64,000 nucleotides of DNA, taken from positions 124,001-188,000 of the forward strand of contig QPMI01000150.1 of the NCBI GenBank assembly GCA_004431415.1, written 5' to 3'. Shown here piece after piece: positions 1-64,000 of the stretch. Numbering within the stretch: position 1 is the stretch's first letter; every line of letters begins with the position of its first letter. A program made the position numbers and the translations under genes. Under the pieces are notes generated by a model that was given only the letters and a program-made list of their open reading frames with translations, ran no database searches and was not told the DNA's origin. The stretch is from Cyanophora paradoxa CCMP329 (Eukaryota; Plantae; Glaucophyta).

Positions 1-181
1 TCCTCATGCTGCCCCCCGAGGTGCGCCGGCTCGGCCCGCCCCGCCCTCCCTTCCCCCCGAGACCGCGCGGGCTGAGGCGGGGGCCGGGGCCCCGGGCGCG
101 CAGGTGATCGAGGCGACGGAGAGCATCAAGACGCACCTCGCGCGCCTCATGGCCGCCATCGCCCGCGCCGACGGCCCCTGA
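1..181 (+). CDS. 3' end of an unknown gene (partial; last two exons, ...LMLPPE|VIEATESIKTHLARLMAAIARADGP*)
   Basis: GTGCGC donor at 21, CTGAG branch-like motif, CAG acceptor at 103; in-frame exon ends at TGA 179-181. Confidence 0.6.
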   Translation, partial: PHAAPRGAPARPAPPSLPPETARAEAGAGAPGAQVIEATESIKTHLARLMAAIARADGP

Positions 182-1225
182 CCGCCCCGGCGCCCTCCAC
201 GCCCCCCGGGCTCAGCGGCTGCCTCGCCGGGCGCTGCTGCATTATGGGACGAGTGCCCAAGGGGTATATATCCAGTAGTTTACGATTGTTGTGATTAGTC
301 CCGCAATCGGCGAGTTTCAAACTTCACGTTACTCTAGAGATTTCAACTGCAGTTTCCGCTTCGCTTAGACTTGCATTTGTTTCGTATCTTGGCTTCGTGT
401 GCCCCGCTCCAACGTCCTTGTTGTCTGCTTTGCTCCGAGGCTCCAGTCTCTTGTATTATTCGCAGTACCATTGTCGGTGTGAACGAGGTGCCCGCGGCCG
501 CTACTTGTCGGCTTGACTTGGTAAGCCGCAGTGCTCAGCGGCTCCAGTTTGATATTCGTGGTATCTTTATTTGCTTCAGCAGCTGGCCGCCCTAGTATGC
601 ATCTTTGGCCCAGCTCTCTAGTTAAATTATTGAATATCTGGCCATGGCCAAGGACTTCCAAGTTTTTGGCCTCCGAGCTCGAGCGCTAGCTCGTGTTTTC
701 TATTGTTTAATTTCGCAATGAGCCTGGCCGAGCCTGGCAGTGGCAGCCTATATAGCTTGGCCTGGTGTATCATAGTATGGTTGCTAGCGATTAGCCGGGC
801 ACGTGCATGTGTGTTCTGACGTCTCGCCCTCTCAGAGTGTCTGGGCAGCCTGGAAGAGGCTCGCTCGCAGTCTTATATATATATATATAAAATTAGCTTT
901 CAGTAGCTATAATCATGTGATCATGTGTGATCGTGTGATCATGATAAATGCATATATAGGCTCGTCATGATCATAACCACGTCAACGCCCGCGCCCGGCC
1001 CCTTTTTAAACTTGCATGCACCTCTCCGAGTCGAGCTCCGACTCGATTTCAGTGAGCCGAGCTGCCTCACGACGCCTCCCTCCTAGAGCTCCGACCCTAG
1101 CCACGAGTCCGACGGTCCGCCGAGATCCCGGAGTTCAAGAAGCTTTGAGATCGTCGAATCGGGATTCCGCTCTTCATTCTTTTGATAGAAAACATAAAAC
1201 GGGGCATGCAAAGCTAAAACCGGAT

Positions 1226-3157
1226 CTAGGGTACATTGGAAAGGTAAAGCAATCTGTGCACAGCCGCGCCCCTGCCCCTACCGGGCGACGAGGAGGGCGT
1301 ACCCGTACTGGGGGTCGAAGGCGGCCTCGCGGGCGGCGGAGAGGGGCGCGCTCGCCGCGGAGAGCGCCTCCACCTCGGGCCAGGCGAGCCGCCGGCAGCG
1401 CACCTCCAGCCGCCGCAGCGCGGGGGCGTACACGTCGAGCCGCGGGGGGTACACCTCGTCCCCGTGCACCCCGAAGAAGGGGTAGAGGAGGCGGAGCTCG
1501 CGAAGGCCGGGGCAGCGGAGGAGGACGGTGAGGCGGACCCCCGAGGAGCGGATCTCCGACTCGACCGAGAGCTGAGGGGGTACACGCGCGTCAGCACGCG
1601 GGGCCCGGCGACGCGACGAAGCGCTGCGGGGAAAGTGGGAAGGGGAAAGCGGGACGGCCGGGCGCAAGCTCAGGACCCCATTCTGATCACTCTGATAGTC
1701 AGACGGCACTTCCTTTTTATTGAGGTATGGTTCATCAGGACAGGCGCGGCCGGCGCGGAACGAGAAGCAAGAAACAAAGAAAGGAAAGAAGGAACGGGGC
1801 GGGGGCAGGCGCACGGAGCGGAGGCGGTCGCAGTTCTCGACGGAGAGGCAGCGGAGGCTGGCGCCCTCGAGGGCCACCTCCTCCAGCCGCCCGCAGTCCT
1901 GCAGCCGCGGGTCGCACAGCGAGCCGCACCTGCGCGCCGCGGAGGCGTCGGCGCCGGCGACGGGGCGCGCGGACTTTGCGGGGGAAGGGGGCGGGGCGCA
2001 CGCCGACATGCGGAGGCGGCGGAGGAGGGGGCACTCGCGCAGGACGAGGGCGAGGGTCGTGTCGCGCGCGTCGCTGGGCGAGAGGTCGATCTCCTGCAGC
2101 GCCGGCATCCTCAGGCAGAGCCCCTCGAAGAAGCCCGCCGACGCCGCCCTGGTGAGAAGCCGGGCCGTCAGCGGCGCGCGGCACGGGCGGAAGAGGGCGG
2201 CGCGCGCTGCGGACCGAGGCCAGTGGCGGGAGTGGGAGACGGCGAGGCGAGTGACGTGGGGCATGGCGGGAAGGCCGGCGACGGCGTGGCCGGAGAGGTG
2301 CAGGGAGCGGAGGGTGAGCGAGGAGAGGGAGACCATCGACTGGAGTCCCGCGCAGAAGGAGCGCAGCCGCTCCGGGATCGCGAACTCGGGGAAGCCGTAG
2401 TGCGGGTCGCTCCCGATCTCGAGCGACGTCACGCTCTCCGCCGCCCGCGTCCCCGCTGCGTCCCGCCCCGCGTCAGGAAGGAACAGAGCCGATGGGGCGG
2501 GCGCAAAGGGCGCACCGAGGACGGAGAAGAGCGGGAGCCAGTCGAGGACGGAGACGGGGTGGTGCTCCAGGGGCGAGCGGTTGCAGCGGATGGCGACCTC
2601 GCGCAGCTCAGGCGTTCCGTTCCACAGCTGACGCAGCTTCTCGAAGTGGTGGCCGTGCAGGCCCTCCGAGAAGCGGAGCTCAAAGGAGTTCGCCTGCGCG
2701 ATCGCGTCGGCCCACGCACGCTCGCGACCGGATTGCGGGAGGCGGACCTTGGAGGCGGCGCGAAGGACATCCGGTGTGACCGAGCTGGTCGCAGGGAGCG
2801 CCTTGCACGGCTGGCAGACGGAAATGTGCCTGATCGCGCCGTCGTGCAGCCGCTGGGACGCGTCGTGCAGGGCGTGCAGATTGAAGCGGGGCGAGAGCTC
2901 GACGTGTCGCCATATCTCGGGCGCGTACCTGGCCAGCGAGCATCAGGCGCCTTGGCCCACGCACGTTCGACGCGATCGGACGGACGCGATCGAACGGTGA
3001 AAAGCGCAGATTTGTGCGAGGCGGAAGTGCTTGTCCTGCGAAAAGTTCGGTGAGCAACAACCGCGGGATCGCGCCATCGCGGCCGGCGGACCTCGCAGGG
3101 AAGGCGGGCGAAGATCAGGTCGGCGACATCGCCCGGCAGATCGACGAGGCCAGGCAT
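1226..3157 (-). CDS. F-box / leucine-rich-repeat protein (multi-exon)
   Basis: N-terminal F-box-like MPGLVDLPGDVADLIFARLP (ATG 3157). Downstream exons carry LRR-type LxxLxL repeats (MPALQEIDLS, CPLLRRLRMS, CGRLEEVALE, CPGLRELRL). Frame of the last exon is uncertain. Confidence 0.75.
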
Positions 3158-3285
3158 CGCCGCTCCTCCCTGCGCCCTCGACTCGCGCCGAACACGCGCG
3201 CAACCGCGCGGGCGCGCGTAACCGCGCGGGCGCGCGGTTGCGAGGGACCCATTTTGCTTTATGACAGTGTACCCAGCACGAAAAG
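3158..3285. promoter_or_regulatory. Putative 128-bp bidirectional promoter between the F-box gene and TMA16
   Basis: Head-to-head ATGs at 3157(-) and 3286(+). Contains a 17-bp tandem duplication AACCGCGCGGGCGCGCG (3202-3218, 3220-3236) and a 10-bp inverted repeat (3201-3210 / 3231-3240). Confidence 0.5.
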
Positions 3286-4307
3286 ATGCCGAAGGCGGAC
3301 AAGAAGGCCGAGAAGAAGAAGGAGGAAAAGCCGATACACCCGAAGAGCCGGAAAGCGTGCGCGACGCGGCTCCACTTTGCCCCGACCGCGCAAGCCCATC
3401 GAGATCGCCCGCCGGCGGCCGCCGCGCAGGGATCAGCTCGTACGCGCGAAGCACAGAGAAGATGGGAAGCTTAAGCGCGCAAAGATCCTCAACAAGAAGC
3501 AGGCGGCCCTCGGTAGCTAGCGCTCGCACTGCGCAGCGCCGAGCGCCAGTCCACGCCGCCCCCGCAGTGGAAAAGCTGGAGTGGTTCAAGGAACGCATTC
3601 AGACGAGCAACAAGCTGCAGTACTCGACGCTGGACACCTGCACCATGATCCACGAGTGAGCGCCGCGCGGCCGGTCGTTGCACGGCGCTGAGGCCGGGGG
3701 GCGACGCCGCTGCAGCTTCATCCACCGCTTCGATGCGGATCTGGAGCAACTGCGGGCAGAGAAGTCGAAGCAGACGCGCGTGGACATTCTCGAGGAGCTC
3801 ATGCGGCGGGAGCAAACGCTCTTCACCTCGGGATACCGTGCGCCTCGAAGCTGCCCCCGGCTGCTGCTCTCTCCCGCGCTGTCGCTGCCGCTGACGGGAC
3901 GCGCGCAGCCGCGCCCGACCTCTCCATACACCGCAACGTGAAGCGCCTGAGGTGCGCGGGGCGCCGGCTCGAGCTCTCCGCGCCGCCGCCGCCGAGCGCG
4001 CCGCCGCAGGGAGTGGGACGGGGAGGCGAACACGGCGTGCAACATTGCAATGAAGGAGTACAAAGACCCGGGGCCAGACGCCATCGCGCGGGCGAAGCAG
4101 GCGAGCCCGCCGGCCCCCGCCCCAAGCGTCGACGTTGCTGCCAGTCCGCCCTCTCCTTACAGCTCCGATCCGTGCGTGTACGCGCAGGCCGCGGCAGGAA
4201 TGGAGACGGACGAGCCGGCGGCGGCGGCGGCGGCGGACGGCGCGCAGGCGGCGGCAGCGTTCGCGGTGGAGACGGCGATAGCGGGCGCCGTGGCCGCGCA
4301 CAGTTAG
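3286..4307 (+). CDS. TMA16: Translation machinery-associated protein 16 (60S biogenesis factor), multi-exon
   Basis: Spliced product has IHPKSRKA, EKLEWFKERI, FIHRFDADLEQL, PDLS..NVKRLREWD. These match recalled TMA16 motifs (IHPYSRKA, EKLQWF, YLNRFSSELEQI, PDI...NLKTFREWD). Confidence 0.85.
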
Positions 4308-4372
4308 CTAGCGCTTCTGTTTAATTTTGACATCCACATGCGCTGCCTAGAGCAGCGGGCGCGAGGGCCGGT

Positions 4373-4740
4373 TCAGGGCTGCCCGAGGCGGCTCCGCTTC
4401 GAAGGGTTCCCCTCGTCGGCGTCCGCCATGTCCTCGTCTGGTCGCCGCGGCCGCTCCAGGTTCACGTCGAACGCCATTTTCTGCGGGCGGGAAGCTTCGC
4501 GTCAGCGCCACGTGCGCGCCTGGCCGCGGGGAGCAGCGCGCGGCGTGCCTGGAACTGCCGGAGCAGCAGGTTCGTCTTCTCGCTGCTGATCACCGCCGGC
4601 TCGGGCTGCCCCGGCTGCTGGCACGGCACGTAGAGCGGCACGGGCTTCGCCCCGCTCCGCGGCTGCAGCGGCTCGGGGCTGGAGCGGACCGAAAGGAACG
4701 CCCCCGTCGACCTCGTGGGGAGGCCCGCTAGGAACGACAT
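4373..4740 (-). CDS. DDA1: DET1- and DDB1-associated protein 1 (CRL4 component); one GC-AG intron
   Basis: MSFLAGLPTRSTGAF...PLYVP...VISSEKTNLLLRQF matches recalled DDA1 (FLKGLP..N..NF; PSVYLP; IIVTEKTNILLRYL). Exon 2 is KMAFDV...KRSRLGQP*. Confidence 0.85.
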
Positions 4741-5278
4741 CGCTGAGGCGCGTGTGGCGCGCGCGCTCCGCCTCCTACGCGTGCGCTGCGGCCCGAGGCC
4801 AAAGTCAGGGGGAGCTCGGGGGCGGTCGTGGCGCGTGGCCTGCACCTGCAGATGCGAGGCACGTTCTCCGGCACCCGATCTCACGCTCAGATTCGACTTC
4901 GCCGTGGCGATACAGCGCCGAGGGGCGCGCAGGGCCGCGCTGGCTCTGCAGGGTGCGCTTCTGAGCGAAGTGCGCCCCGCCAGCAGTAGACGTGCTCCAG
5001 TGGCAATTGCTCGGTCTGCAAATGCTACGTGTGAAGATAAAAATTGCTGGAGGGAACGCCGCCGTGCGCCACGGCGCCTTACCCGTTCTCCCCTTGCTTG
5101 CGCGATGCGGCGGTTCGCAAGCACGCTCGGGGCACTCTGGGACGAGAACGGCTGTCTGGCGAGGACGCCGCGTGCACGCCGGACTACACGGGCTCGCGCG
5201 GGGTTGCGGACTTGCGCACCAAAGCTGGCGTCCTGATCGGTCGGGGCGGCGCTCTATATAGCTACAGAACGCTCACAG

Positions 5279-6057
5279 GTTCAAAAAAGGCGCCGTCGAG
5301 TCGCCGATCCGCGCCGATGTCGAAGATCCAGCGTACCCCCCAGTTTTGAACGGCGAGCCGAGATCGGACAATGCAGGCGGAGGCGGGGCCCAGCAGCAGC
5401 AGCACGGCGTCGACCATGCGCCGAGCAGTCCACATTTGCGAAGCAGTACTCCAGGAGCTGCAGGAAAAGGCATCCGCCTCGCCGGTTCCAGAGCAGGACC
5501 GGCGACTGGAGGAGGAGTATCAAGCCATGCTACAGATGTGCATGCAGACGAAAGGCTGCCTGGTGGAGGAGGACGCGCGGGCGCGGGGCGATGAGCAGCT
5601 TTGCCGCCACATCGAGCAGCTGGAGGAGAAGCGGCGGCACCTGCGGACGCTCCTGCAGCAGTACGAGAGCGAGGAGAACGCGTGGCATGCAGCAGCAGCG
5701 CAGCTAGAAAACCTGGAGTTTCCCGACCCGCAGCCTTTGTCGGCCGAGGAGGCGTGTGCCAGCCTGACGCCGGAGGAGCGTGCCTTCATCAGCGACAGCG
5801 CCGTGAAGAGGCTCGTGAACGGGGCCTCCCAGACGCAGCTGGCGCTGGAGCTGCAGCTCGATCAGCTGATGATGGCGGCAAAGAACTTCGAGCGGGTCCG
5901 CTGCAAAGCGGACAAGTATCTCGACGCGGCGGCCAAGGCGATCAACGAGCGCGCGTTCGCGCACATGCCGCACATCGACGACCCGCGGGCGATGATCCGG
6001 GGCATGCTCGGCCGCGCCGCCCCGGCCAGCGGCGGCCCCGGCGCCGTTTCAGTTTAG
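5279..6057 (+). CDS. DSN1: Kinetochore Mis12-complex subunit DSN1/Mis13-like protein (5' end unresolved)
   Basis: Coiled coil ending in E-x-x-x-W (YESEENAW), then LELQLDQL and a C-terminal DPRAMIR motif, collinear with the recalled DSN1 C-terminus. An upstream exon (5279-5332) gives a basic ...RRCRRSS Aurora-B-type motif via a 44-nt intron (5333-5376). Confidence 0.65.
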
Positions 6058-6525
6058 GCTGGCCCCGCCGTCCCCGCATCTCCTTCCTACCGCCCTCTCC
6101 GCCTCCTTCCGTAACGCCGTCGCGGCGAGACGCGTGTCGTTATCCGCCTTCCCCAGCCCGCAACTCTCCTGCCCGCGCTTCTGCCTTCCATCTCCTTGAA
6201 ACCTGTAGCTGCTCGTTGGATGTTTTCTAGCATAGCTCTCCAACTCGGCATTTGTTGGTGCTCCTTCCTAGCCCTTTTGTCGTAATGATTGTCTCTTGAA
6301 TCGCTTCACTTTCGAATTCGCGAACCTCCCGACTAGCTGCTGGCCACCCAGGTTTGGAGGTGCACGGGGCTCGAGAGAAATGGTGAACGTTTCTGGTATC
6401 GACATGCATGGCTAGTGCAAACTAGAATACATAAATGAGGCCCGCTCTGCTGCGGGCCGGTTCGGGTGATCATGAAATCCTACAAGGCTAGCGCTAAAGA
6501 TCGCTCAGGCGCTGGATCGATGCGC

Positions 6526-9331
6526 CTAGCGCGGGAGCACGTTGCGCTGGGCCTCGAACGGCGTCTTGAAGTACTTCAGATAGAAGTGGTAGAAGCCCGC
6601 GGCGACCCTGGGGTGGGGCGGGGTACAGGCGCGTCAGGGGGTACGTGGGTCAGGGTCGAGGTCCGGGGGCGCGGACCAGCCGATGCCGAAGAGGACGCAG
6701 AGGACGATGCCGAAGATCGAGGCTGCGGGGGCGGCTCGGGCGGGGGGTACGGGGGAGGGGCAAAGGGGGGTACGCACGTCCGGGGAGGCTCTCGACGCGC
6801 TGGACGAGGCTGGGGACGGGGGTCGGGGCGGGGATGGCGGAGGGGGTGGGGGTGGCCGAGGGGGTCGGGGAGGGCGTCGGGGTGGGCAGCGGCGTGGCGC
6901 CGATGCGGATGAGCGTCGCCGTGGCTGTGAAGGTCGAGTTGACGTTGGTTTCCGGGACCATGCGGCCAAGCAGGCTCTGGTCCCGCAGGATGGCCGGCCG
7001 CCGCGCGCTCGCGGCGCTGCACGCCGGCTTGGCGACCGGGGCGGTGCAGGAGCCCTCCGCGTTCGTGAAGGTCAGCTTCATCGCGTACTGGAAGCGGTCC
7101 TGGAACTGCGGCCGGGGCGGGGGGCGCTCAAACGCAAAGAAGCGGGAAGGGCTCCGGGCCGCGGCGCCGCGGCGGACCTCGGCGCGCATGCAGACGGGGA
7201 GGTGGTCGGCGTTTCGCTCGCGCTCGCCGGCGCGGTCGTCCGCAACGCACTTCACGAGCGATCCCTCGAAGCTCTCCAGCATGCTGCGCGCGCCGGCGGG
7301 CGGGCGCGCGGGTCAGGCCCTGGCGCCGGGTGCAGCGTTCCGTTCCGCGCACCAGGTGTAGTTGACGGCGGAGCCGACGCTGAGGGTGAGCATGACCGAC
7401 GAGGCGGACCCTGCGGCGGGCCCCGCGGTGAAGTTGAGGGTCACGTTGTACTGGTCCGGCGCCTTCGTGCACTCCGCCACCGGCGACGAGAGGTTCGCGT
7501 TCGTCGGGTCCGTCCAGCCGCTGTACCCGACCCCGGGCGCCGCGTAGATCACCTGCAGCAGGCGTGAGTGGTCTCGTTTATGCGCGACGGGCGGCGGCGG
7601 CGCACGTTGCTGCCCTTGGGCGTGACAGGCGTCGTCACCTCAGCGCGCAGCATCGCGGCCGAGGGCGTATCGATGTCGATGGCCCGGAGCGCTGCGGCGG
7701 CGGCGGCGGCACGTGAGTGGGCGGCGATCCGAGCAGGGGAAGTGAGAGAACGGCGGGTCGCGCACTCAGCCAGTACTCGTTGCTGCCCGGGAGCATCGCG
7801 GGGACGACGAAGTCGAACGTGCCGTTGCTCGGCGGCGCCTGCTGGTCCGGGTTGTCGTCGATCGCCGGGCGGCTCGCCGGGTCAAAGTCAAACTGCTTCC
7901 CCTCGCTGATCGTGGCCTGCGGGGCGTAAGCAGCGACCGGAGGGGGCGAGGGGTACGGGTCGGGAGGCGCACGTCGACGGCGAGCTTGTCGATGATGGAG
8001 AGGATGCTGGAGCCGTTGGCGGCGCGGAGGCGCTGGAAGAAGCCGTGCAGGTCGTAGAACCCTGCGCCGCACTCCGTTGGGCTCGGGCGCGCGGGGGCGG
8101 GTGCGGGCGGGGCGGCGGGCGCACGAGCGGAGATGGGGGAGGTCACGATCGGGTAGCCGATGGAGAAGGAAACGGAGCGCTGCTCGCCCGTAGTCCAGAA
8201 CTCGGGGAGGTCAAAGGTCGTCGCGCTGCCCCAGAACTGCCGCGGCGCGTGAGCGCGGCTCGAGCACAGGCCGGGGCCGCGGGCGGATCGGAGCCGGCCG
8301 GCACCTGCTCCAGGATGTGCTTGACGGAAGAGTTGGAGGAGGTGATAGCTAGCTGGCCGTTCAGCACGGGCAGGAAAGTCTGGGCGAAGTTCGACGGGCT
8401 CTGGAACTGCGGCACGCGGCCCGCGAAGATCATGTAGCCGTAGACCTGCAGGGAAAAGCTCAGACGCGGTGCGAGCCGAGGCGAGAGCGGGCGGCGCGCG
8501 GCGCGCCTGTCTCGGGATCACAAGGGTTGAAGTCCCGAATTTAGCCGTGACAACGAGAGTCACGAAACCCCTGCAGAGGCGATAGAGATAAGAGCTTTCT
8601 ATTATTGAAATCCGCGAGGACGAGAAGCAGATGCCGCGCACATTGATTCCGAAGTCATCGACTCCGGGGTCGGAATCCTGGGCGGGGGCAGCGCGCGTTC
8701 GGCCATTGCTGACGATAGGCGGGGCGGATGCAGCGGATGCGCGGAAATTACCATGTGTACGAGCAGGTGGACATAGTGGGGTACATAGACGGCGTGAGGC
8801 GCGAGGAGCACGAAAGCTGCGGCAGCGTCAGGCGAGGGACGTGGCGTGCCGCAGCGACGGCGCACCCCCGAGACGATTGTATTTATGCTCGCAGAGTGTA
8901 CGCCATCATCTTGCACTGACGCCTGCGCAGGCGCCATCTGCTTGAGAAAGCTGGGGAGGCAGGACGGACAAGCGCGAACGCACGGGCTGGAACCAGTGGT
9001 AGGTGCCAATATCGAAGGTCATCCTGTCGCACCTAGTGGCCGCCTGCCACGTGATGGTGCAGTTCTGGCCCACTGCGGGCGCGTCAGACGCTTGGCTGAT
9101 TGAGGGAGGAGCGCATGTGCGTAGAGTTCCTCGAGCATACCGACGCAGACTAGGTTCTGCTTGAAGTCGGTAGATGGGCTGACGATCTGCACCTGCGTCT
9201 TCTCTGCGCGCGGAGCGCGTAAATTCGGGCGCTGCGGAAGGAGGCCCAAGGGACGCACCGAAGCAATTCTGCGCGCTGGCGGCAGCGAGCCAACACGCTA
9301 GCAGGACGAACACTGCGATATGCCTCGCCAT
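6526..9331 (-). CDS. Unknown type I membrane glycoprotein (signal peptide, large ectodomain, Pro/Thr stalk, TM, short tail)
   Basis: Signal peptide MARHIAVFVLLACWLAAASAQ; many exons; PTPTPSPTPSATPTP stalk; spliced TM IFGIVLCVLFGIGWVAAGFYHFYL; tail KYFKTPFEAQRNVLPR* (stop 6526-6528). Confidence 0.7.
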
Positions 9332-10007
9332 CTTTCCGAGCGTTCCTGCAAATCGGAGATCGAATGTGAGTTCGCGCGCTGCCCGCGCGAATGGCCCCGC
9401 CAGCGCTGGATATCGGTCGCTCGCCGGACGGTAACACTATCTCGCGGCGAGGTTACATCCTAGATTCGGAGGCGGCTCGCGGGCGGCGCCAAAATCGCTG
9501 AACTTTCGGGCCCGTCGACCCGCGGCCGGACGCCTCAGAAGCGTGCTAGCTAGCTAGCGAAACGCTTAAAGAGATGGCACCTAGCTCGAACGCTTTCCGC
9601 GCCTCCGCCAAGCGGGTACAGCAGCGCAGGACTGGGTTGGTGTACCCAGGTCTGAGCTTGGGGTAAACGAAGTCAAGACGATGTGATAACCTTCCGGATG
9701 TTGGCAGGCTGCCGGGCAAAAGGAGCTCGAGCTAGCGGAAACTCGGACGACGCGACGAAGCTCATTCGGTGCAGGCAGCGTTCCGAAGTTCGCCTTCAGC
9801 GCTCTAGGACGCTGTTGGCCGCCCGCAGCCTAGCCCTTGGCCGCCCGCGCCGTTCTATCAGCATTCGGCGGCACTTTGGCCAATTAATCGCCACTGGTCG
9901 CAGCCAGCCGCGCGCGCTCTCCGGTTGCGCGCCGGCTCACGCTAAAAGCCGCGCATGCGCAGCGGTCCTCGGAGTATTAGAAGACCTGCGCGAGCGACGC
10001 GATTTCG

Positions 10008-10955
10008 ATGTTCGCATCGGGGACGGCGGAGATCCGCCTTGAGAAGCCGCCGGGGCGGCCCTTCTTCGGCGGCGAGACGGTCACCGGTTCCATCTGCCTG
10101 AACATGACAGACGCGCGCCCCGCCCCGCCCAATACTAGTGCCAGCCCGCCCTGCAAGTGGCGACGTCCGAACGGCGCCCCTCGCAGCGGGCCCCCGCGCA
10201 GCGCCTTGTCCTCATGTTCACGGGCGTCGAGAAGGTGCGCTGCGCATGCCCGGCCGCCCGCGGCGCCCCGCGAGCGCGCGACTGGAGCCGCCCGCGCCGG
10301 CCCGGCCCGACACTGCCGCGACCAGTGCGAGTGGTGGCGAACGAGAAGCGACAACGGCAAGACTGTCACGGATCACTACTGGTCTGGGTCCCCGCTCGCC
10401 CGTACCCGGGGCCTCGAAACGATGCGACTCTGATTCCCCGGCAGGAACAAGAAGAAATTCCTCGAGAACCAGATGGTCATAGCCGAGTACCCCGCCGGCC
10501 TCGAGCGCGGTGCGCCTATGTACCTCACCGAAACCGAGTTGTACCCCCTAACGCCCCCCTCCCCCCCCTCCTCACCCCCAAGGCGTGCTCAACTACCCCT
10601 TCTCGGTCGTCTTGCCACCGAACGTCCCGTCAACGTACCTCTCTCCCCCTCTCCGCCCCGTTAATCCCCCTTCTTCCTCCCCCTCATCGCGGCCGCACGC
10701 TGTACCCGCACGCGCCTCATCCCAGGACCCACAAAAGCGGCACTCTGTCTTGGAAAGCGGACGTGAAGTACAAGCTGAAGGTCTGCCGCTCCGGATCCCC
10801 ACGCGCCCCGTACCCCTCGTCGGGCATATCGTACCCCAGGCGCTGGTCGAGGTGCAGGGCGCCTTGAAGCCGAATCTGCGCGCCAAGCTCGAGGTCCCCG
10901 TCGTGGAGGCGCGCCCTGTACCCCCATCCCCGAAGCCCGTACCCTCCTCTTGACG

Positions 10956-10986
<31 letters not shown>

Positions 10987-12108
10987 TTTGCGCAGCGGTT
11001 GCTGGACCCCCGCGTCCTTCAGACCCCCACTCAGACGGAGGAGGAGGCTCGCCCGGGTCCCTCTCTGTCCTGTACCCCCGCCCCCGTGATCGGTACCCCC
11101 AGAAAACCATCCGGTTCGCGGGCATGTTCTCCCGCGGCTCCGTCAACATGAAGGTGGCGTACCCCGCCAACCCCCCCCCCCCCCACGGCCGGCCCCCTGC
11201 GCCTTGCGAGCCCCCCGCAGCTCTTCACCCCCGGATGGCGTACTTCCCGGCGAGGTCATCCAGGTGCGCGCGAACAGCGTACCCCCCCCTCTTCCCCCCC
11301 CCCCCCGCCGCCCCAAGGCTCATCTCCGACCCCGACCCCGAAGGTCCGCATCGTCGTCGACAACAAGGCCCGCCCGCACGCCGCCTCCCCCTTCCACCCC
11401 ACACACGCTCCACTCACGTACCCCCAGAGCTCGGCCACCATCAAGGGCCTGCGGATCAAATTCTGCGGCCACATCGACCTCTGGACCAAAGGGCTCTTCG
11501 GCGGCCGCGAGACCAAAGAGTGCGCGCCCCTCTCGATCTCCATCTCCGTACCCCTTACGGGCGCGCAGCGACTCGTGGACCCTCTCTGTGCACGACGTTC
11601 CCAAAGAGCAGGTACCCCCGACCCGGTCGGCGCCGACGGCCCGAAGGGAAAGCTGGTGCAGAAATTCTGTACCCCGCAGGTGCAGATGGAGAAGGAGTCG
11701 CGGGAGTTCAACTTCTCCATCCTCGTGCCCCCGGGGACCGAGGCAAGGGCCCCGCTCCCCGGCCGCCCGCCCCCGGCCCGCCGGCCCCTCACCCCCCGCG
11801 GCAGCCGAGCGTCAACGGGGATTGCGTCAAGGTGCCGACCCCGCCCCCCTGCGCTCTGGCCCGCCGCGGCTCCTCGCGAAAGCTAAACGCCTTACCCCCT
11901 CTCGTGCAGCTCTGGTACGGGGTGAAGGTCGCTGTGGACGGCGGCACGATGTGCCCCGACGTGAAGGGTGCGCAAGCGCCTCGACTAGCTATAGCTTTCG
12001 CCGCGGCGCCGCGGCCGGCGCCCGCGGCGCCCCCTCATGCGCATGCTCATGATCACCGCGGGGGCGGCAGCGAGCCTCCAGGTCATCGTCGTCCCCCCGC
12101 AGCAGTAG
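10008..12108 (+). CDS. Alpha-arrestin (Arrestin_N/Arrestin_C domain protein), multi-exon
   Basis: FFGGETVTGSICLN, LVLMFTGVEK, YPFSVVLPPNVPST, VKYKLKALVEV, YFPGEVIQV..VDN, WYGVKVAVD; ends SLQVIVVPPQQ*. Confidence 0.85.
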
Positions 12109-12537
12109 CTACAGGCCGCCGGCGCCTCAACCGGTCCGGTACGCGCCGTGACCGGGGCCAAATGCAACTAAATAGCTAGCCCGTACTTCCGAGTTCAGAA
12201 AGTTGAAATCAAGGAGCCTGGGCTGGGGCCCTCCGAACGCCATCTCGAAACTTTGACGGGCGGGCCTCTAAATGCTTGGGCGGGACTCCGGGAAGTCAAC
12301 GCGTACGTCAGGCCTGAGCCGCGCTGCGCGCGTGCGCTAGCGCTAGCTACTAGGCTACAGCTCGACTAGCTACAGTTCCGGCGCGCGCAGGACGAACAAT
12401 CAACGTATTTTCATATGCATGAGACGTCGACGGCGACATCGATGCGCGCCGGGATCAAATTCGCCAGCTCGCGAGCGTGTACCCCCCATAAGAGCCAGCT
12501 GCCAGCGCAACACGACCCACGACCCTCGCTAATTGGC

Positions 12538-13038
12538 ATGGCGAACAAGAACACCGCCAAGAAGAAGCGCCAGGAGAAGAACAAGAAGGAGCGGGAGCGC
12601 GCGGCGGCAGCGGGTGCGTCGTTCAAAGCGTTCTCTGGCCACGCCGCTGGTCGCGCACCCTGAGCGGTCCGCGAGACGCTCTGTGACGGTGCGAGCGCAG
12701 AAGCGCCAACGTCGGAGCGATCCGAGGCCCTCGCGTCCGCGCCAGGTCCGCGTCTGACGCCAGCGAGGGAAGTCCGCGCCTGACGCGCCCGGCCGTCACC
12801 AGCGGACTCCGAGCACCACCAGGAGGAGGCGGAAGCCGATCGGGAGGCAGCCGGCGCCGGCTCGGCCGCGAGCGCGGCGCAGGCCGCCGCTGCCGCTGCG
12901 GAAGCGGAGGCGATCGAGGCAGAGCGGGCGGAGCGGGAGGCTCGGCGGCGGGAGGCGATACGGCTCATGGAGGAGGAGCGGAGGCGGCAGGTCTCCCAGT
13001 ACGCCGACACCTCGTACCTCTCCCGCCTCGCCGCATAA
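12538..13038 (+). CDS. Small Lys-rich / charged coiled-coil protein of unknown function
   Basis: MANKNTAKKKRQEKNKKERERAAA; last exon ...EAERAEREARRREAIRLMEEERRRQVSQYADTSYLSRLAA*; GT donors and CAG acceptors between them. Confidence 0.55.
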
Positions 13039-13780
13039 CCCGCGCCGCCGCCGCCGCCGCCGCCGCCGCTCGTGTACAGACATCTCTCCTCTCCGCTCGT
13101 AACCATTTCAATAGCTCGTGCATCCCCCACGCTTTCTGCTCAGTCGGGGTTCTCGGCGCCGGCCGCGGGCTAGCGCTCCTTGGCCATGGATCTTGTTCTT
13201 CACGGAACGCGCGAGAGCTAGCCCTCGCCGGAGTTGTGGTGGGGCGCCTTGAGCTCGCTGTGACTGACCCAGGCCAGTGAGTCGGCAGTGACCCATGCAT
13301 GCATGCGCATGATGATGATGCCGGCCGCGCGCGGGCTCAGGGGCTCAAGCTATAGGACATGTTCAACGTGTGTATATGTTATTATGCCAAGGGAAACAAT
13401 TGAATCGCAGGGGCACTGGGCCTAATTGCAGAAAACGATGAAACCGTTGAAACTTGAAGCTTATACCTACACGTGACAGACATGTTCACCTAACCACATG
13501 AATGCATGACCATATAAACTATTAAAAAAATGCCGCATATATATGCACGAATGACGACGTAAAAAGATGAACGAGGAGCTGCCGAACAGCTCATATGCAT
13601 GGTCATAAAACTCCAAGCAACGCAACTGCAACTTGCTCGAGGCCTACAAGGCTAGGGGCCGGCCGAGCGGCCGTAAGCCCCGAGCGGAACGAACTGCGCG
13701 ATGTGGTGTCACGCTCACGAGAGGCACGCACGGCACGAATTGCGAATTCGCGGGAAGCTTGCTCGAGCGCGCACGGGGCC

Positions 13781-16700
13781 CTACGGGCTCAGGACGGGGA
13801 TGGCCCACTCGAGGGAGGTGACGGACTGCTGGACCTGCGCCGCGCCGTACGCGCACCGCACCCGCACGCGGTACGTGCGGACGACCTCCCCGGGTCCCGA
13901 GTACGACCTGGCGACGCCGACATCGGTCAGAAGATCGGTTGGGCGGAGGAGCGGGCCGACGGGGGCCGCGGGCGCGGGCGCGGGCGGGGGCGGACCCCGG
14001 GGCGACGTAGGGAGAGAGGTGGATGGTGGAGAAGTCCTCGCGGCACGTCTGGTTCCAGAAGTGGTACGGCGCGCCCTCCACGAGCTCCACGCCCCCGGCC
14101 CCCAGCAGCGCGTCCCCCGTCGCCCGCACCGCCACGCGGCAGGCGGCGGCGTGGTCCGGGCACCCGTCGCTCATCGCGAAGCGCAGCTGGACGGGGACGA
14201 GGGCCGGGCGCCCGCCGGCGACGCCGGAGAGGGAGCTCGGCTCGGGGTCGGCCTGCTGCAGGAAGGCCGGCGCGCTCGCGCGCTGCACGAAGAGCGAGAC
14301 GGGGCAGGAGGCGCCCGCCGGGTAGCGGCTCGAGTAGAGCTTCAGCGCGTACGACTGGCCCACCGTCAGCTGCCGCCAACGGATTAATGACTTGTTCACT
14401 CCGTCGAGGCGGGGGCGGAGGGAAAGCGGCGTCCCGGGGCCGGGGCGCACCTGGGTGCCCGGGGGGATGCTCTGGACCGCGGAGGCGTCGGCGGCGACGT
14501 GCCGCAGGCACTTGGGGGCGAAGAGGACGCTGCCCCGGAGGTCGGGGGCGGAGACCGTGCACTGCCCGCTCGGCACCTGGCCGCGCGGGGGCGGAGTGAG
14601 GCGCGCATGGCCCCCAGGGCCCGGGGGCCCGGGGGCCCGGCCCATCTCGGCGCACCAGCAGGTCGCGGGCGCGCGGGGGGCAGACGGCGCCCTCGAAGGG
14701 GCCGCCGACGTCCACGACCTTGACGGAGAAGGCGCAGCTGCCGCGCGGGCCGGCCCCCGACTCGTTCTGGATGGCGAAGCTCACGGCGTGCACGCCCGTG
14801 CCCGAGGACGGCAGGCCGGCCGTCGACCAGGCGCTCGAGACGGGGGCCGCGACGGCGGGGAGGAGGGCCTGGCCGGGGGGCGGGCTCTGCGTGAGGCTCA
14901 CCCCGCCGCTCCAGTTGCCGAAGGAGACGAGCAGCTGCTTCAGGTCGGGCATGCGGGCGGCGCAGACGGAGGAGGACCCGCCGTACGCCAGGGCCTCCAG
15001 GCGCTCCAGCTCGACGGTCCCGGGGCACTGCACCGTGTAGTAGTCCGTCGGCGGCGCGACCGTCGGGCACTGCGCGCCGCCGGTGCCGCCCGTGCCGGAG
15101 CCGCCCGTGCCCGAGCCCGTCCCGGGGGTGGAGGGCGGCCGCGGCCACGGCCCCGCCCCGACGCCGTTGGCGCAGTAGGCGTCCGAGACCAAAGCCGCAA
15201 AATTGCCTAGCGGGGGACGGAGGGCTTAGCGGCGCACGGACAACGCGGGCGCGAGGGGCGCGCGCGATCGCGCACCGGTGCGGTTGGAGTCGGCGGCGAT
15301 GAAGCCCTCGACGACGATGTAGAGGGGCGCGTCGGGCAGCAGCGAGTAGAAGGCCTCCGAGATCGTCATGTCGCAGGTCGTCGTCGCTGCGGCCCGGGCC
15401 GGCGCGCGTGAGCTCCAGAGTTGCGCGGGATCGACGGCGCGCCGGTATGCGCACCCGTCTTCACGAGGCGGCTCGATGCTTCGGTGGGGCACCCGACGTA
15501 GGCGTAGAGGGTCGGAACGAAGTCCAAGTCCAGGGAGCAGATCGAAAAGTAGATGCTTGAACTGCGAGTGCGGCGAAGCGATGGTGAGCACGGGCGTCAG
15601 CTCAGCGCACCGGTACCACAAACATCAGGCGGGCGAAGGGGGAAGCGCACGAGGAGCGGCGGACGTCGGAGACGAGAAGAATGGCGCGGGTCACGCCGTT
15701 CGTGACGGGGAAGCCGAGGGAGGAGGCGAGGGGCCAGTCGACCAGGCGGGCCCGCGTCGCGTTGCAGAAGGGCGCGTTCACCGTCGGGACGGCCGCGGGG
15801 CAGAACGGGCCTGCAAGCAGAGCGTTTCGCCCAACAATTCGAAGCTTATGCTTAAGATAAAGATAAAAGGTGATAAGCGCACGGTACGGGGGCACGATGC
15901 CCTGCGTGCAGTAGGCCGCCTTGTTCGGGTAGTTGAGGCGGGAGGGCAGGACGGGCCGGTACGGTTCGACGCCTCCCGAACCGTACGAGCCCACCATCAG
16001 CATGACATAGTATTCGCCTGCGCACTGGCGTCAGATTGAGCTCGGACGAGCACTGGTACGGATGACGACTCGCCAGCAAGGAGCTCGGGCGGGACTGTCA
16101 GCGTGGGGACGCCACCCGAAAGCTCGTAGTAAGCCTTCCAGACCGACCCGTACTGACCAATGTATGATCCGGCTGCGAGCGGGAGTGACACCACCGAAAG
16201 GATTGCGCTCGGGCGAAAAGCGGATTCGCGAACTCGTGAGCTTGCCGCGTTGCGCGGCCTCAAAGGAGGAAACGTCCGGGCAGCGGTCGTAGATGATGAG
16301 CCCCTTCACGCCTTGCGTGCGAAACGCGACCTCGAGACTGCCCGCACTGATGCTGTAGGGCAGCCGGACGCGCGCCATGGCGTGCCTCTTGAAGCCATGG
16401 TTCGGGTCCACTCCCCAGAGCGAGCCCCAGATGTAGTTCACGGGCCACCCGGGGGGCATAAAACGAGAGATCTCGTTCTCCGTCGTGATTGTCGGGAAGA
16501 TCGAGCCGCACTCCAGCATGTCGTAGAAGGGGAACGAGCACGTCTCGCTCTTCGTCAGCGGCGGTGTCAGATTGGGGCACCTGTCTCGAAGGACTCAGAG
16601 GAATGCGACGCCGTTCGCGGAGGGCGCGCACGAGCTGTCGTAGGCCGTGAAGCTGAAGGGCCCCTCGCGCCACCTCCCGTGCGGGCTGGCCATCCCCGGA

Positions 16701-19623
16701 ACGTAGCTCCCCTGAAAGGCGACGTAGTACGTCCCGCTCTTGATCACGTCACCCGCGAACGACGCGCGCCCGCTGCCTTCCGCCGAGAAGGTGGCGCTGG
16801 TCCCAGCGTACGTGACGAGCGTGTGCGATGGCAGGAGCGGGTTTCCGACGTAGAGCCGCAGCGAAGGGTACAGGACGTCCGTGGATGAGAGCTGCAGCGC
16901 GAATGCGGAGCTGCGGCAGCCGGAATCAGCGGCGGCGGCGGGACACGGGGAGTCGCAATGCGCACAGTTCGCTCTCGACACGGAAGCGGGCCAGGTAGAC
17001 GCCCCGCCGCTTGGAGGGTGTCGACGGTAGCGGATCGAGGACGGTGCTCCCCAGGTTCGGCCAGTCGCTTTGCTGCAAAGGGCGGACGTCAGAAGGAGGC
17101 GCCGCCTCGCGCGGGCGAGGGCACCTCGTAGTGGTGGGGGCCGGACCAGAGCCCGGCGGTGCTACCCTGCACGTTCGAACACGCCGTGACAGGCGCGCTG
17201 AGAGCCGAGTAGTTGTACGCAGCCGGCCCCGGTTGCGCGGCCATCCCTGCAGGCAGACGATGTCAAACCGTCGCGCGCTCATGTTTGTCGGAGCGGGGCG
17301 ACGTCGGACCGGGGAAGCCGAGCCGGGTGGCGCTGGCGAGGCGGTTGAGCGTGCCCTTCAGGCCGGCGGCGTCGAGGACCGGGAGGGCCCCGTCGAGGAG
17401 GGCCGCCTCGACGGCGGCGGCGTCCGCGGCGGGGAACGCCTCTCGGTAGAGGGCCGCCAGGCCGGCGGTGAGGGCCGCCGCGTAGGACGTGCCGTGCGCC
17501 ACGAAGTGGTCGATGGCGGGCGCCGCGTTCATCTCGGGCACGGCCGGCTGCGCGTCGAAGTACGCTGCAGGGGCACGTCAAAGCTCGCCGCGAGGCGGGC
17601 GGGGCTGGTCGATCGCGAGCGCGCACATGGATTGGCAGTCATGGAGAAGCGGGCCCTGGCGGCGCGGATGTTCTGTCCGGGCGCCAGCAGGGAGACGCAG
17701 GTGCCCCAGTTGGAGAATCCGGCGCGGAAGTCGTCTTGGTCGCTCGCGCCGACGTTGATGGCCCCCAGCGAGTTGCCGGGCGCGTAGCGGCACGCGTCCT
17801 TGTCCTCGTTGCCCGCCGCCTGCGAATGCGCACACCTCTCATCAGTGCCGAACCAGAGGCGCTCGACGCGGCGCGGGCCCAACCCGGGCCCAACCGCGAG
17901 CGCACCGTCACAACAACAGCCCCCGCCGCGCGAAGGCTGCGCGGGACAGCGCCACGTCAGCGGACGAAGCCTTGGGCCTTCGCGCGCGCACCTGGCGATG
18001 GCTTCGACGTAGGCCCCGTTGACGGCGTTCGCGAGGGCGTCGCTGGGCGCTGTCGAGGCGAAGCCCATGAGGACGACGGCGCGGCGGCCCGCGCGGGACG
18101 GCGACTGCATGCTGGCCAGCACGGCGTCGATGGCGCCGACGACGTCTGCGTCCGTCGCCGTCGCCTTGCAGGCGCTGTTCGGATCCGACGCCGTGACACG
18201 GCGGAAGACCTTGGCCGCCAGGACCGTCGCCTGGGGCGCGGGGCCGACGCTCGCTCCGGCGGCGACCGAGGCGACGGCCGTGCCGTGGAGGCCCGCGTCG
18301 CAGTCCGCGGCGAAGGCCGAGCTGGAGCTGTTCCCGCCGTCCACGTCGTAGAGCCGCACCTGCGCGCGGGCACCGTGCTCGGGTCAGCTTACAGCGCGAA
18401 ACCAGAGCGGCCGCGAAACTCATGGAGCGAGCTAGGCGAAGAGAGAAACTTAAGCCTGGTTGGGGAGTGCGCACGGTGCGGCCTACGAGCTCCGGGTGCG
18501 ACTCGCGCACGCCCGTGTCGAGGACGTAGATGTCGACCCCGGCGCCCGTGAGGCTCCCCGGCGCGAAGCGCCCGTCCAGCACGTTCGACGCCTGGTCCAG
18601 CCTACACGGCCGCCGGGCGATCAGATCTCGAGGGCTCGGGCGGGGGGGACACCCACCGGTCCAGGTGCCAGGGGCGGACGGTGGCGTTCCAGGGCCACAG
18701 CGAGGGGAGGATGGTCGTGACGTCGGGCGGGAGCTGGGCCGGCCGCACGAGCTGCCGCCAGAAGCCGGTTGAGCGCGCGCGTCGAGTGCGGCAGATCGAG
18801 AGCCCGGCCCCCACGCACCCCAACCGGCACGATGTACTTCACGTCCTCGTGGGCCGCCAGCGCGCTCCGGACTTCGGGCGAGAGCCTGCGGGTGCACGCC
18901 GGGGAGTCAGCTTAGGAGACCGGGCGCCGAGACGTCGACCGGGCGCACCTGGCCGAGAACCCGCGGACAGCGCGGCGATAGGTGTGGTGGAAGGCGGCGT
19001 GCCGGGCGTCGGATCCGGAGCCATGGGCGGTCCGCGCGCGAGCCCTGGCGTGCTCTTTCACCTTCTCCACATGCGCCTTCGCATCGCCCCCGCGCGTATG
19101 CAGTCCCTGGCCATGGACGCGCAACGTCAATCAGACGCCACTTGCAATCGGCGACAGGGCCGGGGATGGGGCTATTCGTGCGCACGACAATGTACATCTG
19201 CTCGAGCTCATGATCCGTAGCTACAGACGAGCCGGCGTCCGTGGCTGGCTGCGCCGCAGAGGCGTGATTCGGTTTTGATCTTGACGCCGCCATTGCAATT
19301 GACGGATCTTGCCCATCTTCAGCGATGGCGCCTTCGATGCTTCGCACGCGCTTGGTGAGTGCTTCAAGGGCGCCGTACAGCCCTGCAAGCTCCTCGCGCA
19401 TTTGCGCGCGATCTGCGCGATGCTCTGTTCCTGCATGCGAAGGTGCCGTGTTCACGTGCTGATCGCTGTCCCTTTCTACAACAGCAGCTGCTGCTAGGCC
19501 TATGCCGATTGTCAAAAAGCAGATTGAAATTACGAGCGGGCATGCCAGGATGGAATCAAGGCGATCCCCCTGACGCCTTCGCATGCGTCCGCCCAAAGTG
19601 GGCGACTGCTGCAGATGCTGCAT
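13781..19623 (-). CDS. Subtilisin-family (S8A, proteinase K/aqualysin-like) protease with N-terminal hydrophobic segment, I9 prodomain and long C-terminal extension with HYR-like repeats
   Basis: I9-like HTYRRAVRGFSARLS...VKYIVP; PWHLDRLDQ; catalytic motifs VLDTG, HGTAVAS, AAGN (oxyanion), GFSNWGTCVSLLAPG, GTSYAAALTAG. Reading frame continues via spliced exons past the catalytic domain; downstream exons were not all verified to the stop at 13781. Confidence 0.85.
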
Positions 19624-19931
19624 CGCCTTGTGGGCGAGTCCCAGCTGCAGGCTCTCAGGGCGACTGCTGCGCGCTCGGGCCTGAACACAGCGAAGTGGGG
19701 GGGGGGGGGGGGGGGTTTAGCCCGGCCCGGCGGGTATGACCGGGCCGCGCGGGCCCCTTCGAGGGCCGTCTGAGCCGCCCTAGGCCTAGGCCTGCCTGCC
19801 TGTACTCCTTGGAAACTTATCCCCGCGAGCTGTAATTCTTGCATGCGCCGTTTTACCCCGCGCGCGCGCGCGCCTTCAGCTTCGAGTTCCTGTGGCACGT
19901 GCTGCAGCCGCGGCCCCGCGGATCAGCGTCT

Positions 19932-22900
19932 TCATGGATTCACACGGAGCGCGGGCCGGGGGAGCAAGCCGGAGCTGGAGAAGAAGTGGTGGGGCGCCTC
20001 GCCCGCGGCCCGGGCCTCCCACGCGGCGGCGAGGGGCCCCTCGAGGGCCCGGACCCACGCCCGCGTGTCGAACAGGCCGCCGCCGCGCCCCCGGGCCGCG
20101 AGGACGGCGGCGCGGGCGGCCGCGAGGGCGCCGCGGTCGCTGGCGAGGCGCGCCGCCGCGTCCTCATAGCAGCGGAGGGAGGCGCAGAGGGGCACGGCGC
20201 CCTCCAGGCCCGCCGCCCGCAGCATCGAGGCGGCCGTGCGGGAGGCGAGCGTACCCCCCGGGAGGACGACGGGGGGCAGGCCGGCCCAGAGGGCATCCAG
20301 CATCGTGCTCTGCCCGCTGAACGCGGGGGCATCGAGGAAGAGGTCGGCCGCCGCCATCCGCTCGATCTGAGGCCGAGGTCGGGTCGGGCGGGCTGGGTAG
20401 GAGAGTGACGCGGGGGGGCGCTTGGCTCACCTGATCCTGGCGGGGCACGAAGGGGGCGTAGAAGAGGCGGGGGGCGAGGTCGGCGGGGGGTACCGGGGGG
20501 CGTTGGAGGAGCTGGCCGGCGGCGGCGGACTCGAGGCGGTAGTTCCTCTCGAGGGCCTCTACCCCCGTGAAGACCCAGAGGACCGCGTTCGGCGCCCGGC
20601 GGAGGACGTTCATCCAGACGCCGAAGAGCGAGGGCGTGAGCTGCGGTGCCGGTGAGGGCCGCGGGCCGAATCGCGCTGCGGGGGTACGGACCTTCTTGGC
20701 GGGGTGGAAGGCGGCGAGGACGACGGCCTCGGGGGGTATGCGGTACAGGGAGCGGGGGATGGGGGGCGGGGGGGCGGGCAGGTCCAGGGGGCTCCCCGGC
20801 CGAACGACCTGCCGGGCGCTCGGGCCCCGGGGCCCGCCGGCCGTGCAGGGGGGTACGCGGACCGTGATGGACTCGAGGGGGGCGTGGGAGGATACGTGGA
20901 ACGAGTTGGGAGCGGGCATCAGGAGAAGCTTCTCGGTGAAGTGCGACTGGGAAGGGGTACGGAGTCAGCAGGGGGGGCGGGAATACCGGGTTTATTCAGG
21001 GGGATACCTGCATCTCGGGAGTGGACACGAACGGGTCGCCAACGAAGTGGCTGAGGTACCCGTCCGCCCCGGAAGGCCCTTCGCAACGCCGGGGTACGTC
21101 AGCCCCGGCGGGGCGGTGGGCAAGTCGGGGAGGGGGTTACCGCCGTATGATGTGTAGAAGATCTGCACCGGGGCGGGGGAGCGGGCGATGGGGTCGCAGT
21201 GGGCGTTCAGGATGAACACTGCGCGTGCGGGGGAGGGGTACGGCCGTCAGGAAGCAGAGGTGGTGCACGAGGGGGAGAGGGACGCACTGTCAAGGTAGAT
21301 CAGAACCTGAGGCGGGGGGGAGCAAAGGTGAGGCGGGGTACGCTATTCGACGGCAGGAGGGGGGTACGTGCCTGGATGCCAGCGTCGTTGACGGCCTGTG
21401 CCACGTCGCTTGGGTAGCCCGGTGCGCCCTGCGGGGGTTTCAAAAAAGGGAGGGGTACGGCGGTCCTCTAGGGGGTACGCACGACGTAGATTACGTGATC
21501 CGCGCCGCTCACGATGGCGCGCTGAGAAAAGGGGTTTGAGCGCGGGAAGGGGTCTGGGGGGGTACGCCTGCACCTGGACGGCGTCGTCGGGGCGGGGGGT
21601 ACAGAGCACGTAGAGGTAGACCTCGAAGCGGGAGCGGTCGTGCAGGCGGGGTACGTGCTGGAACACGTACCTGGGGCGGGTCAGCGGGCCCGGAGGGGGA
21701 CGATGGGCGGGTGCGGTGCGGGGCGGGGGGGGTACCCGGTGGCGTGCTCGAGGAAGAGGACGGAGGCGTAGGCGAGCTTGACGCGGCGGGGCGGGGGCAG
21801 CAGCTGCAGCGGCCGCAGCGCCGCCCCGTGCTCCATCGCTGCGCGGCGCCATGCCTTAGAGGCAAGGGAGCGGGGCGGGGGCGGGGGCGGGGTCGGGGGC
21901 GGACGGGGCGTGGAGCGGGGGCAGGCGCGGCGGCGGGCGATGGCGAGCTGCGTGCGGGGCTCCAGCGGGAGGAAGGCCGCCGCGATCGGGTCCACCTCGC
22001 TGCCGCCCCCCGCCCCCTCAGCCCTCGCTCATTCGGAAGGGAAGAGATAAAGGCTCGTTGTGAGGGAATGTATAAGAAAGGCTCTAATATAAGAATGCAT
22101 CTCATATCATGTCTCTATATGAGAAGCGGGCACTTGTTGCGGAGGCTGCCGTAGGGCTCCTCGGGGGGCGCCGGGCCGAACTCCTCCGGCGCCGGCCGGA
22201 TCAAATCCTGCCGCGCCGGAGGCGTCGGTTTGACGGGGGCGAGAGGGAGGGAGCGGGGGGGGGCGGGGGTACCTCGAGGTCGGCGAGGAGCTCGTCCCAG
22301 TAGCGCCAGGCGGCGACCTTCGCGCCGGCCGCCACTCTGCGCGCCAGCCGGAGGCCCAGCTCAGGCTCAGGTGAAATTCAGAGCTCGAAGCCAAGGCCGG
22401 GCACGTCTGGTAGAGGAAGATGTTGTGGACCTTCCGGTCCTGGTGCCGCATCCTGCCCGCCACCGCCCCGGATCAAATTCGAATTTGAGTTCGAATTCGA
22501 GTTCGAGTTCGAGTTCGATCGCTCGGACCGGAAGGCGTGGAGGGCGGCCTGGTAGGCGCGGGAGTGGTCCCCGTAGTCCAGCGCGATGCTCACCAGGTAG
22601 TAGTAGTACGGGCCCACCATCACGTCCCCTGCACGCATCGGAGTCTCAGGGGCGGCGGGGGGGGGATAAGGGGGAAGGGGCGGGCCGGCGGCCTCGGCGA
22701 TGCGGACGGCCTCCTCGGCGTCGCGGAGGGCGCCGCGGCTGTCCCGCGCCCACTGCCGCGCCAGCGCCCGCTTCGCGTAGGGCGCCGCCGCCCCCGGCTC
22801 CACCTCCGTGCCCCGCGTGTACCTGCCCCGCCCGCCCCGCCCCGCCCCCGACCCGTCGGTCGGGCCCGGCCCGCGGGGGCGCCCTCCCGTCCGGGGGCGC

Positions 22901-23374
22901 GCACCACTGCTCCGCCGTGGCGAAGTCGCGGGCGTGGAAGAAGATGTCGCCCACCTGGATCAAATTCAGACCCGAGATCAGATCCGAGGGGGCGGGCGGG
23001 CGGGCCTGGGTGGCGGCGAAGGAGCAGCTGGGGTGCATGGCGAGGGTGAGCTCGTAGGCCTCGATGGCCGCCCGCTGGTCCCCGGCCGTGAGGTAGCACT
23101 CGGCGAGGTAGAGCAGGTGCTCCAGCTTGCCCCCGCCCGCCGCCTTCTCGAAGAATGGGATCGCCGCCGCCACGCTCACGTACTTCGCGATGTTGATCCC
23201 GTACGCGCCCGCCAGCTCCGGATCGTCCGGCACCAGCGGCACCGGCGACGCCGGCTCGGCCCGGGCGAGCGTCACGAGGAGCACCAGCGCATGCATCGCC
23301 AGCACTTGTCGCATCGCGGCCCGCCCCGCTCGCCTCCCCGAGGCGCGGGGGCCTCGCCCTCGAGCCCGCATCAT
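19932..23374 (-). CDS. GT41 O-GlcNAc-transferase-like protein (TPRs + catalytic domain) with N-terminal signal peptide
   Basis: TPR-like helices; RRVKLAYASVLFLEHATG, HDRSRFEVYLY, APVQI, FTEKLLLMP, AFHPAKKLTPSLFGVWMNVLRRAPNAVLW, ADLFLDAPAFSGQSTMLDALWAGLP, LASRTAASML, LFDTRAWVRALE. Start is ATG 23374 or 23314, followed by VLAMHALVLLVTLARA|EP. Confidence 0.85.
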
Positions 23375-24424
23375 CGTGCGCAACCCGTGCACGCCGGTGG
23401 CTGCATCGAGCGTATTGCCGCGCTGTCTCTGATCCGCGCGACGGCGTGCGACGCCGTACGTCAGAGCCACCGCGCGACGGGCGGCGGCGACTCGCCGGCG
23501 GCAGATCGCCGAGAGCTAGCTGACGGCCGATCGAGCACGCGCACCAATTCCACACTCGAGCTCACGCGGCGGCTATGGTTCCCGCGGCTTCTCCGACGCG
23601 CTCGTGCCGCAGCTAAGCAGCGCTCCAGCGAGTTACCGCTCGATTCGCTCGCCTCGATTCGCAATGACACGTACGCGCCGCCCGTTACCGTCTGCTGCTG
23701 CTCCTGGCGTTACGTTGCCAGGGCCCAAGCTGAACCGGCCTCTAAACTATCCCCGCCTGGCGCCGACCCCGGGTCAATTGCAATCACTTTAAATTTCCTG
23801 CGCCTGTCGTCATTTTTGCCTCTGCCCGGATTCGACCCTGCACACAGCTCGCGAAAAAAAGTCGGTCCCCACAACTCGGTTTGTATGACAGGGGGGGGGG
23901 TCAAGTCGACTTGGAAAATCCCCACGCCAGTCAATTAAACCTTTTCATATATATGGCATATATATGCATTCTTATAGAGCTTATTTCTTTCTATCAGTAG
24001 TTTTAACGAGATCGAGGAGAAATTCCGGTCGCTGGCAGAGTGGAGAAGTTCAACACACAGCACGCCTCTTGACTCCAGCGCGCGCCCACATCAGCATTGC
24101 GTAGGCCCGAGGATCGAAGACAGCCAGGCAGTATAGTTTGGATGCGTCCGGGCGTACTGTGGCCTAGCGCGCCTTTGTTCTGCCGCAGCAGCGGCCGACG
24201 CACGACGCCCGCAGCGAGCACGACGCACTCATGATCCGCTACGGCTCGTGGTGCGCTCGATCGAAGTGCGCTGGATAACGCCCTGCGCCCGGGCCCGTTG
24301 CCCCTGTCGCTGACAAACACGCAGGCTGACACTCCCGTGGTAGCCACTGCATGCACCTGTAGTAGCTACTGCACCTGTAGTAGCCACCATATGCATGCGG
24401 CTCTGCGGTCCGCGCGTCCGAGCC

Positions 24425-25540
24425 GGGGCCGACGCGTGGCGGCGTGTCTCGGTGCTCGAGCAGGGCGCGACGGACGCGGGCGACGCCGGGGCGCTGCGGA
24501 CGACTGGGCGCAAGCCTGCGGCTTCGGGAGCGGCGGGGCGAGCCGCGGCGGGCGGCGGAGGCCAGGCCGACGCGCGGCGGCGGGTCTCGGTGCGCGAGCA
24601 GGGGCCGCGGGCGACGCCGGGGCGCAGCTGACGCCGGGGCACAGGCCTGCGGCTTCGGGGGCGGCGGGGCGGGCCACGGCGGGCGGCGTAGGCCAGGCCG
24701 ACGCGCGGCGGCGGGTCTCGGTGCGCGAGTAGGGGCCGCAGGCGACGCCGGGGGCTGCCGACGACGGGGCGCAGGCCTGCGGCTTCGGGAGCGGCGCCGG
24801 CGGTGCGAGCCGCGGCGGGCGGCGGAGGCCAGGCCGACGCGCGGCGGCGGGTCTCGGGGCGCGAGCAGGGGCCGCGGGCGGCGCCGGGGCGCTGCGGACG
24901 ACGGGGCACAGGCCTGCGGCTTCGGGAGCGGCGGGGCGGGCCACGGCGGGCGGCGGAGGCCAGGCCGACGCGCGGCGGCGGGTCTCGGTGCGCGAGCAGG
25001 GGCCGCGGGCGGCGCCGGGGGCTGCTGACGACGGGGCGCAGGCCTGCGGCTTCGGGAGCGGCGGGGCGGGCCCTGGCGGGCGGCAGAGGCCAGGCCGACG
25101 CGCGGCGGCGGGTCTCGGGGCGCGAGCAGGGGCCGCGGGCGGCGCCGGGCTGCTGCGGACGACGGGGCGCAGGCCTGCGGCCTCGGGAGCGGCGGGGCGG
25201 GCCCTGGCGGGCGGCAGAGGCCAGGCCGACGCGCGGCGGCGGGTCTCGGGCGCGAGCAGGGGCCGCGGGCGGCGCCGGGGGCTGCCGACGACGGGGCACA
25301 GGCCTGCGGCTTCGGGGCGGCGGGGCGGGCCCCGGCGGGCGGCGGAGGCCAGGCCGACGCGCGGCGGCGGGTCTCGGGGCGCGAGCAGGGCCGCGGGCGG
25401 CGCCGGGGCGCTGCGGACGACGGGGCGCAGGCCTGCGGCTTCGGGGCGGCGGGGCGAGCCGCGGCGGGCGGCGGAGGCCAGGCTGACGCGCGGCGGCGGG
25501 TCTCGGGGCGCGAGCAGGGGCCGCGGGCGGCGCCGGGGCG
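24425..25540. repeat. GC-rich tandem repeat, ~130-bp unit, ~8.5 copies, inside the transposon
   Basis: Anchor GGCCAGGCYGACGCGCGGCGGCGGGTCTCGG at 24560, 24691, 24827, 24958, 25088, 25219, 25347, 25476 (spacing 128-136), plus a degenerate copy near 24427. Confidence 0.95.
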
Positions 25541-26190
25541 CCTTCTTCTCAGGGCCTCTCCGTCCCGCCTGCTCTCTCTGTTCAGTGCTCCGACGGTAGA
25601 GCGCCAGTAGCTCGCCAGCGTTCTGAGATCTTGATAGTGAGTTCGTAATTCTCGAGAAACCCGCCGGCGCCCCGCCTGCGCCGTCTGGGCCGGCGAGCGC
25701 TTTTTTAAGCATGCATGAAGCTGTAAATGCATCTAGATGATGTATATCTCCGAGGCTCGCGTCCCAGGCGCTAGATGCGACCGGGCGGGCGAGAATCGTC
25801 CTGGGGCCAGGTGGGGCCGCAGATTGCAGCGGATCTTGAATGCCGGTCCAGGCTTTAATCGGCGGCCTTCGGTACCACCACCACCGTCTTCAGCACCCTC
25901 GAAAACCCCCGGGGGCGTGAAATCGCCGCTACTGAGTGAGTCGATGCTTCAATAAGGCATCATGAGCAGGTCGGGGAGGCATCTTGAAACTTGAAAACTG
26001 AAAAGTTCGAGAGGGTCCTACGCCGTGACGAGTAAAGTTCAAAACATCGGTCCGGCCCAAAAACACTTCGGATCACCCTGGATCTTGGTGTAGTGACATT
26101 TATACATGTACATGTGATAATGATTCTGGCTTGAAGAGCGGCCAGCTGAGGCCAGCCAGTCGCCCAGGAACTCACTAGCTCACTGACTGT

Positions 26191-26672
26191 GAGCAGGCGA
26201 TCTCCGCTGAGGATGCACCGACGGGGGCCGCGATGCATCAGCACACGCTCTATCAAGGCTCGCATCGATTTGCGTTAGCGGTGGCCAAGCGAACCCCCGC
26301 GGCCGGGAGCGAAATTAGATCGCAAAGGCCCCCCCCCCTCATGATCATGATCAAGCCTTCTGGAGGAGAAGGCGATTCCCGCTGCAGATGCACGCGCCGG
26401 AGCCGCGCTCCACCCGCACATGCTCTTTCAAGATGTGCATCGATCTGCGTTAACGGTGGTCCAGCGAACCCTCGCGGTCTAGAGCGAAATTAGATCGCGC
26501 AGGTGCCCCCACCCCAAGCCTTCTGAAGGAGCAGGCGATCTTCGCTGTGGATGCACCCCCGGGGGCCGCGCTTCAACTGCACATGCTCTTTTGAGGTGTG
26601 CATCGATCTGCGTTAGCGGCGGCCCGGCGGCCCTCGCAGTAAGCAGCGAAATCAAATCTCCCAGGTGCCACC
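26191..26672. repeat. Diverged tandem repeat, ~165-175-bp unit, 3 copies, inside the transposon
   Basis: GAGMAGGCGAT...GCTG..GATGCAC...GCATCGATYTGCGTTARCGG...AGCGAAAT begins at 26191, 26366 and 26529. Confidence 0.8.
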
Positions 26673-27797
26673 CGGCCCACCCACTGGAGCAGGTGCCTCT
26701 GGCCATGGCGGCGGGGGTGCGTGCCGCCGCCCGTACGCGAGCTCTGCGCGTGCTCTAGATGTGCCTCATGGCCCTAGACGTCTCAACCCGCATCGCCCCG
26801 CCGTTGCAGCCATGCCATCTGGAACCGCGGCCGCATGCATATATATGACATGCTTAAGCTTGATTGCACACGAGCGCGCGTCTGCCTGGGCGCGGTGGGA
26901 CACGAAGCGGGTCTGAGCGAAAGAAGCATGCCTCCGCGGCGTGCGTCCCGGTGCCTGCGGCAGGCGCCGGCGGATCCGATCAGGCCCATAGCTAGGGCGC
27001 GCGCGCCGGCGCCGGCGCGGAGTGTGCGAACGCGGAGCTCGCGGGCGCGGCAGCGTGGCGCTTCGCCACGCACCTATTCGTGATGTATAGCTTGGCGCCA
27101 TCCTGCGCCATCTTGGCGAACCGGCTCTCGTCGGGCCGCGGGCTGCGGCTGTAGTCAGCGCGCGCGGGTCGGGGGCGAGCCCAGATGCGAGAAAGATCAC
27201 ACCTGGCGCACTGTAAGCTTGCTCTGAGACGAACTGGAGCTACTGGAGGTCGCCCGCGCTCGAGCCCGGAACCTTCTCAGATGGGGGGCCCTGCACAAAC
27301 GCGACGGCCATTTCGCGCAGCTGACGGAGCGAGGGCTGCCATCAAACACAGAGCTAGAGTGCTTGACTATCTAAACTTTGTCGGAAGCACTTTGAAAATC
27401 GTCGGGCTAGTTTTCGCGCACGCTTTCCTTGAAGGCGATCGAGTTTGACCAGACTCTTGGTTTTCGTCGCGGCGGTGCCCGAAGGCGGCCGTTCCTGCTC
27501 CATATGCGACCTGGAGGCTAGCTGTGACGCTCTCTGCTGCGTGCGGAAGCTGCGGTGCGTGCTGGTCGCGCGCTTCGCCGAGTCGCGTACGTCTACCCCG
27601 GGTGTTTTAACTTTTGTAGGGGAGAATTATTCGAGTCCCAAGTCGAGTCCCAGCCAAGTCGAATTGCGGGGACCGACTTTTTTTCGCGAGCTGTGGCAGC
27701 TGCGATGTTTCGCCATCTCTATCCCGTACCCCAAATTCCGCAACCCAGTCGACAGGCTCGCGACGTACTTTGAACGTCATCGCGCGTGTGGCCGGTC

Positions 27798-30700
27798 ATG
27801 GCCGGCGTCGGCCGCCAGATCTCACCTCTGTCACCAGATTTAAGCAGCAGCAGCATCCAGCACTTGCACAACCACGCAGCCGACATGGGAAGCGGGCCGC
27901 CAGCACTCGCTCCCGCCGCCGCAGCGCCCGTCCTCATGGTGCAGCAGGTGATCATGCGCGCGGAAGCTTCAGCTGCTTTTTAGTAGCTTATGCACGCGCG
28001 CGCGCGCGCGCGCGGGGCCGTGCCTGACCTGTGCTCGCATGCGCAGAACATACCCCGCAGCAGCTCCACGCCCTACTGCGTCGAGCAGGCGCTCGATCAG
28101 CCGCCCTCTAAGCTCGCGGATGTTGATCTCAAGGCATTCGCCGGCGCGGGCCACGCCGGCGAGCACATGCACTCACGCGTGGCCCCGCGGCGCTCCCTGG
28201 CCGTCGCGAGCCCCATCCAGGCGAGCGCGCCCGGGCCGCGCGCCTCGCACGCGGCCGGCTGACTGCGCACAGGTGGTCTTCAAAGACGTGCGCTACTCGG
28301 TGAAGGTGGCGCAGCGGGGCGTGAAGGGCCGGGTGGAGAAGCAGATCCTTCGCGGCTGCACGGGCGTCCTCCAGCCCGGCCGCCTCTGCGGCATCCTCGG
28401 CAGCAGCGGCGCCGGAAAGACCACGTGCGCTGCCCGCTGCCCGCCCGCGCCCCGCCCCGCCCCTCCCCTCTGACCGCTGGCCCGCCCCGTGCAGACTCCT
28501 CAAGTGCGCCGCCGCCGCCGCCCTTGCGTCGCGCGCGCGGGGGCGGGGCCGGGGCTGACGTGAGGCGGGCAGCCTGCTTGCGGGGCAGGTGGACTTCGCG
28601 GCGGGGAGCGTGCTCCTCAACGGGGAGCCCGTGACGCCCTCCTTCATGCGCCGCGTCTCCGGCTTCGTCTTCCAGGGCGCGCCCCGCCCGCCGGCCCCGC
28701 CCCGGCCCGCCAAGCCGCTGAGAGGCGTTGCAGACGACGTGATCCTGGAGACGATGACGGTGCGCGAGGCGCTGGCGATGAGCGCCCAGCTCCGCCTCCC
28801 GCCCGAGATGTCCCCCGCCGGCAGGCGGTGCGGCCCCGCCCCGCCGCCCCTCTCCTCCCGCCCCGGGTCGCTGAGCCGCCCCGCCGCAGGGCGCGCGTCG
28901 ACGAGATCCTCTCCGTCCTCCACCTCGAGCACGTGCGCTCGAACCCCGCTGGGACCCTTTCCGTCCGGGGCCGACGGCCCGGGCCCGCAGGCCGCCGACA
29001 CGATCGTGGGCTCGAGCACGAACAAGGGCATTTCGGGGGGCGAGCGCAAGCGCGCCGCGTGCGGCATGGAGGCGCGAACCCCCCAGCTGCCCCGCCCCCC
29101 CCCCCTCCCCCCACGGGGCTCACGTACCCCCCAGATGATCGTGAACCCCGGCATCCTCTTCCTCGACGAGCCAACGAGCGGGCTCGGTGCGGCCGCGCAC
29201 GCGGCGACCCGCCCCCCTCTCGGGCGCCGCCTCACTAGCGGGCGGGCGGCAGACACCTTCACGGCGACGTCGATCATGGAGACGCTCAAGGGCCTCGCCG
29301 CCTCGGGCCGCACCATCGCGGCCACGCTGCACCAGCCCTCCTCCGAGATCTTCCACATGTCCGCCCGCCCCCACCGGGCTCGGTCGCACCCCCCTTGACC
29401 TTCTGCCCCCCCTTTGATGAACCAGGTTCGACGACCTGATGATCATGGCGCACGGGCGGATCCTCTACTTCGGCCCCGCGGCCGAGTCAGTCCCGCACTT
29501 CGCGGCGCTGGGGTACCCCTGCCCCACGTACACGAACCCCGCCGACCACTTCTTCATGCGCCTCCTCAACGCCCGCCCCGCCCTGCCGCCCGCCCCGGGC
29601 GCGGACGTCGACTTGGAGGCCGGGGAGGGCGCCCCGCGGCCCCCGGCGACGCCCGCGCCCCCCGGTGACACCGCCCGCGTCGAGGCCCTCCTCGACGGGT
29701 GCGGTACCCCCCTCCGCCCCGCCGCCGTCCGCGCACCCCCCTCAAAGCGGCGCAGGTGGCCGCAGACGGCGCTCGGGGCGGCGATGACGAAGGCGGCGGA
29801 GACGCCGGCGGCCGGGGGCGTGCGGGCCGGGCAGGTGCAGCAGCACGCGCGCCTCGCCACGCAGTTCGAGGTCCTCACCAAGCGCGGTGCGCGACCCGGC
29901 CCGTCCAGCCCCGCCCGGAGCCGAGAAGCGACCTGGTGCTTACCGCTCCGCGCGGCGCGCAGCCCTGCGCAACGTTCTGCGGAACAAGCTCATCCTGCGC
30001 GCCAAGCTCGCCCAGACGGTGCGGGAACGTTATCCTCCTCCTCACCGCCCCCGCCTGAACTCCCCCCCTCCCCGCAGCTGTTCATGGCGCTGCTGTGCGG
30101 GCTGATCTACCTGCGGGTGGGGACGGACCAGTACTCCATACAGAACCGCAACGGGGCCCTCTTCTTCATGTGCGCCGCCGCCGCCGCCCCGCCCCGCCCC
30201 GCCCCGCCCTGCCCCCCTCACGCCCGACGCAGCACGACGAGCTCGGTGATGAGCGCGATCATGGGCATCCTCTCCGTCTTCGACGCCGAGAAGGCCGTCT
30301 TCAGGCCCGCCCGCCCGCCCCTCCCCGCCCCCCCCTCTCCGGGGCTGAGGTCCGCGGTGCGGCAGGCGGGAGCACGCGCAGGGGATGTACGGGGCGGGCT
30401 CCTTCTTCCTCTCCCGCGTCGCCGTGGACCTCCCCTTCCAGATCGCCCTCCCCTGGCTCTTCGCCACCGTCACATGTACGCGCCCCCGCGCCCCGCCCCG
30501 CCCCGCCGCCCCGCCCCGTGTCTCTGACGCCGCCGAGCAGACTGGATGATCGGGCTGCAGGCGAGCACGGAGCGCTACTTCGTCTACTCCTGCGTCGTCG
30601 TCCTCATGACCCTCTCGTCCGTTCTGCTGCCCCCTGCACCCCCCGCCCCTTCTGACGGGCCGGGCAGGGGCCAGGCGCTGGGCATCTTCATCGCGGCGGT

Positions 30701-31334
30701 CTCGCCCCAGCTCGAGCTCGGCCTCATGGCCGCCCCCATGCTCATCATGCCCCTCATGATCTTTTCCGGCTTCATGGTCGTGCGTGTACCCCCCCTCCGC
30801 TGACGCGGCCATCGTACCCCGGCCGACGGGGTGCGCGTGGCGCAGAGCAACGCGGGCATCCCCGTCTACTTCGACTGGATCAAGTACATCAGCCCCATGA
30901 AGGTGCGGTACCCCCCTTCATCTCTCCCCCCCGCGAACTGAATCTCCCCCCCCCCCAGTACGGGTACGAGGCGCTGCTGAAGAACGAGTACACGGGCCTG
31001 ACGGGCCTCACGTGCGAGCCGGGCAAGGCGCGTCGTCTCTCTCCTCCGGCCCCGCCGAGTCTCCGGGCCGCTGACTCGGCTGGAACCGCAGGGGGCGTGC
31101 ATGGCGCGCTCGGGGCGCGGGGAGGAGATCATCACGGCGCTCGGCATGGACGACGTGCGCCGCGCTCGCAGCCCTCCGCCGTTTGCGCAGCCTCGGAGGG
31201 ACCTGACCGAGGGGGGGCGGGGGCAGGGGATCGTGCTGGGGTACTGCATCCTGGCGCTGCTGGGGATGACGGCCCTCTTCCTGGGCCTCGCCTACGCCGC
31301 CCTCCTCCGCGTCGTCCGCAAGCCCCGCGCCTAG
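27798..31334 (+). CDS. ABCG (White-like) half-size ABC transporter, 22 exons / 21 introns
   Basis: Fully spliced by hand: Walker A GSSGAGKTTLLNLLAG, FVFQDD, signature ISGGERKR, Walker B ILFLDEPTSGLD, H-loop TLHQPS, NPADHF, six-TM C-terminal domain (FRREHAQGMY, IPVYFDWIKYISPMKYGYEALLKNEY). Confidence 0.95.
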
Positions 31335-31699
31335 CCGCCCGGGGCCCCCGGCCCGCCGCGGCCGCTGCTAGATCCCGCTTCTTAACTTATTCAGGGCCGC
31401 GTTATTGTAGGTCTAGCTATAGCTTAGTTTACGTAGCTATAGATTCGATTAGATTCAATTATATATGAGCGCTAGTATCGCAGGTACATGTACAGTACTA
31501 TAGCTAGCGTAAAGGTAGAGCTTATATTATGATCTGGAGCTCGCGATCGATCATTATCAAGAGTGCCAGAGTGCTTATTGACTTTTCTATGAATTGCATT
31601 TACATGAATTAAGATTTGAATGCGAACCGGTCCAGAGAATTCAAATCGAATGTGCGACCATCAGAGCTTTGGAGAATGCTAATCACGATGTCGGGCGCG

Positions 31700-34252
31700 C
31701 TACGGGCTCCAGAGGCCGAGCCCCAGGCCCGGCGTCGGCGCCGCGCCCTCCAGATCGAGGCCCCCGGGCTCCGGGTCCGGCGGCGCGCCGGCCCCTTGCG
31801 GGGGCCCGAGGGCGGGGTCGAGGGGGAGGAGCTCGGGCAGGCCCAGCCCGAAGAGGGAGAAGGGCGGCGAGAGGAGCTCGCCCGGCAGCGCTAGCGGCGG
31901 CACCGCCCCGTCCGCTTCGGAGCGGGCCCCGGCAGACGGCGCCGGGGCGAAGAACTCGAAGGTGGGCGCGTGGAGGCCCCCGAAGTCCAGGGGCGGCGCG
32001 GCGTCCGGGTCCGGGTCCGGAGGCGTCGCCACCGGCGCCGGCGACGGCGCCTGCGAGAGCGCCGGCGGCGTCCGCTGCTCCTGCAGGAAGTGCGCCAGCT
32101 GCGGGGGGTACAGTGAGCGGCGCCGGGGCAGCGAGGGTGGGGGGTACGCGCCTCCCTCGCGACGGCCTGGCGGATGAGGTCCCGTAGCAGATCGGGGGGT
32201 ACCCCCGCCCCCGCCGGCGCGGGGGCGGAGGCCGCAGCAGGCGCGCCCGACGGCGGCGCGTGCGGCGCCCGATCGGGCTCCGAGTCCGCGGCGCGCTTCC
32301 GTTGTGCTGGCCCCGGCGCCTGCACCGGTGTTCCGGAGCGAAGGACGGGAGGAGAGGGCAAGGGCGAGGCGGCGGCGGGTGCGGGAACGGGGGTACGGAG
32401 GGCAGGGGACGGGCCGCCCGGGGTAGAGGGCACGGGGGCGAAAGGGTTACGGGCGGGTGCCGCGGGCGGCGGCGGGGGCGGGGTCGGCCGGGCAGCGTAG
32501 GCGCTCTCCTTCTTGAGGCCCGCGGGAGGCACCGGCGCCGGCGCCGGAGCGGCTGGCGCGGAGAGGTCGAGCCTGTAGCCGATGAAGCGGTCCTGCAGCA
32601 TCGGCAGGTGCCTGCCGCCACCGCCGCGCGCGCGCACGGGCGGTAGTCAGCAGGCCGGCCGGACAGGCAGAAGGGCGCGAGAAAGGGAATGAAACAAGGA
32701 GCGCACGCATCGTTCCAGGCCACGCGTCCGGCCATCTGCGCGGGGCGGGGCGGGACGGTCAGAGGCGGAGGGGGCGCGGGACCCGCCCCGGCCCCGGCAT
32801 GCGGGCGGGCCTGCTCGGGGCGGAAGATGCCGAGGGCGAGGGGGTTGCAGGCGTAGTGGAACCACGCGTCGTCCACCTCGACCTCCCCACCCAGCGCCTG
32901 CCGGGGGCGAGGGGCGTGAGACGGGGCGTGCAGCAGCAGCAGGGGCAGGGGAAGGCAGGGCGCCGCACGATTGCCTGCTCGATGAGGACTGCGCGCGGGG
33001 GGCGCCGCAGCGCCGCGGGGCGCGCCGGCGTCAGTCTTTGGGGAAGGAGAGGAGGGGGGGGGGGGGGGGGGGGGGGGAATGGGCGCGCACGCCGGAGGCG
33101 CCGGCGTCTGTCGAGGACCTGGGCGCAGCGCTCGCGTGAGCCCGGCGGGCACAGGGGAGCGGGGGGGGGGAAGCGCTGCGCCTTCTCGAAGCGGTCGGCG
33201 TTGGCGGAGAGGAAGCGGCGGAACTCCTGCGGGCGGCGCTGGGCCCGGGGGCGGCGCGGGCGGGAGGGCCGGGCCCCGCGCACCTTGCGGTCCTCCGGCA
33301 AGACGTGGCCCGGCGCCCCCGCCGGCGGCTGCAGCCGGAGGCTCTGAGAGGCGCGCCCCCGGGGGCGGGGGGGGGGGCAATGAGTGGGGGTACCGTCTCG
33401 AACATGTGGTAGATCTCCCGTTCGACCGGATCTTCGGGCTCGGCTGCCGGTGGCGCCCTTCGATCTCGAGGCGGGCGCGGAGGGGGCGTGCGCACGCTTG
33501 CCCGCCTCGCTCACGCGCAGCCAGGTCAGCAACACAGACCTGGCGAGGGCGTCAGCGCGGGGGACAGGACCTGCGAAAAGCCAAGGGACTGGGGCGCGCA
33601 ATAAGATCTCCTGCGCGCCGGGCACGCGTGAGCGCGGCGCCGCGCGCCGGTCGGGCGGGCGCGGGCGGGGGGCGGGGCGGCGCGCCGAGTGCGCGATGGG
33701 GGGTATGATGTGCTTGAGCTCCCTTATGAGGTGCGTGGCCGTCGCCGTCGCGCTGCGGCGCGCTGCACCGCTGTTCAGAGCCGCGGGGCGGGGGCGCGGG
33801 GGAGGAGGGGCAGGCGCGCGCGCCTTCCAGAACCCGCTGGATGCTTGGCAGGAGGGCGTTCGGGAGGCTCTTGTTCAGGTGATCGATGGCCGTCCGCTGC
33901 GCACGCGCGGCGCCGACGAGCTCAGCCGGAGCCGCGACGGGCGGGGCGGGGCGGGGCGCTCGCCATGCTCGCGCGGAAGTCGTCCATTGCGTGGTTCACG
34001 TTCAAGTGGGTCCCCGCCAGCTTCTGCCGCATCTGCTCCAGCTCCTGCAGGAACCACCCGCCGTCAAAGGCTCCGCGGCCGGCTGCGAGTTGGGCGCCGG
34101 CGCCGGCGCACCTCTTTCAGCTGCGCATTCTCCACCGCCAGCGCGCGCTCGTTCGCCTTCTTTCGCTCTCTGAAGCGCCTGCTCGCCTCCTTGCTCTTCT
34201 CTTTCTTGCCGTCCACGTTCACGCGCCCGGGCGTGTCGTCGCCGCTGGTCAT
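31700..34252 (-). CDS. bZIP-like transcription factor with Pro/acidic C-terminus (multi-exon)
   Basis: MTSGDD...KKEKSKEASRRFRERKKANERALAVENAQLKE|FLQELEQMRQKL gives a basic region plus heptad zipper. Last exon is Pro/Asp/Leu-rich (activation-domain-like). Confidence 0.65.
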
Positions 34253-34686
34253 GGCGGCGGGCGTGGGCGAGCGAGCTGTGTGCGCCTGCATCGCCGCCGA
34301 GGCTCGATGAGGTGTAGATGCCGTTTGCACAGGGCTGCTGAACTCCCCTCTCGTCGGTGCGATCGCCTGCCGCTGCGCATGCCGTACGTCATGGTGCGTC
34401 AGAGCCGCCGAGCGACGGGCCGCAGCCAGTGCTAGCTAGCGATCGATCGAGCAGGCTCACCACCACACACGGCGGCTGCGGTACCGTGCCGATCCCGCGG
34501 CTACTCCGGCCTGTCCGACGCGCTCGGCCGCATCGCTCCGGCGAGTTGGCGCTCGATTCGCTCGTTGGCGCGAAGCCGGTGCTGCCTGCCGATGCTCCTG
34601 GCGCTGTCAAGGGCCACGCTGCTCGAAACTCCCCCGTCGGGTGCCGAACCAGCGTCCCGCGAAGACCCGGTTCGACGTCGACGAAA

Positions 34687-37600
34687 ATGCCGCCAGGCCC
34701 GACGCAGGCGACCCCTGACCCTGGCGGAGGTGCGTAGTGGCCCTGTATAGCTCGCGTGAGGCATAGGACGCTCCACGCGCGCGATATCTTGAAAAGCAGC
34801 TGCCCGCCGGATCCGCGGCCTCAGGGGCCCGAACATGGCTCCTTAAGCGCGTATCTAGCAACGACAAGGCAATCCACTTCTAGAATCTCAAGCTAAGCGC
34901 CCGCGCGCAGGCCGCGATAGTGTCCAGCACGGCTGGGGCGTCAACGACGCCATCCTGGACGCCATCGATGCTGCGGCGAGGGATACGGGTCAAGCAACGG
35001 CGTGGGCCCGCGCCCCGAAGCCGCCCCGGCGCGTCCTCCCGCAGTTCCAGCGGCAGCGCAGCGGGCGGGGCGAGCGCGCGGCTCAGCAGCCCGTCCCGCC
35101 CCTGCCGCTCGGGCAGCTGGAGGAGTCGCTGCCTCCCGTCGTCGGAGCGGCCGCTGCGGGTCAGCAGCGCGAGCGGAACCCGTCGCCGCCGGCCGCCGGC
35201 TCGGGCCGCGCGGCGACGTCCGCCTCGCCGCGGCCGCTGGGGCGCCGCGGCTCCGGCGTCCCGTCGACGGTGCCGGAGCTGGAGGAGCCTGGCCCCGCTG
35301 CCACCGCCGCCCCACCGCCGGCAGCCGCCCGCCCGCCGGCCGCCTCGGGCAGCCACTCCCCCCGCACCCGCCCCGCACCCGCCCCGCGTCGCCACCGCCC
35401 CGGGCCCCCCGGGTACGGCTCCTACCGCGAGTTCACCCCCGGCTACGGCTCCCGCCTGCACAGCCGGGGCGCCGACTCCGCGCCGCAGTCGGCCCGGGCC
35501 TGGACGGCCGGCGCCCCGCCGGCCGCCGCCTCGCGCGCCGTGGACCCGCCCGCGCTCTGGGGCTTCGAGGCGGCCCCCGCGCGCCCCGCGGCCTCCTCGG
35601 CGCGCTACGAGCGGGTCGTGTACGTGACGGTGCCCTCGGCGGCGGCGGTGCCCCCCGGGACGGCCCCCTCCGACGTCGTCGAGCTGGGCGCCCCGCCCCG
35701 CGAGGCCGCCGGGAGCGACGCCATCTTCATGTCCACCCTCCTCGGCCCCGCCAACCCCTCCCAACTCCCCCACGCCGCCCCCGCCCCCGACGTCGGGCCC
35801 TCCCGCGTACCCCCCCAGTTCCACGTCTACGAGGCCAGCCCCCTCCCCATCACCGGCCGCGGCATGCGCGAGGTCCAGTACCCCCTCCCGCTCCTTCTCC
35901 CCCCACCCACGCTTTCGGCGCAGTCGAAGAGCTTCGGGGACTCGCGCGTCTACGAGCGGCTCGTCTTCCCCACCGCCCGCCCCACCGGCCGCGAGGAGGT
36001 CCGCCTCGTTCTCGTACCCCCACAAACCCGAACCGTCCGGACTCGAACCCGCGCAGGTCCTGCACCTCGCGAACGCGCTGCAGCGCATGCTGCTGGCCGT
36101 CGCCGCCTCCAGCCCCCGCCGCCGGCGCGCCCTCCCCGGCCGCCCGCCGGCTCCCGTACCCCCTCTCACGCCCCTTCCGCAGCCCGCCCGACGCGGAGGG
36201 CGACGAGGAGCCCGTGTGGTGCGCCCGGCCCCGCTGCCCTCCAACCCCCCCCCCCCCCCAACCCCCCCCCCCCCCACCCCCCACCCCCTTTCCTCGCTTA
36301 CCCTCTCCCCCTCTCTGCCAGGGCGCGGTACCCCGACCCGGAGGAGCTCTTCGGGCCCGAGCTGCGCTGCTGGGACGTCGCCTTCCACGAGCTCGTCCGC
36401 CAGGCCCGTACCCCCCTCCCGCCCGTGACGCGTACCCCCCTTTCCTTCCCTTACCCCCTCTCAGGTCCGGTGCCACTGCTGGGAGCGCGGGGAGCTGCTC
36501 GAGCGCATCCGTTCGAGGCAGTCGCCCACCCCCGCGCGCCTGGAAACCGCGTACCCCCTCACCAATTTCCGGGCAGGCACGGGGCGATCTTCCGAGAGGC
36601 GTTCGAGGCGGCGCGGGCGGCCCGCCGGGAGCTCGAGGCGGAGGAGGCCGCCCTTCAGGTCCGCGTACCCCGGCTGCTTCGCTTCCGTACCCCGGCGACC
36701 GGGGCGCCGGGGCGGCGTGCAGGCGGCGACGGGGCGGCTGGCGGCCGCCTCGGCGCTGAACGCGGGCGCGGTGAGCGGCCGGGGCCCCGGCTCGACTCTC
36801 CGCAGGTCCTTCCTTCGCCCCTCCCCGCCCTGCCTTCCAGCGAGTGTGAACCGCGTACCCCAGGGCGCTCGCGGAAATGGAGGAGTCCAACGCGCGCGCC
36901 TCCTCGGAGCTCGATTCCATCCGACAGGCGCGTACCCCCTCGCCCCTTGTTCGACGTACCCCCCGAGCCCTTTCCTCCCCATCAGGAGCGGAGCACCCTC
37001 GCCGCCCGCCTCGCCCGCGCCGAGCAGGAAAACATGTGATTCCCTCCTACCCCCGGGGGCCTCTCCCTCCCCTTCAATCCCGTACCCCCTAATCCCGTAC
37101 CCCCTCCCCAGGGCGATGGCGCGGAACCTGAGCCTCGCCCGCCGCAAGCGCATCCCCGAGGACCAGGTCCGACCCGGTACCCCCCGCCGGCCTCCCCACT
37201 CCTGAACGCCGTACCCCCCGCAGCTCCGGGCGGAGCTGGAGGAGGCGATCCGCCAGCGGCTGCTCCTCGAGGCCACCGGCTCCGCCCGCTGGGACCCCGA
37301 GGCATATCCACACCCCCCCCCCCCCCCCTCTTAGCGTAACCTGCCTGCACCCCCCTCTGAGCACTCGCCCCGCCAGGTGGTGGGGAGGAAGGCGGAGGAG
37401 GAATCGCTCTTCCGCCTCTACAAGGACGCCTACGACAAGATGGAGGTGCCGACCCCCCTCCATCTCTTCATCCGGTACCCCCGCGATCCTCCCCCCCCCC
37501 CCGCAGGAGATGCGGAAGGCGCAGGGGGCGCTGCTGGAGGACGAGGACTCGCGCCGCGAGGCCGCCATCCGCTTCCTCCTCGCGCGCCCCCTCTACCCCC

Positions 37601-40600
37601 CCATCTCACTTTCTCTTTCTGAGTACCCCCCCCCGCAGACGTGGCAGAACGCGCGGCAGTTCCGGCCGCAGCTCTCCGCGTACTGGGCCGTGCGCATCGG
37701 CCTGTTCCACGCACCCTGCGCCCCCCTGAGCGGGGGTACAGCTCTTCTTCTGGACGGGCCTCTGCCGCCGCCGCGCCATCCTCGTGTCCCTCCTCTTCGT
37801 TCGCTCCTCCTGTACCCCCTCTCCTCCTCCGGCGCTCCTCAGTCCCCCGCAGGAGCAGCGGGAGGCGCGGAGGCCGCAGCCCCACGTCCGCTTCGTGGTC
37901 CGCGGATCGAATCCGAGCAGGTTTTGTTTCGTCCGCGGCCGACTGGATCTCCGCAGATGACGCAGACGGACGCGCCGTACCCCCCTCCCTCAGAGGCCCT
38001 GCCGGCGGCCCCGACACCGGCGACGTGCCTACCCCCCGCGCCCCTCCACGCGCCCCAGCGCCCCTGAGAGGGGTACCCGCGCGCAGGCCGCTGCCGGAGG
38101 GCGAGCGGGTCTCGCAGCTCGTCCAGACGGACCCCGTCCTCATCAAGAGTGCGCCTCCCGCCGTCTTGGGGGCCGTCTCTTTGCCTCCGCGCGTCCGTTT
38201 TCTGAGCCGCGCCCGCCCGCAGCGCACGTGACGCGGGAGGCGCGGGGGGTACAGTGCCACCTGAACCCCGACGGCACCGAGGTCCTCCCCGTGAGCATCG
38301 TACCCCCCTATCTTCGCGCGCCTTGCCAGCCCAAACGCTCCGCCCAGGGTCAGCCGTCCGCGGAAGAGGCGGCGGCGGCGGCGGCAGCGACGGCCGCAGC
38401 TGCAGCGGCGGCGGAGGCGGAGGCGGAGGCGCAGCAGCCGCCGAAGGCGCCGACGCCCCCGCCGGAGCCCGAGGAAGCAGAGGAGGCGGCCCCGAAGAAG
38501 GGCCTCATCAAGAAGGCGCGCCCCAAAGTATCCGCAGCTGTGCTCTCTCTTCTTAAGGCTTCTCCCTCCTCCCAGATGGCGAACCGCAAGGTGGCGGCGC
38601 CGCCCCCGAAGCCCAAGCCGCAGCCGGCCCCGGCGGCCCCCGCCCCGCCCCCCCAGGTCCGGATCCGCCCCCGCCTTGCATCCCCGTTCCGCCGGGCCTA
38701 AGCGCGCCGGGGCCAGGCGGCCGGGGCGACCCCCGACATGCCCCTGAAGCCGTCCGAGCGCATCAACTACAACCACGCCATGGTACCTGTGTACCCCTTG
38801 CTCCGCCGTTCCTTCCCCCTCCCCTGACTCGACCCCCTGCGCCCCAGGCGGAGCTGGAGAGGCTGCGGGGGGAAAACGCGGGGCTGAGGGAGGCGGCCGC
38901 CGCCGCCGCCCGCCGCGCCCTAGACGCAGCCCTCGGCGAGGCGCGGCCCTGCGCCCCGCGTGCCCCCTCTTATACTATTCTAAGGCGGAGGGCGCAGGTG
39001 GCGGCGGCGGCGCGGGCGGCGCTGGGGCTCGAGGGCTCCGAGGCCCGAAGCCCTCCTCCTCCCTCCTGCCCGCCGCGTCCCTCACGCCGGCGCAGGGCGG
39101 GGAGGGCCGGGGCGACGAGGACAGCCCCGCGGCGCGCCTCCGCAAGGGCACCGGGACCGTGCGCGCGCGTCGCGGGCGCCGCGCGGGCTTGGATCGGGCC
39201 CCGACGCGCGGCAGGGCGGCGGGGCGCGGCGGAGGGCGAGCGGGGACGCTTCAGGGAGCGCGGATCCGAGCCCGGGGCCGGGGTCCGGCCCGCCCAGCCC
39301 GGGGCCGCCCCTGCCCCGCGAGAAGGCAGCGCCCCGTACCCCCGCCCCCTGCCCCCGCGCCGCCTCGACCCGCCCCCGCAGTCGCCGGCGCGGTCCCCGC
39401 GGGACGGGAAGCAGAAGGAGGAGAAGGCGGGGGCCGGTGGGAGCGCCTCGCCGGGGCGGAGGAGCCCGCGGGTGGAGGACGAGGAGGGGGAGGGGGAGGA
39501 GGACGGGGAGGTTCCCGAGCAACCCGAGCCGGCGGACTGGTGCGTCGGCTTTCTTCGCCCCGGCTCGAGGGCCGAGGGCCCGGGACGGTTCATGAATGCA
39601 CGGCAGGTACGGGGCGCTGGAGGAGTCGCTGGGGGCCATCGCGGGGGGGCTGAGGCCGCCGCCCCGCCGCGGCCGCCGCCGCCCGCGCCGTCGCCCAGGC
39701 AGGCGCCCCGCCCAGGCGCCCCCCTCCGCCCCCTCACTCCTCGCAGACGGGCGCGGCGATCGCGGAGCTCGGGCGCCGCATGCGGGCGATGCAGGCGCGC
39801 CCCGCCGGCCCACGCTGCGCCCGCCCCCGCCCGCCTCTGACGGGCGGCGCAGGCGGGGGCGCGGGAGCTCATCGAGGAGAACGAGGAGCTGCGGAAGGCG
39901 CGCCCCGCCCGGCGGGGCGCCCCCCGCCCCGCCCCGCCCCGCGCCGAGCCTCCTTTCCTCGCAGGCGGTGGAGGCGATGCAGGCGGAGCTGAAGGACAAG
40001 CCCCGCATGCGCAAGCTCGCCGAGGTCCCGCCGGCCCCCGCGGGCCAGCCCCCCCGCCTGACGCCCCCGCAGATGGCGATGCGCCAGCGCAGGCCCCTCT
40101 CCATCGACAACTTCGCCAGCCTCGGTACCCCACGCGCCCTTCTCCTGGAGCGGGGGGCGTGACGCGTACCCCCCGCAGCCTCCGGGGACCCCTACCGCGA
40201 CCCGTCGTCGGACTTCAAGCGCAACGCGGGCGGCAAGGCGTGCCCGGCCGGCCGTACCCGGGGCCGCCTTCTTCCCCCCCCCCCCTCTCACCTTTGGGCG
40301 CAGGCGTGGAAGCCGGGGGGCGGGGCGGTGGCGTGGAAGAAGGACAAGAAGGGGGCGCCCGCGGAGGGGGAGGAGGAGAGCGAGGAGGAGGAGGAGGAGG
40401 AGGCGGCGCCGGGGCGCCCCGCGGGGGGCGAGGACGCGTCCGCTGCGGCGAAGACGAGGTGGGCCCGCGCCGCCCGCCCCAAGACCGCCGGCGGCGGGCC
40501 CAAGTGGCCCGGCGCCGCCTCCGTGCGCCCCGCCCCGCCCCCCCCCCCGCCAACGGACGAGAAGAATCGACGTACCCCCCTCCAGGTTCTGGGCCCGGCG

Positions 40601-42842
40601 CCCGTGTGGTATCTCGAAGGCATCGACCCCAACGTCGACCCCCCCGCCAACGGCGCGCCCCCCGCGGCCCCCGTACCCCTCCACTCACCTTACTCGACGC
40701 GCGCGAGGCACAGAGCTCGGACTGCGGTTCCGGCAGGGCAACAGCTGGCGCGCCGGGGGCCCGCCCGTCCCGCGCTGTACCCCGCCTGACCGCCCACCAG
40801 GCTCGCCATGGTCTCCGGGTACCCCCAGGACGAGGAGCGCAAGCCGCTGCCCCCCTCTGCTCTCCTCCGCGTCGTCCGGTATCCCCCCCGCCCTCAGCTT
40901 TCCCGTACCCCCCACCTCACCTGAGGTCCGCCGTCAGGGACTTCCTCCGCTCCCGTGACCTCGCCGACGCGGCCACGGCGGCCCGGTACCCCCTCCCAGC
41001 CCCCGCGTCCCTCCCGCGCCCCACGCCGGGCCCAACCGAGCCGGGGCGTAGGGACCCGTTCCACCCATTGCTGTACCTCCCCCTGCGGGAGGGCCGCCCC
41101 GACTGGTCCCTCAACCCCGTACCCCGCGTCCGCGACCTCCTCGCCCTCTTCTACATGGTGCCGTACCCCCGCGAGATCTCTCCCCCCCGTTCTTTCCTCA
41201 TCGTACCCCGCAGGACAAGTACGGCTCAAGGCACCTCTGCGCCGTGCACGGGTACCGCCTCGTCGCCAGCATGGCGCGCGCCCCGTCCTCGAAAGAACCT
41301 TTAATTCCCCTCGGCTAAAGTGGCCCCGCAGGGGCTCGAGCGCGCGGCCTCGCCGTGGGTCGAGGCCCTCGCGCGGGTCCTCGAGGGGGGTTACTCCTTC
41401 GACGTCTTCCGCTGCATGTACGCCGGTGCGGCCCGCCGCCCAGATTCCCTCCGGCCCTCCCCTCTGCCCTCCTCCCGTCCCCCGCCAACGAGGCGGCAGG
41501 GCTGGTTGCGATGGGCCGCGGGGCGGGTGCGGCCGGCGTGGGGACGGCGCTGGCCTCGGACGGGCAGTTCGCCAGGCCCTGGCTCGACCCGTGCGCCCCG
41601 TCAGAAGCGATCGCTCGTTTGGGAAGGCTCTGAGTGCCGGGCAGGGAGCTGGCGAGGGCGGTGGCGGGGGCGGCGCTGCAGGGGCACGCCCCCGGCATCG
41701 TTGACTGGGCCCTCGCCCGCGCCGTACCCCCCCCCCCCCCCCGCCTCCTCGCCCGCCTCGCGAGCCGTACCCCCCCCCCCCCCAGGCCGACCTCTACCGG
41801 GAGGCCTGCGAGGCCGCCGAGCGCCCCGCCGACCCCGCCTCCCCGGTACCCCCCTCTGGCCCCCTCCTTTCTCGTTCCCTGAGGCCGGCGCAGCCGCGGT
41901 CGGCGCTGAGCCTGCCGGCGCCGCCCTTGGCCGCCTCCCTCGCCCCGCGGAGCTTCGCCGGGATGACCTCGAACTCGCCCCGGCCCCCGGTGCGCCCCCG
42001 CCCCCCGTTCCCCGCCCGCCCGTCCCGCCCGCCCCGTCCCTTACAGCCCCGCGCCGCGCGCAGGCCGACGCGGCCGGGAACCCCGTCGCCGCCCCGCTCC
42101 TCCTCCTCGCCATCTGCGAGGCCTACGTGCGCCCCTCGCGCGCCTCGAGACCCCCTACCCCTTCTCACGGGCCCCGTACCCCAGGCCGCGGTCGAGCACG
42201 CGTTTGTCCGGTGGGTCGTCCACATCTTCGACGAGGTACCCCGCAACTTTACCCCTGACGCGCAATCCCGCACCCCGCCCGGCCCCAACGCGTGCCCGGC
42301 AGGCCTGCGGGGGCCGCCCGACGGTCTCCCGCAACGCGCTTGAGCGGCTCTTCCGCGGCAGCCTCAGCCGCTCGCGTGCGCCCCCCCGCGCTCCCGCGCC
42401 CCTGCCCCCGCGCCTCGCGCCGACGCGGCGGCAGCGGTGGCGGAGGCGGAGGGCGGCTGGACGCCCCTCGTCGCCGAGCTCTGGGCTGCCGCCGCCGCCG
42501 ACGGCACCGTCCGCGCTTCCCCTCCTCGCCCCGCCCCGCCCCGCCCCGCGCCGAAGCCGCCGCGCAGGCGCCGGCGGCGGAGTCGCTGGGGCTGGCGGCC
42601 TTTGGGCGGGCGGCGGCGCGCTCGCCGCTCATGCGCGCCGTCTTCCGCGCCGCCTGCGCCGCCGTCGAGGCCGGCCCCGCCCTCCCCCGCCCGCCCCCGC
42701 CCGCCTTCCTCGCTGACGCCGCTCGCCGGCGCAGGCGGCGGAGGCGGCGGCGGCGGCGGCGTGCGTCTCGCCGCTGGACGCGTGGCGCGCCGTGCTGCGC
42801 GTCCGCGGCGGCGGCCGCGCCCCCGAGGCCGACCCGCCCTGA
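34687..42842 (+). CDS. Large axonemal dynein light chain domain protein (AXDND1-like); many exons, start uncertain, could be two genes
   Basis: LVFPTARPTGREE|VLHLANALQRML and ELRCWDVAFHELVRQ|VRCHCWERGELLERI match the recalled Ax_dynein_light/AXDND1 motifs (LVFPS.KP..R.EV..L...M..ML; FHELIRQV...C.DRGELL). Coiled-coil and acidic exons follow; stop TGA 42840-42842. Confidence 0.7.
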
Positions 42843-43676
42843 GGGCCCTCCCGGCCTACTAGCCTGTCGATATCCCACTCCCTCCCGGCCCTCATCCTCC
42901 CCTGCCTCCCCGAATCCGGTATTATCTCGCTCCTCTCCTGAAGATCGACTCTCGTGTTTCTCTTTTGTTTGCGTCGTGTCTTCCCAACGCGCTACCGCAA
43001 TCTCCCGAATGCAGCTTGATCCATGAGCGCAAGAGCTATCTCTAGAGCTATCTCTAGCTCGAGCTCGCACTACCTTCCCGCAAGCGGCCCGGGTACCATG
43101 GTAGTTGAAATCCCCCCGGCCCGCACGGCGCCACTGCGGCACGCAAATACCGTGACCCATGTCCGAAAGACGGCGAGCTCCCTGAGTCCTTCTGCGCTAG
43201 CTGCGCTAATCCGGCTATAGCTAGCTATAGCCGCGCTTGCTATGTAAAGCTGGTGCGCAACACTAGCGGTTATAGATAGCTGCTTGGGCGCTAGCGCTGG
43301 AACCGATAGCTTAAGCTTCGGGCGTGAGAAGTCATCGCGATCGCCGGCTAGCGCTAGCCGGCCCGGCGCCGCGATCAAATTCTGGAAGTCGAAAAAAAAG
43401 TCATCATGATCAGTCATGATCACCTGATTTTTTTTGCAAAAGTGGACGTCGCATTGATACACCACGGCACATGTATCAACAGTCATGATCACCTGAGGCG
43501 ATTGCGGCCACCTGACGCTTGGGCAGTCACCTGACGCGCGGGCAGCTGCAGGGGTTAGTCCCCCGCCCGCGAAGGAAGTTCAACTGTTAACTTAGTAAAG
43601 CACTTCGGCAAAACACACTCGATCAGAGCCTTCGAGCGCAGCGCTAGCATTGCGCACACAGCATTGCAGCAGCAGC

Positions 43677-44899
43677 ATGATGGCCACAGGGAAGGGAAAG
43701 GCTGCTCCGGCAGGTGCACTCGCCTGCGCGCGCACCAGACGCGCGCCATGTGAATGCTCACGAGCGCGCGCGCATCAGGTGTGCCGATATCGATTGAAAA
43801 CGAGGCGGACAGCAGCGACGTTGAAGGTCGCAATGAAGGCGGGCCGGCGTCGACCTCACCTTCCGGCCCGCAGCTGGCTCAGTCGTCGAGCTCGAAGAAC
43901 CCATGGCCAGCTGCAGGCCCGGCCGGGACGCAGGCCATGGCGCCCGCCCCTGGCGCCGTATTTGTCGGCCATGGCCAGCAGACGTGCAACCCGCGGCCGT
44001 TGAAGCGCACCTTTCAGCTGGCCATGGCCCAGGATCCGGATCCGGATCCGGAGGCCCAGCCGCAGCCGCAGCCGCAGCCGCAGGAGTTCGGGGCGGCCAA
44101 GCGCCGACGGGGCCGGCCGACGAAAGGCGATTCCAGCGTTCCGAAAGACCGCATCCGGATGCTCATCTACAAGCACCTGCCCTTCATGAACGGCCTCGCT
44201 CGCGAGGACGGGTTGTTGGAGAGTTCCGCGAACCTCAGCGACGAGCAGAGGTGCATGCTCGTGGCTGCGTACCAAGGCTTCATCAAGAGCGCCTTCACGC
44301 AAGACTTGGCCAAGTCGACAGCCAAACACTGGGCGGATCTGTACCTGCACGATGCGGGATTCGCCAAGTGGGGCGAGGCCCTCCCTCTTCCCCCCGTCAT
44401 CGTGACCGCAAACAAGGCAATCGGGGCGCTGCGGCTGAGCATTCGCGAGATGAAGCCCAGCGAGGCTGCCTCCAACCGCATTCAGCTGCTGCAGCAGTTC
44501 GACTGCCACCCCCAGGCAGACCAGCGGGCCCAGGCCAAAAGACAAGCCTGGAAGATTAAGGGCGGCGTCTCGTATGCCACCCCGACGCACATCGTCATCC
44601 GCAAAGTCGAGCCCAGCTCCGACGAGATCGAGGTCCGAAGGGCCCTGCGGCCTCTCTCGATCGCCAATGGCACGTGCACGTGGGCCGTCGAGACCCCCTG
44701 CCCGGTCACGCCCGGCGACAAGTACGAGCTCGTGTTTGCCGTAAAGGACTCGGAGTCGGCCTGCTCGAGCTCCCAAAAGGGCGCTGAGGGGCGGCCCCAG
44801 GCTAGCAGGCACAGCCTGCAGCTGATCTGCAGCCCCTACTCCCTCAAGATCTCGATCGGGGGGACCGCTGAGGCGCCCGTCGTCCACCCCGCCTTCTAG
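43677..44899 (+). CDS. AT-hook-containing protein of unknown function (one 65-nt intron plus a 1.1-kb exon)
   Basis: MMATGKGKAAPA|GVPISIENE via intron 43714-43778 (GTGCAC...CTCAC...CAG); AT-hook KRRRGRPTK; DP/QP repeats; globular-looking C-terminal ~250 aa. Confidence 0.75.
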
Positions 44900-45020
44900 T
44901 TTACAGCTAGCGCTGTGCACATATAGAAGAAACTTCAACGAATTTAACGCAGTTGAATTCGCATGGCTTGCGATTGCGCATGCGGGGGTTCGGGCCGGGG
45001 CAGGCCAAGGAGAGCGGACA

Positions 45021-45658
45021 GGATGGAGAGCTAGCGACGGGGCGCGCGGGAAGGGGCCCCCCGGGGGGAGGGGGGAAGGGAGGGGGAGGGGAGGGGGGGG
45101 GGCGGGGAGGGCCGGGGAGGGGGTTGGTGGAGGAGGGAGAGCCAGAGGGCTATGGTGGCATGGGGCGCGTCAGAACGGGCGCCACGCGCGCGGATTCGAG
45201 ATCTAGAAGTGTAGATGCTACCCTGATCATGATTATGAGGGCCCTCCCAGCTGCAGCCTGGGAACGATTTGCATTATAATTACGCGGCGCTCTTTCATCA
45301 CCTTCGTGATCCCGCACTAATTCTACCTGGTCCCACTCCGCGTAGGCCTTAGGCTTGCAGCGGGAGGCCCACGTCCGACGGTCGTGTGAGCCTGCTCGCC
45401 ATATCGGTGAGGCCCGGCGGCCCGCAGGCCCAGCCTGGCAGCTGCAGCCTGCTAGCCGCCGCGGCGCTGAACCTGCCAGAGGCTGACCAGCCCCCTATTC
45501 AAAGCTAGCCCACGCTCCCCCAGCCCTCAGGGCCTCGCGGTCGCCTTCTCCTGCCGCAGCACTGCGGCACTAGTGCGCCCCATCCCCCGACCCCCCCCCG
45601 ACCCCCCCCCCCCCCCCCGCCCCCCCCCCTTCCCACTGGGCCAGAGCTCGTCCATTCC
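45021..45658. mobile_element. Possible degenerate foldback/MITE-like element (G-rich left arm, C-rich right arm)
   Basis: Left arm GGATGGAGAGCT...GGGAAGGGG(G-run)...ATGGGGCGC mirrors the reverse complement of the right arm, GGAATGGACGAGCT...GGGAAGGGG(G-run)...ATGGGGCGC. No TSD identified. Confidence 0.3.
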
Positions 45659-46014
45659 CTCGACCTCGAGCTCGAGCGCCTCGCTCATGATCTCATGATC
45701 ATCAATTCCCTGGACGTCGCCTCAAACTCCTCCCTCCGAGGCTCTCTTCTACGTCCGGCCGATCCGCGCCGCTGGAAACAGCGTTTGTTTTTGCGCCGCT
45801 GGAAACAGCGGCGCGTACGCGTACACGTGGGAAGGGGGGACATACGATCTGTTTTTCTTTTATCTCCTCGAGCTCCCTCTAGATCTCGTGCTTCTCTTTC
45901 TTTTGGAGCGAAAATTAAGAGAAAATTAAAAGTTTCCGAGAAAGGAGGGAATTTAAAGCTTCGACATTCTAGCTATAGATCTCCCATCGATCTATCCTCA
46001 TCGGCGACACGCGA

Positions 46015-49000
46015 ATGCCGCGCGGGCGCTCTGGTTGCAGCGCCACCGGCCATGGCCAGAAGTCGAAGAGCTCCTTCTGCGCCTGCTGTATGCGCAAAAA
46101 GCTTTTGAATCTGAGTCCGGATTCTTCGACGGCGCATTCGGCGGGTGGCGATGCCGAAGCACATCACAACGAGGCTCTGCAGCTGCGACTGGCGTTGCTT
46201 ATGTGCGACCTTGTGGATGAAGGCGCTCCCTCTCCGCACTTTCATACGGATCCGGAGGCGCACCTCGACCGGGACGAGATTTACGAGCTCTGGGGCGTGA
46301 AGCCCGCAAAGGAGTCTCTCGAAGCGTTCTTGCGCATCATTGGCCTTGCGGCGCGCGGAAAAGAGGACGAGGCGTTCGCCTCCATCGAGGTTCGCGCCAA
46401 TCAAATTTGAAATATTAATCGCTTTGGTTTTTGGCGCGCACTGTTATTTAATCATGCCCAGGATTCGGTGCTTCGAAGTCCAGAAGGCGAGTGCATTCGT
46501 GCAAACGTCGAGGCGCTCGTTTATCGTCTTGTTTCGCTGGCCTTTCGGGATCATTCCATCGGGCTGCTGTCGGACGTGATGCTTGGAGCCAAAACGAGCG
46601 GCATGGCGCGTCGCCTGCATGCCTTCAATGTCATCGCGAGATCGCGAATGTTATTAATACCCTTTTGCAGCGCGGATTAATCTGTGCGCACGAAGAGTTC
46701 GGAGAGGACAGCGTCGAGCACGGGCAGGCGATCATCAACTGTGCTGGGTTTCTTGACAAGCTTGCTTCAGCGGAGGTAAATATCTATGCGCATCCGGATC
46801 CAGTTCGAGTACCTCGCAACTTCTACTTATGAGCGGATTCGATTGCGCAAACGTTTCCCTCGCCAGGAATTGAAACTCGATAACGACGCGCGTGGAGAGG
46901 CTCGAGAGGAATTGCGCGCGAAGGCGCGGAGCAATTACAAGGTACTTTCAAGTTCATTTGCTCGCGATCGTTTTCAAGCAGATCTAGACGTCGATCATTA
47001 CGTATACGTATACATAAATCGAATTGTTCTCGTAGCTTATTTCTAAGTGACTTATTTCTGGATACAGGAAGCCATCAGCATCTTGGAAAAAGATCAAAGT
47101 CAAGGGTTGCATGTGCAGCACAGCCTTGTTCTGGCGTTAGTAGGCGCGGGCGGCTTCGCTCGCGGTGATTCGTACAGCTGGTGCGGAGTTCATGAATCTT
47201 GCTATTGGTGCGCATCGCATCTAGATCTAGATCTGAGCTTTGCAAGTCCTAGATCGAATATTTGACGCTTTCGCTTTTGCAGGGCGTTGAAAGAGTTTCT
47301 TGATCCCAAACGGCGCATGCAGCTCCAGTCCGGAGCCCGCGAAATTTCGTTGGACGAGTATGGGGCGACACTCAGCTATCTTCAGGCACGCACTGAACTT
47401 AAATTCATGAAAATCGAATAGAACCCACCCACGCGTATGAGCCTATTATAATTAAGCTTGAACACGCACGTGTACGTATGCCTATACCTTCCGGATCTGC
47501 GCAGCGCGCTCTGCAGATTATTGAATCCCAATCGTCGACGTGCAAGCTTTTCGATCACGAGCGGGTCGTCGTGCTTCTCGACATTGCGCTTTCCCATGCC
47601 GAGGCGCGGCAACTCCCTCTGGCAATCCAGACAACCGAGGTGCGCCGGGTGTTTGCAGCTGCGCAAGCGGGCTTGCTGCATGCTGGTGTTCATTTAATTT
47701 GCGACTCGCGCCCGACGTCGCAGCGGGTGTTGGAGATGTGCATGCAGCGATTCGAGCAAAGGAGGATTAGCGGGGACGAAATTGTCGTTGAGTGGAGACT
47801 ACTTGTGCGAAGCTCTCCAGAACATTCGTTTTATTATTTATCGTGGGTTGCAATTGTTTTGAGGAATCGATCCGCAGATGGAAATTGCATTTCACTACAC
47901 GAATATCCTTGTCGATTCGGGACTCTTCTCCAGCCCGACTTTAGCGCCCATTCTCGAGGCAGGCCTATGTAATAAGAATGAGAGCTGGTGCGTAGAGCTA
48001 ATGTGGAGGCTCACCGGCCCGCAGGTATTGGAATATGTGGCAGACCTCTACCGGGAGAAGAATTCGCTTGGCGATTTGCGCGATCGGCGTGTACCTGCAT
48101 ATGCATACTCGGACCACATTGATCACGAGACACGATCGAGACGAATTGAACGCTTACGCGATAATCTAGCATTGTGCAGGCGAGCTAGCGCTTCGTTCAG
48201 TCGACGTCTCGGAGCTCGAACTTTATGATTCCGATCTCATGATCAACCGGCATGTGCACGTCTCTGACGTACGCGTCCACGCTCGAATTCACGCGCAGGC
48301 TGGGTTCTCAGGCTGTTCTCCGCGCCACTTTGCGCCCTTGCGTCACACGTGCGGATGCTTCAATTATTTATTATAGCATATATTTGTATACGTGAGAATT
48401 CCGTGCCGGCACCTGCCGGCCGCGGTCACGATACATTGAACAGCATTGACGTTCATGATCAGGCAATGGCCCGGAGCAGCAGCTTAATGACGACAGAGAA
48501 GTCTCACGGCTGCTTCAAGCAAAGAAGCTGGATCATCGCGTCATGAGCCAAATCAAACCATGGCTGGAGAAGACAGAGGCTGAAAAGCAGCGTCGAAATG
48601 CCGAAATGCGGCGCCAGGAGGATGTGGCGAGGAGCCAAGCAGCCCACGCCCACCTCGTCTCTCTTTGTGCTATTTGCGCCGATTCACAGGTTCGCAGGCT
48701 CAGTTGCGCTGCTATGAATATTGTTGCCTCATTAATTTCGCCTTCGGAATTCGTTGATTACCTGCTGCACCCGCAGCCTGGTTCGCACACATCTGTATCA
48801 GAGGCCGAACTTGCGAAGGCGGTGGCGAATGCAGCCCGCGCCGGCCTCGGGGGATCGCAGGCCTTGGTCGAGGCGAACGCTCACCTGCAGACAATGCAGC
48901 GCCGGCGGGAGGCCACACAGAGACTCGAGGCGGCACTCTCAGCTGCGGACGGGGAGGCGAGCTCCGGGCCGGCGGAGGCCGCCCGGGCTCTCTCCGCAGC

Positions 49001-51049
49001 TGTGCAAGGGGCGGAGGAAAGCGGGGCCAGCAGTGCGTCTCCCCTCGTGCAGCGTGCCGTGGCGCGGCTCGCGGTCCTCCAGGAGGCGGTTCGTTATCAA
49101 CGCTCAACGATGCCGAATTCTAGATCTGCGATGCAGAGGTTTCTAACGCATGCCCAGGTCGGCGCTGTGGCGGCGGCCGAGTCGTCCATTCGAGACATCG
49201 AGCTGGCCACCTCCAGCTCGCCATCGAGTAGTATTTCCCTGTCACCATCCGCCGGCGAAGTCGCGGAGAATGCGGCGCGGACGTTAGCGTCAACGGGTTT
49301 CGCAGCTTTGGTTCGTCATTGCTTTAGGATTCGCTATTAAATTGAAAAACGTTAACGGAATTTCTGGAATTTTATGCTCACATACACTCAGGCTGCAGAT
49401 CTAGATGTGAGGGCTCGACTCACCCAAGCGATTTCCTGGAGTCTCGCAGTCGCAGAGGTCTGTGAAGCAGCTGCGGCTGCAGCTGCAGCTGCGCATGCTG
49501 ATGCAGTTCATGTATTATGGATTATCCAGCTGCCGCGATATCGATGTTAAACATTTGCCGGAACATTGCAGTTAATGCGCCGTTTAATTCTCGCAGGTGG
49601 CGACGGCTTCTGCCAGCAGCAGCGTATTGCAGCTGCGCGAGGCGGTCAAGGCGCTGGAGGCTCTGGGGGCTTCCAGCTCCCCGGGGGGCCAGATCTCCGC
49701 CGCCCGCCTGGCGCAGCTGAGCAGCGCTCGCGCGGTATGTATGCATTAATATTCCTATATCGCAATTCTTCGATCGCGAAATTGGCTTTTAGAATTCTAC
49801 CGCTATAGCTACTTATTAAACGGACAGGAGCTCGAAAAGAACGTGCAGGCAGCCCGGGAGCGAGGGCGGGCGGCGCTGCGGGAGGGGACGGATCCGGAGG
49901 CGGCGGCGGGGGCGGCGCTGGCGGAGGCGATCGCCGCGGGGGACGCCGAGCTCCGCCGCGAGTGCGAGGCCCGCCTGAAGAGCCTGAAGCTCGAGGCGCG
50001 CCTGGACCGATCCGGATCCCGCTCTGCATCAATATTAATGCGCATGCGGTGTATTTGACATGGCTTTGACACATATGCATCATCAGCAGGCGAGATCGAC
50101 CTCGAAGGACCGCACGATCGCTTCTACGGGCGATGGGTCGGCGACCTTCGCTACGGAGTCCCCAGAGTGGGAGGTGAGGCAGAAATTGGATTATATATAA
50201 TTAGTGCGCGTGTTCGAAGTGTCTGCCTTGTGATTTTGGATGTTTGCCGTAGGAGGCCATGGCGTGCAGGCCGGAGCGGGCGGTTCTCATCAGCGGGGCG
50301 ACGACAGAGGCTATTTCGCGGGTCCTCCTTGAAGCAAACCGTAGCGCGGTGAGCTCGACCAATCCGATATAGCAGCAGTGACTTGGATGAACGTTAACGC
50401 CTCTAGCGCCGCTTATCATTATCGAGCTCCCGCGAAATCGGCTAATTGGATGCGCTCGCTTCAGACGCTGGAGGCAGTCGTCCCTGGCGCAGCGCTAGCG
50501 GGCGGGAAGCCGAGGGCGCTGGCGGTTTTCGCAACCGCCGACGCGGCGCGTGCGGCAGCGGCCCTCCTGCCCGCCTCCGTGGCCTGCAGCTGCACGGCGG
50601 TGCTCCTCGGGGAGCTTGCGCCCGTCCAGACGCGAGCCGCGGGGCCTTCGAAGCAGCCAGCGCCGACGCCTCGGCCCAAGAATTCGAAGAAGCGAACGAA
50701 GCAAGGGCGATATTCGCTCCGCGAGTTCCTTTCCATTCCCCTCCCTGCTGCCGGTCGCGAGGATCCTGGGGGCTCGAGCCGGGAGTCGAACATTGGCGCA
50801 GGCGTGCGCTCGGACGTCGACGATCGGCATCCCGAGCTCGAGGCACCCGAAATTCAGGTCGAGAGTACCGAGGCGCAGCCCTCGCTCGAGCTCGCGCCCT
50901 GCGTCTCGCCATGGAGGAGCCCAGCGGGGCGGCCCGGCAGCCCGCGGCCAGCAGAGCGGCCGGCAGCGCTGCCCGCGGCTGCCAGCGGAACAGACGCGGA
51001 CGCCGACGCGGAGGAGGCTGCTCTCCTGGAAGCCCTTCTGCAGTGGTGA
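46015..51049 (+). CDS. Large unknown helical-repeat (TPR-like) / coiled-coil protein with RRM-like C-terminal segment; AT-richer introns
   Basis: Exons such as EAISILEKD, RALQIIESQ...VLLDIALSHAEARQLPLAIQTTE|RVLEMCMQRF, EAEKQRRNAEMRRQE, RAVLISG...RALAVFATADAARAAA; stop at 51049. Start and single-gene status uncertain. Confidence 0.5.
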
Positions 51050-51521
51050 AATCGCGGTGCCGATCGATCATCGGAAAGCGAGCCCCAAGCAAAGTCTTCA
51101 GTTTTGCTTTCTTAAATTGGCCCGTTAACAATAGATATCGATATCGATTGATCCAAGTGCAATTTCAAACGGTGATTTACTCATGCACTCATGACTGTTC
51201 AGTAAATTCCTAGCTATAGGCCTGTTTTATAATTACAGAAGCAAGGATTTAAGCTTCTTAATATCGTGAGGCGCACTACGAGTTATTCGTAATCTCTAAT
51301 TCACGGGAGCCGTGGCCCGAGGGGAACCGGGAGCCCGCAGTTCGAATTCAGTCGAAAATAGGGGAGAAGCCCTGAAAAGGCTTGCAGCAGGTGGGACACC
51401 TCTTGGACATCTCAGCGTGTTCCTGGGCGCAGTGTAGACAGAAGACGTGGCCACAGCCCAGGAGGAGTCGCCGCTCCCCGTGGTCCTTGTCCTCCAAGCA
51501 GATCTGCATGCGCAGGGTAGA

Positions 51522-52950
51522 TCACAACTGCAGATCATCCAATTCCGAGAAGAGACTGAAAGGGCGCACGGGGCACTCATATGTTTCTTCAAGCTCAAGG
51601 CGCCTTCGCTTGACGCGCCTCTCGATCCGATCGACTAGACGATCCTCCATTTGCGTCAAAACCTGGCCCCAATCTTTCATTGCGCATTTAAAGAAGTCCT
51701 CGCAGGATGCAAGCTGTTCAGCTACGTGCCGATGAATTGTTTCCAGCCGTCCAACTTCTAGATCTCCCTCCAATGCTGCAGTCTGCAAGTTCACATGCTG
51801 AACAATGCTTGGAAGCGAGGAAGTCGAATTTGATAGCTCAGATGGCTGTAAAGCTTGCGACGTCGACTGATCACGAGGAGCCATTGAAGGGTGTATATGT
51901 TGCAGTTGTGGACGTCCTGGTGATTGAAGACCGTGCACAGGAAATGTTGATGCGGTTGCCAAGCTTGAGTCTGCAGCTGTCGGTGCCGGAGCAGCAGGAG
52001 ATGTGGCGGTGTGCATATTCGAATTCCGCCGCTGCATAACTTCCAACACAAAACTGATCTGCGCAAAAGGGCCCGGAAACATGAGCAGTAGATCGAAGAG
52101 GTTTCGCATCGCAAGTTCCGAAAACTCACAAGATCTTGCATCTTTCCCAGTGCCGACATTGCAGGAATTTGATGAGGAGAGTTCGAGTAATTGGTTTGAA
52201 TCACTCTGACCTGTGGATTTAATTAATTAGGTTTATGTAAGTTAGCAAGTGCAGAGCCCGAGCTTGCTGCATGGGGAAATTAAAAGATCGGCGCACGTAA
52301 AACCGTATCTCTTCACGGGCTTTTTCTCCTTTTTTGATTTGATCTTGGAGTTGCAGATCTGGTGAATGAGGCGGCAGCAGCTGGTATTGGTTCAGGAGGC
52401 TCTCCTGTACGTGTAAAGGATGTAAGCAGCTGCAGATAGATCAGATGAGCAGAATTTCGAGAGGTATACACACAATCCAGCTCTGCACAGCTGCCTGTGC
52501 CTCGAAAATCTTTCCTTGGGCCTGAATCTCCATTATCTGCGAATAGTGTGCCGCAGTGCGCAAGCATGCATGTTAATGGATGGATAAATCAAATACGAGC
52601 CCGAGATCTAGAAAACTGAAAGATCTAGCCACAGCTATAGTGAAAATATTATAATTAATGGATCAAGGCAAGAATCGAAGAGAGGACTGGGGATCTCATA
52701 CCTTGGCAAGGCTATGCTGGCGTTCATCATCTGATGTAGCAAGATCCAGCTGTAGAGTACATGCACCGGCGCTGTACATAAGAATGTTGCTCGCGATCGC
52801 TGCTCTGGTGCCGGAGGCCTGAGCTTGAGCATGCATCTGAGAGCCAGTCGCGATCGCTGGATCCGGAGCATGCATATGGAAGAGTCCGGTTGATGGCAAT
52901 ATTGTATTGTGAGCACGAGAGGTCTTCGGCTTGTTCGAATTCTGCTCCAT
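51522..52950 (-). CDS. Unknown protein (low-GC, multi-exon, Gln/Ser-rich, C-terminal coiled coil)
   Basis: MEQNSNKPK... first exon; long terminal ORF 51522-52109 (...LTQMEDRLVDRIERRVKRRRLELEETY...); intervening AT-rich introns. Confidence 0.45.
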
Positions 52951-53086
52951 AAGTACTAATGTCGACTTGACGCGCACGTCAACAAGTCAACTGAGGGCTA
53001 ATTTGCAGGCAAGAATGACCGAGGAGTGTCTCGCAGCCGCTTTATAGGCCGGGCTTTTTTCTCAGATTTCGGCCCAACTGTTTTTC

Positions 53087-53155
53087 GAGTCCTAGGAGCC
53101 AGCAATTTGGAGTCGTAGGAGCCAAGTCCTAGGAGGCACACACATCTTAGGAGGC
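53087..53155. repeat. Four short direct repeats of a TCCTAGGAG-like motif in a divergent intergenic region
   Basis: GAGTCCTAGGAGCC (53087), GAGTCGTAGGAGCC (53110), AAGTCCTAGGAGGC (53124), ATCTTAGGAGGC (53144). Confidence 0.6.
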
Positions 53156-53402
53156 ATTTGGAAGCAACGAAGCGCAAGGAAGCGCAAGAAAGAGCGTGCA
53201 CGACATCACGCGGCGCTATTACGTCGTAAATCTAGCGCAAGGGGGAGCGTTCGTGAACTTTTAAAGAGGCCCCGGCCTATTCTTAGTAAGCTGGGGTACA
53301 CTTCAAGATCCGAGGGCCGGGTACAGTCGCGGCCAAGTCAACGAGCCGCTAGCCGATTTCGGGCAAGCAGGCCTGCGCAGGAGCGCTTCGCCCGCGCCGC
53401 GG

Positions 53403-56400
53403 ATGGCTCCGGCGCCGGTGCCGACGCCGCGGGCGCTGCCGACGGCGCTGCGGCCCGAAAACCACGGCGCCTGCGACTTCGGTGCGCCCCGCCGCGTGCG
53501 CGTGCCGCGGTGGACGACCCTCTGTGCTTCTGGGTCTTGTTTCATCCCACCTCGTCGCTCCCTGCGGCGTTCGGCCTGACCGGTCCTCGCTCCTTTCGCA
53601 GGCGCCTCGGCGCTCTTCGCGTACGGGTGCGGCGCGGCGGTCGTTGTAGTGGAGCCGCGCTCGGGCCAGGTTCGGCGCCCGCCGGGCCCGGCTGCCGCCT
53701 TCCGCCGCCGACCGGGCGCCCGGCAGGTGCTGCAGACCCTGGACGAGCACGGGGCGGCGGTGACGGCGGTGCGCTGGGCGCCGGAGGGGCCGCTGCAGGT
53801 GGTGGGCGAGCCGGCGTCGTGCGCGCGGCTGGCGGCCGGCGACGCGGCCGGCGCCGTGGTCGTGTGGGACGCCCTCGGCGGCCGCCCGCTGCAGCGCTTC
53901 CAGGACAGCAGCCTCCTCCGCTGCTCCGTCTCCGACCTCGCCTGGCACCCAGGCAGCCGCCCCCTCCCTCCCCGCCAGGCGGCCGGGGGTCTGAGGGCGG
54001 GGCAGAGGACGGGTCGCTGCTGCTCTCGCTGCACGCGCCGGGGACGGTGTCGCTGTGGAGCACGCGGGGCCGCTGCCGCGTGGCGCGCCACGACGCCGGC
54101 GAGCGCCTCGCCGCCGCCGCCTTCAGCCCCTTCGACCCCGCCCAGCTCTGCCTCGCCGCCCCACGCGTCCGCCCCGCCCTGCCGTGCCCGCGCCGACCGC
54201 GCCCGCCGCTGAATTGCCCCCCGCAGGGATGGGTCGGGTTCCTCTCGTTCGACCCCGCCGCCGCCGCCTCCGCCGGCTCGCAGCCCGCCCCGCGCCTCGG
54301 CTTCGAGGTCCGCCTGCCCCGTACCCCTCCCCCGCTCCCTGCGCCGCTCAAAGAGCGGTACCCCCAGGTCGGGCCGAAGTACCAGGTCTCCTCCCCCCCG
54401 GCCGGCGCGGCGGGCGGCGCCGCGGAGGCCTCCGACCTGCAGGCCCGCCCCGCCCTCCGCGCTCCTCCCCCTGTGTACCCCCTCTCTGACCCGTACCCCG
54501 CGCAGGCTGTCGCGTACGTACCCTTCGCGAGGGACCTCATCTATCTCGTCCTCTCACGGTGCGCACTGCGGTGGCGCTGTATTCGCGTACCCCCTCCGCC
54601 TTTTTGCCGAGCGGCGTACCCTCCCCCTGCAGGGAGCTGGCGGTATTCGATTCGGCACTGGGGCAGGTCGTCTGCTCGACGCCCCTCGATCGCAAGCGCG
54701 TACCCCCCGATCTTGTACCACCATCTCCGTACCCTCTAAACCGACCCTGCCCGTACCCCCTCGCAGGTGCTCCCCCTTCGCGTACGTTCTGCCGTGCCGC
54801 CACCGCGAGGACCTCCTGCTCTCTGTCCACCGCGTACCCCTCTCCCCTGCCTCCCTCCCGTGCACCCCTCCCTGCTTTAAACCGACGCATCGCCTGCAGG
54901 ACGGGTCGCTGGGGGTGTGGACGGCGCGCGGGGGCGAGCCGGGGTCGGCCAACGCCCTCTGCTACGACCTGCTCCACTCGGGCGAGCTCATCAAGCAGGC
55001 GCCGCCCCGCCCCGCCCTGCCCGCCCCGCCATGCCATGCCCGGCTGACTCGGCGGGGGGCAGTACCGGCGTGGGGGCACGGCGCTGGCGGGGGCGCGGAA
55101 CTGCGCGCTGGAGGAGACGGCGGTGGCGTGCGTGAGCAGCGACGGGCGCGTGTGGCTGTGGGACGTCGACGCCGCCGCCGCCCTGCGCGGCGCCCGCCGC
55201 GGGGCGCGCCTCTCCCTCGCCGCCCTCTGCGAGGCCGCCCCGGCCCGCGCGACGGCGGTGGACGCGCTGCCGGGCGCGGGCGCGCTGGCCCTCGGCCTCG
55301 CCAGCGGCGAGCTGCTCGTCCTCGAGCCCGGCACCCTCGCCCTCAGGCCCGCCCGCGCGTCCCCTTCGTGGCGGGCCGCCTCTGAGTCGCCCCCGCAGGC
55401 ACCGCGTGGCGCTGGGGAAGGAGCCCATCCGCGGGGTCGCGTGGGTCGACCCCTGCACCCTCGTCGCCTTCGGGCGCGCCCGTACCCCGCCCCGCCCCGC
55501 CCCGCCCCTCCTCCGCGCCCGCTCATTCCCCCCAGGCACGAGGAGCTGCAGCGGGCGACGGGGGGCGAGAAGGACCACCGCGAGCGGGAGCGGGATCGGG
55601 AGCGGGAGAAGGGCGGCGGGGGCGGGGCGGCACCCCCGCCGCCCCCGCGCCGCATGTTCAAGTGCCCCCCGCCCTCCGCCCCGGATCGCTCGCCGCGCCT
55701 CACCGCTCGCCCCGGGCAGGAACTTCTGCGTGCTGGTGGACCTGCGGACGGGCCACGCGGGGGAGCTGCGCGCCGAGGCCGCCGCGGGCGCCTCCCTCCA
55801 GGCCGGCATCTCCCGCGGCCGCGGCGTGCGCCCGCCCCGCCCCGGCGCCTTCTTTGAGACAGGACCCGCCTCTGAGCACGGGCCCGGGCTCAGGCGGGCG
55901 GGGGCGAGGAGTCGTCGGACCTCTACCGCGTCCGGCCCTCCCCCTCCGGCCCCTTCCTCGCCGTCCTCCCCCGCGACAAGGTACCCCGCCTCCACGAACT
56001 CCGTTCTCTATTTGTCCGTTCATCCCTCTCGGGGCAGCCGCTGGAGCTGTGGGACCTGCGGGGCCCCCGCCTCGCCCGCGCCTTCGGCCAGGTGCCCCCT
56101 GCCCGCAGCCCGCCAACAAAGCACGTGAGCGTGCGCCCCTCTAAGAAGCGGAGCAGCACGGGCCGGCGACGGCGCTGGCCTGGCTCGCCCCCGATCGCTT
56201 CCTCTTCGCCACCGCCGACGGCGCCCTCCGCCAGGCCCGCCCTCTCCTCCCTCCCCTTCCTTGTCCCCCGCCCCTCACTCCCGCCCCCCCTCAGTTCCGC
56301 ATCGACGAGGGCAGCGTCGCCTTCGGCTCCGAGTCCCCCATGGCCCGCCCCCGTACCCCTCCGGCTTCTTCCCCCCTCAATTCCTTACTTGTCCTTCGGG

Positions 56401-59312
56401 CAGGAGCCGGATCTCTCGTCCCCGCCCCCCTCCGGGGGCCAGCGCACCCCGGTCCCCGTCACCGCCCTCGACGCCACTCCCGAGCACGCCCGGCTACCCC
56501 CCCCCTTTTTTCGAATCACCTGAGCGCCCTTGGCAGGTGGGTGGTGGCAGGGGACGCGCTGGGCGCCCTGCGGCGGCTGCACGTCCCCTCGGGCCGCGCC
56601 GCCCGCCTCGGCGCCGACCCCGCCTCCTCCTCCGGCCCCGACGAGCCCGGCGGTACAGCCCCCCTCCTCCCTCACCCCTTCCTGCTCCTCCCCTCCCGTA
56701 TAATCGCCCCGGGCAGCGGCCGTGCGCCGCGTGGCGATCGCCCCGCCCTGCCCCGGCGTTCGGTGCCCCATCCCTCTCCTCCCCCCTCCAAACATGTCGC
56801 TGATCGCGTACCCCCCAGGGCGTCGGCCCTCGTGCTCCTGGCCTCGGGGGAGGCCTCCCTCTACGACCTCGAGTCCGGCCAGCAGGCGCCCCCGTACCCC
56901 CGCCCCGCCCCGCCCCGCTCCGGCCCGGCCGCCGAGCGCGGGCCGGGTCTCAGGTGGCGGTGGCGAAGACGCGGGCGGCGGACGCGTGCTGGGCCGCCCC
57001 GGGCCGCCCCTTCCTCGCCGGTGCGCGCCCCCCGCAAAGAATCACCCTCCGCTCCTTCTTCGGAGCTCGAACCTCCCGCGGCGGCAGGGGCGGAGGGGGC
57101 GCTGCGGCTCTACGACGGGAGCCTCTCCTCCCTCTGCGCCCCCGCCGCCTCCCGGCCCCTCCCCTACCCCGTGCGACGCATCGTAGGCCCGCGCCCCGCG
57201 CTCCCTCTCACCTCCGAGCTCTCCAGCCGCGCGGGCCGCACCTCCTGCCGGCGGGGGCGGCGCTGTGCGTGCGGGCGGCCCTGCAGCACGGCGCCCACCC
57301 CTCCGTCGTCTTCCCCGACGCCGGTCCGTCTCCCCCTCTCTTTTCTGTTTCCTTCCTCTCTTTCTTTTGAGGGCGGCCGGTTGCAGGCACGCCACCGGCG
57401 GGGGGCTACCCCGCGGGGGCGTGGGTCATCGACGCGCTTGCGGCGGAGCACTACAGGGTACCCCCACCCCTTCGCCCCCCGTTCTTCCCCCATTTAATCC
57501 CCTTCCCCCGCAGTCCCTCCCCCCGGAGCTATTCAAAGCCCTGGGGCGCTGCGAGGTGCCGCCCCGCCTGCGGAGGGTGGGCGTGCGGCCGGCGACGAAG
57601 CGCAGGGGACGCCGGGGCGGTGCGCGCTGGCGGCGGGCTACTTTGGGGACCCCGACGAGGCACGCTTCTGGGCCCTCGCCGCCCACAACCTCCGCCGCGC
57701 CGCCGCCCGCCCCCCCTCCCCGCCGCCCCTCGCCGCCCCCAGGCCCGCCCCCGCGACCCCTCCCCGGCCCCGCCCCGCTCGCCCCGCGCCGCCCTCCCCC
57801 GCCCGCCCGCCCACCCAAATCGGCTTCCAGCCCTCCTACGAAGAGTGCGCTACCCCTCCCCGAATCAATACTTCCCGTCTGGATCCGAACCCGTACCCCC
57901 GTCCAGGACGGGTACGCGCCTCCTGCGCGCCCCCGACGCCCTCCCTTCCTTCCTCGACCTCTACCGCGACGGCCCCGCCGTTCTGGTACCCCTTCTCCCG
58001 AACCGGATTTCCCGTACCCCCCTCCGATCCTGCGGTACCCTCGCAGGCCTCCGGGAGGAGGCGGGTGGACTGGTACAGGGGCCGCACCCTGGGGCCCGAC
58101 GAGCGCACGAAGCTCACGCACCACGCGATCACGGTACCCCCGGGAGCCCCGCGCGCTCCCCCCGCGAGCCGCTCACGCGGCCCTCGCCCGCCTCAGATGG
58201 GGAGGCTGGCCGAGGGCGTAGAACTGCTCCAGCAGACACCGGCGCGCCCCCTTCTTTCACTTTCTCGCCGTACCCCGCCCGAACCCCGCGCACCAGGCCG
58301 ACGACCCCTCCTACTTCGCCGCCGCCCTCAAGGTGCCCCCGTCTTCCTTTCCCTTCGGTACCCCCCTCGATCCCTTCCCCCCCGCAGGCCTGCGTCGTGG
58401 CGGCGAGCGTCTCGCGGGAGGCTTTCGAGGACGCCGTCAAGACCGCCGTACCCCTTTCCGCATTTCGCTTTCCCGTACCCTCTTGACCAGAGGTTCGCAG
58501 GCGGTCTCGATGATGGCGCGGGGCACGCCCCGCGCGGTGGACGAGGGGGTACAGCTCCTCTGCTCCGTCGGACGCGCCCAGGACGCCTGCCGCTACCTCG
58601 CGGTGCCGCCCTTCCGTCCCTCCCGAACCCGACCCCGCCGGCCCTGCCCGGAGTCGAGCCCGGGGCGCGCAGCAAGCGAACCGCTGGGGCGAGGCGCTCG
58701 CGATCGCGCGGGCGAGCCTACCCCCGCACGAGGCCGCGTCCTTCGTCTCCACGTGCGGGCGTACCCCCTCTCCCCCTAACGTACCCCCCTCACCTTCGGG
58801 TTCGGGCGCAGGTACGCGGAGCTTCTGCTTCGGTTCCAGAGGCGGTACCCTCCACCGTCGCGTGCCCGGACCTTGTACCCCTGGATAAAACTGTACCCCC
58901 GCCCGGCAGGGCGCGGGCGACGGAGGCGCTGCTCTCCATCGGCTCCTTCTCGCGCGTCCTCGAGGTCCTCGTCGACGGTGCCGTAGCCCCCATGGGCCCT
59001 CCCCCCCTCCCGGCGCCGATCCCGTACCCCCTGCAGCGAACCTCGTGGAGCGGGCGGCGCTGTTCGCGGCCGCCTGCGCCGAGTGCGGCGTGCTACTCGA
59101 ACCCGAGCGCAACGGTACCCCGCTCTGCTTCGTGCGCCGTACCCCCGCCCTCGCCTACCCTCGCCGGCGCTTACGGCCGCGGGCAGCTGGCGGCGGGGGA
59201 CTACGGGGCGCTGCTGGCGCGCTGCGGCGTGCGGACAGGCGCCGAGCGCTACACGAGGGCCCCGGGCCCTCCGCCCCTCGCCCGCCCCGCCCCGCCCCTC
59301 ACTGTCGTCTGA
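53403..59312 (+). CDS. WDR11: WD repeat-containing protein 11 homolog (many exons; exact stop uncertain)
   Basis: N-terminus RALPTALRPENHGACDF..LFAYGCGAAVVVVE..QTLDEH..VTAVRW...RLAAGDAAGAVVVWD, then FSPFDP. C-terminus GVELLQQT..YFAAALKACVVA, EGVQLLCSVGRAQDACRYL, LLSIGSFSRVLEVL, ERAALFAAAC. All collinear with recalled WDR11. Confidence 0.9.
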
Positions 59313-59410
59313 GAGTTCCCGGATTGCACGAGTTTGGGCATGGAGCAGATCCGACATGTATGCGTATATGTACAGTTTCGGCAAATGAGTTCCCTTCAGA
59401 GAGACTTGAA

Positions 59411-62400
59411 TCAGTCCTCGGCGCTCCCGAGGAGCTCGCGGGCACGGCGGAGGCGGCGTCGGGCCTTCTCGGCGAGGGCCGCGCCCGCGGGCCCAGCGGC
59501 TCCCGCCTCGCCCAGCGCCGCCTCTGCGTCCCGCGCAGCGTCCTCCACCCGCGCTCGCCCTGCCCGGCTTGAGGACCAGGGACTGTGCGGGCGGGGCGGG
59601 GCGGGGCGGGGCGGGCACCGCCGAGGAGGAGGTTGCACTCGGCGCGGTTGCCGAGGGCCGCGGCGCGCGTGAGGCGCGCCCCCGCGGGGCAGAACCCGAG
59701 CGCCGCGCCGTACACGACGGCCGCAACCTGCAGATGGGCGTCCGTGTCGGGAACTGCTCAATCGCGACATTGGTTTCGTTTCTATTCGCAGGCGCCTCTA
59801 GATCTGTTTTTCGCGTTCCTTGCGAAACTCGCCATCGCTCTATTTTGTTTCTATTCGCAGATGTCTCTTAGCTATAGGGATTTATTTTTCGCGTTGTGTG
59901 CTAAGCGTTCTCATCTCTGCGAAAATCGCACGTACCGCGTACTGCCTCTTTCCGAATTTATGATTACCAACGTCCTGCGTATAAAAGGAGCAGAAACGGT
60001 GAAGAGAACTCGGATTCGAGGTCAAGGCGGCGCGCCTTTAGGGTCTCGGCCTGGCGGGTGGCGAGGGCGGCCAGCCCCGCATCCAGCGGGGGGCACGCGG
60101 CGGGGAAGTGCGCCCGCAGGCGCGCGTGCGCCGTGAAGAGCGCTGCGGGGCGCGGGGCGCGCGCGTAAGCGGCGCTCTCGCGACCTCCCGCGAATTCGAG
60201 GTTGCAATTGCGCACAGTGTAGGAGGGGGCTCGTGAATGCGAACGGGGTGTCCACGTCTTCGTTGTCGAATTGCTGTGCGGACTATAAGTTTGAATTGCG
60301 CTGTAGGAGAAGGAGTGGATTCGAGCACCATGAAGTTATAGTGGATCCGGAGGACGCCGTTGGGGTCACGGAGCGCGAAAATCTCGAAGGCAGGATCGGC
60401 GATGGTGCCCGCAGCGACCGGAAAGAGCTGCGCATACAGCGAGCTTGAGATCTACGGCTAGAGCTCGCGAACAAAATCCAACGGGGCTGCGCGCACCCGC
60501 AGGAGGAGCGGGATGTGGGGCAGGACGGCGCGCGCGTGCTCCCGAAAGGCGCAGAGGTCGGCCAGGCAGGCGGCCAGCTCGAGAGCGCGCTGCGGATTAG
60601 AATTCCGCTCATTTCAAACGTCGAACGCTGGCGAGCATCGGCGATTGAGCATCGACTGGACTTACCTCGGCGATCGTCCCCACAGCGGCTCTCAAGGTCT
60701 CTAGCTTCGGGCCGTCGCCCTCGTTCAGGCAGCAGCTGCGACGGGGCTCAAAATCACGCAATCGCGAAACCCGCGCGTACGGTACGCGCTCGGGGGCCCA
60801 CGCGCACGCGACAGCGTCCGCCGCGCTCGCGTAGCGCTGGGCCATGTCGTCCGCGAAGTCGAAGACCGTCCTGCGCGCGCGCATCGATGTAGCCGGACGT
60901 TTCGCGATCACGATCGCGATTGCGAGTTCGACATCAATCAAAAAATCGCGATCGGTATCGGCGCACACGCACCGCTCGAGCGCCTTGGCGAGGGTTGCGA
61001 CGGGCTCGCCGGGGACCGCCAGGAACGCCGCCTGCGCCCCGCGGGCCGCCGCCAGCTCCGCGTCGAGCCCCTCGTGCCCGGGGGGGGGCATGCGCCGCTC
61101 GGGGGACGAGCTCGAGGCGCCGGGGCCAGGGGGCGGGGCGGTCGGCGGGGCGGTCTCGCCGACCACGACGGGGGCGGAGAGGAGCGTCCGGAGAGCGGCG
61201 GAAGCGAAGTTGGGGGCGGAGTCCTCGGGATAGAGCCGCGGCACGGGCCGGTCAGCCGAGGCGAGGTGCAGGAGAGCGGGGATGAGGCCGGGATGCCGGG
61301 CCAGCCGCAGGCGGAGCTCGCCGTGCGGCGCGGCCACCATGCAGAGCTGCGATCGGCACCACGTCAGAGGGACAGTTCGACCCTATTAACGACCCTGTGG
61401 CGTGCACGCACGAGTCTCATGAATTGACTGGCGGAATCAATCATCATGGCCGTGAAGCTGCGTGAAGCGCTCAGTGCCGGCTGCGGGCCGCGAACTTTAA
61501 AAATTTGGAAGTTTCTGTGCATCAACTCACCGCGGAGCGTATGCAGACATGCTTTTGAGAGTCGCGGTTTCCATGAAACTTATAGGAAACATCTTGCGCT
61601 GCTCTGGGACTGCGTGCAAATTTATATTAGATAATTAAATAACCCAATCGCCAACTGGCTGGTCAGCTCCCACCTTGTCTGATCTCCTTGACAAAGCGGT
61701 CGGGCGAGATGTGGATTTGCTCGATGACGGCGTCGAGGAGCCCCGTGGAGAAAAGGCGCTCCGAGAGGGCGAGCTCCGTCCAGCGCATCAGAGCGACGTT
61801 GGCGCTGGTCGCATCGAAGCAGAGCTGCGCGTGCGTCGATCGCGAGAGAGAATCACTCCATATGCATCCGAATGGGTCGAGAAATTCGATCGTGCTGCAA
61901 GTTGCGATCGCTCGCACCGCAACAAGGCCGTGCTTGAGGGAGCGGGCGAGGCTCTCCACGAGTTTCGTGCTCTCGAAAAGCTGATGAATGCCATTCATGA
62001 ACATAAACAAATGCGCAGAATTCGAATACGTAAAAACCCGAAACCCCGCACGAAATTGAGGGTCGAATTCGTGTGCGAGCGCGAGTGGCGCCGCTCGAGC
62101 TCAACCATGAAGCGCATGAGAAATTTGCATGCCTTGGCAGCCACCATTGGGCGCTCGTACTTCCCGGCGAGCTGTCCGCGAGTTTTTGCGGCGTCAATAT
62201 CAATGCATATCTCGACGAGTGTAAATCGATGCACGCTAGTCTTTGACAAATATTTAATTGCAATTTAAACGCATGCGCACTTGCGCACCTCAGCCAGCAA
62301 CGTGAGGGCCATCTTCTGCTCGGGCGTTCCGTCCAAGCTCGCGTCTCCAGCAAACGTGCTCGCCCAATTCTAAGCGCACGGAATATTTCCGCGAAATTCA

Positions 62401-62668
62401 GGCCATGGATGGCTCGCGATCGAAATTTAGACCGAGCGACTTCGCGCATTCTCACCAGCTTCGTGGAAAGGCCGCAGAAATTGAGTTTCTTGACCTTCTC
62501 GAACGCGATCGCTGCTCGCTCCGTGGGCGCGCACTTGACGTAGCAGCATGGGCAATGCGATGGAAGCGAGGCGGTCATGTCGCCAGTGAAGCCCTTCCAG
62601 TCGACATCGCCTTCGCTGTCGCTGTCCCAGTTGAGATCTGCGCGCTTGGCGCGGCCAGAGCGCGGCAT
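59411..62668 (-). CDS. Helical-repeat (ARM-like) protein with C-terminal TPR domain
   Basis: Spliced TPR: AETLK|DVGNHKFGKRQYA|VAAVVYGAAL...ALGNRAECNLLLG...AARDAEAAL...KARRRLRRARELL. N-terminus MPRSGRAKRADLNWDSDSEGD...HCPCC. Confidence 0.6.
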
Positions 62669-62913
62669 GGCTGCGCTGGGCAAAGATCGATCGAGAGAAC
62701 TCTTGAAAGAGGACGCGCACGAATTTAGAAACTATACTCCGAATGAGCTCGAGGGGAGAGAGCTCGAATTTGAAATTTAGAGAGCTCGAGGAGATGCGCG
62801 CAATGAGCCTCTTTCGAATTCAGTTCGAAATTTATAATGTCGCGAGTCCCCCTTCAAGGCCTGACACTTCAAGGCTTGCAATTGACACAATTAACATTGA
62901 CACTTGCATTGCG

Positions 62914-64000
62914 CTACGCGTTCGCTGCGGGGCGGACTCCCGGGAGGCATGCGCAGAAGCGCCCCATGACTTCGGCCTTCTCTCCCGCCCGCGCCATGCA
63001 CAGCACGTCATGCACCTGCATGATCGCGAATCGTTCAGTCAATTAAGATTTTAAACTGTACGCTTAAACCAGCTGCAGCGTACCGCCCACGGGAAGGAGA
63101 GAATGACGCGAGGCGGTTTGGCTCGCTGGCCCCTCTGCCGCATCTGGCCGTCCGCCACCGCACCCCCGCTAGCGACCTTCGCTTGTTCCAGGAGCCGATC
63201 ATACGCCACAACGTACCTGCGCGTTTCCGCGCGCAAGTTGCTTCACGCGCAACTTGAATATAATTATATAAATTTAAACTCGAGGCACCAGGCGAAGGCG
63301 AGGCGGCGGGCGGCGTCCCCCGCGAATCCCTCGCGCTGCGGTCCATGCGCATGCAGCGGCACCGCCGCCGCCACCTGCGCGTTAAATTCTCGTTGAAAGG
63401 TGTGGAAGGCTGCGGCCTGCAGAGCCCAAAAGGACCTGCTCGAAGAAGGAGGAGCGGGTGCGGTCCACGATCGCGAGAGCCCGAATCTGCCAATGCGATG
63501 TGCATCGCGGGCGTGTTTAAATATTTAAAACCTTTAAAGAGCCCGCACCTCGCCGCGGATGCGGAGCTGCAGATCGCCGTCCGACTGAGATACGGAGGCC
63601 CTTCATTACAATTCGATTTCGCGATGTAGGTCAAACATGCATATGGCGCTCACGTGTTTGCGCTTGAAGTATTTCGTGAACTTCAGCACGATGCCCGTCC
63701 AGGCCTCCACCTCGCTCCGGATGCCGTACTGCGTCTCTTGAGAATGTATTAAAAACTCGGAAACAGAGAAATTCCGAGGACCTGGTTCATGATGCGGGTC
63801 AGCTCGTCCGTGTAGGCCGCGAGGCTGTGCTGCGCCGCCCGCCGCTGCTCGTCGCTCACCAGGCTGGGCCAGTACAGGGCCGGGTCCGGTTTCCAGCCCT
63901 TCCAGAGCTGCTCGCTGCGCATTGCGAAACTCGCGTCTGCGTTGCTTGCAAGGTTTATGAAAATAGCGCACCGGTATGCCCCGCCCTTGTCATCGGGAGC
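62914..64000 (-). CDS. RDR: 3' end of a cellular RNA-dependent RNA polymerase (RNAi RDR family; partial)
   Basis: Seven spliced exons give ...PDPALY...AAYTDELTRIMNQYGIRSEVEAWTGIVLKFTKYFKRK...RRLAFAWYVVAY...ILSFPWAVHDVL. This matches the recalled RDR1/2/6 C-terminus (Y..L..LM.YYGI.TE.E..SG; ASAWYHVTY; LSFAW.V.D.L). Confidence 0.85.

Follow-up and report, generated by a model that had tools for sequence, protein, structure and literature searches.

GYGCG Donors and Frequent GC-AG Introns in the Glaucophyte Cyanophora paradoxa

Introduction

The textbook donor (5′ splice site) reads GTAAGT or GTRAGT. Among the Mamiellophyceae, Ostreococcus has the donor GTGCGTG and Micromonas has AG/GTGCGT and AG/GYGCGT (a slash marks the exon–intron boundary here and below), with 53% GC donors in IE-A1 introner elements, and the branch site is (GA)CTGAC(G) (PMC2483917, PMC3879977, bioRxiv 10.1101/2022.06.08.495308). 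The U1 of Micromonas and Thecamonas is standard despite C at +4, and in Mastigamoeba balamuthi, where donors read GUGCGC, U1 is compensated to ACGUAC (bioRxiv 10.1101/2022.06.08.495308). Compensation of U1 to atypical donors is described for Entamoeba as well as Mastigamoeba. In Emiliania huxleyi, GC donors begin 56–65% of introns, so that the majority are GC-AG (PMC4028052). Elsewhere the class is small, with GC-AG introns accounting for ∼1% of those of animals and plants, where they carry compensatory signals (PMC3167603). Across 240 yeast and outgroup species, preference at +4 shifts without snRNA change, and in Saccharomycotina a switch from +4A to +4U is associated with the loss of METTL16 or SNRNP27K while snRNAs are unchanged (PMC10581693).

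The published Cyanophora genome has 67.6% GC, 9.2 introns per gene, and a mean intron size of 86 bp. Its BRAKER1/Augustus gene models need curation by the account of the genome paper itself, which does not mention splice-site usage, and our literature search found no account of Cyanophora splice sites or snRNAs. Here we analyze a 64-kb stretch of the Cyanophora paradoxa genome (the window), for which a reading of the sequence had proposed a nonstandard donor code. The departure from GTRAGT stands. Its novelty does not, as the same donors have been published in other protists; the Cyanophora pattern is no new code and is already known from a few of them.

An Intron-Dense Transporter Gene and Its Neighbor

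The introns under study lie in two convergent genes.

27798..31334, plus strand: ABCG-type (NBD-TMD) half-transporter gene; 22 exons, 21 introns, 727 codons
28495..28503, plus strand: 9-nt microexon of this gene that completes the Walker-A region (...GKTT-LLN-LLAG), placed by sequence reading and frame
32099..33495, minus strand: convergent neighbor gene with six RNA-supported introns; joints in X1 and X2

Removal of the 21 introns from the first gene leaves 2184 nt in frame, with a single stop at the end. Pfam was run on single exons, and short exons fell mostly below the gathering cutoff, with one reaching it. The matches are collinear, exon by exon, with ABC_tran (4–25) and ABC2_membrane_7 (11–54) followed by ABC2_membrane in the order 29–57, 83–118, and 146–181. 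The gene thus has the N-terminal ABC ATPase domain and subsequent ABC-2 membrane domain of an ABCG (White-type) half-transporter, and the model protein carries Walker A (GAGKT), the SGG signature (residue 256), and LFLDEPT (residue 276). Intron density is high, at 21 introns in 3.5 kb. Flanking RNA contig pieces leave space for the unplaced letters of the microexon.

Transcript support came from RNA-like contigs of three studies (X1, X2, and X8), with a DNA-like run (X17) for contrast; 6 kb were covered. The introns of the transporter gene, all on the plus strand, are as follows.

27948..28046: intron 1, cag/GTGATC...GCGCAG, 99 nt, with a (GC)n run; frame, and contig pieces break off at 27943 and resume at 28043 (4-nt GCAG ambiguity)
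28221..28272: intron 2, cag/GCGAGC...CACAG, GC-AG, 52 nt; X1 record 1 joins 28217 to 28270
28425..28494: intron 3, GTGCGC, 70 nt; frame and an unbroken Walker A, with an X1 piece ending at 28424
28504..28572: intron 4, GTGCGC, 69 nt; X2 record 16 piece starts at 28573, frame
28677..28733: intron 5, agg/GCGCGC, GC-AG, 57 nt; X2 record 16 joins 28675 to 28733
28828..28889: intron 6, GTGCGG, 62 nt; joint in X1, X2, and X8, not in DNA-like X17
28933..28990: intron 7, GTGCGC, 58 nt; joint in X1, X2, and X8
29072..29134: intron 8, gag/GCGCGA, GC-AG, 63 nt; frame only, no RNA joint among the matches listed
29187..29252: intron 9, GTGCGG, 66 nt; frame only
29359..29425: intron 10, GTCCGC, 67 nt; X8 record 22 joins 29358 to 29426
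29699..29755: intron 11, GTGCGG, 57 nt; X2 record 17 joins 29697 to 29755, GT..AG at shift +1
29887..29962: intron 12, GTGCGC, 76 nt; contig pieces end at 29885 (1-nt ambiguity), frame
30019..30077: intron 13, GTGCGG, 59 nt; frame only
30170..30232: intron 14, GTGCGC, 63 nt; frame only
30305..30365: intron 15, cag/GCCCGC, GC-AG, 61 nt; X1 and X2 pieces start at 30363 (3-nt CAG ambiguity), frame
30476..30540: intron 16, GTACGC, 65 nt; X8 record 23 joins 30475 to 30541
30617..30667: intron 17, GTCCGT, 51 nt; joint in X2 and X8
30780..30845: intron 18, GTGCGT, 66 nt; X2 record 18 piece ends at 30779, frame
30903..30958: intron 19, GTGCGG, 56 nt; joint in X1, X2, and X8
31028..31091: intron 20, aag/GCGCGT, GC-AG, 64 nt; joint in X1, X2, and X8
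31155..31226: intron 21, GTGCGC, 72 nt; joint in X1, X2, and X8

Those of the neighbor gene are on the minus strand.

32099..32151: gag/GCGCGT, GC-AG
32898..32968: GTGCGG
33119..33181: aag/GCGCAG, GC-AG
33227..33283: GTGCGC
33329..33393: GTACCC
33444..33495: GTGCGC

Eleven of the 21 transporter junctions, three of them GC-AG, are seen directly in X1, X2, and X8, and the ends of contig pieces agree with six further introns (1, 3, 4, 12, 15, and 18). Over both genes, 17 junctions are spliced in the RNA-like contigs and none in the DNA-like run, which is collinear through the introns, that is, unspliced. When all equivalent cut positions were re-derived for the junctions seen, GY..AG readings alone remained, and at five junctions (28221, 28677, and 31028 on the plus strand and 32099 and 33119 on the minus strand) a GT-AG reading is impossible and only GC..AG is left. 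The gene model could in principle be wrong, with true junctions at nearby GT donors or with GC introns retained. For four introns, at 29072 (GC), 29187, 30019, and 30170, the support among the matches listed is the reading frame alone. One of these, intron 8, separates the exon with the SGG signature from that with LFLDEPT, and its retention would add 21 residues between them. However, 11 junctions are direct in contigs of three studies, three GC-AG junctions are without a GT alternative among equivalent cuts, and the DNA-like run is unspliced. At the junctions seen, this possibility is refuted, and overall an artifact of this kind is almost certainly not the explanation.

Donor Composition and Selection at +4

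Within the frame-consistent model, the 21 donor hexamers are exactly those of the original prediction, and a recount upheld its figures of +4C in 19 of 21 and +5G in 20 of 21. The five GC donors it placed at 28221, 28677, 29072, 30305, and 31028 are likewise confirmed, three of them as RNA junctions. For statistics, the 21 introns were combined with the six RNA-supported introns of the neighbor gene. In this set of 27, G+1 is invariant, +2 is U in ∼74% and C in ∼26% (GC donors 7/27), and G at +3, C at +4, and G at +5 occur in 22, 25, and 24 introns, respectively. The share of GC-AG introns is hence ∼25% (5/21 in the transporter gene, 7/27 with the neighbor), as had been claimed, and not ∼1%.

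Preference at +4 exceeds what nucleotide composition provides, again in agreement with the earlier claim. From the C content of intron interiors, the expected frequency of +4C is 0.54, against 25 of 27 observed (binomial P = 1.5e-5). In the G_G context, 19 of 20 donors have +4C versus 0.47 expected (P = 6e-6), and at unused GT and GC sites of the same gene the frequency is 0.47 and 0.43. G is absent from +4 (0/27 vs. a background of 0.27), and the two residues other than C are both A, with no U. Position +4 carries 0.73 bits over background. In contrast, +6 carries 0.02 bits, and the final C of the proposed GY-N-CG-C motif has to be given up as composition only.

GC donors differ from GT donors in the exon. 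An AG/ exon end precedes six of the seven GC donors but only three of the 20 GT donors (Fisher P = 0.0017), a stronger consensus elsewhere in the donor that matches the compensation known for the GC-AG class. Because GC donors are compensated in this way, selection is acting on donors.

We next to these results set a purely compositional account, in which +4C and GC donors are chance outcomes at unconstrained positions of introns with 70–85% GC. Intron interiors are 54% C, +6 and the positions beyond equal background exactly, the excess at +4 is just 0.73 bits, and the authors of the Emiliania study ascribe its GC donors to genome GC content (PMC4028052). The account is nonetheless quite unlikely, given the excess of +4C, the absence of +4G, the low +4C at unused sites, and the compensation of GC donors. 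+4C is selected beyond composition.

The pattern extends beyond the two genes. A gene finder blind to positions +3 to +8 was run across the window and used for enrichment statistics only. A first version, based on GY..AG and coding potential alone, was too inaccurate (13/21 and 0/6 test introns exact); with a CAG acceptor, a branch motif, and a minimum length added, 18–20 of 21 and 2–4 of 6 were exact. The predicted share of GC-AG introns depended strongly on the GT prior, lying anywhere between 29% and 55%, and was not used as a percentage. In other genes, GTGCGC ranks first among predicted donors, and GCGCGC ranks second or in the top five, depending on the setting. Predicted donors match [GCA]CG at +3 to +5 in 37–44% of cases, compared with 11% for GY sites that are not used (P = 1e-16 to 1e-25), and GTGCG occurs 113 times in sense and 51 times in antisense orientation in predicted genes. 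The trend in AG/ exon ends was the same in this noisy set (8/24 vs. 4/34; P = 0.06). Pfam searches of long ORFs and of short exons of an OGT-like gene gave few matches, the exons being too short, and ORFs of the low-GC stretch at 45–53 kb gave no match to Pfam. With C at +4 and G at +3 and +5 in the 27 introns and enrichment across the window, the donors belong to the atypical +4C/GYGCGY class. The donor G-[U/C]-G-C-G is confirmed as real in the very GC-rich C. paradoxa.

Branch Site, Acceptor, and Intron Type

All 27 introns have G[T/C]...AG termini and are short (51–99 nt, median of 63). A CTGAC or CTCAC branch motif is present in 15 and CT[G/C]A[A/G] in five more, and the median distance to the 3′ splice site is 17 nt; CUSAC lies 10–21 nt before a GCAG acceptor, and there is no consistent pyrimidine tract. 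The acceptor has G at −4 in 22 of 27 and C at −3 in 27 of 27. By their termini, branch motif, and removal from RNA, these are genuine U2-type introns of the major spliceosome. A U12-type identity (RTATCCTT donor, TCCTTAAC branch site) was rejected, as none of the 27 donors resembles RTATCCTT. A predicted minus-strand intron at 20947–21007 with a GTATCC-like donor has a CTGAC branch site and lacks TCCTTAAC, and is not U12-type either.

The acceptor suggests another reading of +4C, namely that UGC at +2 to +4 pairs with GCA at −4 to −2 and thereby helps to define very short introns in which a pyrimidine tract is missing. Each of +4C and −4G is unusual, the two bases are complementary to each other, and the mean contiguous pairing run is 2.5. 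But pairing within introns hardly differs from that of re-paired donors and acceptors (2.48 vs. 2.28; P = 0.10), no signal appears at +5/−5 or beyond, and exceptions do not covary, which makes such pairing very unlikely. It is highly improbable that the motif was inherited with a family of mobile introns rather than selected. There is precedent in Micromonas, where IE-A1 introners have 53% GC donors and share AG/GYGCGT within the GYGCGT-type IE-A elements. Low-complexity C-runs aside, however, the Cyanophora intron interiors are about as similar to one another as shuffled sequences are (mean local score of 18.7 vs. 16.9; maximum of 47 vs. 43), and no family emerges.

How the Donors May Be Read

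The original prediction held that +4 is read by U1 and U6, and this position does face position 5 of U1 and, in the ACAGA box of U6, the central A (PMC10581693). C at +4 would pair with neither a standard U1 (ACUUAC) nor a standard U6 (ACAGA), which counts against standard machinery. Because +4C is near fixation and +4G, which could wobble with U1 position 5, is absent, the preference would then be left unexplained by base pairing. No snRNA gene was found in the window with Rfam (gathering threshold and E ≤ 1), a weak SNORD49-like match being the only one.

Several indirect observations nonetheless speak rather for standard machinery. At GC donors, positions −2/−1 compensate, G+5 is kept, and the branch site is standard; residues at +4 other than C are only A, which standard U1 and U6 would prefer; and in Micromonas and Thecamonas, which also have +4C, U1 has stayed standard. 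For these reasons we favor the view that standard U1, U5, and U6 probably read the GYGCG donors, in short introns of a GC-rich, intron-dense alga. G+1, G+3 (by wobble), and G+5 would pair with U1, and the C in the ACAGA box of U6 would be a further partner of G+5. C at +2 would lose the pair with U1 A7, and the AG/ exon end, pairing with U1 and U5, may make up for the loss. A strong branch site and short length would then allow splicing by intron definition. +4C would be a lineage-specific preference, of a kind that may have evolved several times in lineages that are GC-rich or derived in other ways, and GC-biased drift at the weakly paired +4 probably contributes on top of selection.

There is a small chance that Cyanophora instead reads +4C through changed machinery, be it U1 with G5 (ACGUAC) or a changed U6 ACAGA box, m6A, or SNRNP27K state. 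On the U1 side, G for U at position 5 (ACGUAC not ACUUAC) would give +4C a Watson–Crick pair, as reported for M. balamuthi, which has the same GUGCGC consensus and an unpaired +6C. Selection of +4C beyond composition, the absence of +4G, and the uninformative +6C fit such a change. It is unlikely, in that U1 is standard in Micromonas (GYGCGY) as well as in Thecamonas (+4C), and both non-C donors here have +4A whereas none has +4U, the wobble partner of G5. On the U6 side, +4C could be favored by a change in the ACAGA box, such as G for the central A, or by a different U6 m6A, METTL16, or SNRNP27K state. The methylated central A faces position +4, preference at +4 in yeasts varies with the status of METTL16 and SNRNP27K (PMC10581693), and the U6 of C. 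merolae has an A-to-U change at the central-A position. Yet the ACAGA box is invariant in 240 species despite switches at +4 (PMC10581693), and the known m6A-linked switch is from A to U, not to C; we regard this route as quite improbable. If changed machinery were nevertheless true, Cyanophora would add a second case, independent of the first, of coevolution between snRNA and splice site, this time in an intron-dense archaeplastid, and would contrast with the sister lineage Micromonas, which has the same donor uncompensated.

Implications and Comparison with Known Systems

GC content and intron statistics here agree with the published figures for the Cyanophora genome. Because about one-fourth of introns start with GC and the donor is unlike GTRAGT, these intron-dense genes will be mis-modeled by predictors whose training relied on canonical sites. 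G-Y-G-C-G donors are now present in green algae, an amoebozoan, an apusomonad, and a glaucophyte, and U1 is compensated in one of the earlier lineages but uncompensated in two. The U1 and U6 of Cyanophora are thus a further data point on coevolution of cis-signals and snRNAs. With thousands of introns in the species, selection per site is expected to be weak and a change of machinery costly. If METTL16 is present, the absence of a +4A preference would test the association of METTL16 with +4A outside fungi.

The Mamiellophyceae are alike in their GC-rich genomes, G-Y-G-C-G donors with +4C and +5G, frequent GC donors, CTGAC-type branch site, and U2-type introns. They differ in being intron-poor, with a highly constrained extended consensus that keeps T at +6 and with GC donors tied to introner elements, whereas Cyanophora is an intron-dense glaucophyte in which +6 is free and introns show no family similarity. 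With Mastigamoeba it shares GUGCGC as commonest hexamer, an unpaired +6C, and richness in introns; Mastigamoeba, however, is an amoebozoan whose U1 change has been shown, and the text consulted reports no high GC-AG share there. Emiliania huxleyi is also a GC-rich alga (65% GC) in which GC donors are a major class, the acceptor is AG, and standard predictors mis-model genes, but its GC share is ∼60% versus ∼26% in the Cyanophora introns analyzed here, and the likeness is drawn on the +2 class only. As in GC-AG introns of animals and plants, the lost +2 pair is offset elsewhere, in Cyanophora by the AG/ exon end (6/7 vs. 3/20), although the class is ∼25-fold commoner here and the remaining donor is GCG, not AAG. 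Saccharomycotina, finally, offer a parallel in a lineage-wide change of preference at +4, which faces position 5 of U1 and, in U6 ACAGA, the central A, with the difference that A gave way to U there and C is preferred in Cyanophora.

Gene Structure

The window, with a GC content of ~68%, GC-rich gene bodies and AT-richer spacers, fits the published figures for the Cyanophora genome (67.6% GC, with introns averaging 86 bp and numbering 9.2 per gene). The ABC gene (27798-31334, +) is an ABCG-type half-transporter gene. Once its 21 short introns are taken out, the gene reads as a 2184-nt frame of 727 codons with one terminal stop, in which GAGKT, SGG, and LFLDEPT are all present. Exons queried singly against Pfam gave collinear matches to ABC_tran (profile 4-25), ABC2_membrane_7 (11-54), and ABC2_membrane (29-57, 83-118, 146-181). 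The donor hexamers listed in the original prediction matched ours exactly at all 21 introns, and its counts of +4C (19/21), +5G (20/21), and GC donors (5/21) are reproduced from the frame model.

28495-28503, + strand: 9-nt microexon, completes the ...GKTT-LLN-LLAG stretch of the ABC gene

This microexon encodes LLN of the conserved GKTTLLNLLAG after Walker A and has GTGCGC introns on both sides. It is likely to be overlooked by gene finders; the first run of a donor-blind one swallowed it within a single 154-nt intron. At 99 nt, intron 1 is longer than any other in the gene and also the least typical; it has the donor GTGATC and contains a (GC)n dinucleotide run of ~20 nt (27990-28015). An antisense ORF of 409 codons with an ATG start (28129-29358, -) is open across exons and introns; it probably arises from the high GC content and is of the same kind as the bidirectional ORFs discussed in the Cyanophora genome paper.

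RNA Evidence for Splice Junctions

Contigs of four public runs (X1, X2, X8, and X17) were aligned to 27700-33699 (6,000 letters). Those of X1, X2, and X8, which come from three different studies, skip introns and therefore behave as RNA; those of X17 (a 2012 run) are DNA-like, continuous through introns with none of the joints present. Eleven junctions of the ABC gene are visible outright in the RNA-like contigs. When every cut position yielding the same spliced product was enumerated, each had a single GY..AG reading, and at 28221, 28677, and 31028 only GC-AG fits. Six further introns, including the GC-AG intron at 30305, fit the ends of contig pieces, allowing for placement of ambiguous letters downstream by the aligner. 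Introns 29072 (GC), 29187, 30019, and 30170 are predicted from the reading frame, with no joint among the contig rows listed. The convergent minus-strand neighbor adds six RNA-supported introns (donors GCGCGT, GTGCGG, GCGCAG, GTGCGC, GTACCC, and GTGCGC), and the RNA-supported GC-AG share is 5/17.

One X2 contig (record 19, 2531 nt; 31227-32610) extends from the final exon of the ABC gene across its 3' UTR into the convergent gene, skipping a minus-strand GC-AG intron at 32099-32151. The pair thus seems to share sequence at the 3' ends, an arrangement that the Cyanophora genome paper reports for many genes. In intron 4, a short CCG-rich stretch (28506-28524) has high depth and many chimeric or foreign contig ends (loose ends and back-joints; X1 and X2), which we take to be a low-complexity repeat effect and not a splice event.

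Splice-Site Composition

Statistics cover 27 well-supported introns, with intron interior (C 54%, G 27%) as background. Donors begin with GC in 7 of 27 (26%); +3 is G in 22, +5 is G in 24, and +4 is C in 25 (p = 1.5e-5 versus 54% interior C) and never G. Within a G_G context, +4C occurs in 19/20 versus 0.47 expected (p = 6e-6), and at GT and GC dinucleotides of the gene not serving as donors its frequency is 0.47 and 0.43, respectively. The donor observation is real and RNA-supported. In the proposed GY-N-CG-C motif, the final C reflects nothing but composition, because +6 is uninformative (0.02 bits).

All 21 acceptors of the ABC gene are CAG; across the 27 introns, -3 is always C and -4 is G in 22 (GCAG). 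A branch motif (CTGAC or CTCAC) is found in 15/27 introns, its median distance to the 3' splice site being 17 nt, and 11/27 branch-to-acceptor tails are under half pyrimidine. We also tested the introns as one sequence family, which was unsupported (no family formed), and UGC/GCA complementarity of intron ends, likewise unsupported, with pairing within introns no better than between re-paired ends.

Donor Pattern across the Window

Since RNA evidence covered only 6 kb, a small gene finder was written that uses coding potential, intron composition, the CAG acceptor, and the branch motif and is blind to +3..+8. On test introns 18-20/21 and 2-4/6 were exact, and given this limited accuracy it was used for enrichment only; no GC-AG percentage is taken from it because the value varies between 29% and 55% according to the prior. 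Among the remaining predicted genes, GTGCGC ranks first as donor hexamer (20-36 of 168-181), and GCGCGC ranks second or within the top five, depending on settings. The pattern [GCA]CG at +3..+5 is present in 37-44% of predicted donors, compared with 11% of GY dinucleotides in these genes that do not act as donors (p = 1e-16 to 1e-25), and GTGCG counts are 113 sense versus 51 antisense.

TPR matches lie at the 5' end of an O-GlcNAc-transferase-like gene (19853-23296, -), whose last large exon matches Glyco_transf_41 (E = 7e-17). Donors of its ~17-18 predicted introns seem more varied (GTGCCC, GTACCC, GTGAGC, GTATCC, GCCCGC), with +4C still frequent and +5G less so. Elsewhere, a SNORD49 box C/D snoRNA-like match (1668-1742, -) is weak (23.9 bits, E = 0.25, under the gathering score), and 45000-53400 is lower in GC (53-59%), with ORFs of up to 265 codons that have no Pfam match and no gene from the GC-trained gene finder.

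Recognition by U1 and U6

G+5 is the pairing partner of C4 in U1 and, in U6, of the C in the ACAGA box. Standard snRNAs favor A at +4; for G5 U1, U is second best. The introns here retain G+5 and a standard branch site. Both +4 exceptions in the ABC gene are A (GTGATC and GCGAGC), which is weak evidence against G5 U1. Exons end in AG at 6/7 GC donors versus 3/20 GT donors (p = 0.0017), with a similar trend for GC donors in the noisy predicted set (p = 0.06). Stronger matches elsewhere are a known compensation at GC donors (PMC3167603), and the AG exon end is of this kind, which argues for ordinary U1 and U5 contacts on the exon side. The +4 position faces nucleotide 5 in U1 and, in U6, the central A of ACAGA (PMC10581693); because C pairs with neither, the near fixation of +4C and lack of +4G are unexplained by standard pairing. 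A search of the window for snRNA genes found none. On indirect evidence, we consider standard splicing machinery probable, and the rewired U1/U6 suggested by the original prediction less likely, indeed rather improbable.

Comparison with Known Systems

Donor usage is not mentioned in the Cyanophora genome paper. The closest precedent for the pattern is in a preprint (bioRxiv 10.1101/2022.06.08.495308), where Mastigamoeba balamuthi prefers GUGCGC at donors and has U1 = ACGUAC, and where U1 is standard in Micromonas CCMP1545 and Thecamonas (+4C). In Saccharomycotina, +4 switches with U1 and U6 invariant (PMC10581693). Altered U1 thus has one precedent, the compensated Mastigamoeba, against several counter-precedents in Micromonas, Thecamonas, and Saccharomycotina. 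Ostreococcus has an "atypical consensus GTGCGTG", for which its authors already asked about an snRNA change (PMC2483917); Micromonas has AG|GTGCGT, and introners with AG|GYGCGT and 53% GC donors (PMC3879977); and in Emiliania, GC donors reach 56-65% (PMC4028052). The glaucophyte pattern joins this already described G-Y-G-C-G donor class with abundant GC-AG introns.
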